Counted from the stretch's first letter, positions 1 through 64,000 are shown. The stretch is DNA of 64,000 nucleotides from Phycisphaerae bacterium (GCA_963675745.2 CAXXWX010000010.1:126563-190562); one strand, 5' to 3'. Numbers and translations: made by a program. Notes: generated from the sequence alone by a model not told the origin.

Positions 1-1882
1 GCCGGCCCATCACCCAGCGCTGCCGCGCATCGATCGGTTTATCGGTGCGCGGATTCGCGTCGAGTTCTCGAAGCGCCTCGTCGACTTCCGTTTGGACCAC
101 CTTGTCGTTGACCGGCTCACAGGTAAGCGCGCTGGTGACTTCGGCGACGCGCGCCACGGGGAACTGCGCTGCCTCACTGTCGCTCAGCACTTGTTCGATC
201 ACCAGCGTAACGCCATCGCGGGTTATCCGTCCGTCTGCATGCGCCCGAAACGCCTCATACAGGCACTCGTCACATAGCCGTTGCGGTCGGAACCCGGCGC
301 GCCATAGCGCTTTCATGCGTTGCACGAGCACAACCGCCGCGAATGTGGGGTCTATCTTCAGCTCTTGCACCAGCCGATCAAACAGGCCGATGCGTGGCGA
401 GACCATCAGGGGCTGCAGTGTGTCATGGGGGACGCCCAGCCTGGCGAGCTCGGCCTCGCGCTCCCAGACATTCACGGGTAAGAGGGATCGGATCTGCTCG
501 AGCCTGGGACGCGTGATCTCCAATGGCGGCAGGTCGGTGTCTGGGTACATACGCTCGGCGCCGGGGAGCACGCGCTCGAATCCGGTTGTGCCGTCGGGTA
601 GCGCCTGGCGTGTATCATGCGGCACGCCTTCCGTCGCCTCGCGGGCCCTGATCACAATCTCTTCACACGCCGTCTCGGTGTCGTCACGATCGCCCCACAC
701 CAATACGAGCGCGTCGCCGGCCTTGGCCCTGGTTATGCGATACAGCTCTTTCCAATCGCGCGCCGTCAGGGCCTCGGTCGCCGTGTCTGAGTGCACGATA
801 TTGGGCATCTTCGACAGGCAAGCGACCACGCGCACGCGGTCGGCGAACTCCTTGGCAAAGGTCGTGTGCTCCTGCGTGGTCTCGTTGAGCAATCCCGCGA
901 AACCACGCAGCGCGACGCACATGACGCGCAGCCCGTCGGCAAGCGCCGCGCGGATCGGGTCATAGCGCACCTTTGTCACCGCGCGCGTGACCTCGTGTTT
1001 TGAGTACGCGAAGGAGTCCGGGGTAACTCCGCGTTGCCGCAACATCTCCCGGATGCGCAGCAGGGCGCATTGCCGCATGGCTTCGTTATAGGTCAGACGC
1101 GGGATGCGCCAGATCTGCGGCACGCCCTTGATCTCGACGCGCGTACCACCCCGCACGCTCACGTTGACATCCTCGCGCGCGGCGCCATACCCCGTGCGGA
1201 CTTTGCCCGTGCTGCGGGCCAGCATCCGCAGGATCTGGCAAACCTCGGCCGCCTCTTGCGGCGTGCGCATATCGGGGTCGGTCACGGTCTCGGTCAGCGG
1301 CATGCCCAGCCGGTCCGTCAACAGCACCCGATCGTGCCCGGTGTCGGAAACCTCGCGACAGGAATCCTCTTCGATCGAAAGCTGGGTGATACCGATGCGG
1401 CGGTCCTTGTAGGGAATCCACCCTCCGACGCCGATGATCGCCGTACGTTGAAAGCCAGTGGGGATCGATCCGTCCAGATACTGCTTGCGCGCGATGTGCA
1501 GTTCGCCGACGATATTCAATCGCAGCAGCAGCGACAGTTCGAGGGCGATATCGAGGGCGTGGTCGTTGATGAAGAATGGAGGTGTGTCGTCAAACTCGTA
1601 TGTGCAGACGGTTTCGCGGTGCAGGCGGTAATAGATGTTCTTCCGCGTCTTCTTCTCCATCAATGCCGTGCCGTCATACTCGCCGAGCTCGGATAGTGTC
1701 GGGCGCATGTGGCGCAGGATCTCGGCATCGTAATCGTTGCTGTAGTGGCCGGCGGGGCAACGGCAGAACAGCTTTGTGTTGGTCAGCAACTGCTGGTGGA
1801 TTTCGAGGCCACACTTGAATCCAAGGCCGGCGTAATCCTCTGCAGTCATCTCGTTGAACGGTTTCAAAGGCGGCTGCGTCAC
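1..1882 (-). CDS. gatE: Glu-tRNA(Gln) amidotransferase subunit E (archaeal-type GatE), 3' end runs off the window
   Basis: Not in the ORF track, apparently because its stop lies outside the window. Hand translation of the 5' ~270 codons from GTG 1882 (GGAGAG upstream): GFKCGLEIHQQL..KLFCRCP..RHMRPTLSELGEYD..ARKQYLDGSIPTGFQRT..IEEDSCR..DRLGMPLTE..STGKVRTGYGAAREDVNVSVRGGTRVEIKGV. The RPTxSELGE, DGSxxxGFQRT and DVNVSxxGGxRVEIKGV motifs fit GatE rather than GatB, as does the length of more than 620 codons. Confidence 0.88.
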   Translation of the reverse strand, partial: MTQPPLKPFNEMTAEDYAGLGFKCGLEIHQQLLTNTKLFCRCPAGHYSNDYDAEILRHMRPTLSELGEYDGTALMEKKTRKNIYYRLHRETVCTYEFDDTPPFFINDHALDIALELSLLLRLNIVGELHIARKQYLDGSIPTGFQRTAIIGVGGWIPYKDRRIGITQLSIEEDSCREVSDTGHDRVLLTDRLGMPLTETVTDPDMRTPQEAAEVCQILRMLARSTGKVRTGYGAAREDVNVSVRGGTRVEIKGVPQIWRIPRLTYNEAMRQCALLRIREMLRQRGVTPDSFAYSKHEVTRAVTKVRYDPIRAALADGLRVMCVALRGFAGLLNETTQEHTTFAKEFADRVRVVACLSKMPNIVHSDTATEALTARDWKELYRITRAKAGDALVLVWGDRDDTETACEEIVIRAREATEGVPHDTRQALPDGTTGFERVLPGAERMYPDTDLPPLEITRPRLEQIRSLLPVNVWEREAELARLGVPHDTLQPLMVSPRIGLFDRLVQELKIDPTFAAVVLVQRMKALWRAGFRPQRLCDECLYEAFRAHADGRITRDGVTLVIEQVLSDSEAAQFPVARVAEVTSALTCEPVNDKVVQTEVDEALRELDANPRTDKPIDARQRWVMGR

Positions 1883-2038
1883 GCGCTCTCTCCGATCCTG
1901 GCAGTCGAAACCCCCATGTTAGAATAGCCATCGGGGCCCCGCAACCTGCCAGATGCTCGACTCGCAGGCACCCGGCCGGGGCACGTCTGCGTGGGCGGAA
2001 GCCGCCGGCGGCGAGGAGACAAACGTGCGCACGGGAGG

Positions 2039-4354
2039 CTATTCCGGGGGGGATAGCCGGGAGATGCGTTCGACGGCATCCGCGTACCAGACTGGCGGCG
2101 GCGAGCCAGCCAAGTCTACCGCCCGGCGCAACGCACTGACCGCTCCCCCCTCGTCGCTGAGCTGTTCGCGCGCCAGACCCAGGTGATAGTGCGCGCCGGC
2201 GTGCTCCGGTGCGATGGCAACGGCTCGCCGTAGGTGCTCCAGAGCGTCACGCGGGCGGCCGCCCCAGCTTAGCACGCAGCCCAACGTATCCCGGAAATTC
2301 GCGTTATCGGGCTCAAGTGCTACCGCGTGTTCCGCGTGTCGCAGGGCCGCTTCAAGATTGTCGCCCAGCTCATAACAGGCCCAGGCGGCGTTGTTCATGG
2401 CAACCGCATCGTCCGGGTCGCGCCCAATCAACGTCGTGTATACGGTGAGGGCCTGAGCGTAATCGCCGCTGAGTTCCAGTATCTCGCCGAGTGCCAGCGC
2501 GTATTCACGGTTTGCGGGCGCGCTCCGGCAAGCCCGTCGGAGCAGCGGCAGGGTAACGTCCGGTGCATTGCCCCGACGCGAAAGGGCCAGCGCCAGATAG
2601 AAATTCGTGCCGGGGTCATTGGGATCCACCCGTCGTGCCCGCTCAAGCTGTTCCTCCGCTTGTGCGAGTTCATTCGCCCGCAGCGCGGCGACGCCCAGCC
2701 GCAGGGGTACCTGCAAGTCAAGCGGCGACGGCAGGCGCGCCGGGGCCAGTTGCTCCAGCACCCGGCTGATTTCACCCCGCGCGTCCGGCTTGGTCAGCAG
2801 GTGCAGGCTGAGTTGGATTGCGCGGCCATTACCCGGATCGGCGGCGAGCACGCCCCGCAGGAGCTGCGCAGCGCTCTGTGGATCATCGGACTCGATGGCC
2901 AGCCGCGCTCGGTCAATCTCGCGATGCAGCGCGACCATGTCCTTGGGGTCGGCCAACTCGCCGGCCGGCGGCACGCTCCGCGGCTCTCCGCCCACATACC
3001 CCAGGGCTTCGAGCTTGCGGCGCGTCTCATCATCGACGGCGAGCCGCTCGGCCGCCAGGGAGGGATAATCCAGCCTCGAATCGCGAATCAACGATAACTC
3101 ATCCCGCAACGCCGCGCTCCGCGCACTGCCCGGTTCGTACAGGTTGTTCGCTTCCAGCGGATCGGCATCGAGCGCGTAGCGCTCGGGACGTGGCGCCTCG
3201 ATGAACTTCTCGTTTCCGAGTAGCACGCCCGCAAGGGGGCTCCAGCCATACGCCTCCAGCGGCAACTGCGACTCGAAGTACAGGGCGCGCGCCGCAGCGC
3301 TGTTGGCATCTGCATCCGGCGTTTCTCGCGGCAGAACGCGGCCGCGCGTCTCGTGCGGCGGTGCGATGCCCAGCCACGCGAGAATCGAAGGGTATATATC
3401 GACGAGCGATACGGGTGTATCAATGATGCGGGCGCGGCTCGGCGCGTCGGAAGGAAACCGTACGATCAGCGGCACGTGCAGCGTGTCGTTATAGGTGAAT
3501 AGCCCGTGCGTCGGCTCACCGTGATTCCACAGGCCCTCGCCATGGTCCGCTGTGAAGACGATGAGCGTCTCGCGGCCAGTTTCCGCGTCGATCTCGCGGA
3601 CGCGCGCGAGCAGCCGCCGGAGTTGCTCGTCGGCGTAGGCGATTTCCGCGTCATAGGCCGCCGCCCGGCCCGGACTGCCCTTGTATCCCGGTGGTTCATA
3701 TGGTGCGTGCGGGTCGAAATAGTGTACCCAGAGGAAGTACGGCCGCGGCCCGGCGGTGGCGAGCCAGGTTACGGCGGCGTCGGTCACAACCTCGGCATTA
3801 CGTTCAACATAGAAAAACGAGGACTGTGCCGAGCCGGATGAAAAGTCCTCGTCATACGAATCAAAGCCCTGATCCAACCCGAATTTCGAGTGCAGCACGA
3901 ATGCGGCCACAATGGCGGCGGTGCTGTATCCCTCGGCTTGCAGCAGTTCCGCGAGTGTCGCCGCGCTGTCGTGCAGCCGACCCGCGCCGTTTATGCGCAG
4001 CGTGTGATCAAACGGATACAATCCGGTCATGATCGATGCGTGGGCCGGTAGAGTAAGCGGTACCGGGCTGTAGCAGCGCGAGTAGCGGATGCCTTCCTCG
4101 GCGAGTTGGTCTATGGTCCGCGTGCGGGTGTGCTCGTAGCCGTAACAGCCAATACGATCTGCACGCGTGGTGTCCAGGGTGATCAGCAGTACGTTCCAGC
4201 GCGGGGGCGCCGACTCGAGCGCTGTCCATATCTGCATGTGCGTAAGTACCGCGATGAGCAGCACGACCACGGCGAACACGGCCACGGCTCGCCACGACAA
4301 CTGTCGTCGCGGCCTTTCAGTTAACGGGCCATCCCGCGTCGTCGATGAGTTCAC
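2039..4354 (-). CDS. Sulfatase-like (alkaline phosphatase superfamily) domain plus C-terminal TPR repeats, membrane-anchored
   Basis: NVLLITLDTTRAD, PLTLPAHASIMTGLYP, HYFDPHAPY and TADHGEG motifs; TPR-like C-terminus; N-terminal TM helix; overlaps the upstream paralog's stop by 4 nt. Confidence 0.9.
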   Translation of the reverse strand: MNSSTTRDGPLTERPRRQLSWRAVAVFAVVVLLIAVLTHMQIWTALESAPPRWNVLLITLDTTRADRIGCYGYEHTRTRTIDQLAEEGIRYSRCYSPVPLTLPAHASIMTGLYPFDHTLRINGAGRLHDSAATLAELLQAEGYSTAAIVAAFVLHSKFGLDQGFDSYDEDFSSGSAQSSFFYVERNAEVVTDAAVTWLATAGPRPYFLWVHYFDPHAPYEPPGYKGSPGRAAAYDAEIAYADEQLRRLLARVREIDAETGRETLIVFTADHGEGLWNHGEPTHGLFTYNDTLHVPLIVRFPSDAPSRARIIDTPVSLVDIYPSILAWLGIAPPHETRGRVLPRETPDADANSAAARALYFESQLPLEAYGWSPLAGVLLGNEKFIEAPRPERYALDADPLEANNLYEPGSARSAALRDELSLIRDSRLDYPSLAAERLAVDDETRRKLEALGYVGGEPRSVPPAGELADPKDMVALHREIDRARLAIESDDPQSAAQLLRGVLAADPGNGRAIQLSLHLLTKPDARGEISRVLEQLAPARLPSPLDLQVPLRLGVAALRANELAQAEEQLERARRVDPNDPGTNFYLALALSRRGNAPDVTLPLLRRACRSAPANREYALALGEILELSGDYAQALTVYTTLIGRDPDDAVAMNNAAWACYELGDNLEAALRHAEHAVALEPDNANFRDTLGCVLSWGGRPRDALEHLRRAVAIAPEHAGAHYHLGLAREQLSDEGGAVSALRRAVDLAGSPPPVWYADAVERISRLSPPE

Positions 4355-7008
4355 GGTCGCTCCCCGGACTCGATCACGCCGAGCTGGAAACGCATCTGCC
4401 CCGCGTCCGCCTGGGTCGGGTCCAGTTCGAGGCTTGTTCGCAGGTGCGTCATCGCGGCCTGGGTCTGCCCCATATCCAGCAGCGCCGCACCCAGGTGCTT
4501 GTGCGCGAGCGCGTAATCAGGCTTGACGCGGACGGCACGACGCAACAGTGCGCAGGCATCCTCCACGCGGCCGTCGCGTAGGTAGTACGTGCCAACGTTT
4601 GTCAGCGCGATGGCGTTGCTGGGATTGACGCGGATCGCCTGCCGGAACCGGGCGATCGCGTCATCTTCGCGCCCCTGCATGAGATACAACTGGGCGAGGT
4701 TGACATACGGCAGATCCAGCCGGGGATTGCACTCAATCGCCTCTTCGTATTTCTCCTCGGCCAATTCGAGTTTTTCCTGGCGACGGTAGGTGAGCGCCAG
4801 GTTGTTTAGCGCATAGCCGAACCTGGGGTTCATCTCGAGGGCGCGTCCCAGCAGTGTCAGTGCATTATCGTATTCTCCCTCGTCGCTCAGGATGCCGCCG
4901 AGAGTCGCCAGGGCGCGCGCGTTTGCCGGCTGAAATCGGAGGGCGAGGCCCAATTCACGCTTGGCGTCTTCGTAGTTGCCTTCCTGAATCAGGATGCGCG
5001 CCAGGCCGTCGTGGGCGTCACCGTTCAAACCGTCGATTTCGATGGTCCGGCCGAACGCAGCGCGGGCCTGCTCGAAACGTGCGGCCTGGAAGTGAATCTC
5101 GCCGCGAAGGTTGCAGGCGTGTGGCCCGGCTGACCCTGGGTCGAGCTCGACCGCGCGTGCCAACAGCGCAAACGCCTCATCCTCGTTGTTCTGGTACCAG
5201 GCCAGGCGCCCCAGCAAGACGTAAACATCGCCGTGCTCGGGGTCCAGTTCCTGTACGCGTTTGGCCGTCTCGTGTGCCTTTTCCAGCCGGCCCAGGGTCA
5301 TGTACATGTTGGCCACCCCCATGTACAGCCCCGTGTCGTTTGGCGACAACTCCAGCGCGCGTAGAAACGTCTCGAGCGCCTTGTCGGGTTCGCCGTGTGC
5401 CGCGTAGGCACCACCCAGGATCTGCATGGCGAAAACGTCGCGCGGCACGGATTCAACACACGCGGTCAACTGTTTGATGGCGCCGGCGATGTCGCCGAGG
5501 TTGCGCATGGCGACGGCCTTCTGTACATCCTCCCAGTGGTAGATCATCTCTTTCGGGTCTGGGAGCTGCTCTAGGCTGTCCGCCGGTCCATCATCTGTCG
5601 GCGTCGAGGATACATAGCCCAGTGCTTCCAGGCGGCGGATGGCGTCCGGCTTAAGCTCGGCGTTCTGCGTGGCCCGCGCCGCCAGCCAGGGATCCTCGCC
5701 GACAAACGTAATCAACTCCGCGCGCAGGTCCATCGCCGGGTCGCTGTGCGACTCGTACAGGTTGTCGAGCTCATGCGGATCGGCGCGCAGGTCGTAAAGC
5801 TCCGGCTCTGGTGCCAGGATGAACTTGTAATCGTCACGCCTGACGCCCAGCAGCGGGGCCCACCCGTGCAGCGTCATGGTGGATAGGGTCTCGACATAGA
5901 CCGGGCGCGGCGTCGACGGGGCCGCCTGGAGCAGACTGCGGCCGTCGAGGTTGCCCGGGGGATGCACGCCCAGCATCTCGAGCAGCGTGGGCATCACGTC
6001 AACGAGCGACACCTGGCTTTGTAGCACCTTGCCGCCTGGAATGGCGCCGGGCGCGCTGAAGATCATGGGCACGTGCAGCGTGCCGTCGTAGATCAGCAGC
6101 GAGTGTGTCTGTTCGCCGTGCTCACCCAGTCCCTCGCCGTGATCGGCGGTAACGATGACCAGCGTGTGGTCGCGTATGCCGAGCTCGTCCAGGTAGCTCA
6201 GCAAATCGCCGATCTGAGAGTCAACATATGCGATCTCGCCGTCGTACAGGTTCTGGCTGTACTTGCTGCGAAACGGCTCGGGCGGGAGATATGTGGCGTG
6301 CGGATCAAAGAAGTGCGCCCAGTAGAAAAAGCGTTGATTGGCGTTGTCCTTCAGCCAGGCCTTGACCGCCACGTTGGTCAGCTCGGCCGGGCGCTCCCGG
6401 AACATCTGCGGCGCGTGCTTGACCCCCATGGTCAGGTCGTCGTGATACTCATCAAACCCCTGGTTGGTGCCGAACTGTCCATCGAGCACGAAGGCCGAGA
6501 TTGCCGCCCCCGTACGATAGCCCTGTTCCTTGAGCACCTCGGCCAACGTGACGTTCTTCTCGTCGAGCTTGAATGTCCCGTTGGCCCGCGCGCCGTGGTT
6601 GAACGGATAGAGCCCGGTCAGTAGTGAGGAATGTCCGGGCAACGTGGCCGGAGATGGCGTTACGGCCTGGGCACACAGCACGCCGCTACGGGCCAACTCG
6701 TCGAGCACCGGCGTCTCGATGCCGCGGTTGCCATAGCACGCCAGGTGGTCGGCGCGCGTGGTGTCGGTCGTGATGAGCAGGACGTTCCAGCCGCGCAACG
6801 CGGCCGGCTCCAGTTCGATCCGCTCGCAGGCAACGAGTTCGGGCATGATCTCGCCGGTGATCGCACCGCTCCCCACATCAATCCAGCGGAACCAGGACAT
6901 GCGCAGCGCGCCGAAGAGAAAGAGAATGATCGCCACGGCATAGATGAGATACTGTGACCAGCGAGAGTGGCGGGGGTGCTTGGTGGACGCGTCGACTTTC
7001 TTCTTCAC
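4351..7008 (-). CDS. Sulfatase-like domain plus TPR repeats (paralog of 2039..4354)
   Basis: NVLLITTDTTRAD, PATLPGHSSLLTGLYP, HFFDPHATY and TADHGEG motifs; long TPR array; N-terminal TM segment. Confidence 0.9.
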   Translation of the reverse strand: MKKKVDASTKHPRHSRWSQYLIYAVAIILFLFGALRMSWFRWIDVGSGAITGEIMPELVACERIELEPAALRGWNVLLITTDTTRADHLACYGNRGIETPVLDELARSGVLCAQAVTPSPATLPGHSSLLTGLYPFNHGARANGTFKLDEKNVTLAEVLKEQGYRTGAAISAFVLDGQFGTNQGFDEYHDDLTMGVKHAPQMFRERPAELTNVAVKAWLKDNANQRFFYWAHFFDPHATYLPPEPFRSKYSQNLYDGEIAYVDSQIGDLLSYLDELGIRDHTLVIVTADHGEGLGEHGEQTHSLLIYDGTLHVPMIFSAPGAIPGGKVLQSQVSLVDVMPTLLEMLGVHPPGNLDGRSLLQAAPSTPRPVYVETLSTMTLHGWAPLLGVRRDDYKFILAPEPELYDLRADPHELDNLYESHSDPAMDLRAELITFVGEDPWLAARATQNAELKPDAIRRLEALGYVSSTPTDDGPADSLEQLPDPKEMIYHWEDVQKAVAMRNLGDIAGAIKQLTACVESVPRDVFAMQILGGAYAAHGEPDKALETFLRALELSPNDTGLYMGVANMYMTLGRLEKAHETAKRVQELDPEHGDVYVLLGRLAWYQNNEDEAFALLARAVELDPGSAGPHACNLRGEIHFQAARFEQARAAFGRTIEIDGLNGDAHDGLARILIQEGNYEDAKRELGLALRFQPANARALATLGGILSDEGEYDNALTLLGRALEMNPRFGYALNNLALTYRRQEKLELAEEKYEEAIECNPRLDLPYVNLAQLYLMQGREDDAIARFRQAIRVNPSNAIALTNVGTYYLRDGRVEDACALLRRAVRVKPDYALAHKHLGAALLDMGQTQAAMTHLRTSLELDPTQADAGQMRFQLGVIESGERP

Positions 7009-7124
7009 TGAAGCCGCCTCCCGTCAATTGGAGCAAAGCCGGAGGCTCGCACAGCCTGGCACGCGAGCCCTCGCCCGCCCCATGCCTCCGTGTCATGCCG
7101 CCGCCACCACACCCCAAAGTGAGT

Positions 7125-7156
7125 CCGGCGACGTTACCTGGTGGCAACGTCGCCGG
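7125..7156 (-). terminator. Hairpin downstream of the PEP-CTERM gene, possible terminator
   Basis: Perfect 11-bp inverted repeat CCGGCGACGTT / AACGTCGCCGG with a 10-nt loop; only a weak U-tract follows. Confidence 0.4.
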
Positions 7157-7201
7157 TTGATGATACCCTCAAACACGTTTTGTTGAACGTGTCGGTGCTA
7201 C

Positions 7202-7984
7202 TCAGGCGCGCCGACGGGCGTAGATCAGGCCGCCCACGCCCAACAGCATGCACGCGGCCGCCGCGGGCTCGGGCACGTGTTCGATCCCGACGCCGGCTAC
7301 GTTGTTGATCCAGTTGTTGGTGGCCACAAACGCGCTGGCGGGAATGAACGTGGTTCCGTCGGCGGGATTGTGGAACCAACGGCCCTGACCGGGATACGCC
7401 CAATCGATGCCGTTGACTGTCTTGTAGAAGTAGTCGCTGGCGGCGATGTTGTACGACGCCGACTCGACGATGTGCAGAATCTGCCAGACACTCGCTGTGA
7501 TGTCGATGTCGCCGTTGTTTGCAATGGTCGTGTTCTTTGCATGGAAGTCCAGATTGAACAGCGGATACATCGAGCTCGAATTGACGTTAATCCCTGACGC
7601 GGCGGCCCCGGGCACCCAGACCGCCAGCGGAAAGACCACTTGCCAGTCACTCTGACTGCCGGGGAACTCCCAACTGTCATACAGCCCCGTCGTGTCCGGC
7701 ACCTCCAGCTTGTTGTGCGGACCTGCTGGCGAGACAATGACTTGGCTCAACTCGTGGCTGTCATACTGCAAATCAAACAGCATGCCCGCGTAGTTGGTAA
7801 ACGCGTAAGTAACGTGCATACCCCAGGTCGTTGTGTACCAGTCCGAATCCTGTAGCGGGGGGGTGTACACATCGTCAAACGAGTCGATGCCGTCATAGCC
7901 TCCCACCGGACCGGTCGAGTCCGCCAACACGGGTAACGCGCAAAGCGTCCCGGCGGCGAGCACGACAATGAACTTCTTCAACAT
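7202..7984 (-). CDS. PEP-CTERM sorting-domain surface protein
   Basis: C-terminal VPEP, TM helix and RRR tail; signal peptide MLKKFIVVLAAG; AGGAGG RBS before ATG 7984. Confidence 0.88.
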   Translation of the reverse strand: MLKKFIVVLAAGTLCALPVLADSTGPVGGYDGIDSFDDVYTPPLQDSDWYTTTWGMHVTYAFTNYAGMLFDLQYDSHELSQVIVSPAGPHNKLEVPDTTGLYDSWEFPGSQSDWQVVFPLAVWVPGAAASGINVNSSSMYPLFNLDFHAKNTTIANNGDIDITASVWQILHIVESASYNIAASDYFYKTVNGIDWAYPGQGRWFHNPADGTTFIPASAFVATNNWINNVAGVGIEHVPEPAAAACMLLGVGGLIYARRRA

Positions 7985-8476
7985 GATATCATCTCCTCCT
8001 TGCGCCTGACTCCAGACCGGCCCGAACACGACTGCCACAATGCCTGGATTCTCAGGCAACTCAGGATCTGTCACCCCCGTAACGCCCCGCCGGTTACCTA
8101 CCTCCTTCCTGGCCGACGCTTGGATTTCCCTCGTTCCGGTTTACGTCAGTACATGTGTCGCTCTGGAGCAAGCCCTCGGCCCCCGCATTGGCCCTGCACA
8201 ACTGCTGACTGGTCACAACGCCGATGTGTTACGTCTTGCGGCACTCACATCTGCGTCGGGGGCACGCTCCGCCTCCATTGCGATGGTCGCGCGCGGGGGG
8301 ACTGCAGGTCAATAGGTATAATTCGAGCGCCGATACAGAAAGTGTCCAGGGTTTGCGATAGCACGAGTCGCGGTCTGTTATGTCGAGTCACACCAAGGGC
8401 GTACGCGCGGTTGGATTGCTGTGCGATGCCGGACGCCATTACGCGTTTCCGCCGCCTGCGCCTCGGCCACGGCCCG

Positions 8477-10114
8477 CTACGGGGCGCGATACAGAATCAG
8501 GTGTGATTCGGTCTTATGAAACGGAGCCCACGTCTTGCCGCGCCCTTCGTTGATATACGGGTCAAGCGTGTACTCAATCTTCAGCTCGCGCCGATCATCG
8601 ATCAGCCGCGTGACTTCAACTTCCCATGGGCGGACCACGTCGCCGGGTGCCCAACCGGCGCGATCATACTTCCACGTGCCGCCTTGTGGCCGGCAGGGGT
8701 TCAGATAGTTGTCCGTCTTCCACAACACATTCTGGTGCGCCTCGCCGTTGACTGTCAGCGTGCGTCCGAGTGGCATGAATTCGCCGGCGTTGTTCGAGTT
8801 TGGAAACATCCCGTGGCCGGTGACCACTGAGCGGACCTTGGCAAACGCGGCCTGCTCATCGAGCGGCACGACCCGCGGGGTGTAAAACTCCTCGACCGGT
8901 TTGTCGGGATTGCCAATCTCGGGGCTGCCTGACCAGAGGTTGACGATCTTGTACGCCAGCCGGTCGGTCTTGCCTGGATAGAAGTCGAACTTGACGGTGA
9001 CGACCCACCCTTCTCCCTGCGTGCCGCAGGATTGCTCGATGCGCCGCTTGCCGCGCAGCAGCGGTCGGAAATCGGTCACGTCCATCATCCACTCGTGTCC
9101 GCGGTGGTACGGCGTGATATAGCGCAGGATCTCGAAACGCTCGCCGTCGTCGGCGTAGGCATTGATCTCCGCCAGCCGATCCCACGGGTCGAAACGCGTC
9201 TCCGGTTTGTCAAGCCGCAGCGTGCAGATGATGCGGGCGAAGCGATCCGTGTTCTCGGGGAACTCGACAGTCGCTTCGTTCTTGGCGTGTTTCGCATCAT
9301 TCAACTGGTGGTCTATTGCCACAACCGAAAGCGGTGGCTCGGGCGTTGGAATCGGTTCGCTGCATTGGATGCGCAGGTCGTCGATCAACACATCCCCCGC
9401 AGTGTCCCCGTTGCGCCCTCCAAAGGCGGGGCGCCCGACGTACGCAGTCATCGAGGGAATGAAATACCGCTCAAAGACGGGCGTGGCATCGATCCGGATG
9501 GTGACCTCGGCGCCGCCGGTCACGAACTCGACGCGCACTGCGACATCGTGAGGCTTCTCGTCGCGGAAGTCCATCGGCGTGGTGCGCTTGACAATCTCCA
9601 TGCCGTTCCAGTGCAGTGAAACTTCGTGTTGCGGGCGATCGTAGGCATTCCCGGAGCCGCGAAAGGGGTCGCGATTGGGTGGGTTGGAGGCATCGAAACC
9701 AACGGCGAACGAGGCCGGAATGCCTGGCGCCTCCCATTGCTCGACGGCGGGGGCTTCGCCGCTTGGGCCGTGCTCCGCAACGTTGAGCCAGGCGAAGCCG
9801 GCGCCTTCCGTGCCGGTATTCATGGTCATCTTCCACGACACTTCGACAATGCGCACGGTTGTCTCGGTCGGGGCGGGAAAAGCCGCCGACGTGTTGAATT
9901 TCCACCAGGATTCCAGCAGGTAAAGCTGCCCGTCGGCGATCTTGGGTTTGGAGTCGTGGCGTGTGCCTTCGCCGGTGGCGGTTATGGAAAACGGCAGCGG
10001 TTCTTCGGGCGCGTCGAAACGGTATTCGGTGGTGGTCTCAGGAGCCGCGCCGATCGCTTGTGTCGCCGTCAAGCATAAGACCACTACCGACAGACAGATC
10101 ACTCTGATGATCAT
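8477..10114 (-). CDS. Secreted peptide-N-glycosidase F (PNGase F)-family protein with an N-terminal lectin-like beta-sandwich
   Basis: DPWDR, FEILRYITPY, DVTDFRPLL, VTGHG, AGEF and NPCRPQGGTWKYDRAGWAPG motifs; signal peptide from ATG 10114. Confidence 0.8.
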   Translation of the reverse strand: MIIRVICLSVVVLCLTATQAIGAAPETTTEYRFDAPEEPLPFSITATGEGTRHDSKPKIADGQLYLLESWWKFNTSAAFPAPTETTVRIVEVSWKMTMNTGTEGAGFAWLNVAEHGPSGEAPAVEQWEAPGIPASFAVGFDASNPPNRDPFRGSGNAYDRPQHEVSLHWNGMEIVKRTTPMDFRDEKPHDVAVRVEFVTGGAEVTIRIDATPVFERYFIPSMTAYVGRPAFGGRNGDTAGDVLIDDLRIQCSEPIPTPEPPLSVVAIDHQLNDAKHAKNEATVEFPENTDRFARIICTLRLDKPETRFDPWDRLAEINAYADDGERFEILRYITPYHRGHEWMMDVTDFRPLLRGKRRIEQSCGTQGEGWVVTVKFDFYPGKTDRLAYKIVNLWSGSPEIGNPDKPVEEFYTPRVVPLDEQAAFAKVRSVVTGHGMFPNSNNAGEFMPLGRTLTVNGEAHQNVLWKTDNYLNPCRPQGGTWKYDRAGWAPGDVVRPWEVEVTRLIDDRRELKIEYTLDPYINEGRGKTWAPFHKTESHLILYRAP

Positions 10115-10254
10115 CGCGCTATCCTCGCCATGCGCCAGGTTCATGTGAACGCCGTTGCGCAAGAGTACGGCTGTTCGGACAACGCTGCCAGCGTGGCGGT
10201 GCAAAAGGGACAGCAGCGGCTTTCATGACGGGTTGCCAGGGGGGGGAGATTGCG

Positions 10255-10578
10255 CTATGCGAATATCCCGTGTAGATACCACCTGTTTTCATTAAGCGCC
10301 CGGAAAATCCAGAATTGCTCGCCGGTGTCGGTTTCAACACGAAAATAGTCGCGACGAACATCGGAGCTACGCCACCAGGCTGTTTCAACGCGTTCGGGGC
10401 CCACCGATCGTGTGATGATGTGCTCGCGACCCTGATGACAAAACCACGTGGGCGGACCGGCGGGCATCAAGGCGATCACGCGTATTGGAAGCGGCTTGGA
10501 AAAGAGCTTCGTCGGCCGCGCCCCTGCGGCACCCGGCCCTCTGGGATAAGGTGTTGACGTGGGTGATGGCACCATCAC
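10255..10578 (-). CDS. C-terminal ImuB domain, encoded in a separate frame from the rest of imuB
   Basis: RPTKLF..P.PIRV..GPP..GPERVETAWW..RDYFRVE..FWIFR..WYLHGIF is the usual ImuB C-terminus. Confidence 0.75.
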   Translation of the reverse strand: MMVPSPTSTPYPRGPGAAGARPTKLFSKPLPIRVIALMPAGPPTWFCHQGREHIITRSVGPERVETAWWRSSDVRRDYFRVETDTGEQFWIFRALNENRWYLHGIFA

Positions 10579-12050
10579 CGGTCTCCCGCTGCGGGCCGCG
10601 AAGCCGGTGGCCGGCCAGCGGTCGTAAATCGCCGGGGATACTCCACCCGTTCGGAGGGTTGGGGACGGAATCGAAGGTGGGAGGTTGGCTTAAGGAACAG
10701 TCCGCCCACCAGCCCTCGAACGGATGGGGTACCCTCTGTGCAATGGCGGTTTTCCGGATCATCCGGCGCAGTGACCGCTGTTTTCTCGCTGATCTCGGGC
10801 GGCGTGTCGGCGGCGCCGTCTTCAGCCGAATCATCTCGAGCTTTGCAACCGGCTACCGACACCGGGACGTAATTGAACGAGAATTCGGGTTGGTGATCAT
10901 CGACCAACTGTGGTCGAACAACTGCATCAGGTCCCAACCGGTTCGCCAGTCGGTCAATCAGGCAGCCCAGATCTTCATCGGCTCGTGGATCGTGGTACTC
11001 GAAAAGGTCGCCCTGGCCGGGTTGCCATCGGGCGGTCCGGCGTGCGAGCAGTAAGAGACCGGTGATGCCGGAGCCGAGATCACTCGACTCGATCCGACCG
11101 CGTATTAACTCGTCGATGTGCTGCCAGGCGCGCGACGGGCGGGACAGATTTACCCGCAACGTAACCGGTGGCGCATGTTCGTGATAAACTACCAGCTCCA
11201 GGCACTGCACGCCCAATCCGCATCGCTGAAGCTGGTCGGCGATTTCATCGAGCATCTGCCGTGCCAGCGCGGGAAGCGGGCGCGCATCTGTGATTGGAGC
11301 TTCGAAGCTCAATCGCGTGGCCGGTAACGGTTTGTACGGCTGGGCGACAAGTGGCTCGATAGTCTCGCCGAGCGCTTGCCGCAAACGCTTGACCAACCCT
11401 TGACCAAAGCGGGCCGGCAATGATGCGCGGGGCAGATCCAACAAGCCGCCGATTGTGCGAATGCCCAGCGTAAGCAGTTTTTCGAGTGTGCCGTCATCGA
11501 GACGTAAGGCGGCCGGCGGTAACGGCGCGAGGTGGGCACTGATCTGACCCGCCGACACAACCGTTGTCTCACTCGGGCCGGTAGTCGCCAGTGCGTACGC
11601 GGCGCCGACGGTGTCGGCGATAGCCACCCGCGCGCTGAACCCCCGGTGTGCCAGGCCGTGGTACGCCTGATGCGCGATGTTCTCCTCTCCTCCGAAGAGC
11701 TGTTTACAGCCGGTGATATCGACCAGCACACAATCAGGCTCATAGGGCTGAACGGTCGGGCTGAAACGCAAAGCCCAGTTGGCCAACCCGCGAAGCTGTT
11801 GACGATCACGAGCGGGGTCAAACGGCAGTGCCATCAACTGTGGCACGGTTGCCTGTGCCTGCCCCAGTGAGACGCCGGCTTCGATTCCGCCGGCACGGGC
11901 CCGCGGGCAGCGACGCGCCACCACCTGTGACTGGTTGACCCGCTCGACAAGCACCAGCGGGCGTCGCGCGTCAGCCGGCGCTATGGCGTTGTCGCACCGC
12001 AACAGGTCGGTCGACAGGTATGGCAGATGCAGGCACAGCACCCGGCGCAT
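10575..12050 (-). CDS. imuB: ImuB, inactive Y-family polymerase homolog (N-terminal part)
   Basis: MRRVLCLHLP, WALRFSPTV, LVDITGCKQLFGGE, ARVAIADTVGAAYALA and LIDRLANRLG; directly downstream of imuA. Confidence 0.85.
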   Translation of the reverse strand: MRRVLCLHLPYLSTDLLRCDNAIAPADARRPLVLVERVNQSQVVARRCPRARAGGIEAGVSLGQAQATVPQLMALPFDPARDRQQLRGLANWALRFSPTVQPYEPDCVLVDITGCKQLFGGEENIAHQAYHGLAHRGFSARVAIADTVGAAYALATTGPSETTVVSAGQISAHLAPLPPAALRLDDGTLEKLLTLGIRTIGGLLDLPRASLPARFGQGLVKRLRQALGETIEPLVAQPYKPLPATRLSFEAPITDARPLPALARQMLDEIADQLQRCGLGVQCLELVVYHEHAPPVTLRVNLSRPSRAWQHIDELIRGRIESSDLGSGITGLLLLARRTARWQPGQGDLFEYHDPRADEDLGCLIDRLANRLGPDAVVRPQLVDDHQPEFSFNYVPVSVAGCKARDDSAEDGAADTPPEISEKTAVTAPDDPENRHCTEGTPSVRGLVGGLFLKPTSHLRFRPQPSERVEYPRRFTTAGRPPASRPAAGDR

Positions 12051-13215
12051 CGGGAAACTCCATCGCAAACGGTTCGCCGGGTATTCCTTCCCGCAGCTTG
12101 AGCACCGTTACCAACATGCGGCGCGCCTCCGCGCGGCCTTTCAGGGGATCAAACCGCAGTCGAGTGGCGGCGAACGTTTTCCCACCAACATCATTACAGC
12201 GCAACAACAAGCCCAGGCCCGCGCCGGCCTCGGCGGCCAGTTGCAGACGCCGGGAAAGCCGCATATCCAGCTTGCGAACCGTGGCGACCACGGCACCGAA
12301 CGCGCGGCAGCGCAGACTCTGTTCACAGACCCACAACACATCGGCGTGACGATGCGCGCGGATGATGAGCAAGCGCCCCAGCGGCATTCCAAGCAGTTTC
12401 GCCGCGGGCGGGTAAAAATCCTCCGCGGCATCGATGTACATGATCCAGCGTCCGGTTGGCGTGGCCTGGATCGCGGTGTGCAGTACCAGCGAGTGTACCG
12501 CTACCCCGGCACTACCAGCGACGAACTCGTGGACCGCTCCGCGGACAAACCCACCACCAAGGACGGCGTCGAGCGGTGGAAAACCGCTGGGGCAACGCTC
12601 GGTTGACGGACGATAGTGTTCCCTCAAACGGTCAATCCGTCGCTGTAGTTCGGCAAGCTGTGAATCACCCGGCTTGGTGATCCTGTGCGTAAGCCCGCTG
12701 GCGGCTGACGGGGCGGTGGGTCGAAAACCCGTAACGACCTGAGTCCCTGCAACGGCCGATGTCTTTGTCGGACGTGGGACGCCGGTACGCGCACGAACGC
12801 GCGGCGGCTTTGGATCGCACTGCTCAAGAGCAGTGGCACACGTCTCAGTAGCGGCCTGCGCCTCGCAGGCCGTTGGCGTTAAGCAGGCTTTCCCATGTTC
12901 GACGGCCGGCGGGGCGCCGGCCGCTACATTTGTGGGACCGACTACATTTGTGTGGCCGACTGCATTTGTGGGACCGGCTACACTTGTGGGACCGGCTTCC
13001 AGCCGGTCAGGTCGGTCAGGTCGGTCAGGTCGGTCAGGTTGGTCAGGTTGGTCAGGTCGGTCCAGTCGGTCAGGCCGGCCAACGAGAATGTCGGTCGCTG
13101 CATTACCTTGCGCCGTCCGCGATTTCCGCGCCGGATTATTGACGATGCGCGAATCGCTCAAATTGTCAGCGCACCAGAGGCGCTTGGCCGATTGTCGGCA
13201 CACAGACGACGACAT
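11971..13215 (-). CDS. imuA: ImuA (RecA/SulA-like) with a long low-complexity N-terminal extension; start uncertain
   Basis: SGFPPLDAVLGGGFVRGAVHE, FYPPA, WVCEQSLRC and RRLQLAAEAG motifs. Confidence 0.8.
   Translation of the reverse strand: MSSSVCRQSAKRLWCADNLSDSRIVNNPARKSRTAQGNAATDILVGRPDRLDRPDQPDQPDRPDRPDRPDRLEAGPTSVAGPTNAVGHTNVVGPTNVAAGAPPAVEHGKACLTPTACEAQAATETCATALEQCDPKPPRVRARTGVPRPTKTSAVAGTQVVTGFRPTAPSAASGLTHRITKPGDSQLAELQRRIDRLREHYRPSTERCPSGFPPLDAVLGGGFVRGAVHEFVAGSAGVAVHSLVLHTAIQATPTGRWIMYIDAAEDFYPPAAKLLGMPLGRLLIIRAHRHADVLWVCEQSLRCRAFGAVVATVRKLDMRLSRRLQLAAEAGAGLGLLLRCNDVGGKTFAATRLRFDPLKGRAEARRMLVTVLKLREGIPGEPFAMEFPDAPGAVPASAIPVDRPVAVRQRHSAG
12924..12995. repeat. Tandem repeat, 4 x 18 bp (consensus CTACATTTGTGGGACCGR)
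   Basis: Read directly from the sequence; encodes VxGPTN-like repeats in the imuA frame. Confidence 0.9.
12986..13008 (+). repeat. GTRG-type REP-like hairpin
   Basis: GTGG followed by GACCGGCT-TCC-AGCCGGTC, a perfect 8-bp stem. Confidence 0.55.
13004..13075. repeat. Tandem repeat, 8 x 9 bp (consensus YGGTCAGGT)
   Basis: Read directly from the sequence; encodes PDR/PDQ repeats in the imuA frame. Confidence 0.9.
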
Positions 13216-13273
13216 GATCAGTTCCCACTGATAGAAATCAGCAAATCACGTGGCATCACGCCCGATCACCACA

Positions 13274-13331
13274 TACCTAACATAACCCGAAAATAAATGG
13301 AAAGCAAATGCAATTCGGAATTTGTTAGGTA
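13274..13331. promoter_or_regulatory. Inverted pair of 18-bp boxes upstream of imuA, candidate SOS/LexA-type operators
   Basis: TACCTAACATAACCCGAA versus the reverse complement of the right arm, TACCTAACAAATTCCGAA (15/18 identical), 22-bp spacer, in an AT-rich patch. Confidence 0.45.
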
Positions 13332-13447
13332 AATCGTCTCGCGGATTATTCCACGCCCGCTAGAAAGGGAAAGTTCGCCCCCAAAGCGCCTATCAACCGG
13401 CTATTGAACGCTTTTCAAGTCGGACATCGGCGGTGCCGGGCCGGCGA

Positions 13448-13885
13448 TCAGTGATGATCCTCATGCCCCACGCCGGCCGGAGCAACCACGTAAATGTAGC
13501 GCATGATCTCGGTGCCCGTGTTGAACACGTTGTGCCGCGTTTGCGGCGGATTGTACGCGTATTGTCCGGCGGCAAGCGGGCGCCGTGGGCCGTCGCCGCA
13601 CGCCACTTCGCCGGCACCGGCCAGGCAGATAATCATCTCTTCGTAGTTCTCGGTGCTGTGCCAGCCGCAATCCTTGCCCGGCTCCAGAACCACGAATCCG
13701 GATCGCATCCCGACGGTGTCCGTCTTGCCCAGCAGACGGGCCGGTTCCTGCGTGTCCGGCACAGACCGGACAAAGCCCTCGCGCTGAGGAGTCTGGCTCA
13801 TTTGTGGTCCTCTTTCCGTACAGCCCAAAGCCGCCACAATCGGCAGCACGCCCACGATACACAACAAGCACTTCCCACGGTTCAT
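13448..13885 (-). CDS. Cupin-domain protein, probable lipoprotein, with a His-rich tail
   Basis: LEPGKDCGWHSTENYEEMI..G.G and YNPPQTRHNVFNTG cupin motifs; ALGC lipobox-like; C-terminal HEDHH. Confidence 0.75.
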   Translation of the reverse strand: MNRGKCLLCIVGVLPIVAALGCTERGPQMSQTPQREGFVRSVPDTQEPARLLGKTDTVGMRSGFVVLEPGKDCGWHSTENYEEMIICLAGAGEVACGDGPRRPLAAGQYAYNPPQTRHNVFNTGTEIMRYIYVVAPAGVGHEDHH

Positions 13886-13941
13886 CTGCCAGCCTTCCCG
13901 CACTGCCCGGTCTTTCCGCACCCAGCGGGCGCGGCTTTCGT

Positions 13942-14361
13942 TCAGCGCAAAGCCTCTCCTGTTGTTGCCATACTCACCGATGCGTGGAGTACGCCACGCT
14001 GTTTGCCCATTTCGTCGGCCAGCCGCTGGATGCGGGCGCGCTTGCCGCGCACCATGATCATCTCGGCACACATTTCGTGCGACAGATGCACATGCGTCGA
14101 AGCGAGGATGTGCTCGGCGTGCTGGTGCTGGATATCAACCAGACGATCGAGCAGTTCACGCGCATGGTGGTCATACACCAGCGTGATCGTCGCCACGACG
14201 TCCTGGCGCGCATCCGCCCACTCCTGCTGGACGACGCGCTGTCGGATGAGGTCCCGCACGAATTCCGAACGGTTGGTGTACCGGCTGCCGCGGGCCAGTC
14301 GCTCGAGTTGCTGCGCCAAGCTCGCTTCCAACGAGATGCTGATACGCACCAGATCGGACAT
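13942..14361 (-). CDS. nikR: Nickel-responsive regulator NikR
   Basis: RHH domain RISISL..YTNRSEFVRDLIR; YDHH and HVHLSHEMCAE nickel ligands; divergent from the ECF transporter. Confidence 0.95.
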   Translation of the reverse strand: MSDLVRISISLEASLAQQLERLARGSRYTNRSEFVRDLIRQRVVQQEWADARQDVVATITLVYDHHARELLDRLVDIQHQHAEHILASTHVHLSHEMCAEMIMVRGKRARIQRLADEMGKQRGVLHASVSMATTGEALR

Positions 14362-14475
14362 CCACCTATCCTCACACGATCACCCGCAACCTGGTCGCGG
14401 CGCAGCCCGATGACCAGGCGTCTAATACCACCCACGCGGCAAGCACACATCGCATCCGCCGAACGGCGCCGCTGC

Positions 14476-14520
14476 TTGACTAGAGCCGGGCATAATATTA
14501 CGATTTTGAAGTACGTATTA
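14476..14520 (+). promoter_or_regulatory. Sigma70 promoter with overlapping NikR-type operator
   Basis: TTGACT (14476), 17 bp, TACGAT (14499); TATTA-N15-TATTA at 14496-14520 overlaps the -10 element. Confidence 0.65.
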
Positions 14521-14661
14521 CCAGGGAATGGTCCGCCGTATTCCGGATCTGCGCCGCGCACGCCCCGGGCGGGGCTGTTCGCGCACCCTTCAGGGTCGTG
14601 TTTGACCCTGTCGTGGTGGTCCGGCTTATGAGAAACCCCACAATCGAAAAGGTGACGCCGC

Positions 14662-15627
14662 ATGCACATCCCCGATGGCTTCCTGGATGGTAAGACGGCC
14701 GTGGCGACCGGGGCCCTGGCTGTGACGGGGTTGGCGGTTGCACTGCGGCACGCCCGGGTACACCTGCCGCCGCGCAGCGTACCGCTGCTGGGTCTGGCGG
14801 CGGCTTTTGTGTTTTCCGCTCAGATGATCAACTTCCCTGTGGGCGGTGGCACCTCGGGCCACCTGATCGGAGGCGTGCTGGTGGGCGCGCTGCTGGGGCC
14901 GAGTGCCGCCGTCATCGTCATCTCGGCGGTACTGATCGTGCAGTGTCTGATGTTCGCGGATGGCGGCATCTCGGCGTTGGGCGCCAACATCTTCAACATG
15001 GGGCTGATCGGCGGCGTCGGCGGGTGGGCGATCTATAATGGCGTGAGCCGCACGGTCAAGGGGCTTTTCGGCTGCGTACTGGCCGCCGCCTTCGCCGCCT
15101 GGTGCAGCACGGTGCTGGCCTCTGTTGCCTGTGCCGGTGAACTGGCTGCTTCTCACACTGTTGGCTGGTCGGTGGTTCTGCCGGCAATGGCTGGTACTCA
15201 TATGTTCATCGGCATCGGCGAGGGGCTGATCACGGCGCTGGTGCTGGCGGCCATCGCGCGCACGCGCCCGGAGTTGCTCCGGCCGGCCGCCGCGCCGGAG
15301 CTGAAGCCGGCTTACGGTACACTGGTGGTTTATGGTGCGCTGCTCGCATTCGGGCTGGCGTTGTTCGCCTCGCCGTTTGCTTCGCAATCGCCGGACGGCT
15401 TTGACAAGACGGCGGAAGTGCTCGGCTTCAGCGACCGGGCCGCCGAGTCGGTCGTCCCCGCGCCGATTCCTGATTACGAGATGCCCTGGATTCACTGGAG
15501 TGTGCTCAGCACGGCCGTGGCGGGGGCCGTGGGAACGGCGGTTATGTTCGTGCTGGCGTGGTTGCTGGCGCGCATGCTGGTGCCGGTGACCAACCGCGGA
15601 GATGCCACCACGCCGCAAGCGCTGTAA
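14662..15627 (+). CDS. nikM: ECF Ni/Co transporter substrate component NikM/CbiM fused to a PDGLE-type (NikN-like) domain
   Basis: N-terminal MHIPDGFL, GTSGHLIGG and FADGGISALGANIFNM; C-terminal SPFASQSPDGFD..APIPDY. Confidence 0.92.
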   Translation: MHIPDGFLDGKTAVATGALAVTGLAVALRHARVHLPPRSVPLLGLAAAFVFSAQMINFPVGGGTSGHLIGGVLVGALLGPSAAVIVISAVLIVQCLMFADGGISALGANIFNMGLIGGVGGWAIYNGVSRTVKGLFGCVLAAAFAAWCSTVLASVACAGELAASHTVGWSVVLPAMAGTHMFIGIGEGLITALVLAAIARTRPELLRPAAAPELKPAYGTLVVYGALLAFGLALFASPFASQSPDGFDKTAEVLGFSDRAAESVVPAPIPDYEMPWIHWSVLSTAVAGAVGTAVMFVLAWLLARMLVPVTNRGDATTPQAL

Positions 15628-15638
15628 TAGAGCACCGG

Positions 15639-16250
15639 ATGCGACACGACTTCCTGGACCGCTACAGCCGGCTGGATTCTTCCATCCATCGCCTGCACGC
15701 TGGGGTGAAGCTCGCGGCGGCCCTGGCGGTGGTTGTGACGGCGCTGCTGGTGCCACCCTCTCGGCCAATCTGCTTGGGCGTCGTGGCTGTCTTTCTGCTC
15801 GCCGTTGCGGGATTCAGTCGGATTCCGTGGGTCTTCCTGCTCCGCCGGTTGCTCCTGCTGGAACCCTTCGTGCTGGGTGTGGCGCTGCTGGCGCTGTTCC
15901 AGCCGGACGGATGGCGGCTGTTCCTCTTCCTGGTCGCCAAGTGCACCCTCTGCCTGCTGGCCATGATCCTGTTGTCCAACACGACTCCGTTTTCGGATCT
16001 GTTGCGCGTGTTGAAGGCTGCGCGAATGCCGGCGTTGCTGGTGACGACGTTGTCGCTTATGTACCGGTACCTGTTCGTGCTGGTGGACGAAGCCCAGCGC
16101 ATGAAGCGGGCGCGGCTGAGCCGCACGTTCTCACCCCGCCAAAGCCGGAACTGGCGCACGCTTGCCACCGTCATTAGCCAGTTGTTCATTCGCAGCAGCG
16201 AGCGCGCCGAACGAATCTACGCCGCCATGTGCGCCCGGGGGTGGCGGTGA
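15639..16250 (+). CDS. nikQ: ECF transporter transmembrane component NikQ/CbiQ
   Basis: SIHRLHAGVKL, MYRYLFVLVDEAQRM..AR.SR and RAERIYAAM.ARG. Confidence 0.9.
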   Translation: MRHDFLDRYSRLDSSIHRLHAGVKLAAALAVVVTALLVPPSRPICLGVVAVFLLAVAGFSRIPWVFLLRRLLLLEPFVLGVALLALFQPDGWRLFLFLVAKCTLCLLAMILLSNTTPFSDLLRVLKAARMPALLVTTLSLMYRYLFVLVDEAQRMKRARLSRTFSPRQSRNWRTLATVISQLFIRSSERAERIYAAMCARGWR

Positions 16251-16996
16251 GCGCGGCCATCGAAATCAGAGACCTGCACTTCCGCTACGGTGAAGGCACG
16301 GCCGCGCTGCGCGGCGTCAGCTTCTCTGTCGCCGAAGGCGAGTGTGTTGGGCTGATCGGTCCCAACGGCGCCGGCAAGAGCACGTTGCTACTGCACCTGA
16401 ACGGTTTGCTGCCCGAATCCTGGACGGGCGTGAGCGCCGTGCTGGTGGGGGGGCGCGCGCTCACCAAGGAGAGCCTGCCCGAGGTTCGTCGCCAGGTGGG
16501 GCTGCTCTTCCAGGATCCCAACGATCAGCTCTTTTGCCCCACGGTATTCGAGGACGTCGCGTTTGGTCCTCAACAACTTGGCCTTGGCCGGGCCGAGATT
16601 CGTGAGCGCGTCGGGCGAGCGCTCGACCAGGCCGGGCTGCCGGGGTTTGAGGAGCGTGCTCCCCACCACCTGAGTGTCGGCGAGAAGCGTCGCGTTTGCC
16701 TGGCGGGTCTGTTGGCTTGCGATCCGTCGATTCTGGTGCTGGACGAACCCACGAGCAGCCTCGATCCGAAGGGCCGCCGGGATATCAAGGAGCTGCTGCG
16801 GCGGATTCCCATCACCAAGCTCATCGCCACCCACGATCTGGAGTTTGTGGTTGAGTTGTGCTCACGCGTGATCGTGCTGGACGGGGGCACCGTCGTGGCT
16901 GAAGGGCCGACGGTCGAGCTGCTCTCGAATGAGGAGCTGATGCGGCGCCACAGCCTGGAATGCCCCCACGTCCTGCGTCATCTGCACCCGCACTGA
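16247..16996 (+). CDS. nikO: ECF transporter ATPase NikO/CbiO
   Basis: GPNGAGKST, FQDPNDQLF, LSVGEKRR and LDEPT; GTGA overlap with nikQ. Confidence 0.92.
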   Translation: MSAAIEIRDLHFRYGEGTAALRGVSFSVAEGECVGLIGPNGAGKSTLLLHLNGLLPESWTGVSAVLVGGRALTKESLPEVRRQVGLLFQDPNDQLFCPTVFEDVAFGPQQLGLGRAEIRERVGRALDQAGLPGFEERAPHHLSVGEKRRVCLAGLLACDPSILVLDEPTSSLDPKGRRDIKELLRRIPITKLIATHDLEFVVELCSRVIVLDGGTVVAEGPTVELLSNEELMRRHSLECPHVLRHLHPH

Positions 16997-17042
16997 AGCG
17001 AACACGTGACCCAAGTTCCGGTGAGCTTGGTCTCCGGTTGCC

Positions 17043-17798
17043 CTATTCCCTTACGTGATTGAGACGTTGCTGGAATTCCTCGTACGCGACCGGCTCCACC
17101 GTGATCAGTCCGGGCACGCGATCAAAGAGTGCGTCCTGGACCATGGCCAGCATCGCCATGCGATAGCGCTCAGCGTCGGCGGCGCTCACCGAATCCGGAT
17201 CATGATCGAAAGCCAGCTCGATCTTCCACAAACTGTCCATGGCGTCATGACCGATCAGCAGGTGCTTGCGATACACGACACGGACGGCGGCTCGCGCCGG
17301 CGGGTAGGCAATGTAGTAGTGGTATTCACGCCGCGGCGCCGTGATCGAATCGTCGATGAAATACTGGCTGCGCTCAGGGTCCGCGCGGCGGCTACAGCCG
17401 AGCACGAACGCGATCACATCACTGACCGTATGATCACGGCTGCTGATCAACAGAAAACCGCCACGCTCCGGCGGCGCGTCGCCCTCAGAAAGTGCATCAA
17501 CGACTTTCCCGGCGATGCGAAAGCCGCCGGCGCCGCACAGGCACACATGCCCGAGCTGGGCACAGACGTCGTCGAACTCAACCGCTACCGTTTCCACGTT
17601 TTCAGGATAGCTCCCCGCGAGCACGCCGTGGTCGTAGTGGAACGTGATCGGCGGCACGGTACTGACATAGGCGTGTCGCTCGTGCCAGCGGGTGGCAAGC
17701 GCCGGCCGCGGCGTGTGGCAGCCGGCCAGGCAGATTGCCGCCATGACGACCACGCCGGTGCAAGCTGTCTCCATTGCTCTTGTGATGTGGATTGGCAC
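17043..17798 (-). CDS. Hypothetical lipoprotein with an FmdE-like GHxC motif
   Basis: AGGAGG RBS; LAGC lipobox; DDVCAQLGHVCLCGAGGFR..AL..PERG resembles FmdE-like proteins. Confidence 0.55.
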   Translation of the reverse strand: MPIHITRAMETACTGVVVMAAICLAGCHTPRPALATRWHERHAYVSTVPPITFHYDHGVLAGSYPENVETVAVEFDDVCAQLGHVCLCGAGGFRIAGKVVDALSEGDAPPERGGFLLISSRDHTVSDVIAFVLGCSRRADPERSQYFIDDSITAPRREYHYYIAYPPARAAVRVVYRKHLLIGHDAMDSLWKIELAFDHDPDSVSAADAERYRMAMLAMVQDALFDRVPGLITVEPVAYEEFQQRLNHVRE

Positions 17799-17991
17799 GC
17801 ATTCACCTCCTGTCGCGGCCTGTGGCCGGCCGCTGGGGTCCCGTGTGGTGGATCATGGCTACGATAATGCCGCCAACACGAACTCGTCAAAGGGGGGCGA
17901 GTGGCATTGCGAGCACTGCCACGCGGCGCGTGCCAACATGTCATTGTGCGGAGGTGTGTTACAATGTGCGCACGCGCTCAAGGAGGTCATC

Positions 17992-19512
17992 ATGTCCCGC
18001 GCACGATCCCGCAACGTATTACGAACCGGCAAGCGCCCCTCTGTTCACCGGGTATTCTGGCTGTTGCCAGCTCTGGCCATGCTCTGGTGGTCGAGCTGTG
18101 TGTCGCTGCCGCCGGAGCTGATCGACCAGGCCGAGGAAGAGCTGCGCCGCGAGCTCGAAGAGATGAACGCCGAACCCGAGCCGTTTATCCCGCCCGCGCC
18201 GACAGAAATCACGTTCCACGCGGTCTACCAGAACGTCATCGACGAAGATCGGCTCGGCGACACGATCGGGCCCTGCGCCATGTCAACCGACGGGCGCAAG
18301 ATCGCCTTTCGCAATCGCGGCGGCATCGGCGACGAGCTCAACCGCGTCTATCTGATGGACACCGACGGCACCGGGCTCGAGGGCTTTGACGTGCATGGCG
18401 ACCTCGGCCCGCTCTCATACGTCGCGATCAGCGGCGACGGCACGCGCGCCTATTTCGCCACCTCGTTCAACCAGACTATTCTCAAGCTCGAAAGCGGAAA
18501 CATCTCAACATACGATCTTACCGGCGATGATGGTCCCGACGGAATCGACACGCTGCGAACCACCACCACCGGCGACTATGTGTACTTCCACGGTAATCGG
18601 GACAGCAACGTCTGGCGGCTGCGCCACGACGGCACCGGCTTGCAGCGCGTCGTCGACGTGGACGATCCCGCCATGCCGCCCAATGGCGCTGCTGCGTTCG
18701 ACATTTCGGCCGACGCATCGGTGCTGGTCTTCAGCCGCTCAATGGGAGGCGAGATCTACAAGCTCGCCGGCGGCGGGATCACGCAACTCACCAACGAAGG
18801 CGGCTATGGCACGCCGCGGATCACGCCCGACGGCAACACCGTCTACTACCGCGCATCGGCCAGCGCCGACCAGCCGGGCTGGTGGTTGATGAGCGCGTCC
18901 GGCGGGGCGGCAACATGGATGTCAAACTGGCCCAGCGGCCTGAATCTCGCCGCCAGTGAGGACGGGGCCACTCTCTTCGTGGGTGACACGCGCGCCAAGC
19001 CGGACAACACTGCTTTCGCACTGTTTCCCTCGACCGGTCTCGCGGACTTCTCCTACTCGATGAGTAGCGACGGGGCATTGATCTGTTTCCGCCCGGACTT
19101 CGGCAAGATCTACGTCGGGCACATCGCAGCGCCCGACGTCGTGCTCGACGTGCCGGTGGTGGAGTCGATCGGGTTTGATCCGTCCCGCGTGCCGCGCGGC
19201 GACCCGAATGCGCAGGTCGTCGCTGTTGTGAAGGCGTCGGCCGAGCACGGCCTGGAGCCCGCGATGCTGGTCAGGGTCGCGGAGCTGCTCGACGGTCGCA
19301 TAGCGCGCGAACACGCGGCCCCGATCGTGTTTCCAGACCTGTACGACCACAGTTATTCGCCGGACGGTGTGGCTGATGACGGGGTTTTCAGCGGCATCGG
19401 GAGTATCGCGGACGGCATCGATGCATACGACTCGGTGACCGTGCGCATCTCGGCATATGACACGATCGGCAACATAGTCGTTGCCGACGCCGTGTTGCCG
19501 ATCGGGGGTTAA
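17992..19512 (+). CDS. Secreted TolB/WD40-like beta-propeller protein (probable lipoprotein) with an Asp-rich C-terminal domain
   Basis: Repeated (I/M)SxDG..IxF blades; WSSC lipobox-like; DLYD..DGVADDGVFSG motif; AGGAGG RBS before ATG 17992. Confidence 0.7.
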   Translation: MSRARSRNVLRTGKRPSVHRVFWLLPALAMLWWSSCVSLPPELIDQAEEELRRELEEMNAEPEPFIPPAPTEITFHAVYQNVIDEDRLGDTIGPCAMSTDGRKIAFRNRGGIGDELNRVYLMDTDGTGLEGFDVHGDLGPLSYVAISGDGTRAYFATSFNQTILKLESGNISTYDLTGDDGPDGIDTLRTTTTGDYVYFHGNRDSNVWRLRHDGTGLQRVVDVDDPAMPPNGAAAFDISADASVLVFSRSMGGEIYKLAGGGITQLTNEGGYGTPRITPDGNTVYYRASASADQPGWWLMSASGGAATWMSNWPSGLNLAASEDGATLFVGDTRAKPDNTAFALFPSTGLADFSYSMSSDGALICFRPDFGKIYVGHIAAPDVVLDVPVVESIGFDPSRVPRGDPNAQVVAVVKASAEHGLEPAMLVRVAELLDGRIAREHAAPIVFPDLYDHSYSPDGVADDGVFSGIGSIADGIDAYDSVTVRISAYDTIGNIVVADAVLPIGG

Positions 19513-19610
19513 CCAGGGGCGGCAATTGTGCGCAAAGATACCGCCCGGCCGCGTGGTTTGAGCGCGACCGGGCGGAAGTGCTTGCTAGACAATGCCTCAC
19601 GCTGCGCGGC

Positions 19611-20729
19611 TTACGGCTCGGTCGCGTAGTCGTGGCTGTCGGTGGCGTCGGTGAACGGTGTGGCCACGCGCACATCCGCGTCCTGGGTCCACGACATTAT
19701 CCCGAACTTCAGGTTGGTCGCGTTGTAGCCGAGCATGTTCAGCGCGGTGGTCGCCAGGCCGCCGGTGTGACCGGTGTAGCAGTAGACGACGATCGGCTGA
19801 TCCGCGGGGATCTTCTGGAGGTTTTCAACCAGGGCGATCGTCTTCCACGGAATGTTGATCGCGCCCGGAATGTGGCCCAGCGCGTAATGCTCGGCCGAAC
19901 GCACGCTGATGATGAACGGATCGTTAGTGGCGTCGCCATCATTCAACAGGGCGAACAGATCGGCGGCCGTGGTCGTGGGCGGCGTGCCCGCATCCAGGTA
20001 CGCCTTGCCGGCGGCCCGGACAATCTCCATGTCGTCGGTCGAGGTGGAGACATCCAGCGTCGGCAGATCGTTTGTCGCCGAGCCCGGGTTGTCCGTGGTC
20101 TCGACGTCGTAGTCGTGCGAGTCGACAGTGTCGTCGAACGCCGCGGCAACGCGGATATCCGTGTCGCGCGTCCAGGCGCCCATGCCGAACTTCATGTTGA
20201 CAGCGTCATAGCCCAGCGCGCCCAGGAAGCATGTCGCGACGGCGCCCGTATGCCCGGTGTAGCAATACACCACCACTTGCCGGTCGGTCGGCACATCGGC
20301 GAGAACGCCTTCATCCGCGACCGTGCGCCAGGGAATGTTCACCGCGCCCGGCACGTGCCCCAATGCATAATGCTCGGCCGACCGAACGCTGATCACGTAC
20401 GGCCTGTTCAACTCGTTGGCGTCATTCAACGTCTCAAAGACCGTCTGTGCCGCGATCGCCCCTGCCGGATCGCCGGCAAAATACGTCGCCAGCGCCGTGC
20501 GCACGACCTCAAACTGGTCGATGGTCGTGGTGTTCGGATCGACCGTATTCGGATCGACCGTGTTCGGGTCAACCGTGTTCGGATCGACCGTGTTCGGGTC
20601 AACCGTATTCGGATCAACCGTATTCGGATCGACGTTGTTTGGATCGTCCACCGGCACCGTTGGGCAGCCACCCAACATGCACAGGCCGATGCCTGTGAGG
20701 ATCAGCAGCGTTAGATAGTTCTTCTTCAT
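19611..20729 (-). CDS. Tandem double-rhodanese (sulfurtransferase) lipoprotein with a DPNTV linker
   Basis: Two domains, each with SVRSAEHYALGH.PGA.NIPW and VVYCYTGH (catalytic Cys present in both); LGGC lipobox. Confidence 0.9.
   Translation of the reverse strand: MKKNYLTLLILTGIGLCMLGGCPTVPVDDPNNVDPNTVDPNTVDPNTVDPNTVDPNTVDPNTVDPNTTTIDQFEVVRTALATYFAGDPAGAIAAQTVFETLNDANELNRPYVISVRSAEHYALGHVPGAVNIPWRTVADEGVLADVPTDRQVVVYCYTGHTGAVATCFLGALGYDAVNMKFGMGAWTRDTDIRVAAAFDDTVDSHDYDVETTDNPGSATNDLPTLDVSTSTDDMEIVRAAGKAYLDAGTPPTTTAADLFALLNDGDATNDPFIISVRSAEHYALGHIPGAINIPWKTIALVENLQKIPADQPIVVYCYTGHTGGLATTALNMLGYNATNLKFGIMSWTQDADVRVATPFTDATDSHDYATEP
20529..20645. repeat. Coding tandem repeat, 8 x 15 bp (DPNTV)
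   Basis: Eight units counted directly, with synonymous codon variation between them. Confidence 0.95.
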
Positions 20730-20779
20730 AGTGAGTCTCCATGATCTCGTGAGTAGCAATCCCAAATGACCAAAGCCAC

Positions 20780-22213
20780 CTAGTTCATCTCCGGCGGCTC
20801 ATTGACGACAACAGATTCGTTGGCGGTAATCTCCGCCTCGACCATCAGTCCTTCGTCCACCAGCTCGGCCAGGTATGCCGAGGTCAGGAACAGATCCAAA
20901 TCGCCGTGGCACTCGGCGCATGATGCCGTCTGCGGCGTGCTGCGCTGAATGTTGTGCGGCGTCGCCGGCCGCCAAGTGGGCTGGTCGGCGAAGTTCGCCA
21001 AATCGATGTCCCAGTCCTCAAACGTATCGGGCGCAATTGGAATGTGCCGCAGCAGGACATACGTGTACGGTTGTGTGGCCGTCACGTTTGGATTGCGGCC
21101 AATGCGGAAGTCCATCTCCGACGGCAGTTGCAGGCCCTGCGTTTCCAGCTCCACGTGGCACTGATAGCAGTTCTTGTATGACATCGAGTGGCAGACCTGG
21201 CAGGCCACCGTTCCGGCGTGGCTGCTGTGGTATATCGAGCTCGACGTTGTCGACGCGGCGTCTGCGTGGCAATCCGGGCACTTCGGGCCGGCATCATTCG
21301 CATAGCGGTGGGCCGGCGTGGTGCCGTCGCCGTGCAGCTCGATGTCGTCGTGGCAAGCCATGCAGTTCATGCCGCTGCGCCAGTGGACGTCTTCAGCGAT
21401 ACCGGCGTTCTTTCCGAGGAACTCGTCACCGACGCGACTGCCGTGACAGGACGTGCAGTTGTCGGTGAGCGACGGCGTTTTGTAAAAAGTGTGCCCGCGC
21501 GTCAGACCGCCGCGCACGGAACTTGGCCGGCTGATATGGCATTGGCCGCAAGTGCCGTGGCAGCTCTCGCAGCGCGCGGCAAACATCGCCGCGTACTGGG
21601 CGTCGTCGGCACCGGCGTCGCTACGGTTGGCGAACGCGGTGAAGTAGCCCATCTGTGTCGCGTGCAGACTGTTCTGCACCTTAGCCGCAATCTCGGCGTG
21701 GCAGCCTTTGCAGGCCGGCGCGTCGCCGGCCGAAGGGTCAATCACCATGCCGACGTGGGCCGCGGCCTTTTCGTTCACCCCCTCCGCGCCTCCGTGGCAC
21801 GTGCGGCAGCCGATCGCGCCGTGAGTGGTGCTGGCAAAGCCACTGGCAATCAGAACACGCTCCCATACCTCCAACTGAGGTACAGAGCCACCTCACCCCT
21901 CGCCCGTGTCTTCGACCTGTGCCTCCTCCTCGCGAGCGACGGCCTTCAGCAACGTCTCATCGGTGTGACAGCCGATGCAGTCGCGCGCCAATGACGTCGG
22001 GTCGCCAGGCTGGTTGGGATCAGCCGGTGTATTGGGGTCAGCCGGCGTATTGGGGTCCGTTGGCGTGTTGGGGTCGTTTGGATCGCCGGGCGTGGTTGGT
22101 GTCGTCGGAGGGCAGCCGACGATCAGCAGCGTCAGCATCAGCAGCGCCAGCATCGGCGGCGCGCCGGCACGTGGACAGCGTCGTAGCGGATAGGGTGGTT
22201 TCGGCGGGTGCAT
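20780..22213 (-). CDS. Multiheme (11 x CxxCH) cytochrome c lipoprotein, predicted selenoprotein (TGA at 21893-21895 read as Sec)
   Basis: ORFs 21893..22429 and 20780..21874 are in the same frame and separated only by TGA plus 6 codons (DTGEG-U-GGSVPQLEVWERV). One CxxCH lies before the TGA and ten after it. GGAGG RBS before ATG 22213; IVGC lipobox; SECIS-like hairpin follows the TGA. Confidence 0.82.
21859..21888 (-). promoter_or_regulatory. Putative bacterial SECIS element
   Basis: GCUCUGUACCUC-AGUUG-GAGGUAUGGGAGC stem-loop; the G-containing apical loop starts 16 nt after the UGA. Confidence 0.72.
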
Positions 22214-22556
22214 CGTGAACCTCCAAGGACGGAACGCACAGAGATCGGTCATTACCGGTTCAGCGACAGATGACGGTACAGGAATGTAGACCGTCGGCGC
22301 CATTCTAGCGAGCGAAACGACAGCGACAAGGTTAGAAACGGGAGCGGATGGAGGCCGGGAATCAGCAGCGAGAAATCGAACGTCGCCGTGCGCGCCATGG
22401 GGCGTGCGGATCGTCGTTTCCATCGGCAAACGTGTCTTCTAATCAGTATCATGAGTGTACGATATCGACGCTCGAATCAGCACCGCAAGCGACCGGCATG
22501 CTGCCACCCAACGCCGCATGCTTTCGTGCAGGACGCTCCGCCAGTATCCTCTCAAC

Positions 22557-23411
22557 ATGCAAAACACCGCCCGCCTGCTGATTGCCTGTCCCGACGGTCC
22601 GGGGATTGTCGCGGCCGTCGCCGGTTTCATCGCCGAGCACGGCGGAAACCTGCTCGATGCCGACCAGCACACCGACAAGGACCACGGTGAGTTCTTCATG
22701 CGCTGCGCGATCGAACGCGAGGGCTTTCACCTCAACGTGGACACGTTTGACGATGCGTGGCGGCCACTCGCCGATCGATTCCGCATGAACTGGACGATTC
22801 ACTGGGGCACGTCACGTAAGCGCATGGCGATCCTGGTCGGCAAGCAGGGGCACTGCCTGTCGGACTTGCTGTGGCGCTGGAAATCCGGCGAGATTGAAAT
22901 CGACATCCCCCTCGTCATCAGCAATCACCCGGACCTTGGTGATGTCGTTCATGACGCCCGCGTGAACTTCGCCGTCTGCCCCGTGACGCCCGAAACGAAG
23001 GCGCAACAGGAGCGCAAGCTGATCGAGCTGCTGCACGACGCGCGCGTGGACTTCGTGGTTCTGGCGCGTTACATGCAGATCATCTCGCCGGCTTTCATTG
23101 CCGAGTTCCCCAACCGGATCATCAATATCCACCACAGCTTTCTGCCGGCTTTTGCGGGGGGCATGCCTTATAAGCAGGCTTACGACCGCGGCGTGAAGAT
23201 GATCGGCGCGACCAGTCACTACGTCACGGATGAGCTCGATGCCGGCCCGATCATCGCCCAGGAGGCCGCACCGACCAGCCACCGCGATACGGTGCGCGAC
23301 CTGATCCGCAAGGGGCGTGACCTGGAGCGCGTCGTCCTGGCGCGCGCCGTGCGCCTTCATGTGGGTGACAAGATCCTCGTCAGTCAGAACAAGACCGTCG
23401 TCTTCGAATAG
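22557..23411 (+). CDS. purU: Formyltetrahydrofolate deformylase
   Basis: ACT domain CPDGPGIVAAV; LARYMQI, INIHHSFLPAFAG, GVKMIGATSHYVT and LDAGPII. Confidence 0.96.
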   Translation: MQNTARLLIACPDGPGIVAAVAGFIAEHGGNLLDADQHTDKDHGEFFMRCAIEREGFHLNVDTFDDAWRPLADRFRMNWTIHWGTSRKRMAILVGKQGHCLSDLLWRWKSGEIEIDIPLVISNHPDLGDVVHDARVNFAVCPVTPETKAQQERKLIELLHDARVDFVVLARYMQIISPAFIAEFPNRIINIHHSFLPAFAGGMPYKQAYDRGVKMIGATSHYVTDELDAGPIIAQEAAPTSHRDTVRDLIRKGRDLERVVLARAVRLHVGDKILVSQNKTVVFE

Positions 23412-23448
23412 CGCGCCGCAGCGTGCGGCCGCGCAAGCGAGGTGAACA

Positions 23449-24060
23449 ATGGGCCTGCTCCGCGGCGTCTTTGGTCCCAGCCGGGATGAAATCTGGCGGC
23501 AGCTTGCCGATCAGGTCGGTGGGCAGTTTGTCGAGGGTGGATTCCTCGGCAACAGCAAGGTGACCGCCAGCGTTGGCGAGTGGATCATCACGCTCGATAC
23601 GTACACCGTTTCCACGGGCCAGGTGACGGTGACCTACACGCGCATGCGGGCGCCATATGTCAACGCCGACGGCTTCCGCTTTCAGATATCCCGCGCCGGC
23701 TTTTTTACCGGGCTCGGTAAGCTGCTCGGCATGCAGGATATCGAAGTCGGCCATCTCGACTTCGATCAGGCATTCGTCATCAAGGGCAACGATGAGGCGA
23801 AGGTGCGCCGGCTCTTCGCCAATCGCCGCATCCGTCACTTGCTGCGCGAACAGCCCGCCGTGAGCCTCACCGTGAAAAACGATGAAGGTTGGTTCGGCAA
23901 GCGTTTTCCAGAGGGCGTCGACGAATTGCACTTTCAAAGAAGCGGCGTGGTCAAAGACCTTGATCAATTGCACGGGCTATTCGAGCTCTTCGCCGAAGTG
24001 CTCAACCATCTCTGCCACATCGGCTCCGCGTACGAGGATGACCCGCAGATCGAGCTGTAG
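23449..24060 (+). CDS. Conserved hypothetical protein (DUF3137-like)
   Basis: Clean ORF with GAGG RBS; GKLLGMQDIEVG..DFDQAFVIKG. Confidence 0.65.
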   Translation: MGLLRGVFGPSRDEIWRQLADQVGGQFVEGGFLGNSKVTASVGEWIITLDTYTVSTGQVTVTYTRMRAPYVNADGFRFQISRAGFFTGLGKLLGMQDIEVGHLDFDQAFVIKGNDEAKVRRLFANRRIRHLLREQPAVSLTVKNDEGWFGKRFPEGVDELHFQRSGVVKDLDQLHGLFELFAEVLNHLCHIGSAYEDDPQIEL

Positions 24061-24142
24061 CTGGCAGCGCGCGACGAGGGATTCCACGTGCGTCTGCACG
24101 TCGAATCCCTCGTCGCGTTTCAACCTCTATGCCCTGTCGCGC

Positions 24143-25537
24143 TTAATCCTCGTCAGGAATCGTCTCGGCCCGCAGGTCGCCGTAGATCACCCGCACGTGC
24201 TTGGCGTCGAGGTGCCAGGTCAGCAACACTTCGTCAGCGTCGCCCGGCAGGACGTAGTCACCGTTGTACTCCGGTTCGAGGCCGTCGCGCACCAGTTGAC
24301 CGAAGAAGACGCAGCCCTGCGTGATGCCCATGACCGACTGGGCCAGCCCGCCGGCAAACGGATTCTGCGGATCGATCTCCATCTGCTCCGACGTCGCCAG
24401 CTTGATCGAGAACTGGGCGCCGACTTGCGTCGGGTCGAGCGCGGCGGGGTAGCTGCCCACCACCTCGGCGAACTCACGCAGCCCGTCGATCAGCGTCTGC
24501 TCGGTCGGCGGCGGTACGACCATGTCCACCTGCCGCGCATCTTCGGGGATGTCTGGATCAAACAGCGCCGCGTCGAGTCTCACGTCCCACTCGAACCGAT
24601 CCTGCACGACCAGTATGTGCATATGGCCCACGCCGAACGTGTGCGTGACCAGCTCGACCTCGATACGGGCGGGCAGGCGCGTGTCAATGTCTACCCAGAT
24701 GCGCATCGCGGCCCGCGGCGTGTCATCTTCGCCCGCCGGTGGCGGCGCCAGCACGAGGCCGAGCTTCTCGGCGCCGAGTTCGAAGCCCTCCACTTCGCGC
24801 CCGTCGATCACATCGCGACCCAGGCGCCGATCGGCATCACCCGTCAGCTCGCACAGACGCCGGATATACTCATCGGGCGAGTTTGTATCACCATCGGGGC
24901 TGGAGTTCTCCATGCCCTCCACGCGCATTACGGTGTTGAACTGTGGCATGTAGATCAGCGCCGGCCCTGAGGGGCTGCGCCAGATCGTCTGCTGCTGGCC
25001 CGGCAGACTTTCCATGTCGATACGCGAACCGAACGTGTCCGACATGCGAATAGTGCCGGTCGTCATGGGTTCGTCGGCATCGTTCATGTATGTTTCAATC
25101 TGGCAGACGATCGTCTGTGCCGCGCGCATGCGCTCGATGACGGCGGCCAGGGCGATATTGTCGCCGGGCATCAGGAAGAAGAGCACGCCGGCGAGGATGC
25201 AGGCCGCCGGTACGATCACCGCCGCAATGCGCCTGGTGGCAGTCGTGTTCAGACTCATGGCTAGTTCTCCACAGCGACGCCACACCCGCAGAACCGGTCC
25301 GCCTCTCGCGGGGGGATCCGCAGGCAACGCCGCCATCAGTTGCTCGCGCAAATCATCGTGGTCGCGGTCAAAGGTCTCATACATGCGCACACGCTCGGCA
25401 TGTGCGCGGCGAGCCGCGAGAAACTGTGCGCGGCAGTTTTCGTCGGTGCGCGCCAATTCGAGCAGCCGCTCCGCCGCGGCGTCTTCAAGCGCTCCCATGA
25501 CCAGGAGATCCCAATCTTCGGCGCCGGGCGTCTTCAT
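24143..25537 (-). CDS. Putative anti-sigma factor: N-terminal cytoplasmic domain, TM helix, LolA-like periplasmic domain
   Basis: ATGA overlap with the ECF sigma stop; TM segment; IWVDIDTRLPARIE..FEWDV.LD.ALF.P.IP. Confidence 0.7.
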   Translation of the reverse strand: MKTPGAEDWDLLVMGALEDAAAERLLELARTDENCRAQFLAARRAHAERVRMYETFDRDHDDLREQLMAALPADPPARGGPVLRVWRRCGELAMSLNTTATRRIAAVIVPAACILAGVLFFLMPGDNIALAAVIERMRAAQTIVCQIETYMNDADEPMTTGTIRMSDTFGSRIDMESLPGQQQTIWRSPSGPALIYMPQFNTVMRVEGMENSSPDGDTNSPDEYIRRLCELTGDADRRLGRDVIDGREVEGFELGAEKLGLVLAPPPAGEDDTPRAAMRIWVDIDTRLPARIEVELVTHTFGVGHMHILVVQDRFEWDVRLDAALFDPDIPEDARQVDMVVPPPTEQTLIDGLREFAEVVGSYPAALDPTQVGAQFSIKLATSEQMEIDPQNPFAGGLAQSVMGITQGCVFFGQLVRDGLEPEYNGDYVLPGDADEVLLTWHLDAKHVRVIYGDLRAETIPDED

Positions 25538-26109
25538 AGCCGCACCTCCTGCACACACATCAGTCTCCGCAGCCGCTTCACCGCGGACGACAGCACGCGA
25601 TAAAATCCCGATCTTGACAGGCCCAGCACCACGCGGGCCTCTTCGACGTTACAACCCTGTAGGTAGAAAGCATGCAGGGCCACGCGCTCGCGCGACGAAA
25701 GCGTGTCCCCGGCGCTGTTTCCCCGCTCGTTGGGGACGGCGATGATCTCTCTCAGCGCAACGAGGCGTGGATCAGGGGGCTCCTGTCGGGTTGTCCACCG
25801 ATCCTGCCGTGCGGCCAGGGTCGCCGCACGCCGCTCGTCGCGCAAGTGTCGCCGTCGCCATTCCCGGCACACCTGGCGGGTAATCCCCGTCAGCCATGCC
25901 GCGAATCGATCCGGGTCTTTCAGTTTTCCCAGGTTTCGAAATGCGCGCAGGAACGACTCCTGGGTGAGATCGGCGGCGGTGTGAAGGTCGCGACACGCGT
26001 CGTAGCAGACCGCGCGGATCAGGCGTGCACGGCGGTCGTACAGCTCGGCAAAAGCCGACCTGTCGCCGTTGAGCACGCCCAGCACGAGTGTTCCATCCGT
26101 CGGACCCAC
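25534..26109 (-). CDS. ECF RNA polymerase sigma factor
   Basis: GDRSAFAELYDR, AADLTQESFLRAF..L..LKDP..FAAWL and a region-4-like C-terminus. Confidence 0.9.
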   Translation of the reverse strand: MGPTDGTLVLGVLNGDRSAFAELYDRRARLIRAVCYDACRDLHTAADLTQESFLRAFRNLGKLKDPDRFAAWLTGITRQVCREWRRRHLRDERRAATLAARQDRWTTRQEPPDPRLVALREIIAVPNERGNSAGDTLSSRERVALHAFYLQGCNVEEARVVLGLSRSGFYRVLSSAVKRLRRLMCVQEVRL

Positions 26110-26307
26110 GATACGTCCTCCAACCGCTGATCACCGGTCATATTACCAGTGGCCGGTCACGACGAATCGTCCAGCGAAAAATCGGAATTTCCCCCCTCGG
26201 AGCATCGACCCAGATGGAGGCAACCCGCCCGCTCGCGCAACAAAACGGGGATCGTCCCCGGCCACCTGCCGAAGACGATCCCCTGAAAGCTCAAATCAAA
26301 TGTGCTG

Positions 26308-26634
26308 TTACTTGGCTGCCTTTTTGGCGGCAGCCGGTTCGGCGTCAGGCTCCGGCTGGCTCTTCAGCCGGATTGCCCGCCGTATGCCGGTCGCACTGCT
26401 GTCACCATCCTTGCGTTTAGGCATCGTGACGATGCGAGGTTGCCCGATAAGATCGTCCTTGCCGCGTGGGTCGGCAAGCCAATCCAGCACGCTGTCCTCA
26501 AGGCTCTTGGTGACCGGGATCTTGAACTTCTTGCCGCACGATTTACACCGCGCAGACCGTCCCTGAGCTTCTTGTGGCAAGCGGTACTTGGCCCCGCAAT
26601 GCGTGCAGGCACACTTGATGTATTCGCTCATCAA
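26308..26634 (-). CDS. Zinc-ribbon (MJ0042-like) domain protein
   Basis: CTHCGAKYRL..GRSARCKSCGKKF; GAGGTGAG RBS. Confidence 0.7.
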   Translation of the reverse strand: MMSEYIKCACTHCGAKYRLPQEAQGRSARCKSCGKKFKIPVTKSLEDSVLDWLADPRGKDDLIGQPRIVTMPKRKDGDSSATGIRRAIRLKSQPEPDAEPAAAKKAAK

Positions 26635-26921
26635 CTCACCTCACTCGCCAGATTTCGGCTGGACCCGGGCGCAAAACCTGCTCCCGCGGAGCCGAAACCG
26701 CTCCAAAACACCGTTTTCACCAATTGTCGGCTGAGGACAAACGGTATGAGCGAGATGAGTGCCGTCAAGACCGTTATGATATTATGCGGATAGGTGTTCA
26801 GCCTTACACCTTCCAGTACATAGACTATCGTCCGTCAGACACTATTTCAAGAGCCTTTCGCGATCGCCAGATGACGGATATTCGTCACCGGAGGCGCGCG
26901 ATTTGCGCTCAACTCGGCAGG

Positions 26922-28565
26922 TCACGGACGGAACCACTCGTGGCACGCGGCGCACCGCGGGTAGTCGGCCAGGTCGAGGCTCCGCTGCGCCGCCCGCAAG
27001 TCGCCGAGCGCCGCTGCCGACCAGACGCTCTTCAGATCCTGTGTGTGCCAGTTGCCCACGGGGTGGTCGCCGGTGACGTCCTGGTCGCACGCGGGCACGG
27101 TTCCGTCCGCGAGCAGCACCAGGCGCCGATCCAGCCGTCGGCATGCCTCGCGCACGGGGGGGGTTGTTTCCATCAGGTCGTCGGGAGGCAGCGCCCCGCC
27201 ATGCACGCTGTAGCCCTCGATCAGCGCCCAGCCGCCTGCGGGGATCCAGTGGTCGTAGAAACCCTCCATCTCGGCCAGCGTTGCGGCGCAGCGCGTCAGC
27301 GAGCAAGCGACAAGTGGCCGCGGCTTGCTCTGTTCGGTTCGGGCGCGCAGCAGGCGGTTGACGTTGGCCGTCACCTGGTCGTAGGTATCCCGGCCGTGTA
27401 CACGCATATAGCCCTTGCGGCTGTGTGCATCCATCCGGACCTGCACCAGATCAACCGGCACGCTGAACAGGCTCTCGAACTGCGTATCCGTCAGCTCGAC
27501 CAGCGATGTTCTGACCGCGAGCCCCAGCACGCCGGCGTCACGAATGATGCGGCAAACCTCCGCAAACCGTGGGTGCAGCAGTGGGTCACCGTGCCCGCCC
27601 AACACCACCAGGCGGTCATCATACTCGGCTAACTCGCCCGCGAGCTGAGCAATGCGATCCACGTCGGTGAGCTGTCGCGGCGGAACACGCGTGCCGCGCG
27701 GCCTGACGACGGTGTCCGGCAGTGGATCATCGGTGGTCAGCTCGAGCTCGATTTCGAGCGGCAGTGGGCCGGCCACGCCTTGCTCGTGTCCGCCCAGCCA
27801 TTCGCACAGAGCGACGGCGTCCGCATCTTCACCCAGAGCGTCAAAGGCCGCCGTAATCAGCTCGCGCGAACGCCGCGTATCGCCGGTCAGCCGCGCGGCG
27901 GTCTGTGAGAGCGCATTGGCAACCTGAAAGCAGGGGGGGCGGTTGAGCGGATCGCTCTGCGGAATCTCCGGCCGATAGGTGAGGCTGATACCCAACGGCA
28001 GGTTCTGTTCAATGAGCTCCTGGAGTTTGGCGCGTGTGAGGATCACGCCCGCCGTTCCCGGCGGCGCCTGCGAAAACGTGTAGGACGCCTCGGATTCGCG
28101 TTCTACATGCTGCTGTACCATCTGTGTGGCCAGTTGTGGGTCGAGCGTGGGCTGGTGACCATCAAGGCACAGGACCGCTTCGCAGCCGTAGTGTTCGGCC
28201 ACGTGCGCCACCAGCGGCGGATCCACGAACTCATCAAACCAGGTGGTCCCGAGAGGGCTTCCGCGCCAGGCGTGAATGTTCCAGATACGTCCGGCACTCA
28301 ACAGCTCGCGCCGCGGGTTGGGACGCGCGTTCAAGGCGAGCACTTCGATCCGCTCGCGCAAGCCGCAACCATCAACCGCGGCCGTTGCGGCCGGCACATC
28401 GCGCTCGCTTACGACCACGGCGCACTTGTGCAACCCCTCGACGCGCGCCAAGCGCGCAAGCGTGTGCTCAAGGACGGTGCGCGTACCGAGCGGCGTCGTA
28501 AGTTGCGCGCGGCCGCCCAGAAATGTGCGTTCGAAATCGGCAAAGACGGCGGCACAGATCTTCAT
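26922..28565 (-). CDS. Spiro-SPASM-like protein: cytidylyltransferase-like domain, degenerate radical-SAM barrel, SPASM/Twitch domain
   Basis: LGTRTVLEHTLARL N-terminus; PLEIELELTT with no CxxxCxxC; GGHGDPLLHP; C-terminal C..ADGTVPACDQD..CAACHEW. Confidence 0.75.
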   Translation of the reverse strand: MKICAAVFADFERTFLGGRAQLTTPLGTRTVLEHTLARLARVEGLHKCAVVVSERDVPAATAAVDGCGLRERIEVLALNARPNPRRELLSAGRIWNIHAWRGSPLGTTWFDEFVDPPLVAHVAEHYGCEAVLCLDGHQPTLDPQLATQMVQQHVERESEASYTFSQAPPGTAGVILTRAKLQELIEQNLPLGISLTYRPEIPQSDPLNRPPCFQVANALSQTAARLTGDTRRSRELITAAFDALGEDADAVALCEWLGGHEQGVAGPLPLEIELELTTDDPLPDTVVRPRGTRVPPRQLTDVDRIAQLAGELAEYDDRLVVLGGHGDPLLHPRFAEVCRIIRDAGVLGLAVRTSLVELTDTQFESLFSVPVDLVQVRMDAHSRKGYMRVHGRDTYDQVTANVNRLLRARTEQSKPRPLVACSLTRCAATLAEMEGFYDHWIPAGGWALIEGYSVHGGALPPDDLMETTPPVREACRRLDRRLVLLADGTVPACDQDVTGDHPVGNWHTQDLKSVWSAAALGDLRAAQRSLDLADYPRCAACHEWFRP

Positions 28566-30502
28566 GACATCCTCTCGCGCACGCGCTCAATCGACTCGGG
28601 CAGGATGCTCTCGAGGTACTCGCACCCCTCGATGAACGCGCTCACAAACTCACGGTCGCGTTTCAGCCGTCGCAGTGCGGTCTCCGCCGTCTCCTGTTTC
28701 ACCTCCCCCAATCGCCGATCGGCGGAGTAGCGGCGCAGCTCGGCGAGTTGCGAGACGCCCACGACCACCTTGTATGTCTGGTCGTATTTGCGAATGCGCG
28801 TGCGCGAATCATCGACGCGCGCGACCAGGCGATTGAACTCCCCCGGCTGCTCGACCAGGCCCTCCAGCCGCTGAAGCACGGTAACGGTCGCGCGCGCGAT
28901 CTCACGCATCGCGCGAACCTCATCCAGCCGCGTTTCGAGCTGGGCGATGGCCCGGTCTTTCAGCCCGGCTGGCGTTTCGCGCCCGGGCCCAATATCGAAG
29001 AGGTCGCGGGGAACGGCACGCGTGCAGAACTGCGCGCCGGCCTCGGCCAGTGTCATGATCTCCATGCCTTCAATCCGCATTCCGCCCTCGCAGGCATGGA
29101 TGATCCGCCGATCGCAGCGGGCGAAGTCCGACTCGAATTGCTCGGCGTATGTGAACATCTGATCGTCGGTGTACGCCGGTCGGCCGTGAATGTCCTCGGC
29201 GGGGCGCAGGATGCCGCGATTGCGCATCACGCGTTCCCACTGCTTCATTTCCAGTGTGTTGAACAGGCCCAGCTCCGGTTGCCACATGCGTTCCACCGGC
29301 ATGCCCGGGCTGTAATACAGCCCCTCGGTGAACGATAGATCCTGCCCGAGAAAGATGACCGGATCGCACCCCAGGTATTCCGCCAGGTAGAAGCACAGGT
29401 GCGCGACCGTCGAGCCACCCTTTATCGCGTCGTGCGGCGGCGCGTCGCGGCGCAGCAGATCCTCGTGCAGCCGATGCCGCAGGAGGTGCATGCGCCCCGG
29501 GAACAGGTCGGGCACATACCAGGTGGCCTTGGGCTCGGCGACCAGAATCGACCGGCCGACCTCGCTGATGCCGCGGAAGAACTGCGCCGAGATCTCGTTG
29601 TAATCCAGGCTGGTGACGAAGTGCGGGGGCATGCCACGGGCCAGCAGATTGCGGAACACCGTTTGGACCGCGATGACCACGGCCCGGTCGGACCAGTGCG
29701 GCAGTTGGTCGATGTTGCGCGCCAACGACGGTCCGGCCGCCACGACAATCGCGGGAAACCCGCGGGCCCGGTCCTTCAAGACTTCAACGCCGGGATTCGA
29801 AAGGTAGGCCGCCAGGTTGAAAGCGATGTTCTTGGTCGTCACGCGCGCGTTGCGCAGCACGGTGACAATCTGGACCTTGCCGAACGCGATATAGTCGGTG
29901 ATCAACTCGCGAATCTGTCCGTGAAACTGCACGTGGCAGCGCGTGCCGAACGGGGGGACCAGGTAGTGCAGCCCGAGCATGAGATCGGTGTTGATGCGCG
30001 TCAGTCGTTCGTGCAGGTGCGCCTTGTTGGCCATCGTTAGGAATGTCAGCCGCCCGTCCCCCAACGCCGCCGTCAGGTCAACCACGCAGAGTGCGGCCTT
30101 GATGAGCCGCAGGTCATCCTCGGCGACGATCAGCAGTGGGTGGTCATAACGCTCCTCCAGCGCTTCCAGGTGGTATCCGAGGCCTATCCCGGTCACCAGG
30201 AATGCGGGCAATTCGAGCGGCGGCTGGGCGTCAACCAGCCGCCGGGCTTCCTCGCGCGGGTGGTAACGGCTGTGGGCGTAAAGGCCGCGCTCGTCATCGG
30301 CGACCAGCTTGACGGTCAGGTTGCCGTCGCGCGTCCGCTCGAGCGGTGGAAGCTGTGCGAACGGCAGCTCGTCCACGCGCAGGGCCAGTTCCGGGTCGCT
30401 GCGATACAGCCGCGCCAGATTCGCCGCGTAGCATGACGTCAGGCGTTCGATCGAGCCGGCGTCTTTGGAGGCTTCGAGTTCCTTTTCAGCCATGCGCGCC
30501 AT
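28562..30502 (-). CDS. Motility accessory factor (Maf, DUF115/MptE-like) glycosyltransferase
   Basis: HSRYHPREEA, GIGLGYHL, IVVAAGPSLARNI, PHFVTSLD, GSTVAH..YLGCDPVIFLGQDL and EGGMRIEG. Confidence 0.85.
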   Translation of the reverse strand: MARMAEKELEASKDAGSIERLTSCYAANLARLYRSDPELALRVDELPFAQLPPLERTRDGNLTVKLVADDERGLYAHSRYHPREEARRLVDAQPPLELPAFLVTGIGLGYHLEALEERYDHPLLIVAEDDLRLIKAALCVVDLTAALGDGRLTFLTMANKAHLHERLTRINTDLMLGLHYLVPPFGTRCHVQFHGQIRELITDYIAFGKVQIVTVLRNARVTTKNIAFNLAAYLSNPGVEVLKDRARGFPAIVVAAGPSLARNIDQLPHWSDRAVVIAVQTVFRNLLARGMPPHFVTSLDYNEISAQFFRGISEVGRSILVAEPKATWYVPDLFPGRMHLLRHRLHEDLLRRDAPPHDAIKGGSTVAHLCFYLAEYLGCDPVIFLGQDLSFTEGLYYSPGMPVERMWQPELGLFNTLEMKQWERVMRNRGILRPAEDIHGRPAYTDDQMFTYAEQFESDFARCDRRIIHACEGGMRIEGMEIMTLAEAGAQFCTRAVPRDLFDIGPGRETPAGLKDRAIAQLETRLDEVRAMREIARATVTVLQRLEGLVEQPGEFNRLVARVDDSRTRIRKYDQTYKVVVGVSQLAELRRYSADRRLGEVKQETAETALRRLKRDREFVSAFIEGCEYLESILPESIERVRERMS

Positions 30503-30757
30503 TGACCCGCCTGGACCCCGCGTCGTCAAGGGCAAAAGCCATACATCATCACGCGCATGATCGGCGCCGCGGGGCCGGCGACCGCCTGATCCGCGTATTC
30601 GACGTGGGGAAATTCCCGCCCGATTTCCACTCAAAGGAATCCGCCGTCCTGCCGATGGGATATACGTCGTATTCTCTCACATGACGCCGCACGGGGCGTG
30701 TGCGCAGTGCGCCCGATCATTAGTCACTGCCAGAGACGACCGCTGGAGATCAACGCG

Positions 30758-31036
30758 ATGACGACGGGAACGCCGACGGCCGGATGCATGCCGGTCACCA
30801 ACGTGGGTGCCACGATACCTTTTGACGCGATTACCACGCCGGGCGCTTATGTGTGCGACTGGAGCGGTCACCTGTTGCGTGTTCCTGAAGAAGGCGTGTC
30901 GCCGAGCTGCACACCGATGATCAACATCATCGGCAACGCGCCACTGACCGTGACCAAGATCAGCGACAACCCGTTTCTGACAATCAGCAAAGCGAAGCTG
31001 ATCGCGTCGAATTACCACCTCAACGTTGATTTCTAG
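30758..31036 (+). CDS. Small hypothetical protein
   Basis: GGAG RBS, non-shadow-like composition (IPFDAITTPGAYVCDWSGHLLRVP), followed by a terminator. Confidence 0.7.
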   Translation: MTTGTPTAGCMPVTNVGATIPFDAITTPGAYVCDWSGHLLRVPEEGVSPSCTPMINIIGNAPLTVTKISDNPFLTISKAKLIASNYHLNVDF

Positions 31037-31074
31037 ACACAGTCCTTCGCCACAGGCTCCCCAGCTGTGGAGTG

Positions 31075-31109
31075 GCCGGACGCAGGTTGGATCGCGTCCG
31101 GCTCTTTTT
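31075..31109 (+). terminator. Rho-independent terminator
   Basis: GCCGGACGC / GCGTCCGGC stem followed by TCTTTTT. Confidence 0.75.
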
Positions 31110-31130
31110 ATGCGCGCCGAGCCCGTCTCG

Positions 31131-31605
31131 GCGACGCCGAACGAGCCGGGGGCCGGCGCCTTGGCGGTTCACGTACGACGGCCTCGGCCGGCTGATCGAG
31201 GCCTTGACGCCGCGCCGGTGTCCGCTGAGTGTCCGTTTTTGGGAGTCCAAAACAGTAAAAACCGTGTGAGAGTAGTAAACCACGGAGACTCGCCAAATCC
31301 CGATAGCCACGCGATGTAAGCCGTAAGTGGCGCTCCAGGAACAACTTAGCAACACGGGCCCGATCGAATCCCGCCCACTCCGATTACGTTTTGGGAACGC
31401 CAACCGCAGCGCGAAATGCCCGCACCGGGCATGACTCGCCGGCGTGATTCCGAGCTTGCCTCGCGCCAACGATGCTCCGTCGATCTGGTGCCCAAGGGGG
31501 TTCAATTCCATGGCACGCCGTCGGATCGCGAAGATCGTGTACAATTGGCACACGTCCGCGTCGGCGTGGAACGCCACGGCGACGGTGCCGTGGGACCCGA
31601 ACGCC
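31131..31605 (+). pseudogene. Rhs/YD-repeat core relics
   Basis: WRFTYDGLGRLIEA at ~31160-31203 is near-identical in DNA to 51511-51580 on the opposite strand. RRRIAKIVYNW..WDPN at ~31516-31605 is also Rhs-like but a weaker match. Confidence 0.55.
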
Positions 31606-32509
31606 GGCTGGGCCATGGCCTGCAGCCGTTTGTTGGCGCCGATGCCGAACGTGTACGTCAGTCGGTTTTTCTCGCAGATTTTGTACATCGATGGCACGCC
31701 GAAGCCGCTGTCGCCGCGAACGTGAATCGCAAGGTCGCCGCGGGCGGCGTGCAGACGCTCGACCACGAATTCCAGGTCATCGTCGGCACCGTGAGCGGCG
31801 TGCACACTGCCCGGCCGCAGGGTGGCGTAGAACACGTGCTGCGTGGTCGGCTCGCTGATCACGATCGGGAAGTACTGGTGTTGCTCGTAGTAGCCGTGGA
31901 ACAACGCCAATTGCTGCTGCCCGTGCGCCGGATCGTCGGTGGCGTCGAGATCGAGCGTGAGGCGATCGGGCAGTTGGCCTTCGTTCTTCTCGCGCAGCCG
32001 CTCGATCCCGGTCGCGACCAGGAAGTCGAGCGTTTGCCACAGCGTGTCGATCGTGACGGCGTTCTCGAAACGCGATAGCGTGGGCTGGCTGGCGAGCGGA
32101 TCGTCTTCGGGCAATCGATCGGCGACGATCTTGAAGATCGGATCATCACGGAGCGTGTCGTGATCATTGCAGTCTTCGTAGTCGGCCAGGATTCCGTAGA
32201 GCCGCTGCCGCAGCATCTCGAGTTGCGTGTGCCGCGGCTCATGGCGATCGTCACGTAACCCCGCCGCCAGCCGCTGCGTAAACCGAAGCCGCTGATCCAA
32301 CTGGCGAACCGGCAACAGCCCGGCGTCCGACGAGATTTGGCCGACATGACGCTGGACAACCAACTTGCGATCGGCGAAAAACGGCAACGACAACTGAGCA
32401 TCACTGTGTTCAAACACCGGCGGCCTCCGTGCACGGTTCAACTCGTTCGGGCAAAACAAGTTAAACCACACGAAGGCCGCTCTTTCAACTCAACCGTGAA
32501 TAATCCGGG
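31600..32509 (-). mobile_element. IS1380-family element, truncated (left end and 5' part of the transposase)
   Basis: Transposase from GTG 32417: ISSDAGLL, DYEDCNDHDTLRDDP, ASQPTLSRFEN, LDLDATDD.AHG.Q and VRGDSGF. Terminal sequence CCCGGATTATTCAC at 32509-32496. Homology stops near 31600 and I found no matching right IR. Confidence 0.88.
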
Positions 32510-32708
32510 TTAGTGTCGTTTTCGGTCGAGCGTCTCGCGCGTGCGGCGTAGCGGCCTGCGCCCCGCAGGCGGTCGCTGTGGAACAGTGTCACCGACAGCC
32601 CAAGGCCGCCGTTGTGACGCAGCGTTCCCGACACCGGGCGGCCGGCTAGGCGCCGGGCTTCAGCTCCCCCTCTGGACCCGTGCGCCGAAATCCACTATCA
32701 AACGACAC

Positions 32709-34151
32709 ATGTTCACGCAGACTATCGCCAGCACAATGACCGCCGCCGCCAGCTCCGTGCCCGCGCATGCAGATGAAGCCTCACGGATCTTGATCCAGAA
32801 TCCCGCGGGCGTTCTGGCCGCACTGCTGACCTGTCTGGCGGTGATTTTCTGGCTCACTCAGCACCGGGTCTTCGGCAAAGTCTTCAAGGTTGTGCCGGCA
32901 CTGGTCTTCTGCTACTTCGTGCCGACAACGCTGACCTCGCTGAGCATCATCCCCGCCGAGTCGCCGCTGTATAAGTGGATCAAGGCATTCGTGCTGCCCG
33001 CCGCCCTGTTGCTGCTGATCCTCGCGCTTGACGTACCCGGAATCCTGCGGCTGGGCCCCAAGGCAATCATCATGCTGCTGGCCGGGACGACCGGCGTGGT
33101 TCTGGGCGCGCCGTTGGCCCTGCTGATCTGCAAGGGCATATTGCCTCCCGACGCTTGGCGCGGCATGACGGCGCTGTCCGGAAGCTGGATCGGTGGGGGC
33201 GCCAACTTTGTTGCGCTGGGCGATATCGCCGGCGCAAGCAGCAGCATGATGGCCATCATGGTCATTCCCGATGTGCTGGTTGCCAGTATCTGGATGGGTG
33301 TGTTGCTGTACCTGTCCGGGCAACAACACACGATTGATCGCTGGACCGGGGCAAATGCCGCCGCGATTCGCGACCTGGAGACCCGACTCACCGACTTCCA
33401 GGAGCGCGTCAACCGCGTTCCCAGTCTGCCCGACCTGATGATCATCGTGGCGTTCGGTTTCGGAGTGAGCTGGATCAGCTACGCGCTCGGCGTACGGCTG
33501 TTTGACGAGACCTTCGGGTACATGCAATACGTCGCCGCGGACATTGTGGCCAACCCCGCGGACCTGGCGCCCATGAAGCCGCACCAAGTCAACGCGGCCG
33601 TCGTGGCGGCCTTGAAGGCGGATGCTGGAGCACTCGACGCACTGTCGGTCTGGCAGCGAATGTGGTTCGAAACGTCGCGGTTCCTGGCGGTCAATATCGG
33701 CTCGGGCACGTGGAAGTACGTATTGCTGACCACAATCGGCGTGGGCCTTTCATTCACGCCGGCGCGCAATCTTGAAGGCGCCGGTGCGTCGAAGATTGGC
33801 TCGGTGCTGTTGTACCTGCTGGTGGCGTGTATCGGAGCCTCGGCCGATTTCCGCGAGATCATCAAGCAGCCGCCTTATATCGCGATGGCGGCAATCTGGA
33901 TGTCCGTGCATATAGGCTTGCTGCTGTTGGTCGCCTGGCTGATCCGCGCGCCGATTTTCTTTGTTGCCGTCGGGTCGCAGGCGAATATTGGCGGGGCGGC
34001 CAGCGCGCCGGTCGTGGCGGCGGCGTTCCACCCCTCTCTGGCCCCCGTCGGCGCGTTACTCGCCGTCGCCGGATATGTGCTTGGCACCTACGCCGGCCTG
34101 GTCTGCATGCGGATGCTGATGGCGGTCGCGGGAGCCGCCCCCCCCGGCTGA
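32709..34151 (+). CDS. DUF819 family integral membrane protein
   Basis: GSWIGGGANF and SQANIGGAASAPVVAAAF; multiple TM helices. Confidence 0.85.
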   Translation: MFTQTIASTMTAAASSVPAHADEASRILIQNPAGVLAALLTCLAVIFWLTQHRVFGKVFKVVPALVFCYFVPTTLTSLSIIPAESPLYKWIKAFVLPAALLLLILALDVPGILRLGPKAIIMLLAGTTGVVLGAPLALLICKGILPPDAWRGMTALSGSWIGGGANFVALGDIAGASSSMMAIMVIPDVLVASIWMGVLLYLSGQQHTIDRWTGANAAAIRDLETRLTDFQERVNRVPSLPDLMIIVAFGFGVSWISYALGVRLFDETFGYMQYVAADIVANPADLAPMKPHQVNAAVVAALKADAGALDALSVWQRMWFETSRFLAVNIGSGTWKYVLLTTIGVGLSFTPARNLEGAGASKIGSVLLYLLVACIGASADFREIIKQPPYIAMAAIWMSVHIGLLLLVAWLIRAPIFFVAVGSQANIGGAASAPVVAAAFHPSLAPVGALLAVAGYVLGTYAGLVCMRMLMAVAGAAPPG

Positions 34152-34193
34152 CCCGCGCAGTTGATCTGTTCCCAGTTCCCCGTTCCCGACCCC

Positions 34194-34916
34194 TCAATAC
34201 ATATCCTGCGCGCCCTGGGTGGCCGGGTCGAGCGCGCCCAACTCGACCAGTGCGGTCTGGGCGGCCTTTTGCTCAGCCTCCTTCTTGTTTGGCCCCCAGG
34301 CGCTGGTGAACTGCCGGGCGCGAATGCAAACCGCCACCTCAAAGCACTTGCTGTGGTCGGGGCCTTTCTCATCCAGCAATTCGTATTGGGGCGCCGAGTT
34401 GAAGTGGCGCTGCGCGTGCTGTTGAAGCTGTGATTTGAAATTGAACTGGTGTTCGGAGCGCGTGGCGCGCTCGATCTCCGCCGACATGTTCGCCAGGATG
34501 AAACGTCGGGCCGGAACCAGGCCACCGTCCATGAAGATGGCGCCGACGAACGACTCAAAGACACCGGCGGCGAGCGATTTCGGCAGGATCTCGCCGAGGC
34601 GCATCCCCTGCCCCAGAATCAGCGGTTCCGTCAGCCGCAGCTTGTCCGCGACTGACGCGCAAACGCGGCGAGAGACGACGGCGGATTTGATCTTGGTGAG
34701 CTCGCCTTCCAGCGCCTCCGGCAATCGCTGATAAACGGCCTGACAGACCACCAGCCCCAGAACCGCATCGCCGAGGAATTCCAGCCGCTCGTTACTGTCT
34801 TTGCGGTGGTCGGCCGAAGACGCGTGCGTCATGGCCTCGCGCAAGAGACGCATGTCTGAAAAGGTATACCCGGCCCGCTCCTGGAGATCCTGTAACGCCT
34901 TACCATTACTACACAT
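34194..34916 (-). CDS. rnc: Ribonuclease III
   Basis: NERLEFLGDAVL signature; dsRBD NFKSQLQ..GPDH..KKEAEQKAA. Confidence 0.97.
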   Translation of the reverse strand: MCSNGKALQDLQERAGYTFSDMRLLREAMTHASSADHRKDSNERLEFLGDAVLGLVVCQAVYQRLPEALEGELTKIKSAVVSRRVCASVADKLRLTEPLILGQGMRLGEILPKSLAAGVFESFVGAIFMDGGLVPARRFILANMSAEIERATRSEHQFNFKSQLQQHAQRHFNSAPQYELLDEKGPDHSKCFEVAVCIRARQFTSAWGPNKKEAEQKAAQTALVELGALDPATQGAQDMY

Positions 34917-35214
34917 ACAGCCCTTTCATACGGCGACCGCCGTCGCAAGACGTCCCGTATCCTGCTGATGGGCGAGGCGTGTTGCGGCAACGATGGCTCA
35001 GCGAGACGCGCCCGCGGCGCGAAGTGAAACCGCTATCAGTAATCGTCAAGTATACACGATCGGCTCAACGCGTTCACAGCGAAAAACTCCCACCGCCCCC
35101 GGGCCGGCCGCGCGTTCTCCCCCGGCCGGCCCCTTGGAATTCTGCCGCTCGGGTGGTATAGTTGCCGGACTGGCGCCAGGTTGTGCCTGATGGGTGAATT
35201 CGACGGAGTCAGAT

Positions 35215-35439
35215 ATGTCAGTTGATCGTACATTACGGATACAGAGCTCGCTGGCACGTCATCGCAACGTGCTGTCGCGTGCCGAGCGCGTCGCGAAACT
35301 CGAGGCGCAGGAGCTCTGGACCGAGGATGCAACCGTCCTGAGCATGCCGAAGGTCGCCAATCGCAAGGTCAAGGCCGGCAAGAAGAAATCAAAGAAGGAA
35401 GAAGCCGCAACGGAAGAGGCCGCCAAGTCAAACGACTAG
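35215..35439 (+). CDS. PVC-superphylum small basic protein
   Basis: MSVDRTL..SLARHRNVLSRAERV..L...W....LSMPKV with a Lys-rich tail. Confidence 0.85.
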   Translation: MSVDRTLRIQSSLARHRNVLSRAERVAKLEAQELWTEDATVLSMPKVANRKVKAGKKKSKKEEAATEEAAKSND

Positions 35440-35843
35440 GCCGGCCGCCGTGGCCTTGCCCGATTGCGAACACGCGGGCAGCCTAACGGCCACGTTGGGT
35501 GCGCGTTGTGGCCGCGCCCTGTTGCCGCGCCGGTTACAACCGCATCGGCGATGGTGCCAAAAACGAAATCCCCGAACCAAAGCGCGATTCACTCGTATGA
35601 TACGTCGCGGCGCGTCCGTGCGGTTGGCGTGTGCGCGACGGCAGCCAATGCCCGTTAACTACTGTCACAACAATACTTACAATCGCGGCCCCACACCACG
35701 GCGCGTCCCGTGGACGGGTGCCTTGCCACCGAGATCAGTTGCGACGCTTGAATGGACTGAGAATTCTGTCGGCTAATACACCAGCACGGCGTCCCGCACC
35801 CGACGCGAGTTCGGACGATCGCGCCCGCGCGCAGCGACCACGT

Positions 35844-36821
35844 TCACCCCACCTCGCGTGTCTGAAAGAGCGCCACGCCCAGGAACATGATCCCCAGGGC
35901 GTAGACGGCCGCATAGCCCGACGTCTGAAGCACCAGCGTGACGGGGATCGCCTGCTCCTGCGTCAGAGCATCACCAACCCAGAAGAACTGGAAGTTGGGC
36001 AGAACGGAGTAAACCAGGGCGTAGACGAATGCCTCGTCCTGATGCTGGCCGGCGTAATAGTCGGAGAGCAGGCCCAGCAGCAGGATCCCCACGCACATCA
36101 TCAGCGTCACGACCTGGCTGAAGCGCGTGGACAAGGCCACGGCAAACGCCGTCAGGATCAGCACGGCACAGAACATCATCAGGACGGCATAAATCAGTTG
36201 CATATCGTGCAGGTCGGTCCAGGGCGGCTGGATTTCCCACTTCGAGCTGACACACATGACCAGCCCAAACGCCAGCGTCGTGGTCGGCACCGCCCAGGAC
36301 GTCAGCGTGGTAAAAAAGTTCCAACCGTAGAAGTAATTGCAGAACCCGCCGGCCAGGATGCTGATACCGACGGCAGACAGGCCGAATACCCAAACCGGCT
36401 GATCGTAGGGATCGGAGACGGTTTCGATGGTGCCGTGCCGGGCCGCAAGCAGGAAGAACAACGACACCACGTAGAATCCGACCAGGATCGCGAGTACGAC
36501 GCCGAGGTACTTACCCAGCAGGAACAGCCAGCGCCCCACCGGCTTGGATACCACAGTCAGGACCGTCTGCGACTCTATTTCACGCGTGATCACGCCCGTC
36601 GCGCTGAAGACGGCGGCCAGCAGACCATAGAGCAGCATGGTGGCCAACGAAACGTCTTTCATGACCTTGGCATCGTTCCCGATTTCGAGCGAGAAGCCGG
36701 CCACGCTGGGGCTGACGAACGCCACCCAGAACGCCGCCACCCAGATCAGGATGTTGTAAATGGGCTGGCGCACCGTTTCGGTGAACGTGTTAATGACAAT
36801 GGCGAGCAGCTTTTCTACCAT
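35844..36821 (-). CDS. ABC-2-type transporter permease
   Basis: IVINTFTETVRQP, REIESQTVLTVVSKPVGR..FLLGKYLG and LFQTREVG. Confidence 0.85.
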   Translation of the reverse strand: MVEKLLAIVINTFTETVRQPIYNILIWVAAFWVAFVSPSVAGFSLEIGNDAKVMKDVSLATMLLYGLLAAVFSATGVITREIESQTVLTVVSKPVGRWLFLLGKYLGVVLAILVGFYVVSLFFLLAARHGTIETVSDPYDQPVWVFGLSAVGISILAGGFCNYFYGWNFFTTLTSWAVPTTTLAFGLVMCVSSKWEIQPPWTDLHDMQLIYAVLMMFCAVLILTAFAVALSTRFSQVVTLMMCVGILLLGLLSDYYAGQHQDEAFVYALVYSVLPNFQFFWVGDALTQEQAIPVTLVLQTSGYAAVYALGIMFLGVALFQTREVG

Positions 36822-36997
36822 TTGCAGGCTCTCGAATTACGGTCGGCGTCATCCCACCCGGGTCGGCGAGGTTTGACGAACGGCGTCGATCATGATCCTA
36901 TTATGCGAGCGCCATCGAGAATGGACAAGCTAGCGTACGTTCGGCGAGCATTGCAGTTCGAGAATCGAGAGATAAGCAGACCGCAAGAGGGAACCCG

Positions 36998-39526
36998 GTG
37001 ACCCAGATCAAACACGGACGGAGCACCCGCGCCGCACTGCTCGGGCTGTTTCTGCAACTCTTTGCGGCCGGCGTCGTGCTGGTATTGGCCTACACGACCG
37101 CCGGTTATGAGCGCACCACGACAGACACAACGCCTTATGTCCACGCGCTGCTGCATCTGAGCTGGTATATGCTGGCCGGCGTGCCGATCTGGTTCATCGC
37201 CGTGCTCGTCTTCCGTCAGCGCCAACTGGCCGAACTGGAAACGCTCGACCTCGAGCAGCTCAAGCGAGAAAAGGAAGCCAGCGGGGCCGGTCAGGCGATC
37301 TTCGACGAGGAAGGCCGCGGATTTCGTGTCGCCGAAGCCCGACTGGTCTGGATGCAGAAGTGGCTGATACCGACGTTTGGGCTGTTGGTGGCCATCATTG
37401 CGGTTGGCGGCGGTGCCTGGCTGTGGCGCTCACTTCACGTGGCGCAACTGACGCTGAGACACGACGTCGAGGCACTGCGGGCATGGGGCACGCTCGACAA
37501 CGTTGAAATCGGGATGGTTGTGCTGGGCATCGTGATGTGCTGCACGTTTGCCTATTCACGCTACGCGTCCGGTATGGGCCGAGTGCCGCAGTGGCGACTG
37601 CTGCGCGGGTGCGGGTCGTACCTGCTCGGCAACAGTGTGGCCGCCGGCGCGGCGCTGGTCGTGCTCGGGATCGCCATCTACGCAAAGGACGCCTATTGGC
37701 TGAACGTGTTGGCCTACGTGATCCCGATTGTGATGATCGTTCTCGGCCTCGAAACGTTCATCAACTTCGTGCTGGATGTATATCGGCCGCGGACCCCGGG
37801 TGTGGAGCCGCGCGCGAGCTTCGACAGTCGCCTGCTCGGACTGGTTGCCGAACCGGGCGGCATTGCACACTCGATCACCGAAGCGATCAACTACCAGTTC
37901 GGCTTCGAGGTGTCGCAGACGTGGTTCTACCAGTTGCTGCAACGCGCGGCGGTGCCGCTGCTGATCTTCGGGGGCTTGACGCTATGGCTGCTGACCTGCC
38001 TGGTGGTGGTACAGCCGGACGAGCGCGTGATCGTGGAGCGCTTCGGCAGGCAACTGCGGGCCGAAACGCCGTTGGGCCCGGGGCCGCACCTGAAACTGCC
38101 ATGGCCGATCGATGTCGCGCGCAAGTACAACACGGGTCAACTGCGCGAATTGCACATCGGGTTCAAGATTGTCGACGCCGAACCCGACCACGAGGCCCGC
38201 GCTAACACGGCTCTGCCCGTGCTGTGGACGGACACCAAGCACCTGGGCCAGGAGCACTATGACTTCCTGGTCCCGCTGCCACCGAAAGCCGAGGGTGAGA
38301 CGCCCGCGCCGGAAAGCCAGCCGGCGGAGGACTTGCTGGACGAAGATTCGTCGCAGCGTGAGGAGAGCGCCGCCGTCCCGGTCAACCTGATGCGTATGGA
38401 CGTGGTGGTGCAATACCGGATCCGCCCGAAGGAGCTGCACCTGTACACACGATCGACGAACCGGCCCAAACACATGCTGCGCGATCTGGCCTGGCGCGAG
38501 GTGGTGCGGTTGAACGCCTCGCATCACGTCGATGCGCTGTTGGGCGAGTTGCGCAGCAAACTCGGTCGCCAGGTCAAGAAGAGATTGCAGGACCGGGCGG
38601 ACCACTTCAAGCTCGGCGTCGAAATCGTCTATTGCGGGCTGCACAACATACACCCCGAAAAAACGGTGGCGGAGGCGTTTCGCAACGTGGTCAACGCCGA
38701 GCAGGAGAAGATCGCCTCGATTCGCGAAGCGCTGGTCGGCGAGAACAAGCGGCTCTCGGCGGTCGCCGGCGCCCCGCGACGGGCCAAGCGGCTGGCGCAT
38801 GCGATCAACAAGCTGACCGACAGCGATGTGCGGGTCAATGACGCGTCCCATGCGTTGCGCGACGTGGATCGGGCGGTATGGGAACCCTACGCCCGGATGC
38901 TGGATGAACTCTCGCCGCTGTTTACCGAGGCCGAACGCGCCGGCTGGCGTGCCGACCTGGCGGCGGCGCAACGCGACCAGATCGAGCGTAACTACCAGTT
39001 GAGCATGAGGTACTCACAGGGTGATCGCATCGCGGCCGAGGAACGCCTGGCCAGCGCCGACGCCGAGGCCGAGGCGGCCCAGGCGCGGCTTTCGGAAGCA
39101 CTGGAGCCGCTGCGCGAGCAGATGCGCGCCGCATTGACAGAGCCGCAGAGCAAGGCGCTGATCGACCTGGCCGGAGGGCGCGCCGCACTCGTATTCTGGA
39201 ATGCCGAACTCGAAAGTCAGCTTACTGATTTGCAGGGGGCAGCGGCCGTGCGTCTGGCGGAGGGGCGCGCGATGCGCTGGGGACTCGAACTGTCGGCGGC
39301 CGCCGAGGTCACGCGCCTCGAGCGTGAGCGCGAGGCTTTTCACGCGGCTCCTAATGTCTACAAAACGCGGTTGTGGCTCAGTCAACTGGCCGAACGCATC
39401 GCCACCTCACGCAAACTCTTCATGGCGTTTGACGCGACCGGCCGCGATGTACACTTACGTTATCAGGCCGAGGAACAGGCCCGACCTGATGTGGAGTTCA
39501 TGGAGCCCGAACAGGAAGGGCCGTGA
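36998..39526 (+). CDS. Large HflK-like SPFH protein with an N-terminal multi-TM domain and a helical insertion
   Basis: VIVERFG..LGPGPHLKLPWPID, VQYRI, GVEIV..IHP..VAEAF..V..AEQE. Confidence 0.8.
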   Translation: MTQIKHGRSTRAALLGLFLQLFAAGVVLVLAYTTAGYERTTTDTTPYVHALLHLSWYMLAGVPIWFIAVLVFRQRQLAELETLDLEQLKREKEASGAGQAIFDEEGRGFRVAEARLVWMQKWLIPTFGLLVAIIAVGGGAWLWRSLHVAQLTLRHDVEALRAWGTLDNVEIGMVVLGIVMCCTFAYSRYASGMGRVPQWRLLRGCGSYLLGNSVAAGAALVVLGIAIYAKDAYWLNVLAYVIPIVMIVLGLETFINFVLDVYRPRTPGVEPRASFDSRLLGLVAEPGGIAHSITEAINYQFGFEVSQTWFYQLLQRAAVPLLIFGGLTLWLLTCLVVVQPDERVIVERFGRQLRAETPLGPGPHLKLPWPIDVARKYNTGQLRELHIGFKIVDAEPDHEARANTALPVLWTDTKHLGQEHYDFLVPLPPKAEGETPAPESQPAEDLLDEDSSQREESAAVPVNLMRMDVVVQYRIRPKELHLYTRSTNRPKHMLRDLAWREVVRLNASHHVDALLGELRSKLGRQVKKRLQDRADHFKLGVEIVYCGLHNIHPEKTVAEAFRNVVNAEQEKIASIREALVGENKRLSAVAGAPRRAKRLAHAINKLTDSDVRVNDASHALRDVDRAVWEPYARMLDELSPLFTEAERAGWRADLAAAQRDQIERNYQLSMRYSQGDRIAAEERLASADAEAEAAQARLSEALEPLREQMRAALTEPQSKALIDLAGGRAALVFWNAELESQLTDLQGAAAVRLAEGRAMRWGLELSAAAEVTRLEREREAFHAAPNVYKTRLWLSQLAERIATSRKLFMAFDATGRDVHLRYQAEEQARPDVEFMEPEQEGP

Positions 39527-39578
39527 CGAGTAACCGAGAGCAGATAATCTCCAGGCCATTTCACGCTGAGGAGTCCTG

Positions 39579-40532
39579 ATGAGAAGGTTCCCGCTTCCAA
39601 CTATTCTGGTGGCCTGCGTACTGGTGCTGATCTTCGGCATCTACGCATGCACGTTTCAGGTCCGTTTCTCCGAGGTGGTCGTAAAGGTGTGGCTCGGACA
39701 GGCGGACGACTCGAGCGCTTTCACCAGCGCCGGCCTGAAATTCAAGTGGCCCTACCCCATCGAGCGCGTCGTCAAATACGACCGTCGCCTGCGCACGCTG
39801 GACACGGCCGAAGGCGAGGTCAAGACGCGCGATGGCAAGAACGTGATCTTCGGCGCCTATGCCCTCTGGCAGATCGCCGATCCGCTTCAGTACTATCGCA
39901 GCGCGCCCAATGAGGTCGAAGCCATCAACCAGATGCGCGCACGCCTCAATCAGGTGCGCGCCGCGGTTGTCGGCCGTCGCGAGATGGTGGCGTTCGTCAA
40001 TCTCGACGAGGAGGCCTCGGATCGCGCTTACGACGAGATCGAAAAAGAGATGCTCGACGAGGTGCATGACAGCATTCTCGCGGACTACGGCGTCGAGATC
40101 GTACGGTTTGAGCTGCGCCGCAACACGCTGCCCATGCAGGCCACGCGCACGGTCTTTGACCAGATGCGCAAGGAACGCGAGATCAAGGCGACGCAGTATC
40201 GGCAGGAAGGTATTTCAATCGCCGATGCCATCCGGGCCAAGGCCGAAGCCGACGCTACGCAGATCGAGGTTTTCGCGCGGCGCCGGGCTCAGGAGATTTC
40301 ATCGGCCGGCGTGCAGGCCAGCACGCGGATTCTCGCGCGCATTGAAACCGAGGATCGCGAGTTCTTCGAATGGCTGCGCTGGCTGGAGGCCATGGACAAC
40401 TCGCTGCGCCAGCGCACGACATTCTTCATCGACACGAACTCACCGATGTGGCAGATCTTCAACAATCCCACGGTGCCCAGATCGCTGTCGCCACTCGAAG
40501 ACGAGATGAGGGACGCCGATGTCGACGAATAA
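39579..40532 (+). CDS. HflC-like SPFH protein
   Basis: GLKFKWPYPIERV..YDRR, TRDGKN, WQIADPLQYY, YGVEI and VFDQMRKER. Confidence 0.85.
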   Translation: MRRFPLPTILVACVLVLIFGIYACTFQVRFSEVVVKVWLGQADDSSAFTSAGLKFKWPYPIERVVKYDRRLRTLDTAEGEVKTRDGKNVIFGAYALWQIADPLQYYRSAPNEVEAINQMRARLNQVRAAVVGRREMVAFVNLDEEASDRAYDEIEKEMLDEVHDSILADYGVEIVRFELRRNTLPMQATRTVFDQMRKEREIKATQYRQEGISIADAIRAKAEADATQIEVFARRRAQEISSAGVQASTRILARIETEDREFFEWLRWLEAMDNSLRQRTTFFIDTNSPMWQIFNNPTVPRSLSPLEDEMRDADVDE

Positions 40533-41772
40533 CCTCGATCCCAACATCTCCGGCGGCGGGCCGCAACACCAGCCGGAGATCGACCCGGCCCAGGAGTCGC
40601 TCAATAACGCGATGCGTTCCGCGTTCAGAGTGCTCGGCGTGGTCATGATCGTGTTGGTCCTGCTGTATCTCGGCTCCGGGCTGTTTCAGGTAAACACCGG
40701 GGAGAGCGGGCTCATCGCCCGTTTCGGAGAGCTGCGCGTCAACACCGCCACCGGCACGCGCGTCTTCGAGCAGGGTCTGCACACCGCCCTGCCTGATCCA
40801 TTTGACGAGAAGATCCGCATCCCCGGCGAAGTCCAGAGCCTGGTCATCGACAGCTTCTGCTTTCAGCGCCGCACGGAGGATCTCAACAAGCCGCTGGCTG
40901 ATTCGCGCGGCGGCGAGCGCCTGACCACCGGTGTTGACGGCGCGATGTTGACCGGGGACAAGAACCTCTCGCACGGCCTGTGGACCATCCAGTATCGCGT
41001 AACTGACGCCGAAGGATTGGTCACCAATGTCGGCGACACGGTGGAGGCGGTGCGCCCGATTTTGCAGCGCCTGGGAGAAACGGCCATCTTGCGTACGGTA
41101 TCGAGCAAGATGATCGAGGATGTTCTGCTCAGGCGTCAGACCGAAGTCGCCCTCGAAGTGCAGAAGCGTCTTCAGGACGAGATCAATGCCCTCTCGCTGG
41201 GCGTCGAGATAGTGAAAATCGCGCCTGAGTTAATCGAGCCGCGACCAGTTCGGCAGGCGTTCGTGAATGTTACACTCGCCGAGGGCGAGCGAGAATCACG
41301 GATCAACGAAGCCCACGCCAAGGAAACTGAGATCCTCACAAAAAAGGCCGGGCAGAACTACACCGTTCTGCTCGAACTCATCGGGAAGTTCGGCGAGGCC
41401 CAGGCACTCGGTGCGTCTGATGCTGAACTCGCCGAACTCAGTGCGCGGATCGATGAGGAGCTGGACGGCGCCGGCGGCGAAGTTGCCGTGATGCTGCGTG
41501 AGGCGCGATCCGAGGCCACCGGCACGCGTGAACAGATCAGCCGCGAGTATGAAGAATTCAAGTACTACCTCGAGCAGTATCGCAAACACCCGCGGATCAC
41601 CACGCTGCGCATGTGGGTCAGCCTGCTGCACAGCACGCTCGCCAGCAAGGACAATGAGGTCTTCTTTGTACCATCCGCCGGCGAAATCGAGATCGTCATA
41701 AACCGCGACCCGGTGCTTCAGATTCAGCGCGAGCGCGAGCGGGTGAGTCGTGAAATGGGGGGGCCGCGCTAG
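40519..41772 (+). CDS. HflK-like SPFH protein
   Basis: SGLFQV..GE..RFG, MLTGDKNL, IQYRVTD and PRPVRQAF. Confidence 0.82.
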   Translation: MSTNNLDPNISGGGPQHQPEIDPAQESLNNAMRSAFRVLGVVMIVLVLLYLGSGLFQVNTGESGLIARFGELRVNTATGTRVFEQGLHTALPDPFDEKIRIPGEVQSLVIDSFCFQRRTEDLNKPLADSRGGERLTTGVDGAMLTGDKNLSHGLWTIQYRVTDAEGLVTNVGDTVEAVRPILQRLGETAILRTVSSKMIEDVLLRRQTEVALEVQKRLQDEINALSLGVEIVKIAPELIEPRPVRQAFVNVTLAEGERESRINEAHAKETEILTKKAGQNYTVLLELIGKFGEAQALGASDAELAELSARIDEELDGAGGEVAVMLREARSEATGTREQISREYEEFKYYLEQYRKHPRITTLRMWVSLLHSTLASKDNEVFFVPSAGEIEIVINRDPVLQIQRERERVSREMGGPR

Positions 41773-41823
41773 GGCCACGTTCCACGTGGCGCCACAGCGC
41801 TGATTTGCCATTGAGGATGACTC

Positions 41824-42984
41824 GTGAGTGATCAGGCTGTCATTACCACCGTCGGACTGACCAAGATCTTCCGTGATTTCTGGCAGCGCGCCCGCGTATG
41901 GGCCGTGCGCGATCTTGACCTGGAAGTCCGGTCGGGAGAGGTCTTCGGCCTGCTGGGGCCGAACGGGTCGGGCAAGAGCACGGCGATCAAGATGATCCTG
42001 GGCTTGCTGCACCCCACCCGCGGGCGCGTCACCGTCTTCGGACAGCCGCCCGACGATGTCCGCACCAAGACCCGCATCGGTTATTTGCCGGAAGAGTCGT
42101 ATCTTTACCGATTCCTGAACGCGCGCGAAACACTGGATTACTACGGCACCTTGTTCCAGCTCCCGCGGCGCGAACGACGACGACGCATCGAGGAGCTGCT
42201 CGAGATGGTCGGGCTGCGCTCCGCGGCCCGACGTCCGGTCGGCGAGTACTCCAAGGGCATGGCCCGGCGAATCGGGCTCGCCCAGGCGCTCATCAACGAC
42301 CCCGACCTGCTGATCCTCGACGAGCCCACCAGCGGGCTTGATCCAGTCGGGGCCAAGCTGGTCAAAGACATCATCGTGCGTGTTGGGCAGGTCTATCACA
42401 AGACCATCGTGCTCTCGAGTCACTTGCTTGCCGACGTCGAGGAAGTCTGCGGGCGCGTGGCGATCCTGTTCGGCGGGCGCGTGCAGGTCACCGGCGGGAT
42501 GGAGGACGTGCTCAGCCGTGAAAACATGATGCAGATCACCTGCGAACGCCTCTCGCCGGAAACGGTCGGGCAGATCGAACAGCTCGCGCGCGAGCGTGAC
42601 GGCGTGTCGCTCGACATCTCAACGCCGCGCGATCGCCTCGAAGAGCTCTTTCTGCGCATTGTGCACGAAGCCCATGCGCGGCGGCTGGAAACGTCGGGCA
42701 GCGGCGAGGGCGGAGAGATCGCGAAGTTTCTCGGCGCCCAGGCCGAGCGTCCGGAGGCAGTCATCGCGGCTCTGGTCAAGCCGACGGAGAAACCGATCGA
42801 GGTCGAGCCGGTCACCCCGGCCCCCGTGGCCGATGACGCGGTGCTCGCGGATCTGACGCGCAAGAGCCCCATCGTTGATCCCAAAGATGCGCCGGATGCA
42901 AGCACGCCGCCGCGCGATGACGACGTGGACCGTGACATGCTGTCCGACCTGACCGGTGATAAAGAGGACACTCCCCGCAGATGA
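41824..42984 (+). CDS. ABC transporter ATP-binding protein with an acidic, Pro-rich C-terminal tail
   Basis: GPNGSGKST, YSKGM and LDEPTSGLDP. Confidence 0.92.
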   Translation: MSDQAVITTVGLTKIFRDFWQRARVWAVRDLDLEVRSGEVFGLLGPNGSGKSTAIKMILGLLHPTRGRVTVFGQPPDDVRTKTRIGYLPEESYLYRFLNARETLDYYGTLFQLPRRERRRRIEELLEMVGLRSAARRPVGEYSKGMARRIGLAQALINDPDLLILDEPTSGLDPVGAKLVKDIIVRVGQVYHKTIVLSSHLLADVEEVCGRVAILFGGRVQVTGGMEDVLSRENMMQITCERLSPETVGQIEQLARERDGVSLDISTPRDRLEELFLRIVHEAHARRLETSGSGEGGEIAKFLGAQAERPEAVIAALVKPTEKPIEVEPVTPAPVADDAVLADLTRKSPIVDPKDAPDASTPPRDDDVDRDMLSDLTGDKEDTPRR

Positions 42985-44369
42985 TCAGGACCTGGGCCAT
43001 CGCCAAGCTGGCATTCTGGGACGGCATCCGCATGCGGATTGTCATCGTGTTCCTGCTGGTCCTGGCGTTTCTCGTGCTGCGTCTGCCCTTCGCGCTGACC
43101 GGCGACGGCACGCTGACGGGGCGTCTCCAGAATTTCCTCGATTATGCCCTGGGTGCGGTGGGGACGTTGCTGGCGCTGAGCACCGTCTTGCTCTCGGCCG
43201 CCACGCTTTCCGGCGAGTTCAAGACGAATTCACTGCACATGGTGATCACCAAGCCCGTCGCGCGCTGGCAGATTCTGCTCGGCAAGTGGATCGGCGTGAA
43301 CCTGCTGAACCTGCTGATGCTGATTCTGTGTGGCGTGTCGATTTACGGGTTTGCGCGGCTGATCGTATCGCGCCCCGAAGCGACCAGTATTCCCGATCAC
43401 CAGAAGGTCCACGAGGTGCTCTGGACGGCGCGAAAGTCGGCCAGCGCCACTCGCCCTGATGAAGAGATGGTCAAAGAGGCGGCGGCGCTGGTCCAGCAGC
43501 GCATCGAGCAAGGCGTGACACCATCGCAGGCCGGCTCGACGGAACTCGAAGAGCGTTTTCAGCAGCTTGATGCGATATGGCGCACGATCGGGCCACAAGA
43601 GGACAGGGTCTACCTGTTTGAGAACCTCCCGCCGCCGCGTACGGAAGACGAGTATGTCCAGGTGCGCTTCAGCGTGCGCGCGCGCCCGTTGCCGGTTGAT
43701 GAGATGATCGAGCTGGGGTGGGTGTTCCTGGACCCGGAGACCGGCGCGTGGCTGCATGAGCCGCGGGTGGAGCGCCGCCGTTCGGCGCAGATTCACCAGT
43801 TCCTGGTGCGTTCCGAAGTTATTCGCGGGGGCAAGGCGTCGCTGCTGGTTCGCAATCTGTCGATGCCCGAAAAGCCCTACCGCGTGACATTCGAGCAGAA
43901 CTACCCCCTCCAGATTCTGTATCACGTATCAACGTTTGAACAGAACTACCTCAAGACGCTGGGATTCATCGCGTTGCGCCTCGGGTTCTTGAGTGCGCTG
44001 GGCGTGTTTCTGGGGACGTTCGTGTCGTTTCCCGTTGGCGCCTTTTGTGGGTTGACCTGGCTTCTGGTTTGTCTGGGACGGCCGTTCTGGATGGAGGCCA
44101 TCGGCGCCAACATGACCCGACGCATCGCGGAAATCGACCCATACGGCCCGCTGGGACCGATCGTGCGGCCGATTCTCACGTGGGTCCTGCGCATTCTGTT
44201 CCCGGATTTTGCGGAACTCAGCGGGAACTCCAGGCTGATCGACGGCCTGTACATTGCCAACGACGGCCTGCTGTGGGGCACCGCGCATGTGTTTGTGCTC
44301 GGTGGTTCACTCTTGCTGGTCGGCTGGTTGATTTTCCGTGAGCGCGAAGTGGCCGAGGTGACCGTCTGA
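42981..44369 (+). CDS. ABC-2-type transporter permease with a large extracytoplasmic loop
   Basis: TKPVARWQILLGKWIG and IFREREVA. Confidence 0.85.
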   Translation: MIRTWAIAKLAFWDGIRMRIVIVFLLVLAFLVLRLPFALTGDGTLTGRLQNFLDYALGAVGTLLALSTVLLSAATLSGEFKTNSLHMVITKPVARWQILLGKWIGVNLLNLLMLILCGVSIYGFARLIVSRPEATSIPDHQKVHEVLWTARKSASATRPDEEMVKEAAALVQQRIEQGVTPSQAGSTELEERFQQLDAIWRTIGPQEDRVYLFENLPPPRTEDEYVQVRFSVRARPLPVDEMIELGWVFLDPETGAWLHEPRVERRRSAQIHQFLVRSEVIRGGKASLLVRNLSMPEKPYRVTFEQNYPLQILYHVSTFEQNYLKTLGFIALRLGFLSALGVFLGTFVSFPVGAFCGLTWLLVCLGRPFWMEAIGANMTRRIAEIDPYGPLGPIVRPILTWVLRILFPDFAELSGNSRLIDGLYIANDGLLWGTAHVFVLGGSLLLVGWLIFREREVAEVTV

Positions 44370-44415
44370 TGAAGATGGAGACCGGCGTCGCGTCGCGCTC
44401 GAGCAAAGGTATCTG

Positions 44416-46656
44416 ATGCATCGCCCACGCATCATTCAAGTGATCGCGCTGCTGACGTGTGTGGCGCTGCTGTTCGGCGCCTCGCGCTTGATCGCACCGA
44501 TCAACGAGACCCGCAGCAACCTGAACATACTGGGCAGCAAGTCAGACTTGAAGAACGCGCCGCCCGAATACGCCTTCGCCATTCAGGCGTTCGGCGCGTT
44601 CCGCAGCATCATCGTCAACATCGCCTTCATCCGCGCCGAGGACTACAAGAACCAGGGGCGCTATTACGACGCGATGCAGCTTGCCGAGTGGATTTGCAAC
44701 TTGCAGCCGCATTTCCCAGCCGTCTGGGAGTTTCAGTCCTGGAACATGGCGTGGAACATCTCGGTAACGACCTTCACGCCGCAGGAGCGCTGGCAGTGGG
44801 TGTATAACGGCGTGAAGCTGATCCGCGACCGCGGGCTGGACTACAACCCACGGGCGGTGAATCTGTACAAGCAGGTCGCGTGGATCTTCAACAACAAGAT
44901 GGGCGCCGATGTGGACGAGTTCCACCGGGCTTACAAGCTGAACTGGGCGTGGCGCATGCACCTGCTGCTCGGCCCCCCGGCACCGCCGCCAGCCCACTAC
45001 GACCCCGACGAGCTGATGAAGAAAATCGCGTTCGACCTGCACAGCGATCCGCTGTATCAGGCGGCACGCATTCAGGGCGAACAATTCGAAGAGGCCTGGC
45101 GCAAGCAGGAGCTCGCGCGCGGCCACGAGGTTGCGCCGCGCGATCCGAATGAGCCCGAGAAGACGGCAGAGGATTTCGAGATCGTCATGGACGCCTCGCC
45201 CGCCACGAAGTTGGCTCACGCGGCGGCGATCGAGTTCATCGAGGCCATCGCCGATTCACCCGACACGCTCGCCGAGTTGTACGACCGGGTGCCGGAAACC
45301 GAGAAGATGGTGTCCGAGTTATGGAAACTTGGCGCGCGGATCACTGACGATGAGCTGACCGAAGAGGCGTATGAGCAGTTGGATGGGCTGGCCTTCACCT
45401 TCTTTTCGCGCTATCGCAGGTTGGCCGATCCGACGCTGCGCTCGAAGCTGACCCTCCCTGACGAGAACGCCGACCCGGAAGATCTATCCGAAGATCAGCG
45501 TGCCCAGGCGCGATTCGACGAGATTGTCGGTGTGCGTGAGCGGCGTCCGGCCGGCGTGGCGCTGGTGCGTTTCCTGCAAAAGAAAGTGCTGCGCGAAGTC
45601 TACAACAATGATCCGGCACACCTGGTCCGCCTGGTGCGGCAATTCGGGCCGATGGACTGGCGCCTGGTGGACTCGCAGAGCCTGTACTGGGCGACGCAGG
45701 CCGTGGTGGCCGCCGAGGGGGTCGAGAGCAAATTCGGCAACGACAAAACCAATACGGCGCGCATCATGCTCTTCAGTCTTCAGAACATGGCGCGCCGTAA
45801 CAAGCTCTTCTATGATCCCCACCCCGATCTGTTCAAGGGAAACCTCTCCGACCCGATCTACGAATCGTATCTGAATTACACTCCCGATCCCAGCTTCATC
45901 GAGTCGATGCACCAGGCGTATTTGAAATACGCCCCCGAGTTTGATCCGCAGCGACGCGGCGACGCGGGCGTCGGCAGCCTGTTCAGCGGCGGCCACATCA
46001 ACTTCCTCAAGGAGGGGATTCGCACACTGTGGCTCTCAGGCCGCACGGAGGCGGCGGCCAAGTACTATGAGTATCTGCGACGCGTATATGGTCACCACCC
46101 GGATGGGCGCATCAGAGAGCAATACCTTAAACCGCTGCGGGACTTCGTTGTCGATGACTACCACCAATCAGTTGGGCGCGAGGTGGACGCCAAGCGCATG
46201 ATCGCCGGGCTGATGCGCTGGTCATTCGAGTCGGCGGCGAGCGGCGACCAGGTAAAAGCCGCCAACCTGATCCGCCAGGCCCACGAGGTTCACAAGAGCT
46301 TCAATGAGATGAAGGAGCGCGTCACAATCAAACGCCACCAGCTCCCGCCATTCATGGAGATGTACGCCGACGAGTTTGTGCTCCACATGATGCAGCGTTC
46401 ATTCAATGACCTTTCCACGATCCACAAGTCACGGGTCTGGGCCGCGGCGCCGGTGTTCCTGCAACAACGGGCCTACGACCGCGTGCTGGCATCACTCCAG
46501 ACAGAGTGCGAGGCGTTCGGACTCGATGTGGAAAAGGCCTTCCCGGAGCCGCCGGGCATGGCCGAGTTTCGCGAGCGGAATCCATCCCGTTCACGCGAAT
46601 TGGAAGAGGATGACGATAGCGTCACGCCGGTGCAACCGATCGACCCGGGCGGGTAG
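44416..46656 (+). CDS. Large membrane-anchored helical hypothetical protein, co-operonic with the ABC/SPFH genes
   Basis: N-terminal TM; FGAFRSI..LQPHFPAVWEFQSWNMAWNISV..ERWQWV..G. Confidence 0.75.
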   Translation: MHRPRIIQVIALLTCVALLFGASRLIAPINETRSNLNILGSKSDLKNAPPEYAFAIQAFGAFRSIIVNIAFIRAEDYKNQGRYYDAMQLAEWICNLQPHFPAVWEFQSWNMAWNISVTTFTPQERWQWVYNGVKLIRDRGLDYNPRAVNLYKQVAWIFNNKMGADVDEFHRAYKLNWAWRMHLLLGPPAPPPAHYDPDELMKKIAFDLHSDPLYQAARIQGEQFEEAWRKQELARGHEVAPRDPNEPEKTAEDFEIVMDASPATKLAHAAAIEFIEAIADSPDTLAELYDRVPETEKMVSELWKLGARITDDELTEEAYEQLDGLAFTFFSRYRRLADPTLRSKLTLPDENADPEDLSEDQRAQARFDEIVGVRERRPAGVALVRFLQKKVLREVYNNDPAHLVRLVRQFGPMDWRLVDSQSLYWATQAVVAAEGVESKFGNDKTNTARIMLFSLQNMARRNKLFYDPHPDLFKGNLSDPIYESYLNYTPDPSFIESMHQAYLKYAPEFDPQRRGDAGVGSLFSGGHINFLKEGIRTLWLSGRTEAAAKYYEYLRRVYGHHPDGRIREQYLKPLRDFVVDDYHQSVGREVDAKRMIAGLMRWSFESAASGDQVKAANLIRQAHEVHKSFNEMKERVTIKRHQLPPFMEMYADEFVLHMMQRSFNDLSTIHKSRVWAAAPVFLQQRAYDRVLASLQTECEAFGLDVEKAFPEPPGMAEFRERNPSRSRELEEDDDSVTPVQPIDPGG

Positions 46657-46707
46657 TCCGTCCGGAGCCCTCAAGCAACGCGGTAATTCGGCAACAGGAA
46701 TCGAAAC

Positions 46708-47457
46708 ATGGCCGGACATTCTCACTGGGCAAGAATCAAGCGGGCCAAGGCGGTCACCGACGCGCGGCGCGGCCGCGCCTGGAGCAAGCTCTCCCGCGCG
46801 GTCATCGTTGCCGCGCGCATCGGCGGCGGCGACCCGGACGCCAATCTTCAGTTGCGCTACGCGATCGACGATGCCAAGGCCGCCAATATGCCCAAGGACA
46901 CGATCGCACGCGCCATAAAGAAAGGCACCGGCGAGCTCGGCGGCGAGGAGTTTGTCGAACTGAGCTACGAGGGCTATGGCCCCGGCGGGGCCGCCGTCAT
47001 GTGCGCCGCCCTCACCGATAACCGCAATCGCACCGGTCCGGAGATCAAGAAGATCCTCGAGGCGCGCGGCGGAAATCTCGGCGCCAGCAACTGTGTCGCC
47101 TGGATGTTCACCAAGCGCGGCGTGATTTCCATTCCAGGCACACAGACCGATGAGGACACGCTGACCGGCATCGCCCTCGAAGCCGGCGCCGACGACATTC
47201 AGCGCGAGGGCAGTGACTTCGAGCTGACCTGCGAACCCGCCGTCTTCGACGATTTGCGCAAAGCGCTGGACGAGGCGGGTATCAAACCCGACAGCGCCGA
47301 ACTGTCCATGATTCCGCAATCAACCGTCAAGCTCACCGGCGATGAGGCCGAACGAATGCTGAAGCTCGTCAGCGAGCTTGAAGAGCATGACGACGTACAG
47401 CACGTCTACAGCAACTTCGATATCTCGGACGAGGAGATGGAACGGATTATGGCGTAG
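46708..47457 (+). CDS. yebC: YebC/PmpR family protein
   Basis: MAGHSHWARIK, YEGYGPGG, TDNRNRT and DDVQHVYSN. Confidence 0.96.
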   Translation: MAGHSHWARIKRAKAVTDARRGRAWSKLSRAVIVAARIGGGDPDANLQLRYAIDDAKAANMPKDTIARAIKKGTGELGGEEFVELSYEGYGPGGAAVMCAALTDNRNRTGPEIKKILEARGGNLGASNCVAWMFTKRGVISIPGTQTDEDTLTGIALEAGADDIQREGSDFELTCEPAVFDDLRKALDEAGIKPDSAELSMIPQSTVKLTGDEAERMLKLVSELEEHDDVQHVYSNFDISDEEMERIMA

Positions 47458-47513
47458 CCTGCCGACTTCCACCCACAACGCTCGTTCGACGACAGACCAA
47501 CAGGAGGGAATGC

Positions 47514-48053
47514 ATGTCCGCAAAGCGCCCGGCGATAGTTGTTGGATTGGCCTTGATCTTGCTCACGCAGACCGGTTGCCTGTCCGTTGTCAAACACGCC
47601 TATTACGAGGCGCGCGGCGCGAAGGCCGAAGTCAAGGTCAACGGGGCGACCAATCACAACCTGCTGGCGTCTTGCGGTGACGTCGAGTTTGCGCCCGCCA
47701 CAACCACGCTCGACGCTGAGCTGTGCCCGCCTCGCGTCCTGCGCTATTATGACGAGCACGCCCGCAAACTGGCGGAACGTTTCAATGGACGCAATGGCGG
47801 CGGCTCAAGCGCTCTGAGAATCACCAGCGATATTCAGTACTTCGCGCCGAAAGGGCTGCTGGGCTCGGCGATGATGCTCACCCGCGTGAAGCTGACCAGC
47901 GCGGGCAGCCAGGTGCTCGACGCGGTCGTGGTCGCCGAGAGCAAGTCATTCCGTGCGGGCGGGGGCAATGCGCTCGCCGAGGCGTCAGTCAGCGGCCTGG
48001 GGAAGTATCTGGGAGAATCGCGCGACGATGGCGGGGATGCTGACGAGGACTGA
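47514..48053 (+). CDS. Hypothetical lipoprotein
   Basis: GGAGG RBS; signal peptide ending TGC. Confidence 0.65.
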   Translation: MSAKRPAIVVGLALILLTQTGCLSVVKHAYYEARGAKAEVKVNGATNHNLLASCGDVEFAPATTTLDAELCPPRVLRYYDEHARKLAERFNGRNGGGSSALRITSDIQYFAPKGLLGSAMMLTRVKLTSAGSQVLDAVVVAESKSFRAGGGNALAEASVSGLGKYLGESRDDGGDADED

Positions 48054-48078
48054 CGGCGGACGATCCGCTCACCGGACC

Positions 48079-48630
48079 TCAGCCGTGCCGCGCATAGGCG
48101 ATCGCGAAGCCGCCACCCACGATCATCGGTACGGCGTTCAGCGTCAGCAAGGCGTACGGATGACACCACTGCCAACCGATCAGGTCGCCGCCCTGCTCGG
48201 GTACCACCTGCGCAATCACCGAAAGCGGAATCAGCCACCAGTCGGCGTCCTGTTCTGAGAACGGCACGCCGTTGATTGCAAAGATGACGTGGTTGGCCGC
48301 CAGCACGACCAGGCCAAGTGCGAGCGCGAACCATGCGCAGTGTGGACCGCCCATCCCGGAGCCCCATTGCGTGATCTGGTAGATCAACCACACGATGCCG
48401 AAGGTGATCGGGATACGCATCCAGAGAATGGTCACGAAATTGGGGATGTACCACGCCAGCAAGCTCAGGCCCAGTCCGATCGCCACGGCGCCGCACAGGG
48501 CGCAGATAGCCCCGCGGCAAATACCGCGCTCGGGCGTCCACTCGTCGGCGCGATCCTTGTCGTAACCCAGTGGGTCGTTAAGCGGGCTCACCGACAAACT
48601 CCCCGGCCCAACCGGCCGCCGGCCGCTCAA
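48079..48630 (-). CDS. Hypothetical membrane protein
   Basis: Several hydrophobic segments; 4-nt overlap with the upstream ORF. Confidence 0.6.
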   Translation of the reverse strand: MSGRRPVGPGSLSVSPLNDPLGYDKDRADEWTPERGICRGAICALCGAVAIGLGLSLLAWYIPNFVTILWMRIPITFGIVWLIYQITQWGSGMGGPHCAWFALALGLVVLAANHVIFAINGVPFSEQDADWWLIPLSVIAQVVPEQGGDLIGWQWCHPYALLTLNAVPMIVGGGFAIAYARHG

Positions 48631-49052
48631 CCGTCGAGCAGATCGGCGATGGTCTTGATGTCCCTGATCGACTCCGCCTGGCCCTGGCCGTCAAACCAGA
48701 CACAAAACGCGCAGCGGTTTGAGAAGAAGTACTCGAGCACGAACCCGTTCGGCAGTTTGCCGCGCGAGAGATCACTCTTGATCAGGTCGAAGTCGAACGG
48801 CATCTTCTGGCTCGGCTCGCGCGTTTCGAGCACGTTGCCAAACGGGTCGGTCGTCTTCTTGATGATGAGGATCTGGTATTTGGTCGGCTCGGCGATGTCG
48901 ACGATCTTCGTCCAGGACATGCCGACCTTCATTTTGGCCTTGGCGTCGAGACCCTGCTGTGTCGGGTCGAAGGTGCTGACGCCGCCGGCATAGTAAACCA
49001 GCGCCAACGCAATGCCACCGATGACGATCAATCCCACGATGACTTTTACCAT
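48627..49052 (-). CDS. Hypothetical membrane-anchored protein
   Basis: GGAGGT RBS; N-terminal TM helix. Confidence 0.65.
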   Translation of the reverse strand: MVKVIVGLIVIGGIALALVYYAGGVSTFDPTQQGLDAKAKMKVGMSWTKIVDIAEPTKYQILIIKKTTDPFGNVLETREPSQKMPFDFDLIKSDLSRGKLPNGFVLEYFFSNRCAFCVWFDGQGQAESIRDIKTIADLLDG

Positions 49053-49188
49053 GATGTGTCACCTCCCTGTCGATGATGTGATCGAGACGGAGCCGCCTGC
49101 TGGTTTGACAGTGCAAGGAACCCCGACGCGCGGCATTCTACCCACGTGCTCGGATGTTGCAATCGCCGGGCTGACGCTTTACCGCCGG

Positions 49189-51438
49189 CTATCCGCCTGA
49201 TCCGGCCCGTGCGGCCGCCAGCGCCGCCTGGCCCAGGCTGACGCCGCCGTCGTTAGGGGGCACTTCCTGGTTGGTCCAGATCGTCGCCCCCGGGATGCCA
49301 ATATCGTGGATCATCTCGAGCAACAACGCGTTCTGATACACGCCGCCGGATAGTACGACCGTATCCAGCTTCTCGGATCGACACAATTCCCGGCCGATCT
49401 CGCGGACGGCGTCGGCCACGCTCAGGTGGAAACGCCGTGCAATATCCGCCGGCGAACGACCCGCGCCGCGGTCGGCTATGATTGCCCGCAACAGCGGGCG
49501 GTAATCAAGTTTGGCGAATGGGTACGGCGTATCACCGGCCCCGCGACGTGCAAGCTGCTCCAGCCAGATCGCCGCCTGCCCTTCAAACGTGATTTCACGC
49601 GTAAACCCGACCAAGGCGGCGACCGTGTCAAACAACCGTCCCATCGACGTCGTTTCAAACGTCCGCACGCGCTTGCGCGCCAGTTCCAGCGCGGCGGAAA
49701 AACGCGACGGCAGTTCGAACGGCTGCCGAGTGACATCCGGCAGATCATCAAGCGCCGCGAGAAAGCCGGCGGCCGCTTGCGCGGGACACCGCGCCGCGGC
49801 GTCTCCACCCGGTAGCAACGCCGGGTGAAGGTGCGTGACGCGCTCGAATCCGGCGTGCAGCCCGCCGACAAACACCTCCCCGCCCCAGATCGTGCCGTCG
49901 TCGCCGTAGCCGGTGCCGTCAAACGCGAACCCGACCACACGTTTGTCCCACGCACCGCGCTCGGCCAGCACTGAGGCGATGTGCGCGCGATGATGCTGAA
50001 CGGCGTGTTTCTCGCCGGAGAGCTCGCGCGTGTAGCGTGTCGAGGCATATTCCGGGTGCGCGTCGTGCGCGACGAGCAGCTCATCGCGGCGCACGTCATA
50101 CATGTCGAGCAAATCGCGGACCGTCTCGCGAAACGCCGTCAGCGACTCGCCGTATTCCAAATCCCCGATGTGCTGACTTACGAGCGCCTCGCCGGCGACG
50201 ACCAATGCGATGGTGTTCTTCAGGTCCGGGCCGACCGCCAGAATCGGCCGCTTGGTCGGTATGCCCGCCACGGCGCCGGGGGCGTACCCGCGAGCTCGTC
50301 GCAGGATCACCGGCCCCGCCGGCCCGACACGCACGACCGAGTCATCCACGCGGCGCGCGATCTCGCGTTGGCCGATGAGGAACGCGTCCGCGATGCCGCC
50401 CAGGTCACGCAGCGCCTCGTCGTCACGGTAGGCCAGCGGCTCATTCGAGCGGTTGGCGCTGGTCATGACCAGCGCCGCCGGCGCGCCGGCGTCAAACAGC
50501 AGGTGGTGCAGCGGCGTATAGGGCAGCATGATGCCCAGCTCGTGATTGCCGGGGGCGACACCGGGCAGCTCCTGACGCGCCGGCGCCAGCACGATCGGCC
50601 GCGCGATGTCCATCAGCAGGGCCGTGCCCGTGGCGTCCAGTTCGACTACGGTGTGCGCGACATCGAGGTCGCGGACCATCAGGGCGAAGGGCTTCTCTTT
50701 GCGATATTTACGCTCGCGCAGTGCGGCGACCGCCGTCGCGTTATGCGCATCACACGCCAGGTGGTAGCCCCCCAGACCTTTCACCGCGCAGATACCGCCC
50801 GCGCGCAGCAGCTTTGCCGCCGCCGTTATGCTGGCGGCGCTGCCCCGTGTCACATCCTCGCCGGCGTGCAGCTCGAAACCCGGCCCGCACGCCGGGCAGG
50901 CCACCGGCTGGGCGTGAAAACGTCGATCCAGCGGGTCGTGATATTCGCGCGCGCACTGCGGACACAACGGCCAGTCCTTCATCGTCGTCATGGGCCGGTC
51001 GTAGGGCAGCCCGAGGATTATGCTGTGACGCGGGCCGCAGTCCGTGCAGTTGATGTACGGATAGCCCTGGCGGCGAGCGCCGTCTTCGCGCATTTCGTCC
51101 AGGCACGCTTCGCAGACCGGTAAGTCCGGCGAGATGCGCACCGTCGGCTGATCTTCGCCGCGGCTGAGGACGATCCGAAAATCGCCGAGCCCTTCAGCGG
51201 GCACATCGCGCGTGGTAAGTTCGGCGATGCGCGCTGCGGGCGGGGCATTATCTCGCAGGTCGGCTGCGAACAGGCGCAACGGCTCCTCGGCGCCCTCGAC
51301 GTGAATCTCCACGCCGCGCTCACCGTTGCGTACCCAACCGGTCAACCCGCGCGCCATGGCGGCGCGGTAGACGAAGGGTCGAAACCCGACGCCCTGCACC
51401 ACGCCACGAATCTGGATGTATCGGGCCAGGATCGGCAT
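49189..51438 (-). CDS. hypF: [NiFe]-hydrogenase maturation carbamoyltransferase HypF
   Basis: GVVQGVGFRPFV, two zinc fingers, KGLGGYHLACDA, SQHIGDL, QHHRAH, DGTGYG and PPNDGGVSLGQ. Confidence 0.96.
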   Translation of the reverse strand: MPILARYIQIRGVVQGVGFRPFVYRAAMARGLTGWVRNGERGVEIHVEGAEEPLRLFAADLRDNAPPAARIAELTTRDVPAEGLGDFRIVLSRGEDQPTVRISPDLPVCEACLDEMREDGARRQGYPYINCTDCGPRHSIILGLPYDRPMTTMKDWPLCPQCAREYHDPLDRRFHAQPVACPACGPGFELHAGEDVTRGSAASITAAAKLLRAGGICAVKGLGGYHLACDAHNATAVAALRERKYRKEKPFALMVRDLDVAHTVVELDATGTALLMDIARPIVLAPARQELPGVAPGNHELGIMLPYTPLHHLLFDAGAPAALVMTSANRSNEPLAYRDDEALRDLGGIADAFLIGQREIARRVDDSVVRVGPAGPVILRRARGYAPGAVAGIPTKRPILAVGPDLKNTIALVVAGEALVSQHIGDLEYGESLTAFRETVRDLLDMYDVRRDELLVAHDAHPEYASTRYTRELSGEKHAVQHHRAHIASVLAERGAWDKRVVGFAFDGTGYGDDGTIWGGEVFVGGLHAGFERVTHLHPALLPGGDAAARCPAQAAAGFLAALDDLPDVTRQPFELPSRFSAALELARKRVRTFETTSMGRLFDTVAALVGFTREITFEGQAAIWLEQLARRGAGDTPYPFAKLDYRPLLRAIIADRGAGRSPADIARRFHLSVADAVREIGRELCRSEKLDTVVLSGGVYQNALLLEMIHDIGIPGATIWTNQEVPPNDGGVSLGQAALAAARAGSGG

Positions 51439-51504
51439 ACGTCAGGCCATGGTATGCGAGCAACGGCGTGCGCCAAAGGGGTACGCGGCTCGCAGCCTGA
51501 CATC

Positions 51505-51805
51505 CCCGAGCCGCGATCAACCGGCCGAGGCCGTCGTACGCGAACCGCCAAAGCACCGCCCCCGGCGCGTTCGGCGTCGCCGCGCCGAGGATCTTGCCGC
51601 AGGTCGGCGAGTTCGGGTCGGCGTTGAAGCACGCCGCCGTCAGGCAGGTGTTCGGGTCGTAATTGTACACGCCCCTCGGATCGACGCGCGCGTGTGCCAC
51701 GGCTCTGTGAGCCGTGTTCTTTCAGCGTCCTGGATGGCGCCAGGCGGTTGAAGGCGTCGTATTGATAGAAGTACTGGCCGTCGAAGACGAGATTGCCCGC
51801 CGGCG
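51505..51805 (-). pseudogene. Degenerate Rhs core fragment
   Basis: GNLVFDGQYFYQYDAFNRL in one frame and WRFAYDGLGRLIAA in another. Confidence 0.7.
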
Positions 51806-51816
51806 CCGTATCCCTG

Positions 51817-52260
51817 TTACACCGAATCGGTGCCCGGTGACTCCGATTCCTTCTGGGCAGCATTGACCACCCCTATGGCGCGCAACCTCATGTAGTCGGA
51901 GATATCCAAATAGGAGGAGAGTATCGGAAACTCATCCCGACGCGCCAATAGCCAGTCCATGAGATCCGGCTGTGCTTCCAGCGCGAGTTTCTCCAGTTCG
52001 GCTTTCCGATCCTGCAAGTGCGCAGGATCACGACTATCGGCAATGGTCTTAACGTGGCCGGCGATGTCATCGCTGAATAACTCGACCGAGAACATAATCT
52101 CGTCGCCTGGTGGATTGTTGTCCAGTGCGAATCGTTCGTGGCCTGCGCCCTGATAGATTTTGATCGATTGCTCCCACAAGCCGATGAGGTGTTGCTGCAG
52201 TTGGCTACGGTATTCCGTAATGCCATCGCTACATCCCATTCGCCAGATTAAGGATTCCAT
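51817..52260 (-). CDS. Putative immunity protein for the upstream Rhs toxin
   Basis: Small acidic helical ORF whose ATG (52260) overlaps the toxin 3' end; lower GC than the flanking DNA. Confidence 0.6.
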   Translation of the reverse strand: MESLIWRMGCSDGITEYRSQLQQHLIGLWEQSIKIYQGAGHERFALDNNPPGDEIMFSVELFSDDIAGHVKTIADSRDPAHLQDRKAELEKLALEAQPDLMDWLLARRDEFPILSSYLDISDYMRLRAIGVVNAAQKESESPGTDSV

Positions 52261-53490
52261 CCGTAGGATACAATTCGGCCTCCACGTTCGATTATCCACT
52301 CACCGTTGTTTTTCAGCCACTTGATACTACCATCGCTACGGATCGTTCTCCTCGCGCCACGTTTGTTGAAGTTCGCGGCCTTTCTCAAGTACTTGAGAAC
52401 ATCTCCACCATGTTCCGCGGCATGGTATCGAATACTCTCCGCCAAGGTTCTCGACGTCGATTTGTCCCACAAGCTCATCAGCTTCTTCATTTCGCGAAGG
52501 TTCGTGCGCCCGCCGCTGCCGAGCAGCCCTTTCACTGGCCCACTGGCAAAGTCCGCGAATTGGGCGCCGGCCGTGAGGATACCGAGGACTAGAATAGCAT
52601 TTCGCGCGGCCTGGGTGCACTGCTGCATCTGGAGCGCGCCATCCTGATTACCTGCGGCGCTCATGTCGGCGAACAGCTCGAGCTGGAGATTTCTCTCCTC
52701 CATGAAGCCGGCGATCCCCCCAAGCGCATCCAGCACTGAGATGCCGTGCTCGGCGGTATCGGTGGCCATGTCGGTAGCCCAAGGGTGTGCAGATAGCGTA
52801 CCCGCAAAGCTGAACAAGCCAGAGGATCTTGTGCTCTGACCGGGTAGCCGGTCCCCGGGCAGTACAGGTTGAGGCAATCATTCAAGTGCAGCCATACGTC
52901 GAGAGACGGTGCGGCCGATTCCGGCGTAAAGCCGTGCATCGTAAAGCCAAGCGGCAACGGCAGCCCCGACTCGTTCATATCCCGCTGCACAAACCGCCCC
53001 AGCGCGGGGCTGTACCAGCGCGCCCGATTGTAATACAGCCCAACCGACGCCGGCGTCAGGGCTGCGGCGGTTCCGTCGCCATCAAGCCGGTAGAAGAACA
53101 GGCCCTGGTGGCCCATGGCGGTTTCTGGTGCGTTTGGATCGAGATCGTCGCGTACGATCGGTTCGCCGTAGGGCGTGTATTGCCACTGCGTCAGCACCAC
53201 GCCGTTGGGATCGACCAGGGCCACGACGTTGAAGTTGGCGTCCTGGAGCACGAACGTCGTGACGGCGTTCGGATCGTCGGCGTTGTCGATCACTGCCGCG
53301 AATTCGTCCACGTAGCCCGGTCCGTACACGTAATCACGCCTCGTCGCGGCGGCGTAGTTCGGATCAGCCGGCACATCGAGCGTCCGCGTCTGAATCCGCC
53401 GCACGCCGTCGTAGTAATACGCCGCCGTCATTGTACCGCCATCGGCCCGCGGCCGCCGGGCCTCGATCAGCCGGCCAAGGCCGTCGTTCG
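52248..53490 (-). pseudogene. Orphan Rhs core end plus C-terminal toxin, frameshifted at the DPxGL site
   Basis: YYYDGVRR, QDANFNVVAL, QYTPYGE, GHQGL and LYYNRARWYSP.LGRFVQRD. GAT CC- TCT GGC TTG at ~52824 restores DPSGL if one base is added. The basic toxin tip is SIRYHAAEHG..Y..A..F..G.I.SYG. Confidence 0.8.
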
Positions 53491-53721
53491 TCCCGTTCAG
53501 TTCGCCGAGGTACGCCGCGGACGCGCACTACTCGCCAGCCGGCACACCTGGGCACATCATACGATGCGTGGCCAGTCGCGCGCGAGAAGCGCCCGCCCGC
53601 CGGCGACGCCGGCATTTGCCGCCGGCGCGGGTTGACGCGCTGCGCGTGTGCCGCCATAACGTTACGCGCGAACGCCCCGTCGGGTCGGCCACCCGACGCA
53701 CGCCGCTCGGAGGAATCAATC

Positions 53722-54210
53722 ATGCCACGTAGACCGCTCGCCGCCGTCGTTGCCGTTGTGACCCTCACCGCTTTTACCTCCACGTTTGCCGATGCCGAAC
53801 AACGCTACACCCTGCGGCCGCGTTTCGCGGTCGGGCAGCGTTGGAGCGAGCAACGCACGAACACCGTCGAGATGACGACCGCCATCAAGGTGGACCAGCA
53901 GGTCTTCGAGCGTCATGAGCAGTCGTCACGCAACACGCTGGAAATCGAGTGGGAGGTGCTGGCACTGGACGACGGCGTCCCAACCGCCGCCCGCGTCGCC
54001 TTCGGCCCCAATTGCGGCACGCAGGTTCAGCAGGACGGCCAATCGGAGTCGATCAAGTTTCCCGCCGCCGGCACGACCGTCACGGCCCGGCGACTGCCGG
54101 ACGGCAACGTCGAATACCAGCCCGCCTCGGCCAAGACGCCCGAGGTCGAGGGCGTCTTCGAAGACCTCTTCGAGGTGGACGAGGGCGCGTATCCGCGGCA
54201 ACCGATCGCC
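53722..54210 (+). CDS. Secreted hypothetical protein, truncated at the junction
   Basis: GGAGG RBS; signal peptide MPRRPLAAVVAVV..FADA; after ~54210 the frame runs into the antisense strand of the GT gene. Confidence 0.6.
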
Positions 54211-54801
54211 GAAACTGAGCTGATTGTCGGCCGAGGAGTTGATGACGGCGTGCAGGATCGACGGCAGATGGGGCGGAAATGCCATGTTCAGATATTCCCA
54301 GACGGCATTGGTCTTGAAATGCTGCCGTTCCCAGAAAAAGTCATGGTGATGCGCGATGGTCTTGATGCCCGTTTCCGAAATCACCTCGGTCAGCGCCATC
54401 CCCAACGGAAGATTCAGGGGGATGGTCAAGGCGTTTTCCGGCACCAGCAGATCGATGTCGAACGACTCGATGAACCGGTAGAGCTGGTCCTTGAGCGCTT
54501 CCTTGACCGCGTGGATCTGCCGGGTCACCGACCGCTCCCGCACCCGTTTCCCGAAACATTTCCGGTAGATATCCTGGATTTCAGGATGCTTGAAATGGGC
54601 CTTGGGAACCTGAAACGATCGCTCCGGCGGCCGATCGACCTCACCGGCAAAGTAGACGCACCTGAATCCCTGCTTTTCGAATACCTGGGCCCATTTTTCC
54701 GTCTCGAGCGAGACGCCGTCGGTGCCGGCGAACCGGGTCGAGATGAAGCCCGCACAATGCTCACGCTGACAGTCGCTGCAATACGCCATGGTCGACTCCA
54801 T
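54210..54801 (-). CDS. GT4-family glycosyltransferase (MggS-like), 3'-truncated at the junction
   Basis: GFISTRFAGTDGVSLETEKW, ENALTIPLNLPLG, HHHDFFWER and HAVINS; homology ends at NQLS. Confidence 0.8.
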
Positions 54802-54981
54802 CGGAGGATCGTTCACCGCCACGAACAACCCTTCATAAAATTTGAAATGCTCAGCCTGGGTCTGTATATATCGACATGTATCGTCGGAAACGGCGCTTTT
54901 CTTTAATTGCGGGAACGGTTGGACGGGCCGGCGGCGTTGGCCGGCGATCCTGTCGAATTATGCCGGCCGCCGGCCGCGTTG

Positions 54982-55701
54982 TCAAGCACCGACGGGCGCC
55001 GGCCGCCTTCGGCTGTAGGGACAGGCCCGGATGCAAATACCGCAGATCGGCGCCCCCACATGCGCCAGGGCCGCAAATGCGGTGACCTGACTGACACAGC
55101 GCTCGAAGTCAAGCGCTTCCTCCCGGCTGGCATAGTGACGATCGGTGGAAACGCCCCGGATGGCACCGGCCGGGCAGGCCTCCCGGCATTTCATACACGG
55201 GCCGCAGCGGTTCTCCAGCGGTGCATCGACGGTCAGCGGTGCATCGGTCAGCACGGTGACCAGCCGCACGCACGATCCGAAATCAGGGGTGATCACGAGA
55301 AGGTTCTTTCCCTGCCATCCCAGGCCGGCGGCGATGGCGACGGCCTTGTGACTGATGGCGCCCATCCAGCGCTGTTTATCGAGCACCTGCGAGGCCGGAA
55401 TCGGCAGCGCTTCGAACCCCATCGATTGCAGCATAACGGCCGACTGAAGGGCGATGTCGTCCAGCCGCCGATTGGCGGTCTGGTAAAGAGCGGCGTAAAG
55501 CGGTGTCGGCCGGTCATCGATCCGGGCAAACACGCTGAAAGGAAGCTGGACCGCAATGGCAACGGCCCGGGTATAGGCATCGAGCAGATCAGACGGATCG
55601 ACCGGCAGGGTTCGCAATACGTCGACATCGGCAACACCGACCCGGTCGGCGCCGAAAGCACGGATCTTTTTTTTGACGTCTTCGGTGGACGGTACCGGCA
55701 T
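54982..55701 (-). CDS. QueG-like (epoxyqueuosine reductase / reductive dehalogenase-type) 4Fe-4S protein
   Basis: SHKAVAIAAGLGWQGKNLL, CGPCMKCREACP and CGICIRACP; AGGAGG RBS. Confidence 0.8.
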   Translation of the reverse strand: MPVPSTEDVKKKIRAFGADRVGVADVDVLRTLPVDPSDLLDAYTRAVAIAVQLPFSVFARIDDRPTPLYAALYQTANRRLDDIALQSAVMLQSMGFEALPIPASQVLDKQRWMGAISHKAVAIAAGLGWQGKNLLVITPDFGSCVRLVTVLTDAPLTVDAPLENRCGPCMKCREACPAGAIRGVSTDRHYASREEALDFERCVSQVTAFAALAHVGAPICGICIRACPYSRRRPAPVGA

Positions 55702-55718
55702 GTAAATCCTCCTTGGCA

Positions 55719-56306
55719 TCAGGGTTGCAAAGACGACCGGTCGATCTCACGATGGCGGAAGCAGTCGATCAGGTGGTCGTTGACCAGCCCCACGGCCTGC
55801 ATGAAAGCATAACAGATCGTGGGACCGGCAAAGGTGAAGCCCCGTTGTTTCAGATCACGACTCAGAACGGCCGACAGCGCCGTTTCGGCAGGCACCTGGT
55901 CCGGAAGCCGCCAGTGGTTCGTCAACGGCCGTCCATCGACAAATCCCCACAAATAGGTGTCAAAACTGCCGCAATCGGCCTGTACCTTCAGGAAAGCGCG
56001 TGCGTTGGTTACCGCCGAACGAATTTTCAGGCGATTGCGAACGATGCCCCGATCGGACCGCAGCCGTTCGATTCGCCCGGCGTCGAAGGCGGCCACGTGA
56101 ACCGGATCGAAGCCCTCGAAGGCACGGCGGTAATGCGCCCTTTTCCTGAGAATCGTCAGCCAGCTCAGGCCCGCCTGGGCACCTTCCAGCACCAGAAATT
56201 CAAACAACCGGCGGTCATCATGCAGGGGGACCCCCCACTCGACATCGTGGTAAGCCACGTAAAGCGGATCATTCCCCGCCCACGGACAACGATAACGGAC
56301 TTCCAT
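55719..56306 (-). CDS. tag: DNA-3-methyladenine glycosylase I
   Basis: RCPWA..YHD.EWG, LEGAQAGLSW, GIVRNRLKI and MQAVGLVNDH..C. Confidence 0.96.
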   Translation of the reverse strand: MEVRYRCPWAGNDPLYVAYHDVEWGVPLHDDRRLFEFLVLEGAQAGLSWLTILRKRAHYRRAFEGFDPVHVAAFDAGRIERLRSDRGIVRNRLKIRSAVTNARAFLKVQADCGSFDTYLWGFVDGRPLTNHWRLPDQVPAETALSAVLSRDLKQRGFTFAGPTICYAFMQAVGLVNDHLIDCFRHREIDRSSLQP

Positions 56307-56398
56307 CTTCACCTCCACCCATCGATCGGCGGCGAGCCATACCGGCCGTTGATCCGGCCCCGTCCGACCCGGTGTCGCCGGGTGTCACCCCCCGACGC

Positions 56399-59074
56399 TC
56401 AGTGGGCTTCATCCCAGGAATCTCCCCAGGCGATGTTGACCTTGAGCGGCACCTTGAGCTGCCAGACGGACTCCATCTCGGTCCGCACCAGCGACTCGAC
56501 GATATCGGCCTCGGACGGCGGCACCTCGAATACCAGCTCGTCATGGACCGACAGCAGCATGGCGGCGGCAAGTCCCTTTTCCCGAAAAGCGCGGTCCACG
56601 TGAATCATGGCCATCTTGATCAGGTCGGCGGCCGACCCCTGAATCGGTGTGTTGACGGCGGTTCGCTCGGCGAACTGGCGCACGTTTCGGTTGCGGCTGT
56701 CGATGTCCGGCAGCAGACGGATCCGGTTGAGCAGCGTCTGGGTCTGTCCGCTGTCACGGGCCGACGCAATGGTTTCTTCCATGAAGGTTTTGACACGGCG
56801 GTACCGGCTGAAATAATGATCGATATAGGTACCGGCCATCTTCTGGCTGATACCGAGCTGCCGGGACAGGCCATAGGGGCTCATGCCGTAAATGATGCCG
56901 AAATTGATCGCCTTGGCCTGGCGGCGCAGCTCGGGCGTGACGAACGACGGAAAGACCTGGAACACCTCGGTGGCCGTGCGCGTGTGGATATCTTCACCCT
57001 CCTGAAAAGAGCGGATCAGGAGCGGGTCGCCCGAACAGTGCGCCAGCAGCCGGAGTTCGATCTGGGAATAATCGGCCGACATCAGCCGCCATCCCTTCCG
57101 GGGCACGAAAGCGCTGCGGATCCGGCGGCCTTCCTCGGTTCGGATGGGAATATTCTGCAGGTTCGGGTCCGAACTGCTCAGGCGGCCGGTCGCCGTGACG
57201 GTCTGGTTATAGGACGTGTGGATCCGTCCGGTGGCGGGATCGATCAGTCCCAGCAGGGCATCGGTATACGTTGACTTGAGTTTGGCCAGCGTGCGGTGCC
57301 GAAGGACCTGCTCGGGGAGTTCGTGGTGTTTCGCCAGAACGGTCAGCACATCGACATCGGTGGAATAACCGGTCTTTTTCCGGGTTTTCTTCTGCACCGG
57401 CAGTTTCAGTTTGTCGAACAGGATGTGTCCCAGCTGCTGGGATGATTTGATATTGAATTCTTCACCGGCCAGTATGTAAATGTCCCGTTCAATCGTGTCG
57501 AGTTGTGCCTCGAAGTCCGCCGACAGCCGGCGCAGGCAATCCCGGTCGACGGTGATGCCGTTCATTTCCATCTGCATCAGCACCGGAACCAGCGGCATCT
57601 CCACCGTCTGCATCAGGTCGCTCAGGCCGATATCGTCCAGCCGTGGCGTCAGGATCTGACGGGCCTTCAGGGTGATGTCGGCATCCTCACAGGCATAAGG
57701 GGTCGCCTTCTGAATCGGAACGGTCTCGAAACCCGCCGCCCGTCCGCCATCGCAGACATCCGTGTACTTGATCTTGCGGTAATCCAGAAAATCGAGGGCA
57801 ATCTGATCCAGGCTATGGGCCCGTTTGGACGGGTTCAGCAGGTAGGACGCCAGCATGGTATCAAACACAACGCCGGCCAGATCGATGCCGTGTCGTTTGA
57901 ACACCATCCAGTCGTATTTGATGTTCTGGCCGACCTTATGGATCCGTTCATTCTCCAGCAGCGGCCGCAGCAGCCCCAGGACCGTGTCACAATCCAACTG
58001 GCCGGCGGCATCGTCCCCCTGGTGCCCGCAGGGAACATAAAAGGCCTCATCCGCGCGAACGGCCAGCGAGATGCCCACCAGGGAGGCCCGCATGGGATTC
58101 CGGGAAGTGGTCTCGGTATCGACGGCCAGTTCCGGTGCCTGCTCAAGCCGTTCGATCAATTGCTGCAGGTCCTGCCGGCGGGTGATCGCCCGGTAGTCCT
58201 TACGGCTGCGGTCCGATGCCGTGGCGAAGCGCTGCTGCAGCTGACGGAATTCAAGCTCCTTGAACAGCGCCGACAGGCGATCGTCATCCGGTTTCCGAAT
58301 CCGGTAGCGCTCCGGATCGAAGGTCAACGGCACGCGGGTGTCGATCCGAACCAGCCGGCGGCTGAGAAAAGCCTGCTCCCGGTAGCGCAGCAGATTTTCA
58401 TGCAATTTCTTTTTCTTGATCTCGTCGATCCGTTCATAAATCCGCTCCAGGCTGCCGTAGGTCCGGATCAGATCGAGAGCCGTCTTCGGGCCGATGCCGG
58501 GCACCCCGGGGATGTTGTCGGCGCTGTCTCCCGACAGCCCCATCATGTCGATGGTTTGCGACGGTTCGATGGCACGGGTCCGGCGGATGGTGTCGATGTC
58601 GATGACCTCGTCCTTCATCGGATCCCAGATGTGCGCCCGCTCATCGACAAGCTGCATGAAATCCTTGTCGCCGGTCACCATGACCACCTCGAATCCCGCC
58701 GCCTGCGCCTGCCGGGCAAGGGTGCCGATCAAATCGTCGGCTTCGAATCCGGGCATTTCAACCAGCGGCAGGTGGAATCCGTCGGTAATCCGGTGAATAT
58801 AGGGGATCTGTACCACCAGGTCCTCCGGCATCGATGGCCGGTTGGCCTTGTATTCGGCAAACAGGTCATGCCGGAAGGTCGGTCCCTTGGCGTCGAACAC
58901 CATGGCGGCAAATTCGGGCGCACGGTCCTCCAGAAGCTTAATGAGCATGCGGGTAAAACCGAACGCGGCATTGGTCGGCAGGCCTTTGGAATTGGAAAGG
59001 CTGCGGATGGCATGATAGGCCCGGTGAATGTAGGCACTTCCGTCTACCAGATAAATCGTTTTGTCTGTTCCCAT
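56399..59074 (-). CDS. polA: DNA polymerase I
   Basis: 5'-3' exonuclease (DGSAYIHRAYHA), 3'-5' exonuclease (DTET) and polymerase motifs ADYSQIELR, KAINFGIIYG and VHDEL. Confidence 0.98.
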   Translation of the reverse strand: MGTDKTIYLVDGSAYIHRAYHAIRSLSNSKGLPTNAAFGFTRMLIKLLEDRAPEFAAMVFDAKGPTFRHDLFAEYKANRPSMPEDLVVQIPYIHRITDGFHLPLVEMPGFEADDLIGTLARQAQAAGFEVVMVTGDKDFMQLVDERAHIWDPMKDEVIDIDTIRRTRAIEPSQTIDMMGLSGDSADNIPGVPGIGPKTALDLIRTYGSLERIYERIDEIKKKKLHENLLRYREQAFLSRRLVRIDTRVPLTFDPERYRIRKPDDDRLSALFKELEFRQLQQRFATASDRSRKDYRAITRRQDLQQLIERLEQAPELAVDTETTSRNPMRASLVGISLAVRADEAFYVPCGHQGDDAAGQLDCDTVLGLLRPLLENERIHKVGQNIKYDWMVFKRHGIDLAGVVFDTMLASYLLNPSKRAHSLDQIALDFLDYRKIKYTDVCDGGRAAGFETVPIQKATPYACEDADITLKARQILTPRLDDIGLSDLMQTVEMPLVPVLMQMEMNGITVDRDCLRRLSADFEAQLDTIERDIYILAGEEFNIKSSQQLGHILFDKLKLPVQKKTRKKTGYSTDVDVLTVLAKHHELPEQVLRHRTLAKLKSTYTDALLGLIDPATGRIHTSYNQTVTATGRLSSSDPNLQNIPIRTEEGRRIRSAFVPRKGWRLMSADYSQIELRLLAHCSGDPLLIRSFQEGEDIHTRTATEVFQVFPSFVTPELRRQAKAINFGIIYGMSPYGLSRQLGISQKMAGTYIDHYFSRYRRVKTFMEETIASARDSGQTQTLLNRIRLLPDIDSRNRNVRQFAERTAVNTPIQGSAADLIKMAMIHVDRAFREKGLAAAMLLSVHDELVFEVPPSEADIVESLVRTEMESVWQLKVPLKVNIAWGDSWDEAH

Positions 59075-59153
59075 CGCATTTCCATTTAAGACGCCATGGT
59101 CGTGAAAGTGGCCGCCGATTCATGTCGGTGAGGACCCGGCGGCGGCCGCCGGC

Positions 59154-59182
59154 TTGACAAGATCTGGCGCGGGTATTAGTTT
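59154..59182 (+). promoter_or_regulatory. Putative sigma70 promoter for the Cys-rich small protein
   Basis: TTGACA, 17 bp, TAGTTT. Confidence 0.45.
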
Positions 59183-59301
59183 CCCGGTATAAAAAGGGCT
59201 GCCTGATGCTATCCATGACAATTGGGTTTGATGATATATTCCCAATCACGACCTTAACCGGGTGTTTCCGATAACGACAGTGAATACTGACTCTAACATC
59301 A

Positions 59302-59568
59302 ATGCCGCCGAACGACAAGGACCCAACTGGCATGCCCCATCCACATCCGGCACCTGAGCCCAAACCGGGATACCGCAAACGATACGGACACCGAAAAGAA
59401 CGGGTCTGCTCTTGTTGTGGCAAAACCGTACCGTTTTGCTGGCGCTGCCGTTGTGGCTTCAACATCTGTCAGGACTGTATGCTGGAAAACTTCTGGGGAA
59501 TGTCCTGCAACGGCATTACCTGGCAATGCCCCGATTGCGGAGAACAGAACGGGTTCGGCAACCAGTAG
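59302..59568 (+). CDS. Small Cys-rich, probable zinc-binding protein
   Basis: CSCC, CWRCRC, CQDC and CPDC motifs. Confidence 0.65.
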   Translation: MPPNDKDPTGMPHPHPAPEPKPGYRKRYGHRKERVCSCCGKTVPFCWRCRCGFNICQDCMLENFWGMSCNGITWQCPDCGEQNGFGNQ

Positions 59569-59730
59569 CCACTGTCGGCTTTGCCTTGGCCGAGTGGAGC
59601 GGTGAATGTCCATCCGCAGCGCTGTTGATGAAGCCATGACCCATAACATTCAACATATGGTGTCCAAAACGTATTGACACACTGAATATGGGTCTGTATA
59701 GTCCATATCGACAACTGACGGATCTTCGCC

Positions 59731-60515
59731 ATGACCTTTTTTCATCTGATCATAACCCGGATCAACCGGTTCGGTCTGAACCTGCAGCGTGATGCGCCGG
59801 TAAAATCTCTGCGGACCCGATGGCGCCTGGCCGTTCTGGCAACGATTCTGGCGGCCGGTCAGCTGATGCCCGGCCCGCTGGCGCTGCAGACCCCGGTGTC
59901 TTCTCCGGGCAAGGCGGAAGCCTTCGAACAGACCATCGAACTGAATGTCCGGCTGTCGGTTCCCTCCGATCGTGACACCCGGCCGTTTCAACTCCCTCCA
60001 CCGACACTGATGGTGCCCCTCCGGCGCCCGTCGGACGCTGCGGCCGGCGGCTCCCAACCGCCCGCCCCCGGACGATCTGCCGACCATTATTTCCTGGCCA
60101 AGAAACAGCACCTGTTCCATTCGATCATCGTGACATCGGCCCGGCGGCATCAGGTTGATCCGGCACTGATCAAGGCGATCATCATGGCGGAATCCGGTTA
60201 TAATCCCCGCGCCGTCTCCAGAAGCGGCGCCAAGGGCTTGATGCAGCTCATGCCCACCACCGCTGATGCGCTGGGGGTCGAGAATATCTTTGATCCGGCC
60301 CATAACATCGACGGCGGGGTCAGATATTTCAAACAGCTCAAAAAAATTTCGGCAACAACCTCGAACTCGCCCTGGCCGCCTACAACGCCGGTAGCCGCAA
60401 GGTCAAAAAGCACGGCGGCATCCCGCCCTTCAGGTCCACCCGGTCTTATATCCGCAAAGTGCTGAGCTATTATGCGTTTTTCAAGGAAAATATGAAACCT
60501 GCCGGACGGGTGTGA
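59731..60515 (+). pseudogene. Lytic transglycosylase (SLT domain), frameshifted in an A7 run
   Basis: AIIMAESGYNP.AVS..GAKGLMQLMP, then a frameshift at ~60340-60346 into [21 protein letters not shown]. May be a sequencing indel. Confidence 0.8.
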
Positions 60516-62298
60516 TGGCATCCGGCGCCCTCTCTGCCCCCGGGTGTTGCTGCAGACGGGGGGGGTATCCGGTGCTTCGACGGGCATGGGCGGCGGTTCT
60601 GGCCATCCCATTCATCCTGGCGGCGCCGGCATCCGGGGAGAACACCATCCTCACCGGAGGACAGCAGTCCCGCATCGATTATCGGCTGACCCAGCGGATC
60701 AACCCCGGTCGCGCCACCGGCCGTCTGGAACTCAGCTGCGTCCTGCCGGCATCCTTTTCGTCCCCGACCTATCAGCAGCGCATATCGGATGTGGCGTTGC
60801 GGGCGACGCCATCACCCGACCACCGGCGACAACATACGGACCGGCGGGGTAATCAGGTGGTGTCGCTGGCCTGGACGGGCGCACCGGCACCGATCACCGT
60901 CTCCCTGCAGTTCAACTCCCACTGTCGGGTCGACCTGGCCCGTCTGGAGACCACCGCCCCCTTTCCGCTGCCGGAACCACCCGACGCCATCCGTCCTATC
61001 TGACGAGCACCCCCCTGGCCCCGGCCTCGGATCATGCCATCCGCTCACGTGCCGACGCCATCACCGCCGCCGCATCTACCCAGTTCGATGCCGTCCAGAA
61101 GATTCTGACATGGGTGGTCGACCATATGCACTATGTCCTCGATCCACCCCGTAACGACGCCCGTTATTCCCTGTCCACCGGCCGGGGCAACTGTCAGAAT
61201 TACGCCCATCTGGCAGCCGCCCTGATGAGGGCGGTCGGCATTCCCGTCCGCATCGTCAACGGGGTGGTGCTCGACAGGCCTTACGATATCGATCTGCCCG
61301 GCGAGGTGCTGACCATGAAGATGGCCCGCGGCCGGCATGCCTGGATCGAAGTCTACTTTTCCGATCTTGAATGGGTCCCCTTTGACCCGGCCGGCACCGA
61401 AATGTTCGTGAGCAATCGATTTGTCAGGATCGAGACCGGCCTGGACAACGACGAAACCAAGCAGGACGGTCTCCTGCGCTGGTCACCGCCGGCCCCTGCC
61501 CCCCGATTCGAGGAAAGTATCGAAGCGTCTTTTGTCGATGACAGCACCCGCCTGACGGCCCGCCGCACCGAGTACGGCCCCCGGGAGCTACTGCTGTGCC
61601 CGCCGGTCGATGCCCCCTTCGAACGTCTGAAACGCCCCCCTGTTCCCGGGCCGCCCATCGGCCTGACGCCGACACCGTTTGAACGGCTGGCTTTTTCCGT
61701 TCCGATCCGCCTCGGCAACCTCGAATTTCCACGGCGCATCGATTTTTTTGAAACCCGTCGGGAGATTCGGCCGGGACCGGAGGGCACATCGGAAATGCGC
61801 AAAACCTTTCTGGTGGAAACGGCCGAATATGTCACCACCCAGGGCCGGCAATACGCCCAGGTCTTCATCCTCGACCGGCCGATCCGTCTGCAGAAAATTG
61901 GTCTGGCGCTGCACCGTTTCGGCGGTCACGGTCAGCTCTGGATTGAACTCTTCGCGGACCACCGGCAGCAACCGGGACGTCAAATCGCCACCAGCCGCAT
62001 GACGGATCTGGCGGAGATTCCTGTCACGGCCGGATATGACTGGTTCGATTTCGACTTTGACGAAACCGATTTGAAGCTGTCGCCGGGGGCCTACTGGATC
62101 ACACTCGGCTTCACCGGCCGTCCCATCGTCAACTGGTTCTTTTCCTATGGCAAACCGGCCGGCCCCCTGTACGGCACCCGCTACAAGACCCTGTTCGATG
62201 CCGACTGGAGCCGCAGCCTGGCCTATGAATTCAACTACCGTGTCATCGGTGATGCCCCTGCCGCATGGCCGGCTCTGGAGAAACACTCAGACCGATAA
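60515..62298 (+). pseudogene. Secreted transglutaminase-like domain protein, with a one-base frameshift near 60997
   Basis: AIRP/YLTSTPLA is rejoined by adding one base; GNCQNYAHL, HAWIEVY and WVPFDP give the Cys-His-Asp triad. Confidence 0.78.
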
Positions 62299-62907
62299 TA
62301 TGGATTCCAGTTCCTTCAGATTCCCGATATGAAAATCCGCATCGAGATGCGGGTTGCCGAAGGCGGCCAGAAAAACACCGGCCGCCCGGGCCGCCAGTTG
62401 ATCCAGCTCGGAATCTCCCACATAGAGGACCTGATCGGGCGTTACCCTGAAATGGGATATGATCTTCAACAAGAGGTCAGGCGCGGGTTTGGGATGTGCC
62501 ACATCGAGGGAATTGACCACGTAGTCGAAATCGTCCGCCAGATCGAACGTATCAATGACCATGGCGATGGAGTCACTCCGGTTGGTGGCGACAGCGGTGT
62601 GGTAGTGAGGACGCAGCCGGCGGAGCAGCGGTTTGAGATGGGGCTCCATCTGCATGTGTTCGATAAAGGGTTGATACCCCATCCGGCCGCGACAGGACTG
62701 GGCGGTTGCATACATGACCGGATCCGGAAACAGATACGCGAGGACCTTGTCGGCCGTATGCATGTTGGCATAAGCAAACTGTTCGGCCGTCATGTCCGGC
62801 ATACCGAGATGATTGAGAATCCGGTTGTAGAACGCCTTGTTGGCCTTTTCGGTATCGAACATGACGCCGTCGCAGTCAAAGGCCACGACCTTGAAGGGTG
62901 TCGCCAT
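62287..62907 (-). CDS. HAD-family hydrolase (phosphoglycolate phosphatase-like)
   Basis: FDCDGVMFDT, VATNR, KPAPD and YVGDSELD. Confidence 0.9.
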   Translation of the reverse strand: MATPFKVVAFDCDGVMFDTEKANKAFYNRILNHLGMPDMTAEQFAYANMHTADKVLAYLFPDPVMYATAQSCRGRMGYQPFIEHMQMEPHLKPLLRRLRPHYHTAVATNRSDSIAMVIDTFDLADDFDYVVNSLDVAHPKPAPDLLLKIISHFRVTPDQVLYVGDSELDQLAARAAGVFLAAFGNPHLDADFHIGNLKELESILSV

Positions 62908-62909
62908 CT

Positions 62910-63632
62910 TCAGTGCTCCCTTGCCTTATACTGAATCGATATGCGTCCAAAAACCGGCACGGTGATGCGGGGGTGGACCGGGCTGTCCGTTCTCAGCACG
63001 ATGACATCTTCGTAATGCCCTTCGGGCTTGACATTCTCGACGTGCAGCCGATACACCGGCCGGCCCGACCGCTCGGCCGTTTCGACGCGGTAGCGGAAAT
63101 TCCGCCCCTCGTGCCGGTCGGGACCGATGAGACGGAATGGATACCGGTCACGGGGGACGATCTCGATGGTCGCCCGCGGCTGCCGGTCGGCACTGCCCCT
63201 GAGCACCGCCCGCCGTGGTTGAATCGACACGAAAGATTCCACCCGGCCGCTGACCGTCAATTTGAGAAATGGTTTCTCGGATCCTTTGGCGAAGACCCGG
63301 GCCTCCTTGCGAAGGGGATAGCCGCCATAACCCGAAGTGTTGATTCTGAGCGTCAATGTTTCCTCGCCGCCGGGCGGGATGGGGTCCGGAACCCGGACCA
63401 CGGCGCAGCCTCAGCCGGTCCGGACCCGATCGATGACCAGCGTCGTTGCGCTGTCGTTGCGCACGCTGAAGTCATGGCGGACCTCGGTCCCCTCGAGCAC
63501 CACACCGAAATCATGATGAAGATGCATTTCCGTTGCCCCGGCGGCCGTCGGGCTGCCGGTATCGGCTGCCCCGGCAGCGGCACCGATGAACAGCATCCAG
63601 AAAAACACGACCCTTGTTGACATCCATCTCAT
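62910..63632 (-). CDS. Secreted DUF1573 (Ig-like) protein, predicted selenoprotein (TGA at 63411-63413)
   Basis: HDFGVV.EG.EVRHDFSVRN..LVIDRVRTG-U-GCAVV..IPPGGE. Two in-frame ORFs separated by TGA at the position of the first Cys of the family CGC motif; SECIS-like hairpin follows. Confidence 0.8.
63383..63399 (-). promoter_or_regulatory. Putative SECIS hairpin
   Basis: GGUCCGG-GUU-CCGGACC, a perfect 7-bp stem with the loop 18 nt after the UGA. Confidence 0.65.
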
Positions 63633-64000
63633 GAGGCGTTCCTTTGTCGAGGCCCTTGCCGGGCGGTCTGTCGGGGCCGGATCACAAACGCCGGCACGGT
63701 TTGCCGTCCCCGATGCCAAACCGTGCCGCCGAAGCGGAATGTAATGCAGGCAGGGCCTCATTTCAAGAGCTGCGGTATATTTCATCTCCGGACGGACCGT
63801 CCGCATAAAAAACGATTCCGCGGACAGCCGCTTGCAATGTATCGCCGGGATCTGGTAGTATCACAGCGATCGGCCATCGGCCGGAGCCGCCGGTCGTCGC
63901 CCGTATCATTCCGTCAACCCGATCGGTCATGATGTCGGTGAAAGCCTTATGTTCCTGAACACCATCAGAAAATGGAACATGCCTGTCATTCGTGATATCC

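Follow-up and report, generated by a model that had tools for sequence, protein, structure and literature searches.

The question raised by this locus is whether two neighboring genes of a Phycisphaerae bacterium, one encoding a multiheme cytochrome with an in-frame TGA and the other a double rhodanese, form a sulfur or selenium redox system, as the first-pass annotation had proposed. The window analyzed was a stretch of 64,000 nucleotides, and all coordinates refer to it. The cytochrome gene occupies positions 20780..22213 on the minus strand. With its sole in-frame TGA (codon 107) read through as selenocysteine (Sec), it encodes a c-type cytochrome lipoprotein of 477 amino acids, in which the Sec lies in the translated context EDTGEG-U-GGSVP. 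The protein contains eleven CxxCH motifs, one before the TGA and ten after it, and every cysteine of the mature protein belongs to such a motif except the lipobox residue Cys34. The signal peptide (22112..22213, minus strand) ends in the lipobox LIVG-C34, an assignment that rests on the established pattern and not on a predictor, and it is followed by a low-complexity tether of Pro, Thr and DPN repeats (21989..22111, minus strand). A GGAGG sequence is located 6 nt ahead of the ATG. The rhodanese gene (19611..20729, minus strand) is read in the same direction after a gap of exactly 50 bp (20730..20779, minus strand), which holds a GGAG ribosome-binding-like site. Its product carries the lipobox LGG-C22, so the claim of two co-oriented lipoprotein genes 50 bp apart was correct in each particular.

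The two genes look like a two-gene unit. A strong GC-rich hairpin (19541..19575, z -5.5), the probable terminator of the unit, lies ahead of a converging gene, and a gene that we take to be purU, recognized from its sequence and not by a family scan, diverges upstream of the cytochrome gene. These two boundaries make such a unit likely. The hairpin was not listed by the terminator scan because it has no T-run. Upstream of the cytochrome gene, a weak match to a sigma-70-like promoter (22302..22329, minus strand, 9/12 matches) is not separable from chance, as the scan found 2 matches against 0.8 expected. The DPN tethers were indeed present on both proteins. Their proposed use as a marker of the pair was rejected, because many unrelated exported proteins of the same genome also carry DPN repeats.

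The TGA at codon 107 almost certainly specifies selenocysteine, since it is conserved at the equivalent site of homologous loci, is followed by a covarying SECIS-type hairpin, is replaced by Cys in some relatives, and is found in a genome that encodes selA, selB, selD and tRNA-Sec. The codon (21893..21895, minus strand) belongs to a G-x-G-U-G-G motif located 28 residues past the first Cys of heme motif 1. We compared 88 loci, comprising 6 from genomes, 2 from a class search and the best 80 of 576 metagenome matches; one class-search locus duplicates a genome locus, leaving 87 distinct loci. TGA was found in 85 of the 86 assessable loci and TGG in the remaining one (two were not assessable), in a sample that over-represents Sec because the loci were picked by likeness to a Sec-type query. 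Fifteen further loci from other genomes, read at the DNA level, had TGA in 11 cases and a Cys codon in 4. Among 35 full-length database proteins, whose records cannot show Sec, 14 had Cys and 21 had another residue at this site. The cytochrome scaffold thus persists in relatives that possess neither Sec nor Cys.

The SECIS-type hairpin (21862..21886, minus strand) is located 3' of the TGA and has a conserved core at 21865-21883, whose loop contains an invariant G at 21875. Its positions were paired in 92% of cells across 83 sequences, compared with 39-51% in slid controls. Double changes were seen in 6 of the 8 pairs, and none of 500 shuffles reached the covariation score; this shuffle test is inflated by sequence relatedness, which the slid control retains. 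The 48 nt from the TGA folded with a z of -2.6 and the 76 nt from it no better than shuffles (z -0.3), and the support for a SECIS element rests on the shorter fold and on covariation, not on the 76-nt fold. An Rfam search gave nothing above a gathering score. The GUxG motif family NF049953 had no match in the genome, and its controls likewise gave no match.

The annotation in databases implies instead that the TGA is a true stop, separating a small monoheme lipoprotein from a separate decaheme protein. Most database matches begin after the TGA, where annotation cuts the gene, and the selB gene of the genome is frameshifted in the assembly. Against this stand the continuous Cys-containing homologs, the covariation of the hairpin, and the downstream part itself, which would lack an export signal despite its need for heme attachment. 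In addition, selD carries its own in-frame TGA. The break in selB appears to stem from the assembly: three of the four relatives checked had an uninterrupted long frame (650-680 aa), and two contigs of run X1 omit two letters at this point, with none among the contigs listed bridging it unchanged. A run search made with the selB stretch, and not with the two-gene unit, listed no RNA data set, a result that has no bearing on expression. On this thin depth, the break is probably an error. A true stop at codon 107 is highly improbable. The description of an 11-heme protein with Sec therefore stood.

The partner is a lipoprotein of 372 amino acids with a DPN tether of its own. A Pfam search identified two rhodanese domains (PF00581, 108 bits), and the two CYTGH sites reported by the annotation were recovered as active-site loop 1 with C156 (20262-20264, minus strand) and loop 2 with C317 (19779-19781, minus strand). 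In both domains the Cys occupies the first position of the rhodanese active-site loop, and both residues were invariant in 28 aligned partners. By its domains and loop cysteines, the partner can be classed as a catalytic-type rhodanese with predicted sulfur-transfer activity. Only one other locus in the genome matched this rhodanese.

The association of the two genes extends well beyond this genome. A rhodanese gene on the same strand was adjacent to the cytochrome gene in 70 of the 87 distinct loci, downstream in 51 and upstream in 19; these 87 loci form 81 groups at 90% identity, 46 at 70% and 24 at 60%. Among the 17 loci with no adjacent rhodanese, 15 had short flanks near contig ends. Of the two exceptions with long flanks, the first had a rhodanese at a distance of roughly 1 kb and the second had none. 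Twenty-one partner ORFs that appeared doubtful were examined with Pfam, which assigned 20 as rhodaneses; the other was cut too short. In the 15 further loci, a rhodanese was located within 1.5 kb in 10, and one Cys-type locus with full flanks had none. The neighborhood survey suggested by the annotation thus bore out that the pair is conserved together.

The partners were of several kinds. They comprised CYTGH double-domain lipoproteins, lipoproteins of 4-6 domains with CASGHR, CGSGWR or CKSGTR loops, and single domains. In a separate and large subfamily, found in Desulfobacterota, the cytochrome and a tandem rhodanese of the SseA type form a single protein. A search with such a fusion as query retrieved 454 proteins at E<=1e-60, and the rhodanese domain was found in 120 of 120 among the matches listed, which bore names from Desulfobulbaceae, Desulfofustis, Desulfobacterales, Geobacteraceae and Nitrospirota. 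Every one of these 120 listed fused proteins starts downstream of the Sec site, and ten heme motifs were counted in 118. These starts fit truncation at the UGA, in a form known here from protein records alone. That rhodaneses of different kinds have been recruited again and again is the chief argument that the cytochrome may take part in sulfane-sulfur chemistry.

Other neighbors recurred less often among the 87 loci, including a LysR regulator (21 loci), a ferredoxin subunit of the NrfC/FdnH type (20) and cytochrome c maturation genes (8). Sampled loci contained NrfD/QrcD-like anchors, formate dehydrogenase (FDH) and Ccm genes. In the 64-kb window, no quinol-oxidizing, FDH or NrfC/D module was found beside the pair; elsewhere in the genome, there were two NrfD-family genes, and 23 frames of the genome contained at least three heme motifs.

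Of 8000 candidates scored, 907 proteins matched the cytochrome family at E<=1e-10; at E<=1e-30 there were 211 clusters (50% identity). The closest homolog came from a Phycisphaerae genome of the same family and had 76% identity across the mature sequence, in agreement with the planctomycete-like host that the annotation had suggested. The idea of a planctomycete-specific module was rejected, as the family was rare in the class and phylum and present across several phyla. It occurred in 2 of 300 other genomes of the class, in none of 400 genomes of the phylum, in 1 of 40 close relatives and in none of 3 genomes of the same genus. In another phylum it was present in 12 of 301 genomes, with the centre genome counted. 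ESM Atlas clusters of the family were mostly from Chloroflexota and Thermodesulfobacteriota, and the only matches there were clusters with automatic names that belong to the family itself. The module is common in Chloroflexota and Desulfobacterota, and rare and patchy in planctomycetes.

No NCBIfam 20.0 family scored above its cutoff for the cytochrome. A PDB search with the single sequence gave nothing significant, and a profile search gave weak multiheme matches only. Table 1 of a 2026 review of selenoproteins (PMC13188914), a table of 119 families, includes ExtKL, a GSU2204-type protein and a Sec-bearing TIGR04315 protein; judged by the descriptions in the table, none of its entries matched on motif and heme count. 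In the available parts of PMC12545173 and PMC9676032, rhodaneses are described in sulfur oxidation or disproportionation without an eleven-heme Sec protein. We found no description of the cytochrome family in the main texts of the openly accessible literature. The comparisons point to a selenoprotein family that is real, conserved and apparently undescribed, and that genomic context ties strongly to rhodaneses.

The structure predicted for residues 73-477 had a mean pLDDT of 92.6 and a pTM of 0.88. The Sec was located between hemes 1 and 2 on an N-terminal arm, in a loop predicted with the lowest confidence of any internal segment (block pLDDT 71). The best structural match was the octaheme tetrathionate reductase (OTR) of Shewanella oneidensis (1SP3, TIGR04315), with Z 9.1 and an rmsd of 4.4 over 263 aligned residues, and the next matches, of the HAO type, reached Z 4.7 at most. 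The model thus resembles an OTR-like core with three extra heme motifs, a likeness that is moderate at this Z and rmsd (Foldseek E 1.9e-3). A profile alignment with the genome's own OTR (hhalign, probability 97%) paired hemes 3-9 with OTR hemes I-VII, and the sequence alignment with 1SP3 concurred for hemes 3-4 and 7-9. The structural alignment extended to the C-terminal heme.

Heme motif 4 (C215-H219; 21557..21571, minus strand) aligned to OTR heme II and is a candidate catalytic heme. We take OTR heme II, with the Lys ligand reported in the original structure paper, to be the catalytic heme of that protein, and heme 4 to be its counterpart. The available part of bioRxiv 10.1101/2022.02.24.481543 places the OTR catalytic heme in the N-terminal module. 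At most ten non-motif histidines were conserved in Sec-type members, so at least one of the 11 hemes should have a free or non-His distal site. H390 was replaced in 15 of the 35 non-Sec members. The conservation of Arg260 (21434..21436, minus strand), a candidate anion-binding residue, tracked that of Sec or Cys. It was kept in 82/82 Sec-type, 11/14 Cys-type and 6/21 other members (nominal p 0.006, for one of about 110 columns tested, singled out on these data, in which divergence is a confounder), and in 119 of 120 fused proteins among the matches listed; one Sec paralog was without it. A role of R260 in anion binding is a lead only.

From these observations, we consider it modestly probable that the pair is a membrane-tethered, extracytoplasmic sulfane-sulfur reductase that reduces polysulfide, in which sulfur carried by the rhodanese would be attacked by Sec, with electrons arriving through the heme chain. 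The rhodanese cysteines would take up sulfane sulfur from polysulfide, and possibly from thiosulfate, as persulfides. The selenolate would attack the S-S bond and sulfide would be released, while Arg260 might help to bind the anion. The resulting Se-S bond would be re-reduced via the heme chain at a heme with no distal His, most likely heme 4. Electrons could come from the quinol pool or from formate through NrfCD/Qrc-like or FDH-type modules, which many other genomes encode next to the pair and this genome encodes elsewhere, and the system might serve to respire sulfur or act as a facultative electron sink. What was computed is the set of parts and how they are associated; from these we infer the chemistry at each step as well as binding and direction. 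The gene context gives no reaction direction. Counting against a reductase are the persistence of the scaffold in relatives with neither Sec nor Cys, the lack of a spare mature Cys and the lack of an adjoining quinol module.

The same parts might run in the oxidative direction or reversibly, with sulfide oxidized to sulfane sulfur on the rhodanese while the hemes carry the electrons away, in sulfide oxidation or in a step of sulfur disproportionation. The listed fused forms named in Desulfobulbaceae, Desulfofustis, Desulfobacterales and Nitrospirota point this way, as these groups include sulfur disproportionators, and NrfCD-type modules can run either way. A similar remark on disproportionators is made of MccSep hosts in the available part of PMC13510729. 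Many hosts of the present family belong to lineages of anaerobic heterotrophs (Anaerolineae, Phycisphaerae), however, and the FDH genes at some loci suit a terminal reductase. Since dsrA was also not found in the genome, which is 91% complete, this direction appears unlikely. A different substrate, thiosulfate or tetrathionate, would suit the OTR-like fold and heme order, the SseA thiosulfate-sulfurtransferase type of the fused partner and the true OTR gene that one locus (L065) has close to the pair. The enzyme would then be OTR-derived, with Sec in the role of the reactive Cys of TsdA and with the rhodanese removing sulfane sulfur. We regard this as rather unlikely, given that the Lys/NNFC segment of OTR is missing, that the genome has its own OTR elsewhere, and that MccSep, which reduces polysulfide and selenite, is reported in what is available of PMC13510729 to be inactive on thiosulfate and tetrathionate.

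Selenium itself could be the substrate, either in selenite reduction or detoxification or through capture of selenium by the rhodanese for selenoprotein synthesis. A gene resembling the UshA-like selenoprotein family, below cutoff, lies near the pair at one locus (L038), and no recurring cluster of sel genes was found among the neighbors of the 87 loci. Selenite is also scarce relative to sulfur in such habitats. The activity of MccSep on selenite lends this substrate some support, as does the rhodanese perselenide cited in the accessible part of PMC5877670; MccSep nonetheless favors polysulfide about sevenfold over selenite in the portion of PMC13510729 available, and a selenium substrate seems improbable. 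Sec could also serve as a permanent axial ligand that tunes the potential of one heme, in which case the cytochrome would be an electron carrier and any catalysis would occur on the rhodanese. One heme indeed has no conserved distal His, and many relatives keep all hemes without Sec or Cys. This arrangement is quite improbable, as a near-invariant and costly Sec with its SECIS would be more typical of a catalytic nucleophile, and the residues that substitute for it include Ala, Trp, Tyr and Pro, which are non-ligands.

Extending the reductase reading, the family might be a second, independently evolved selenium-heme class, derived from OTR, with an N-terminal Sec arm at an open heme and fed by rhodaneses. 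It would serve molybdenum-free polysulfide respiration or disproportionation in Chloroflexota, Desulfobacterota, Nitrospirota and some Planctomycetota, and would have stayed hidden because gene callers cut the gene at the UGA. Sec would then possibly bind the heme iron directly. We put this forward tentatively, as a possibility somewhat short of probable. If sulfane sulfur is reduced or transferred, the pair would provide sediment Chloroflexota, Desulfobulbaceae and Phycisphaerae with an enzyme of sulfur respiration that can be tested, and with a marker gene; if the sulfane-sulfur reading holds, it would also be a candidate for the periplasmic step of sulfur disproportionation.

Among known systems, Sud and Psr offer a parallel for a sulfane-sulfur reductase of this kind. 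Sud, an exported rhodanese of Wolinella succinogenes, passes polysulfide sulfur to the polysulfide reductase Psr, a molybdenum enzyme fed by an NrfD-type quinol module. In the present pair, the putative catalytic unit is the heme/Sec protein and not a molybdenum enzyme. OTR is the best structural match to the scaffold, at an identity of about 20%. Relative to OTR, the cytochrome has three further heme motifs (1, 2 and 10), the N-terminal Sec arm and a lipid anchor, while the Lys/NNFC segment that precedes OTR heme II corresponds to a gap or is replaced in both alignments. The cytochrome had no match to TIGR04315 (cutoff 375 bits) at E<=0.01, and the match above cutoff in the genome was another gene, its own OTR. 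Membership in the OTR family was rejected on the missing TIGR04315 match and the missing segment.

The closest functional comparison is MccSep/ExtKL (GSU2937-2936 of Geobacter sulfurreducens, NF040886), the only multiheme selenoenzyme characterized in the literature that we found. Both are exported multiheme c-type cytochromes with one Sec encoded by a UGA with a SECIS element, both have Cys variants, and a rhodanese gene lies in the cluster of each. The available part of PMC13510729 describes MccSep as a five-heme periplasmic tetramer with a His/Cys-ligated heme 2 and with Sec325 beside a heme, dependent on a conserved heme-ligating Cys next to Sec. The rhodanese-like lipoprotein of the Geobacter ext cluster is ExtH (PMC5877670, in part). 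In contrast, the cytochrome studied here has 11 hemes instead of five and is lipid-anchored, not a soluble tetramer. Its Sec lies in an N-terminal GxGUGG motif (residue 107 of 477), not in a DGUP motif within a C-terminal Ig-like domain; the model contains only a short β-hairpin region late in the chain and no predicted Sec domain of that type. With no spare mature Cys, it has no counterpart of the distal-ligand Cys of MccSep, and its rhodanese is directly adjacent or fused, unlike in the ExtKL/ExtH cluster. NF040886 (cutoff 250 bits) did not match the cytochrome and gave three weak matches elsewhere in the genome, none at this locus. Membership in MccSep/ExtKL was therefore rejected on the family model, the heme count and the Cys ligand, and the architecture differs from ExtKL as the first-pass annotation had expected. 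The cytochrome family is separate and large, with a different fold. Its members may nevertheless work like MccSep without belonging to it, as a variant of the selenium-heme sulfur enzymes built on what appears to be an OTR-like scaffold.

The gene pair of Sec-bearing eleven-heme cytochrome and rhodanese was accompanied at three homologous loci (L051, L052 and L095) by a divergent operon that encodes an 8-heme cytochrome together with an NrfC-like ferredoxin and an anchor of the QrcD/NrfD-like kind. A LysR gene separates this operon from the pair. The arrangement constitutes a candidate for a complete chain from quinol to the Sec cytochrome. Five members of the cytochrome family (P0124, P0128, P0134, P0147 and P0160) carry 6-9 additional hemes, and some of them have a hydrophobic C-terminal tail. 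Judged from sequence, the extra hemes and the tail suggest a built-in wire to the membrane.

The Sec site itself varied among homologs. An additional Cys lies immediately ahead of it at loci L129, L130 and L133 (GEC-U-GG, GEC-C-GG), where a vicinal selenosulfide or disulfide could form. One homolog (L041:483) has TGG at the site, within a motif one codon shorter, which reflects either a sequencing error or a real loss of Sec. In two genomes the cytochrome has a second paralog whose Sec motif is degenerate (L121 and L123; GS-U-AG, GA-U-PN); one of these paralogs lacks Arg260, the candidate anion-binding residue, and still keeps a rhodanese neighbor.

The assembled selB of the host genome contains a frame break at L001:1308-1311 (contig C7, near 47996). 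This frameshift is probably an assembly error, because two letters are absent at the break in two contigs of sequencing run X1 and the frame is long and open in three relatives.

The DPN-repeat tether is common to many other exported proteins of the host genome and looks, from their sequences, like a lineage-wide linker; it is also present on an 8-heme lipoprotein (L018, contig C15:152084-153676). Elsewhere in the window, we recognized from translations what we take to be ImuA/ImuB-like damage-inducible mutagenesis genes (10575-13215) and, at 13448-16996, presumably genes for a cupin and a NikR-like regulator along with an ECF metal transporter of the Cbi/Nik MQO type.

The host genome contains 23 frames with at least three CxxCH motifs, including very large frames with 46 (C26:165465-170876), 23 (C6:156948-159818) and 20 motifs (C26:790894-794127). 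Such multiheme content is unusual for a planctomycete. The genome also encodes two more distant proteins resembling octaheme tetrathionate reductase (OTR; L103 and L104), together with a true OTR-family lipoprotein that scores over the TIGR04315 cutoff (L102, C26:782107-783870).
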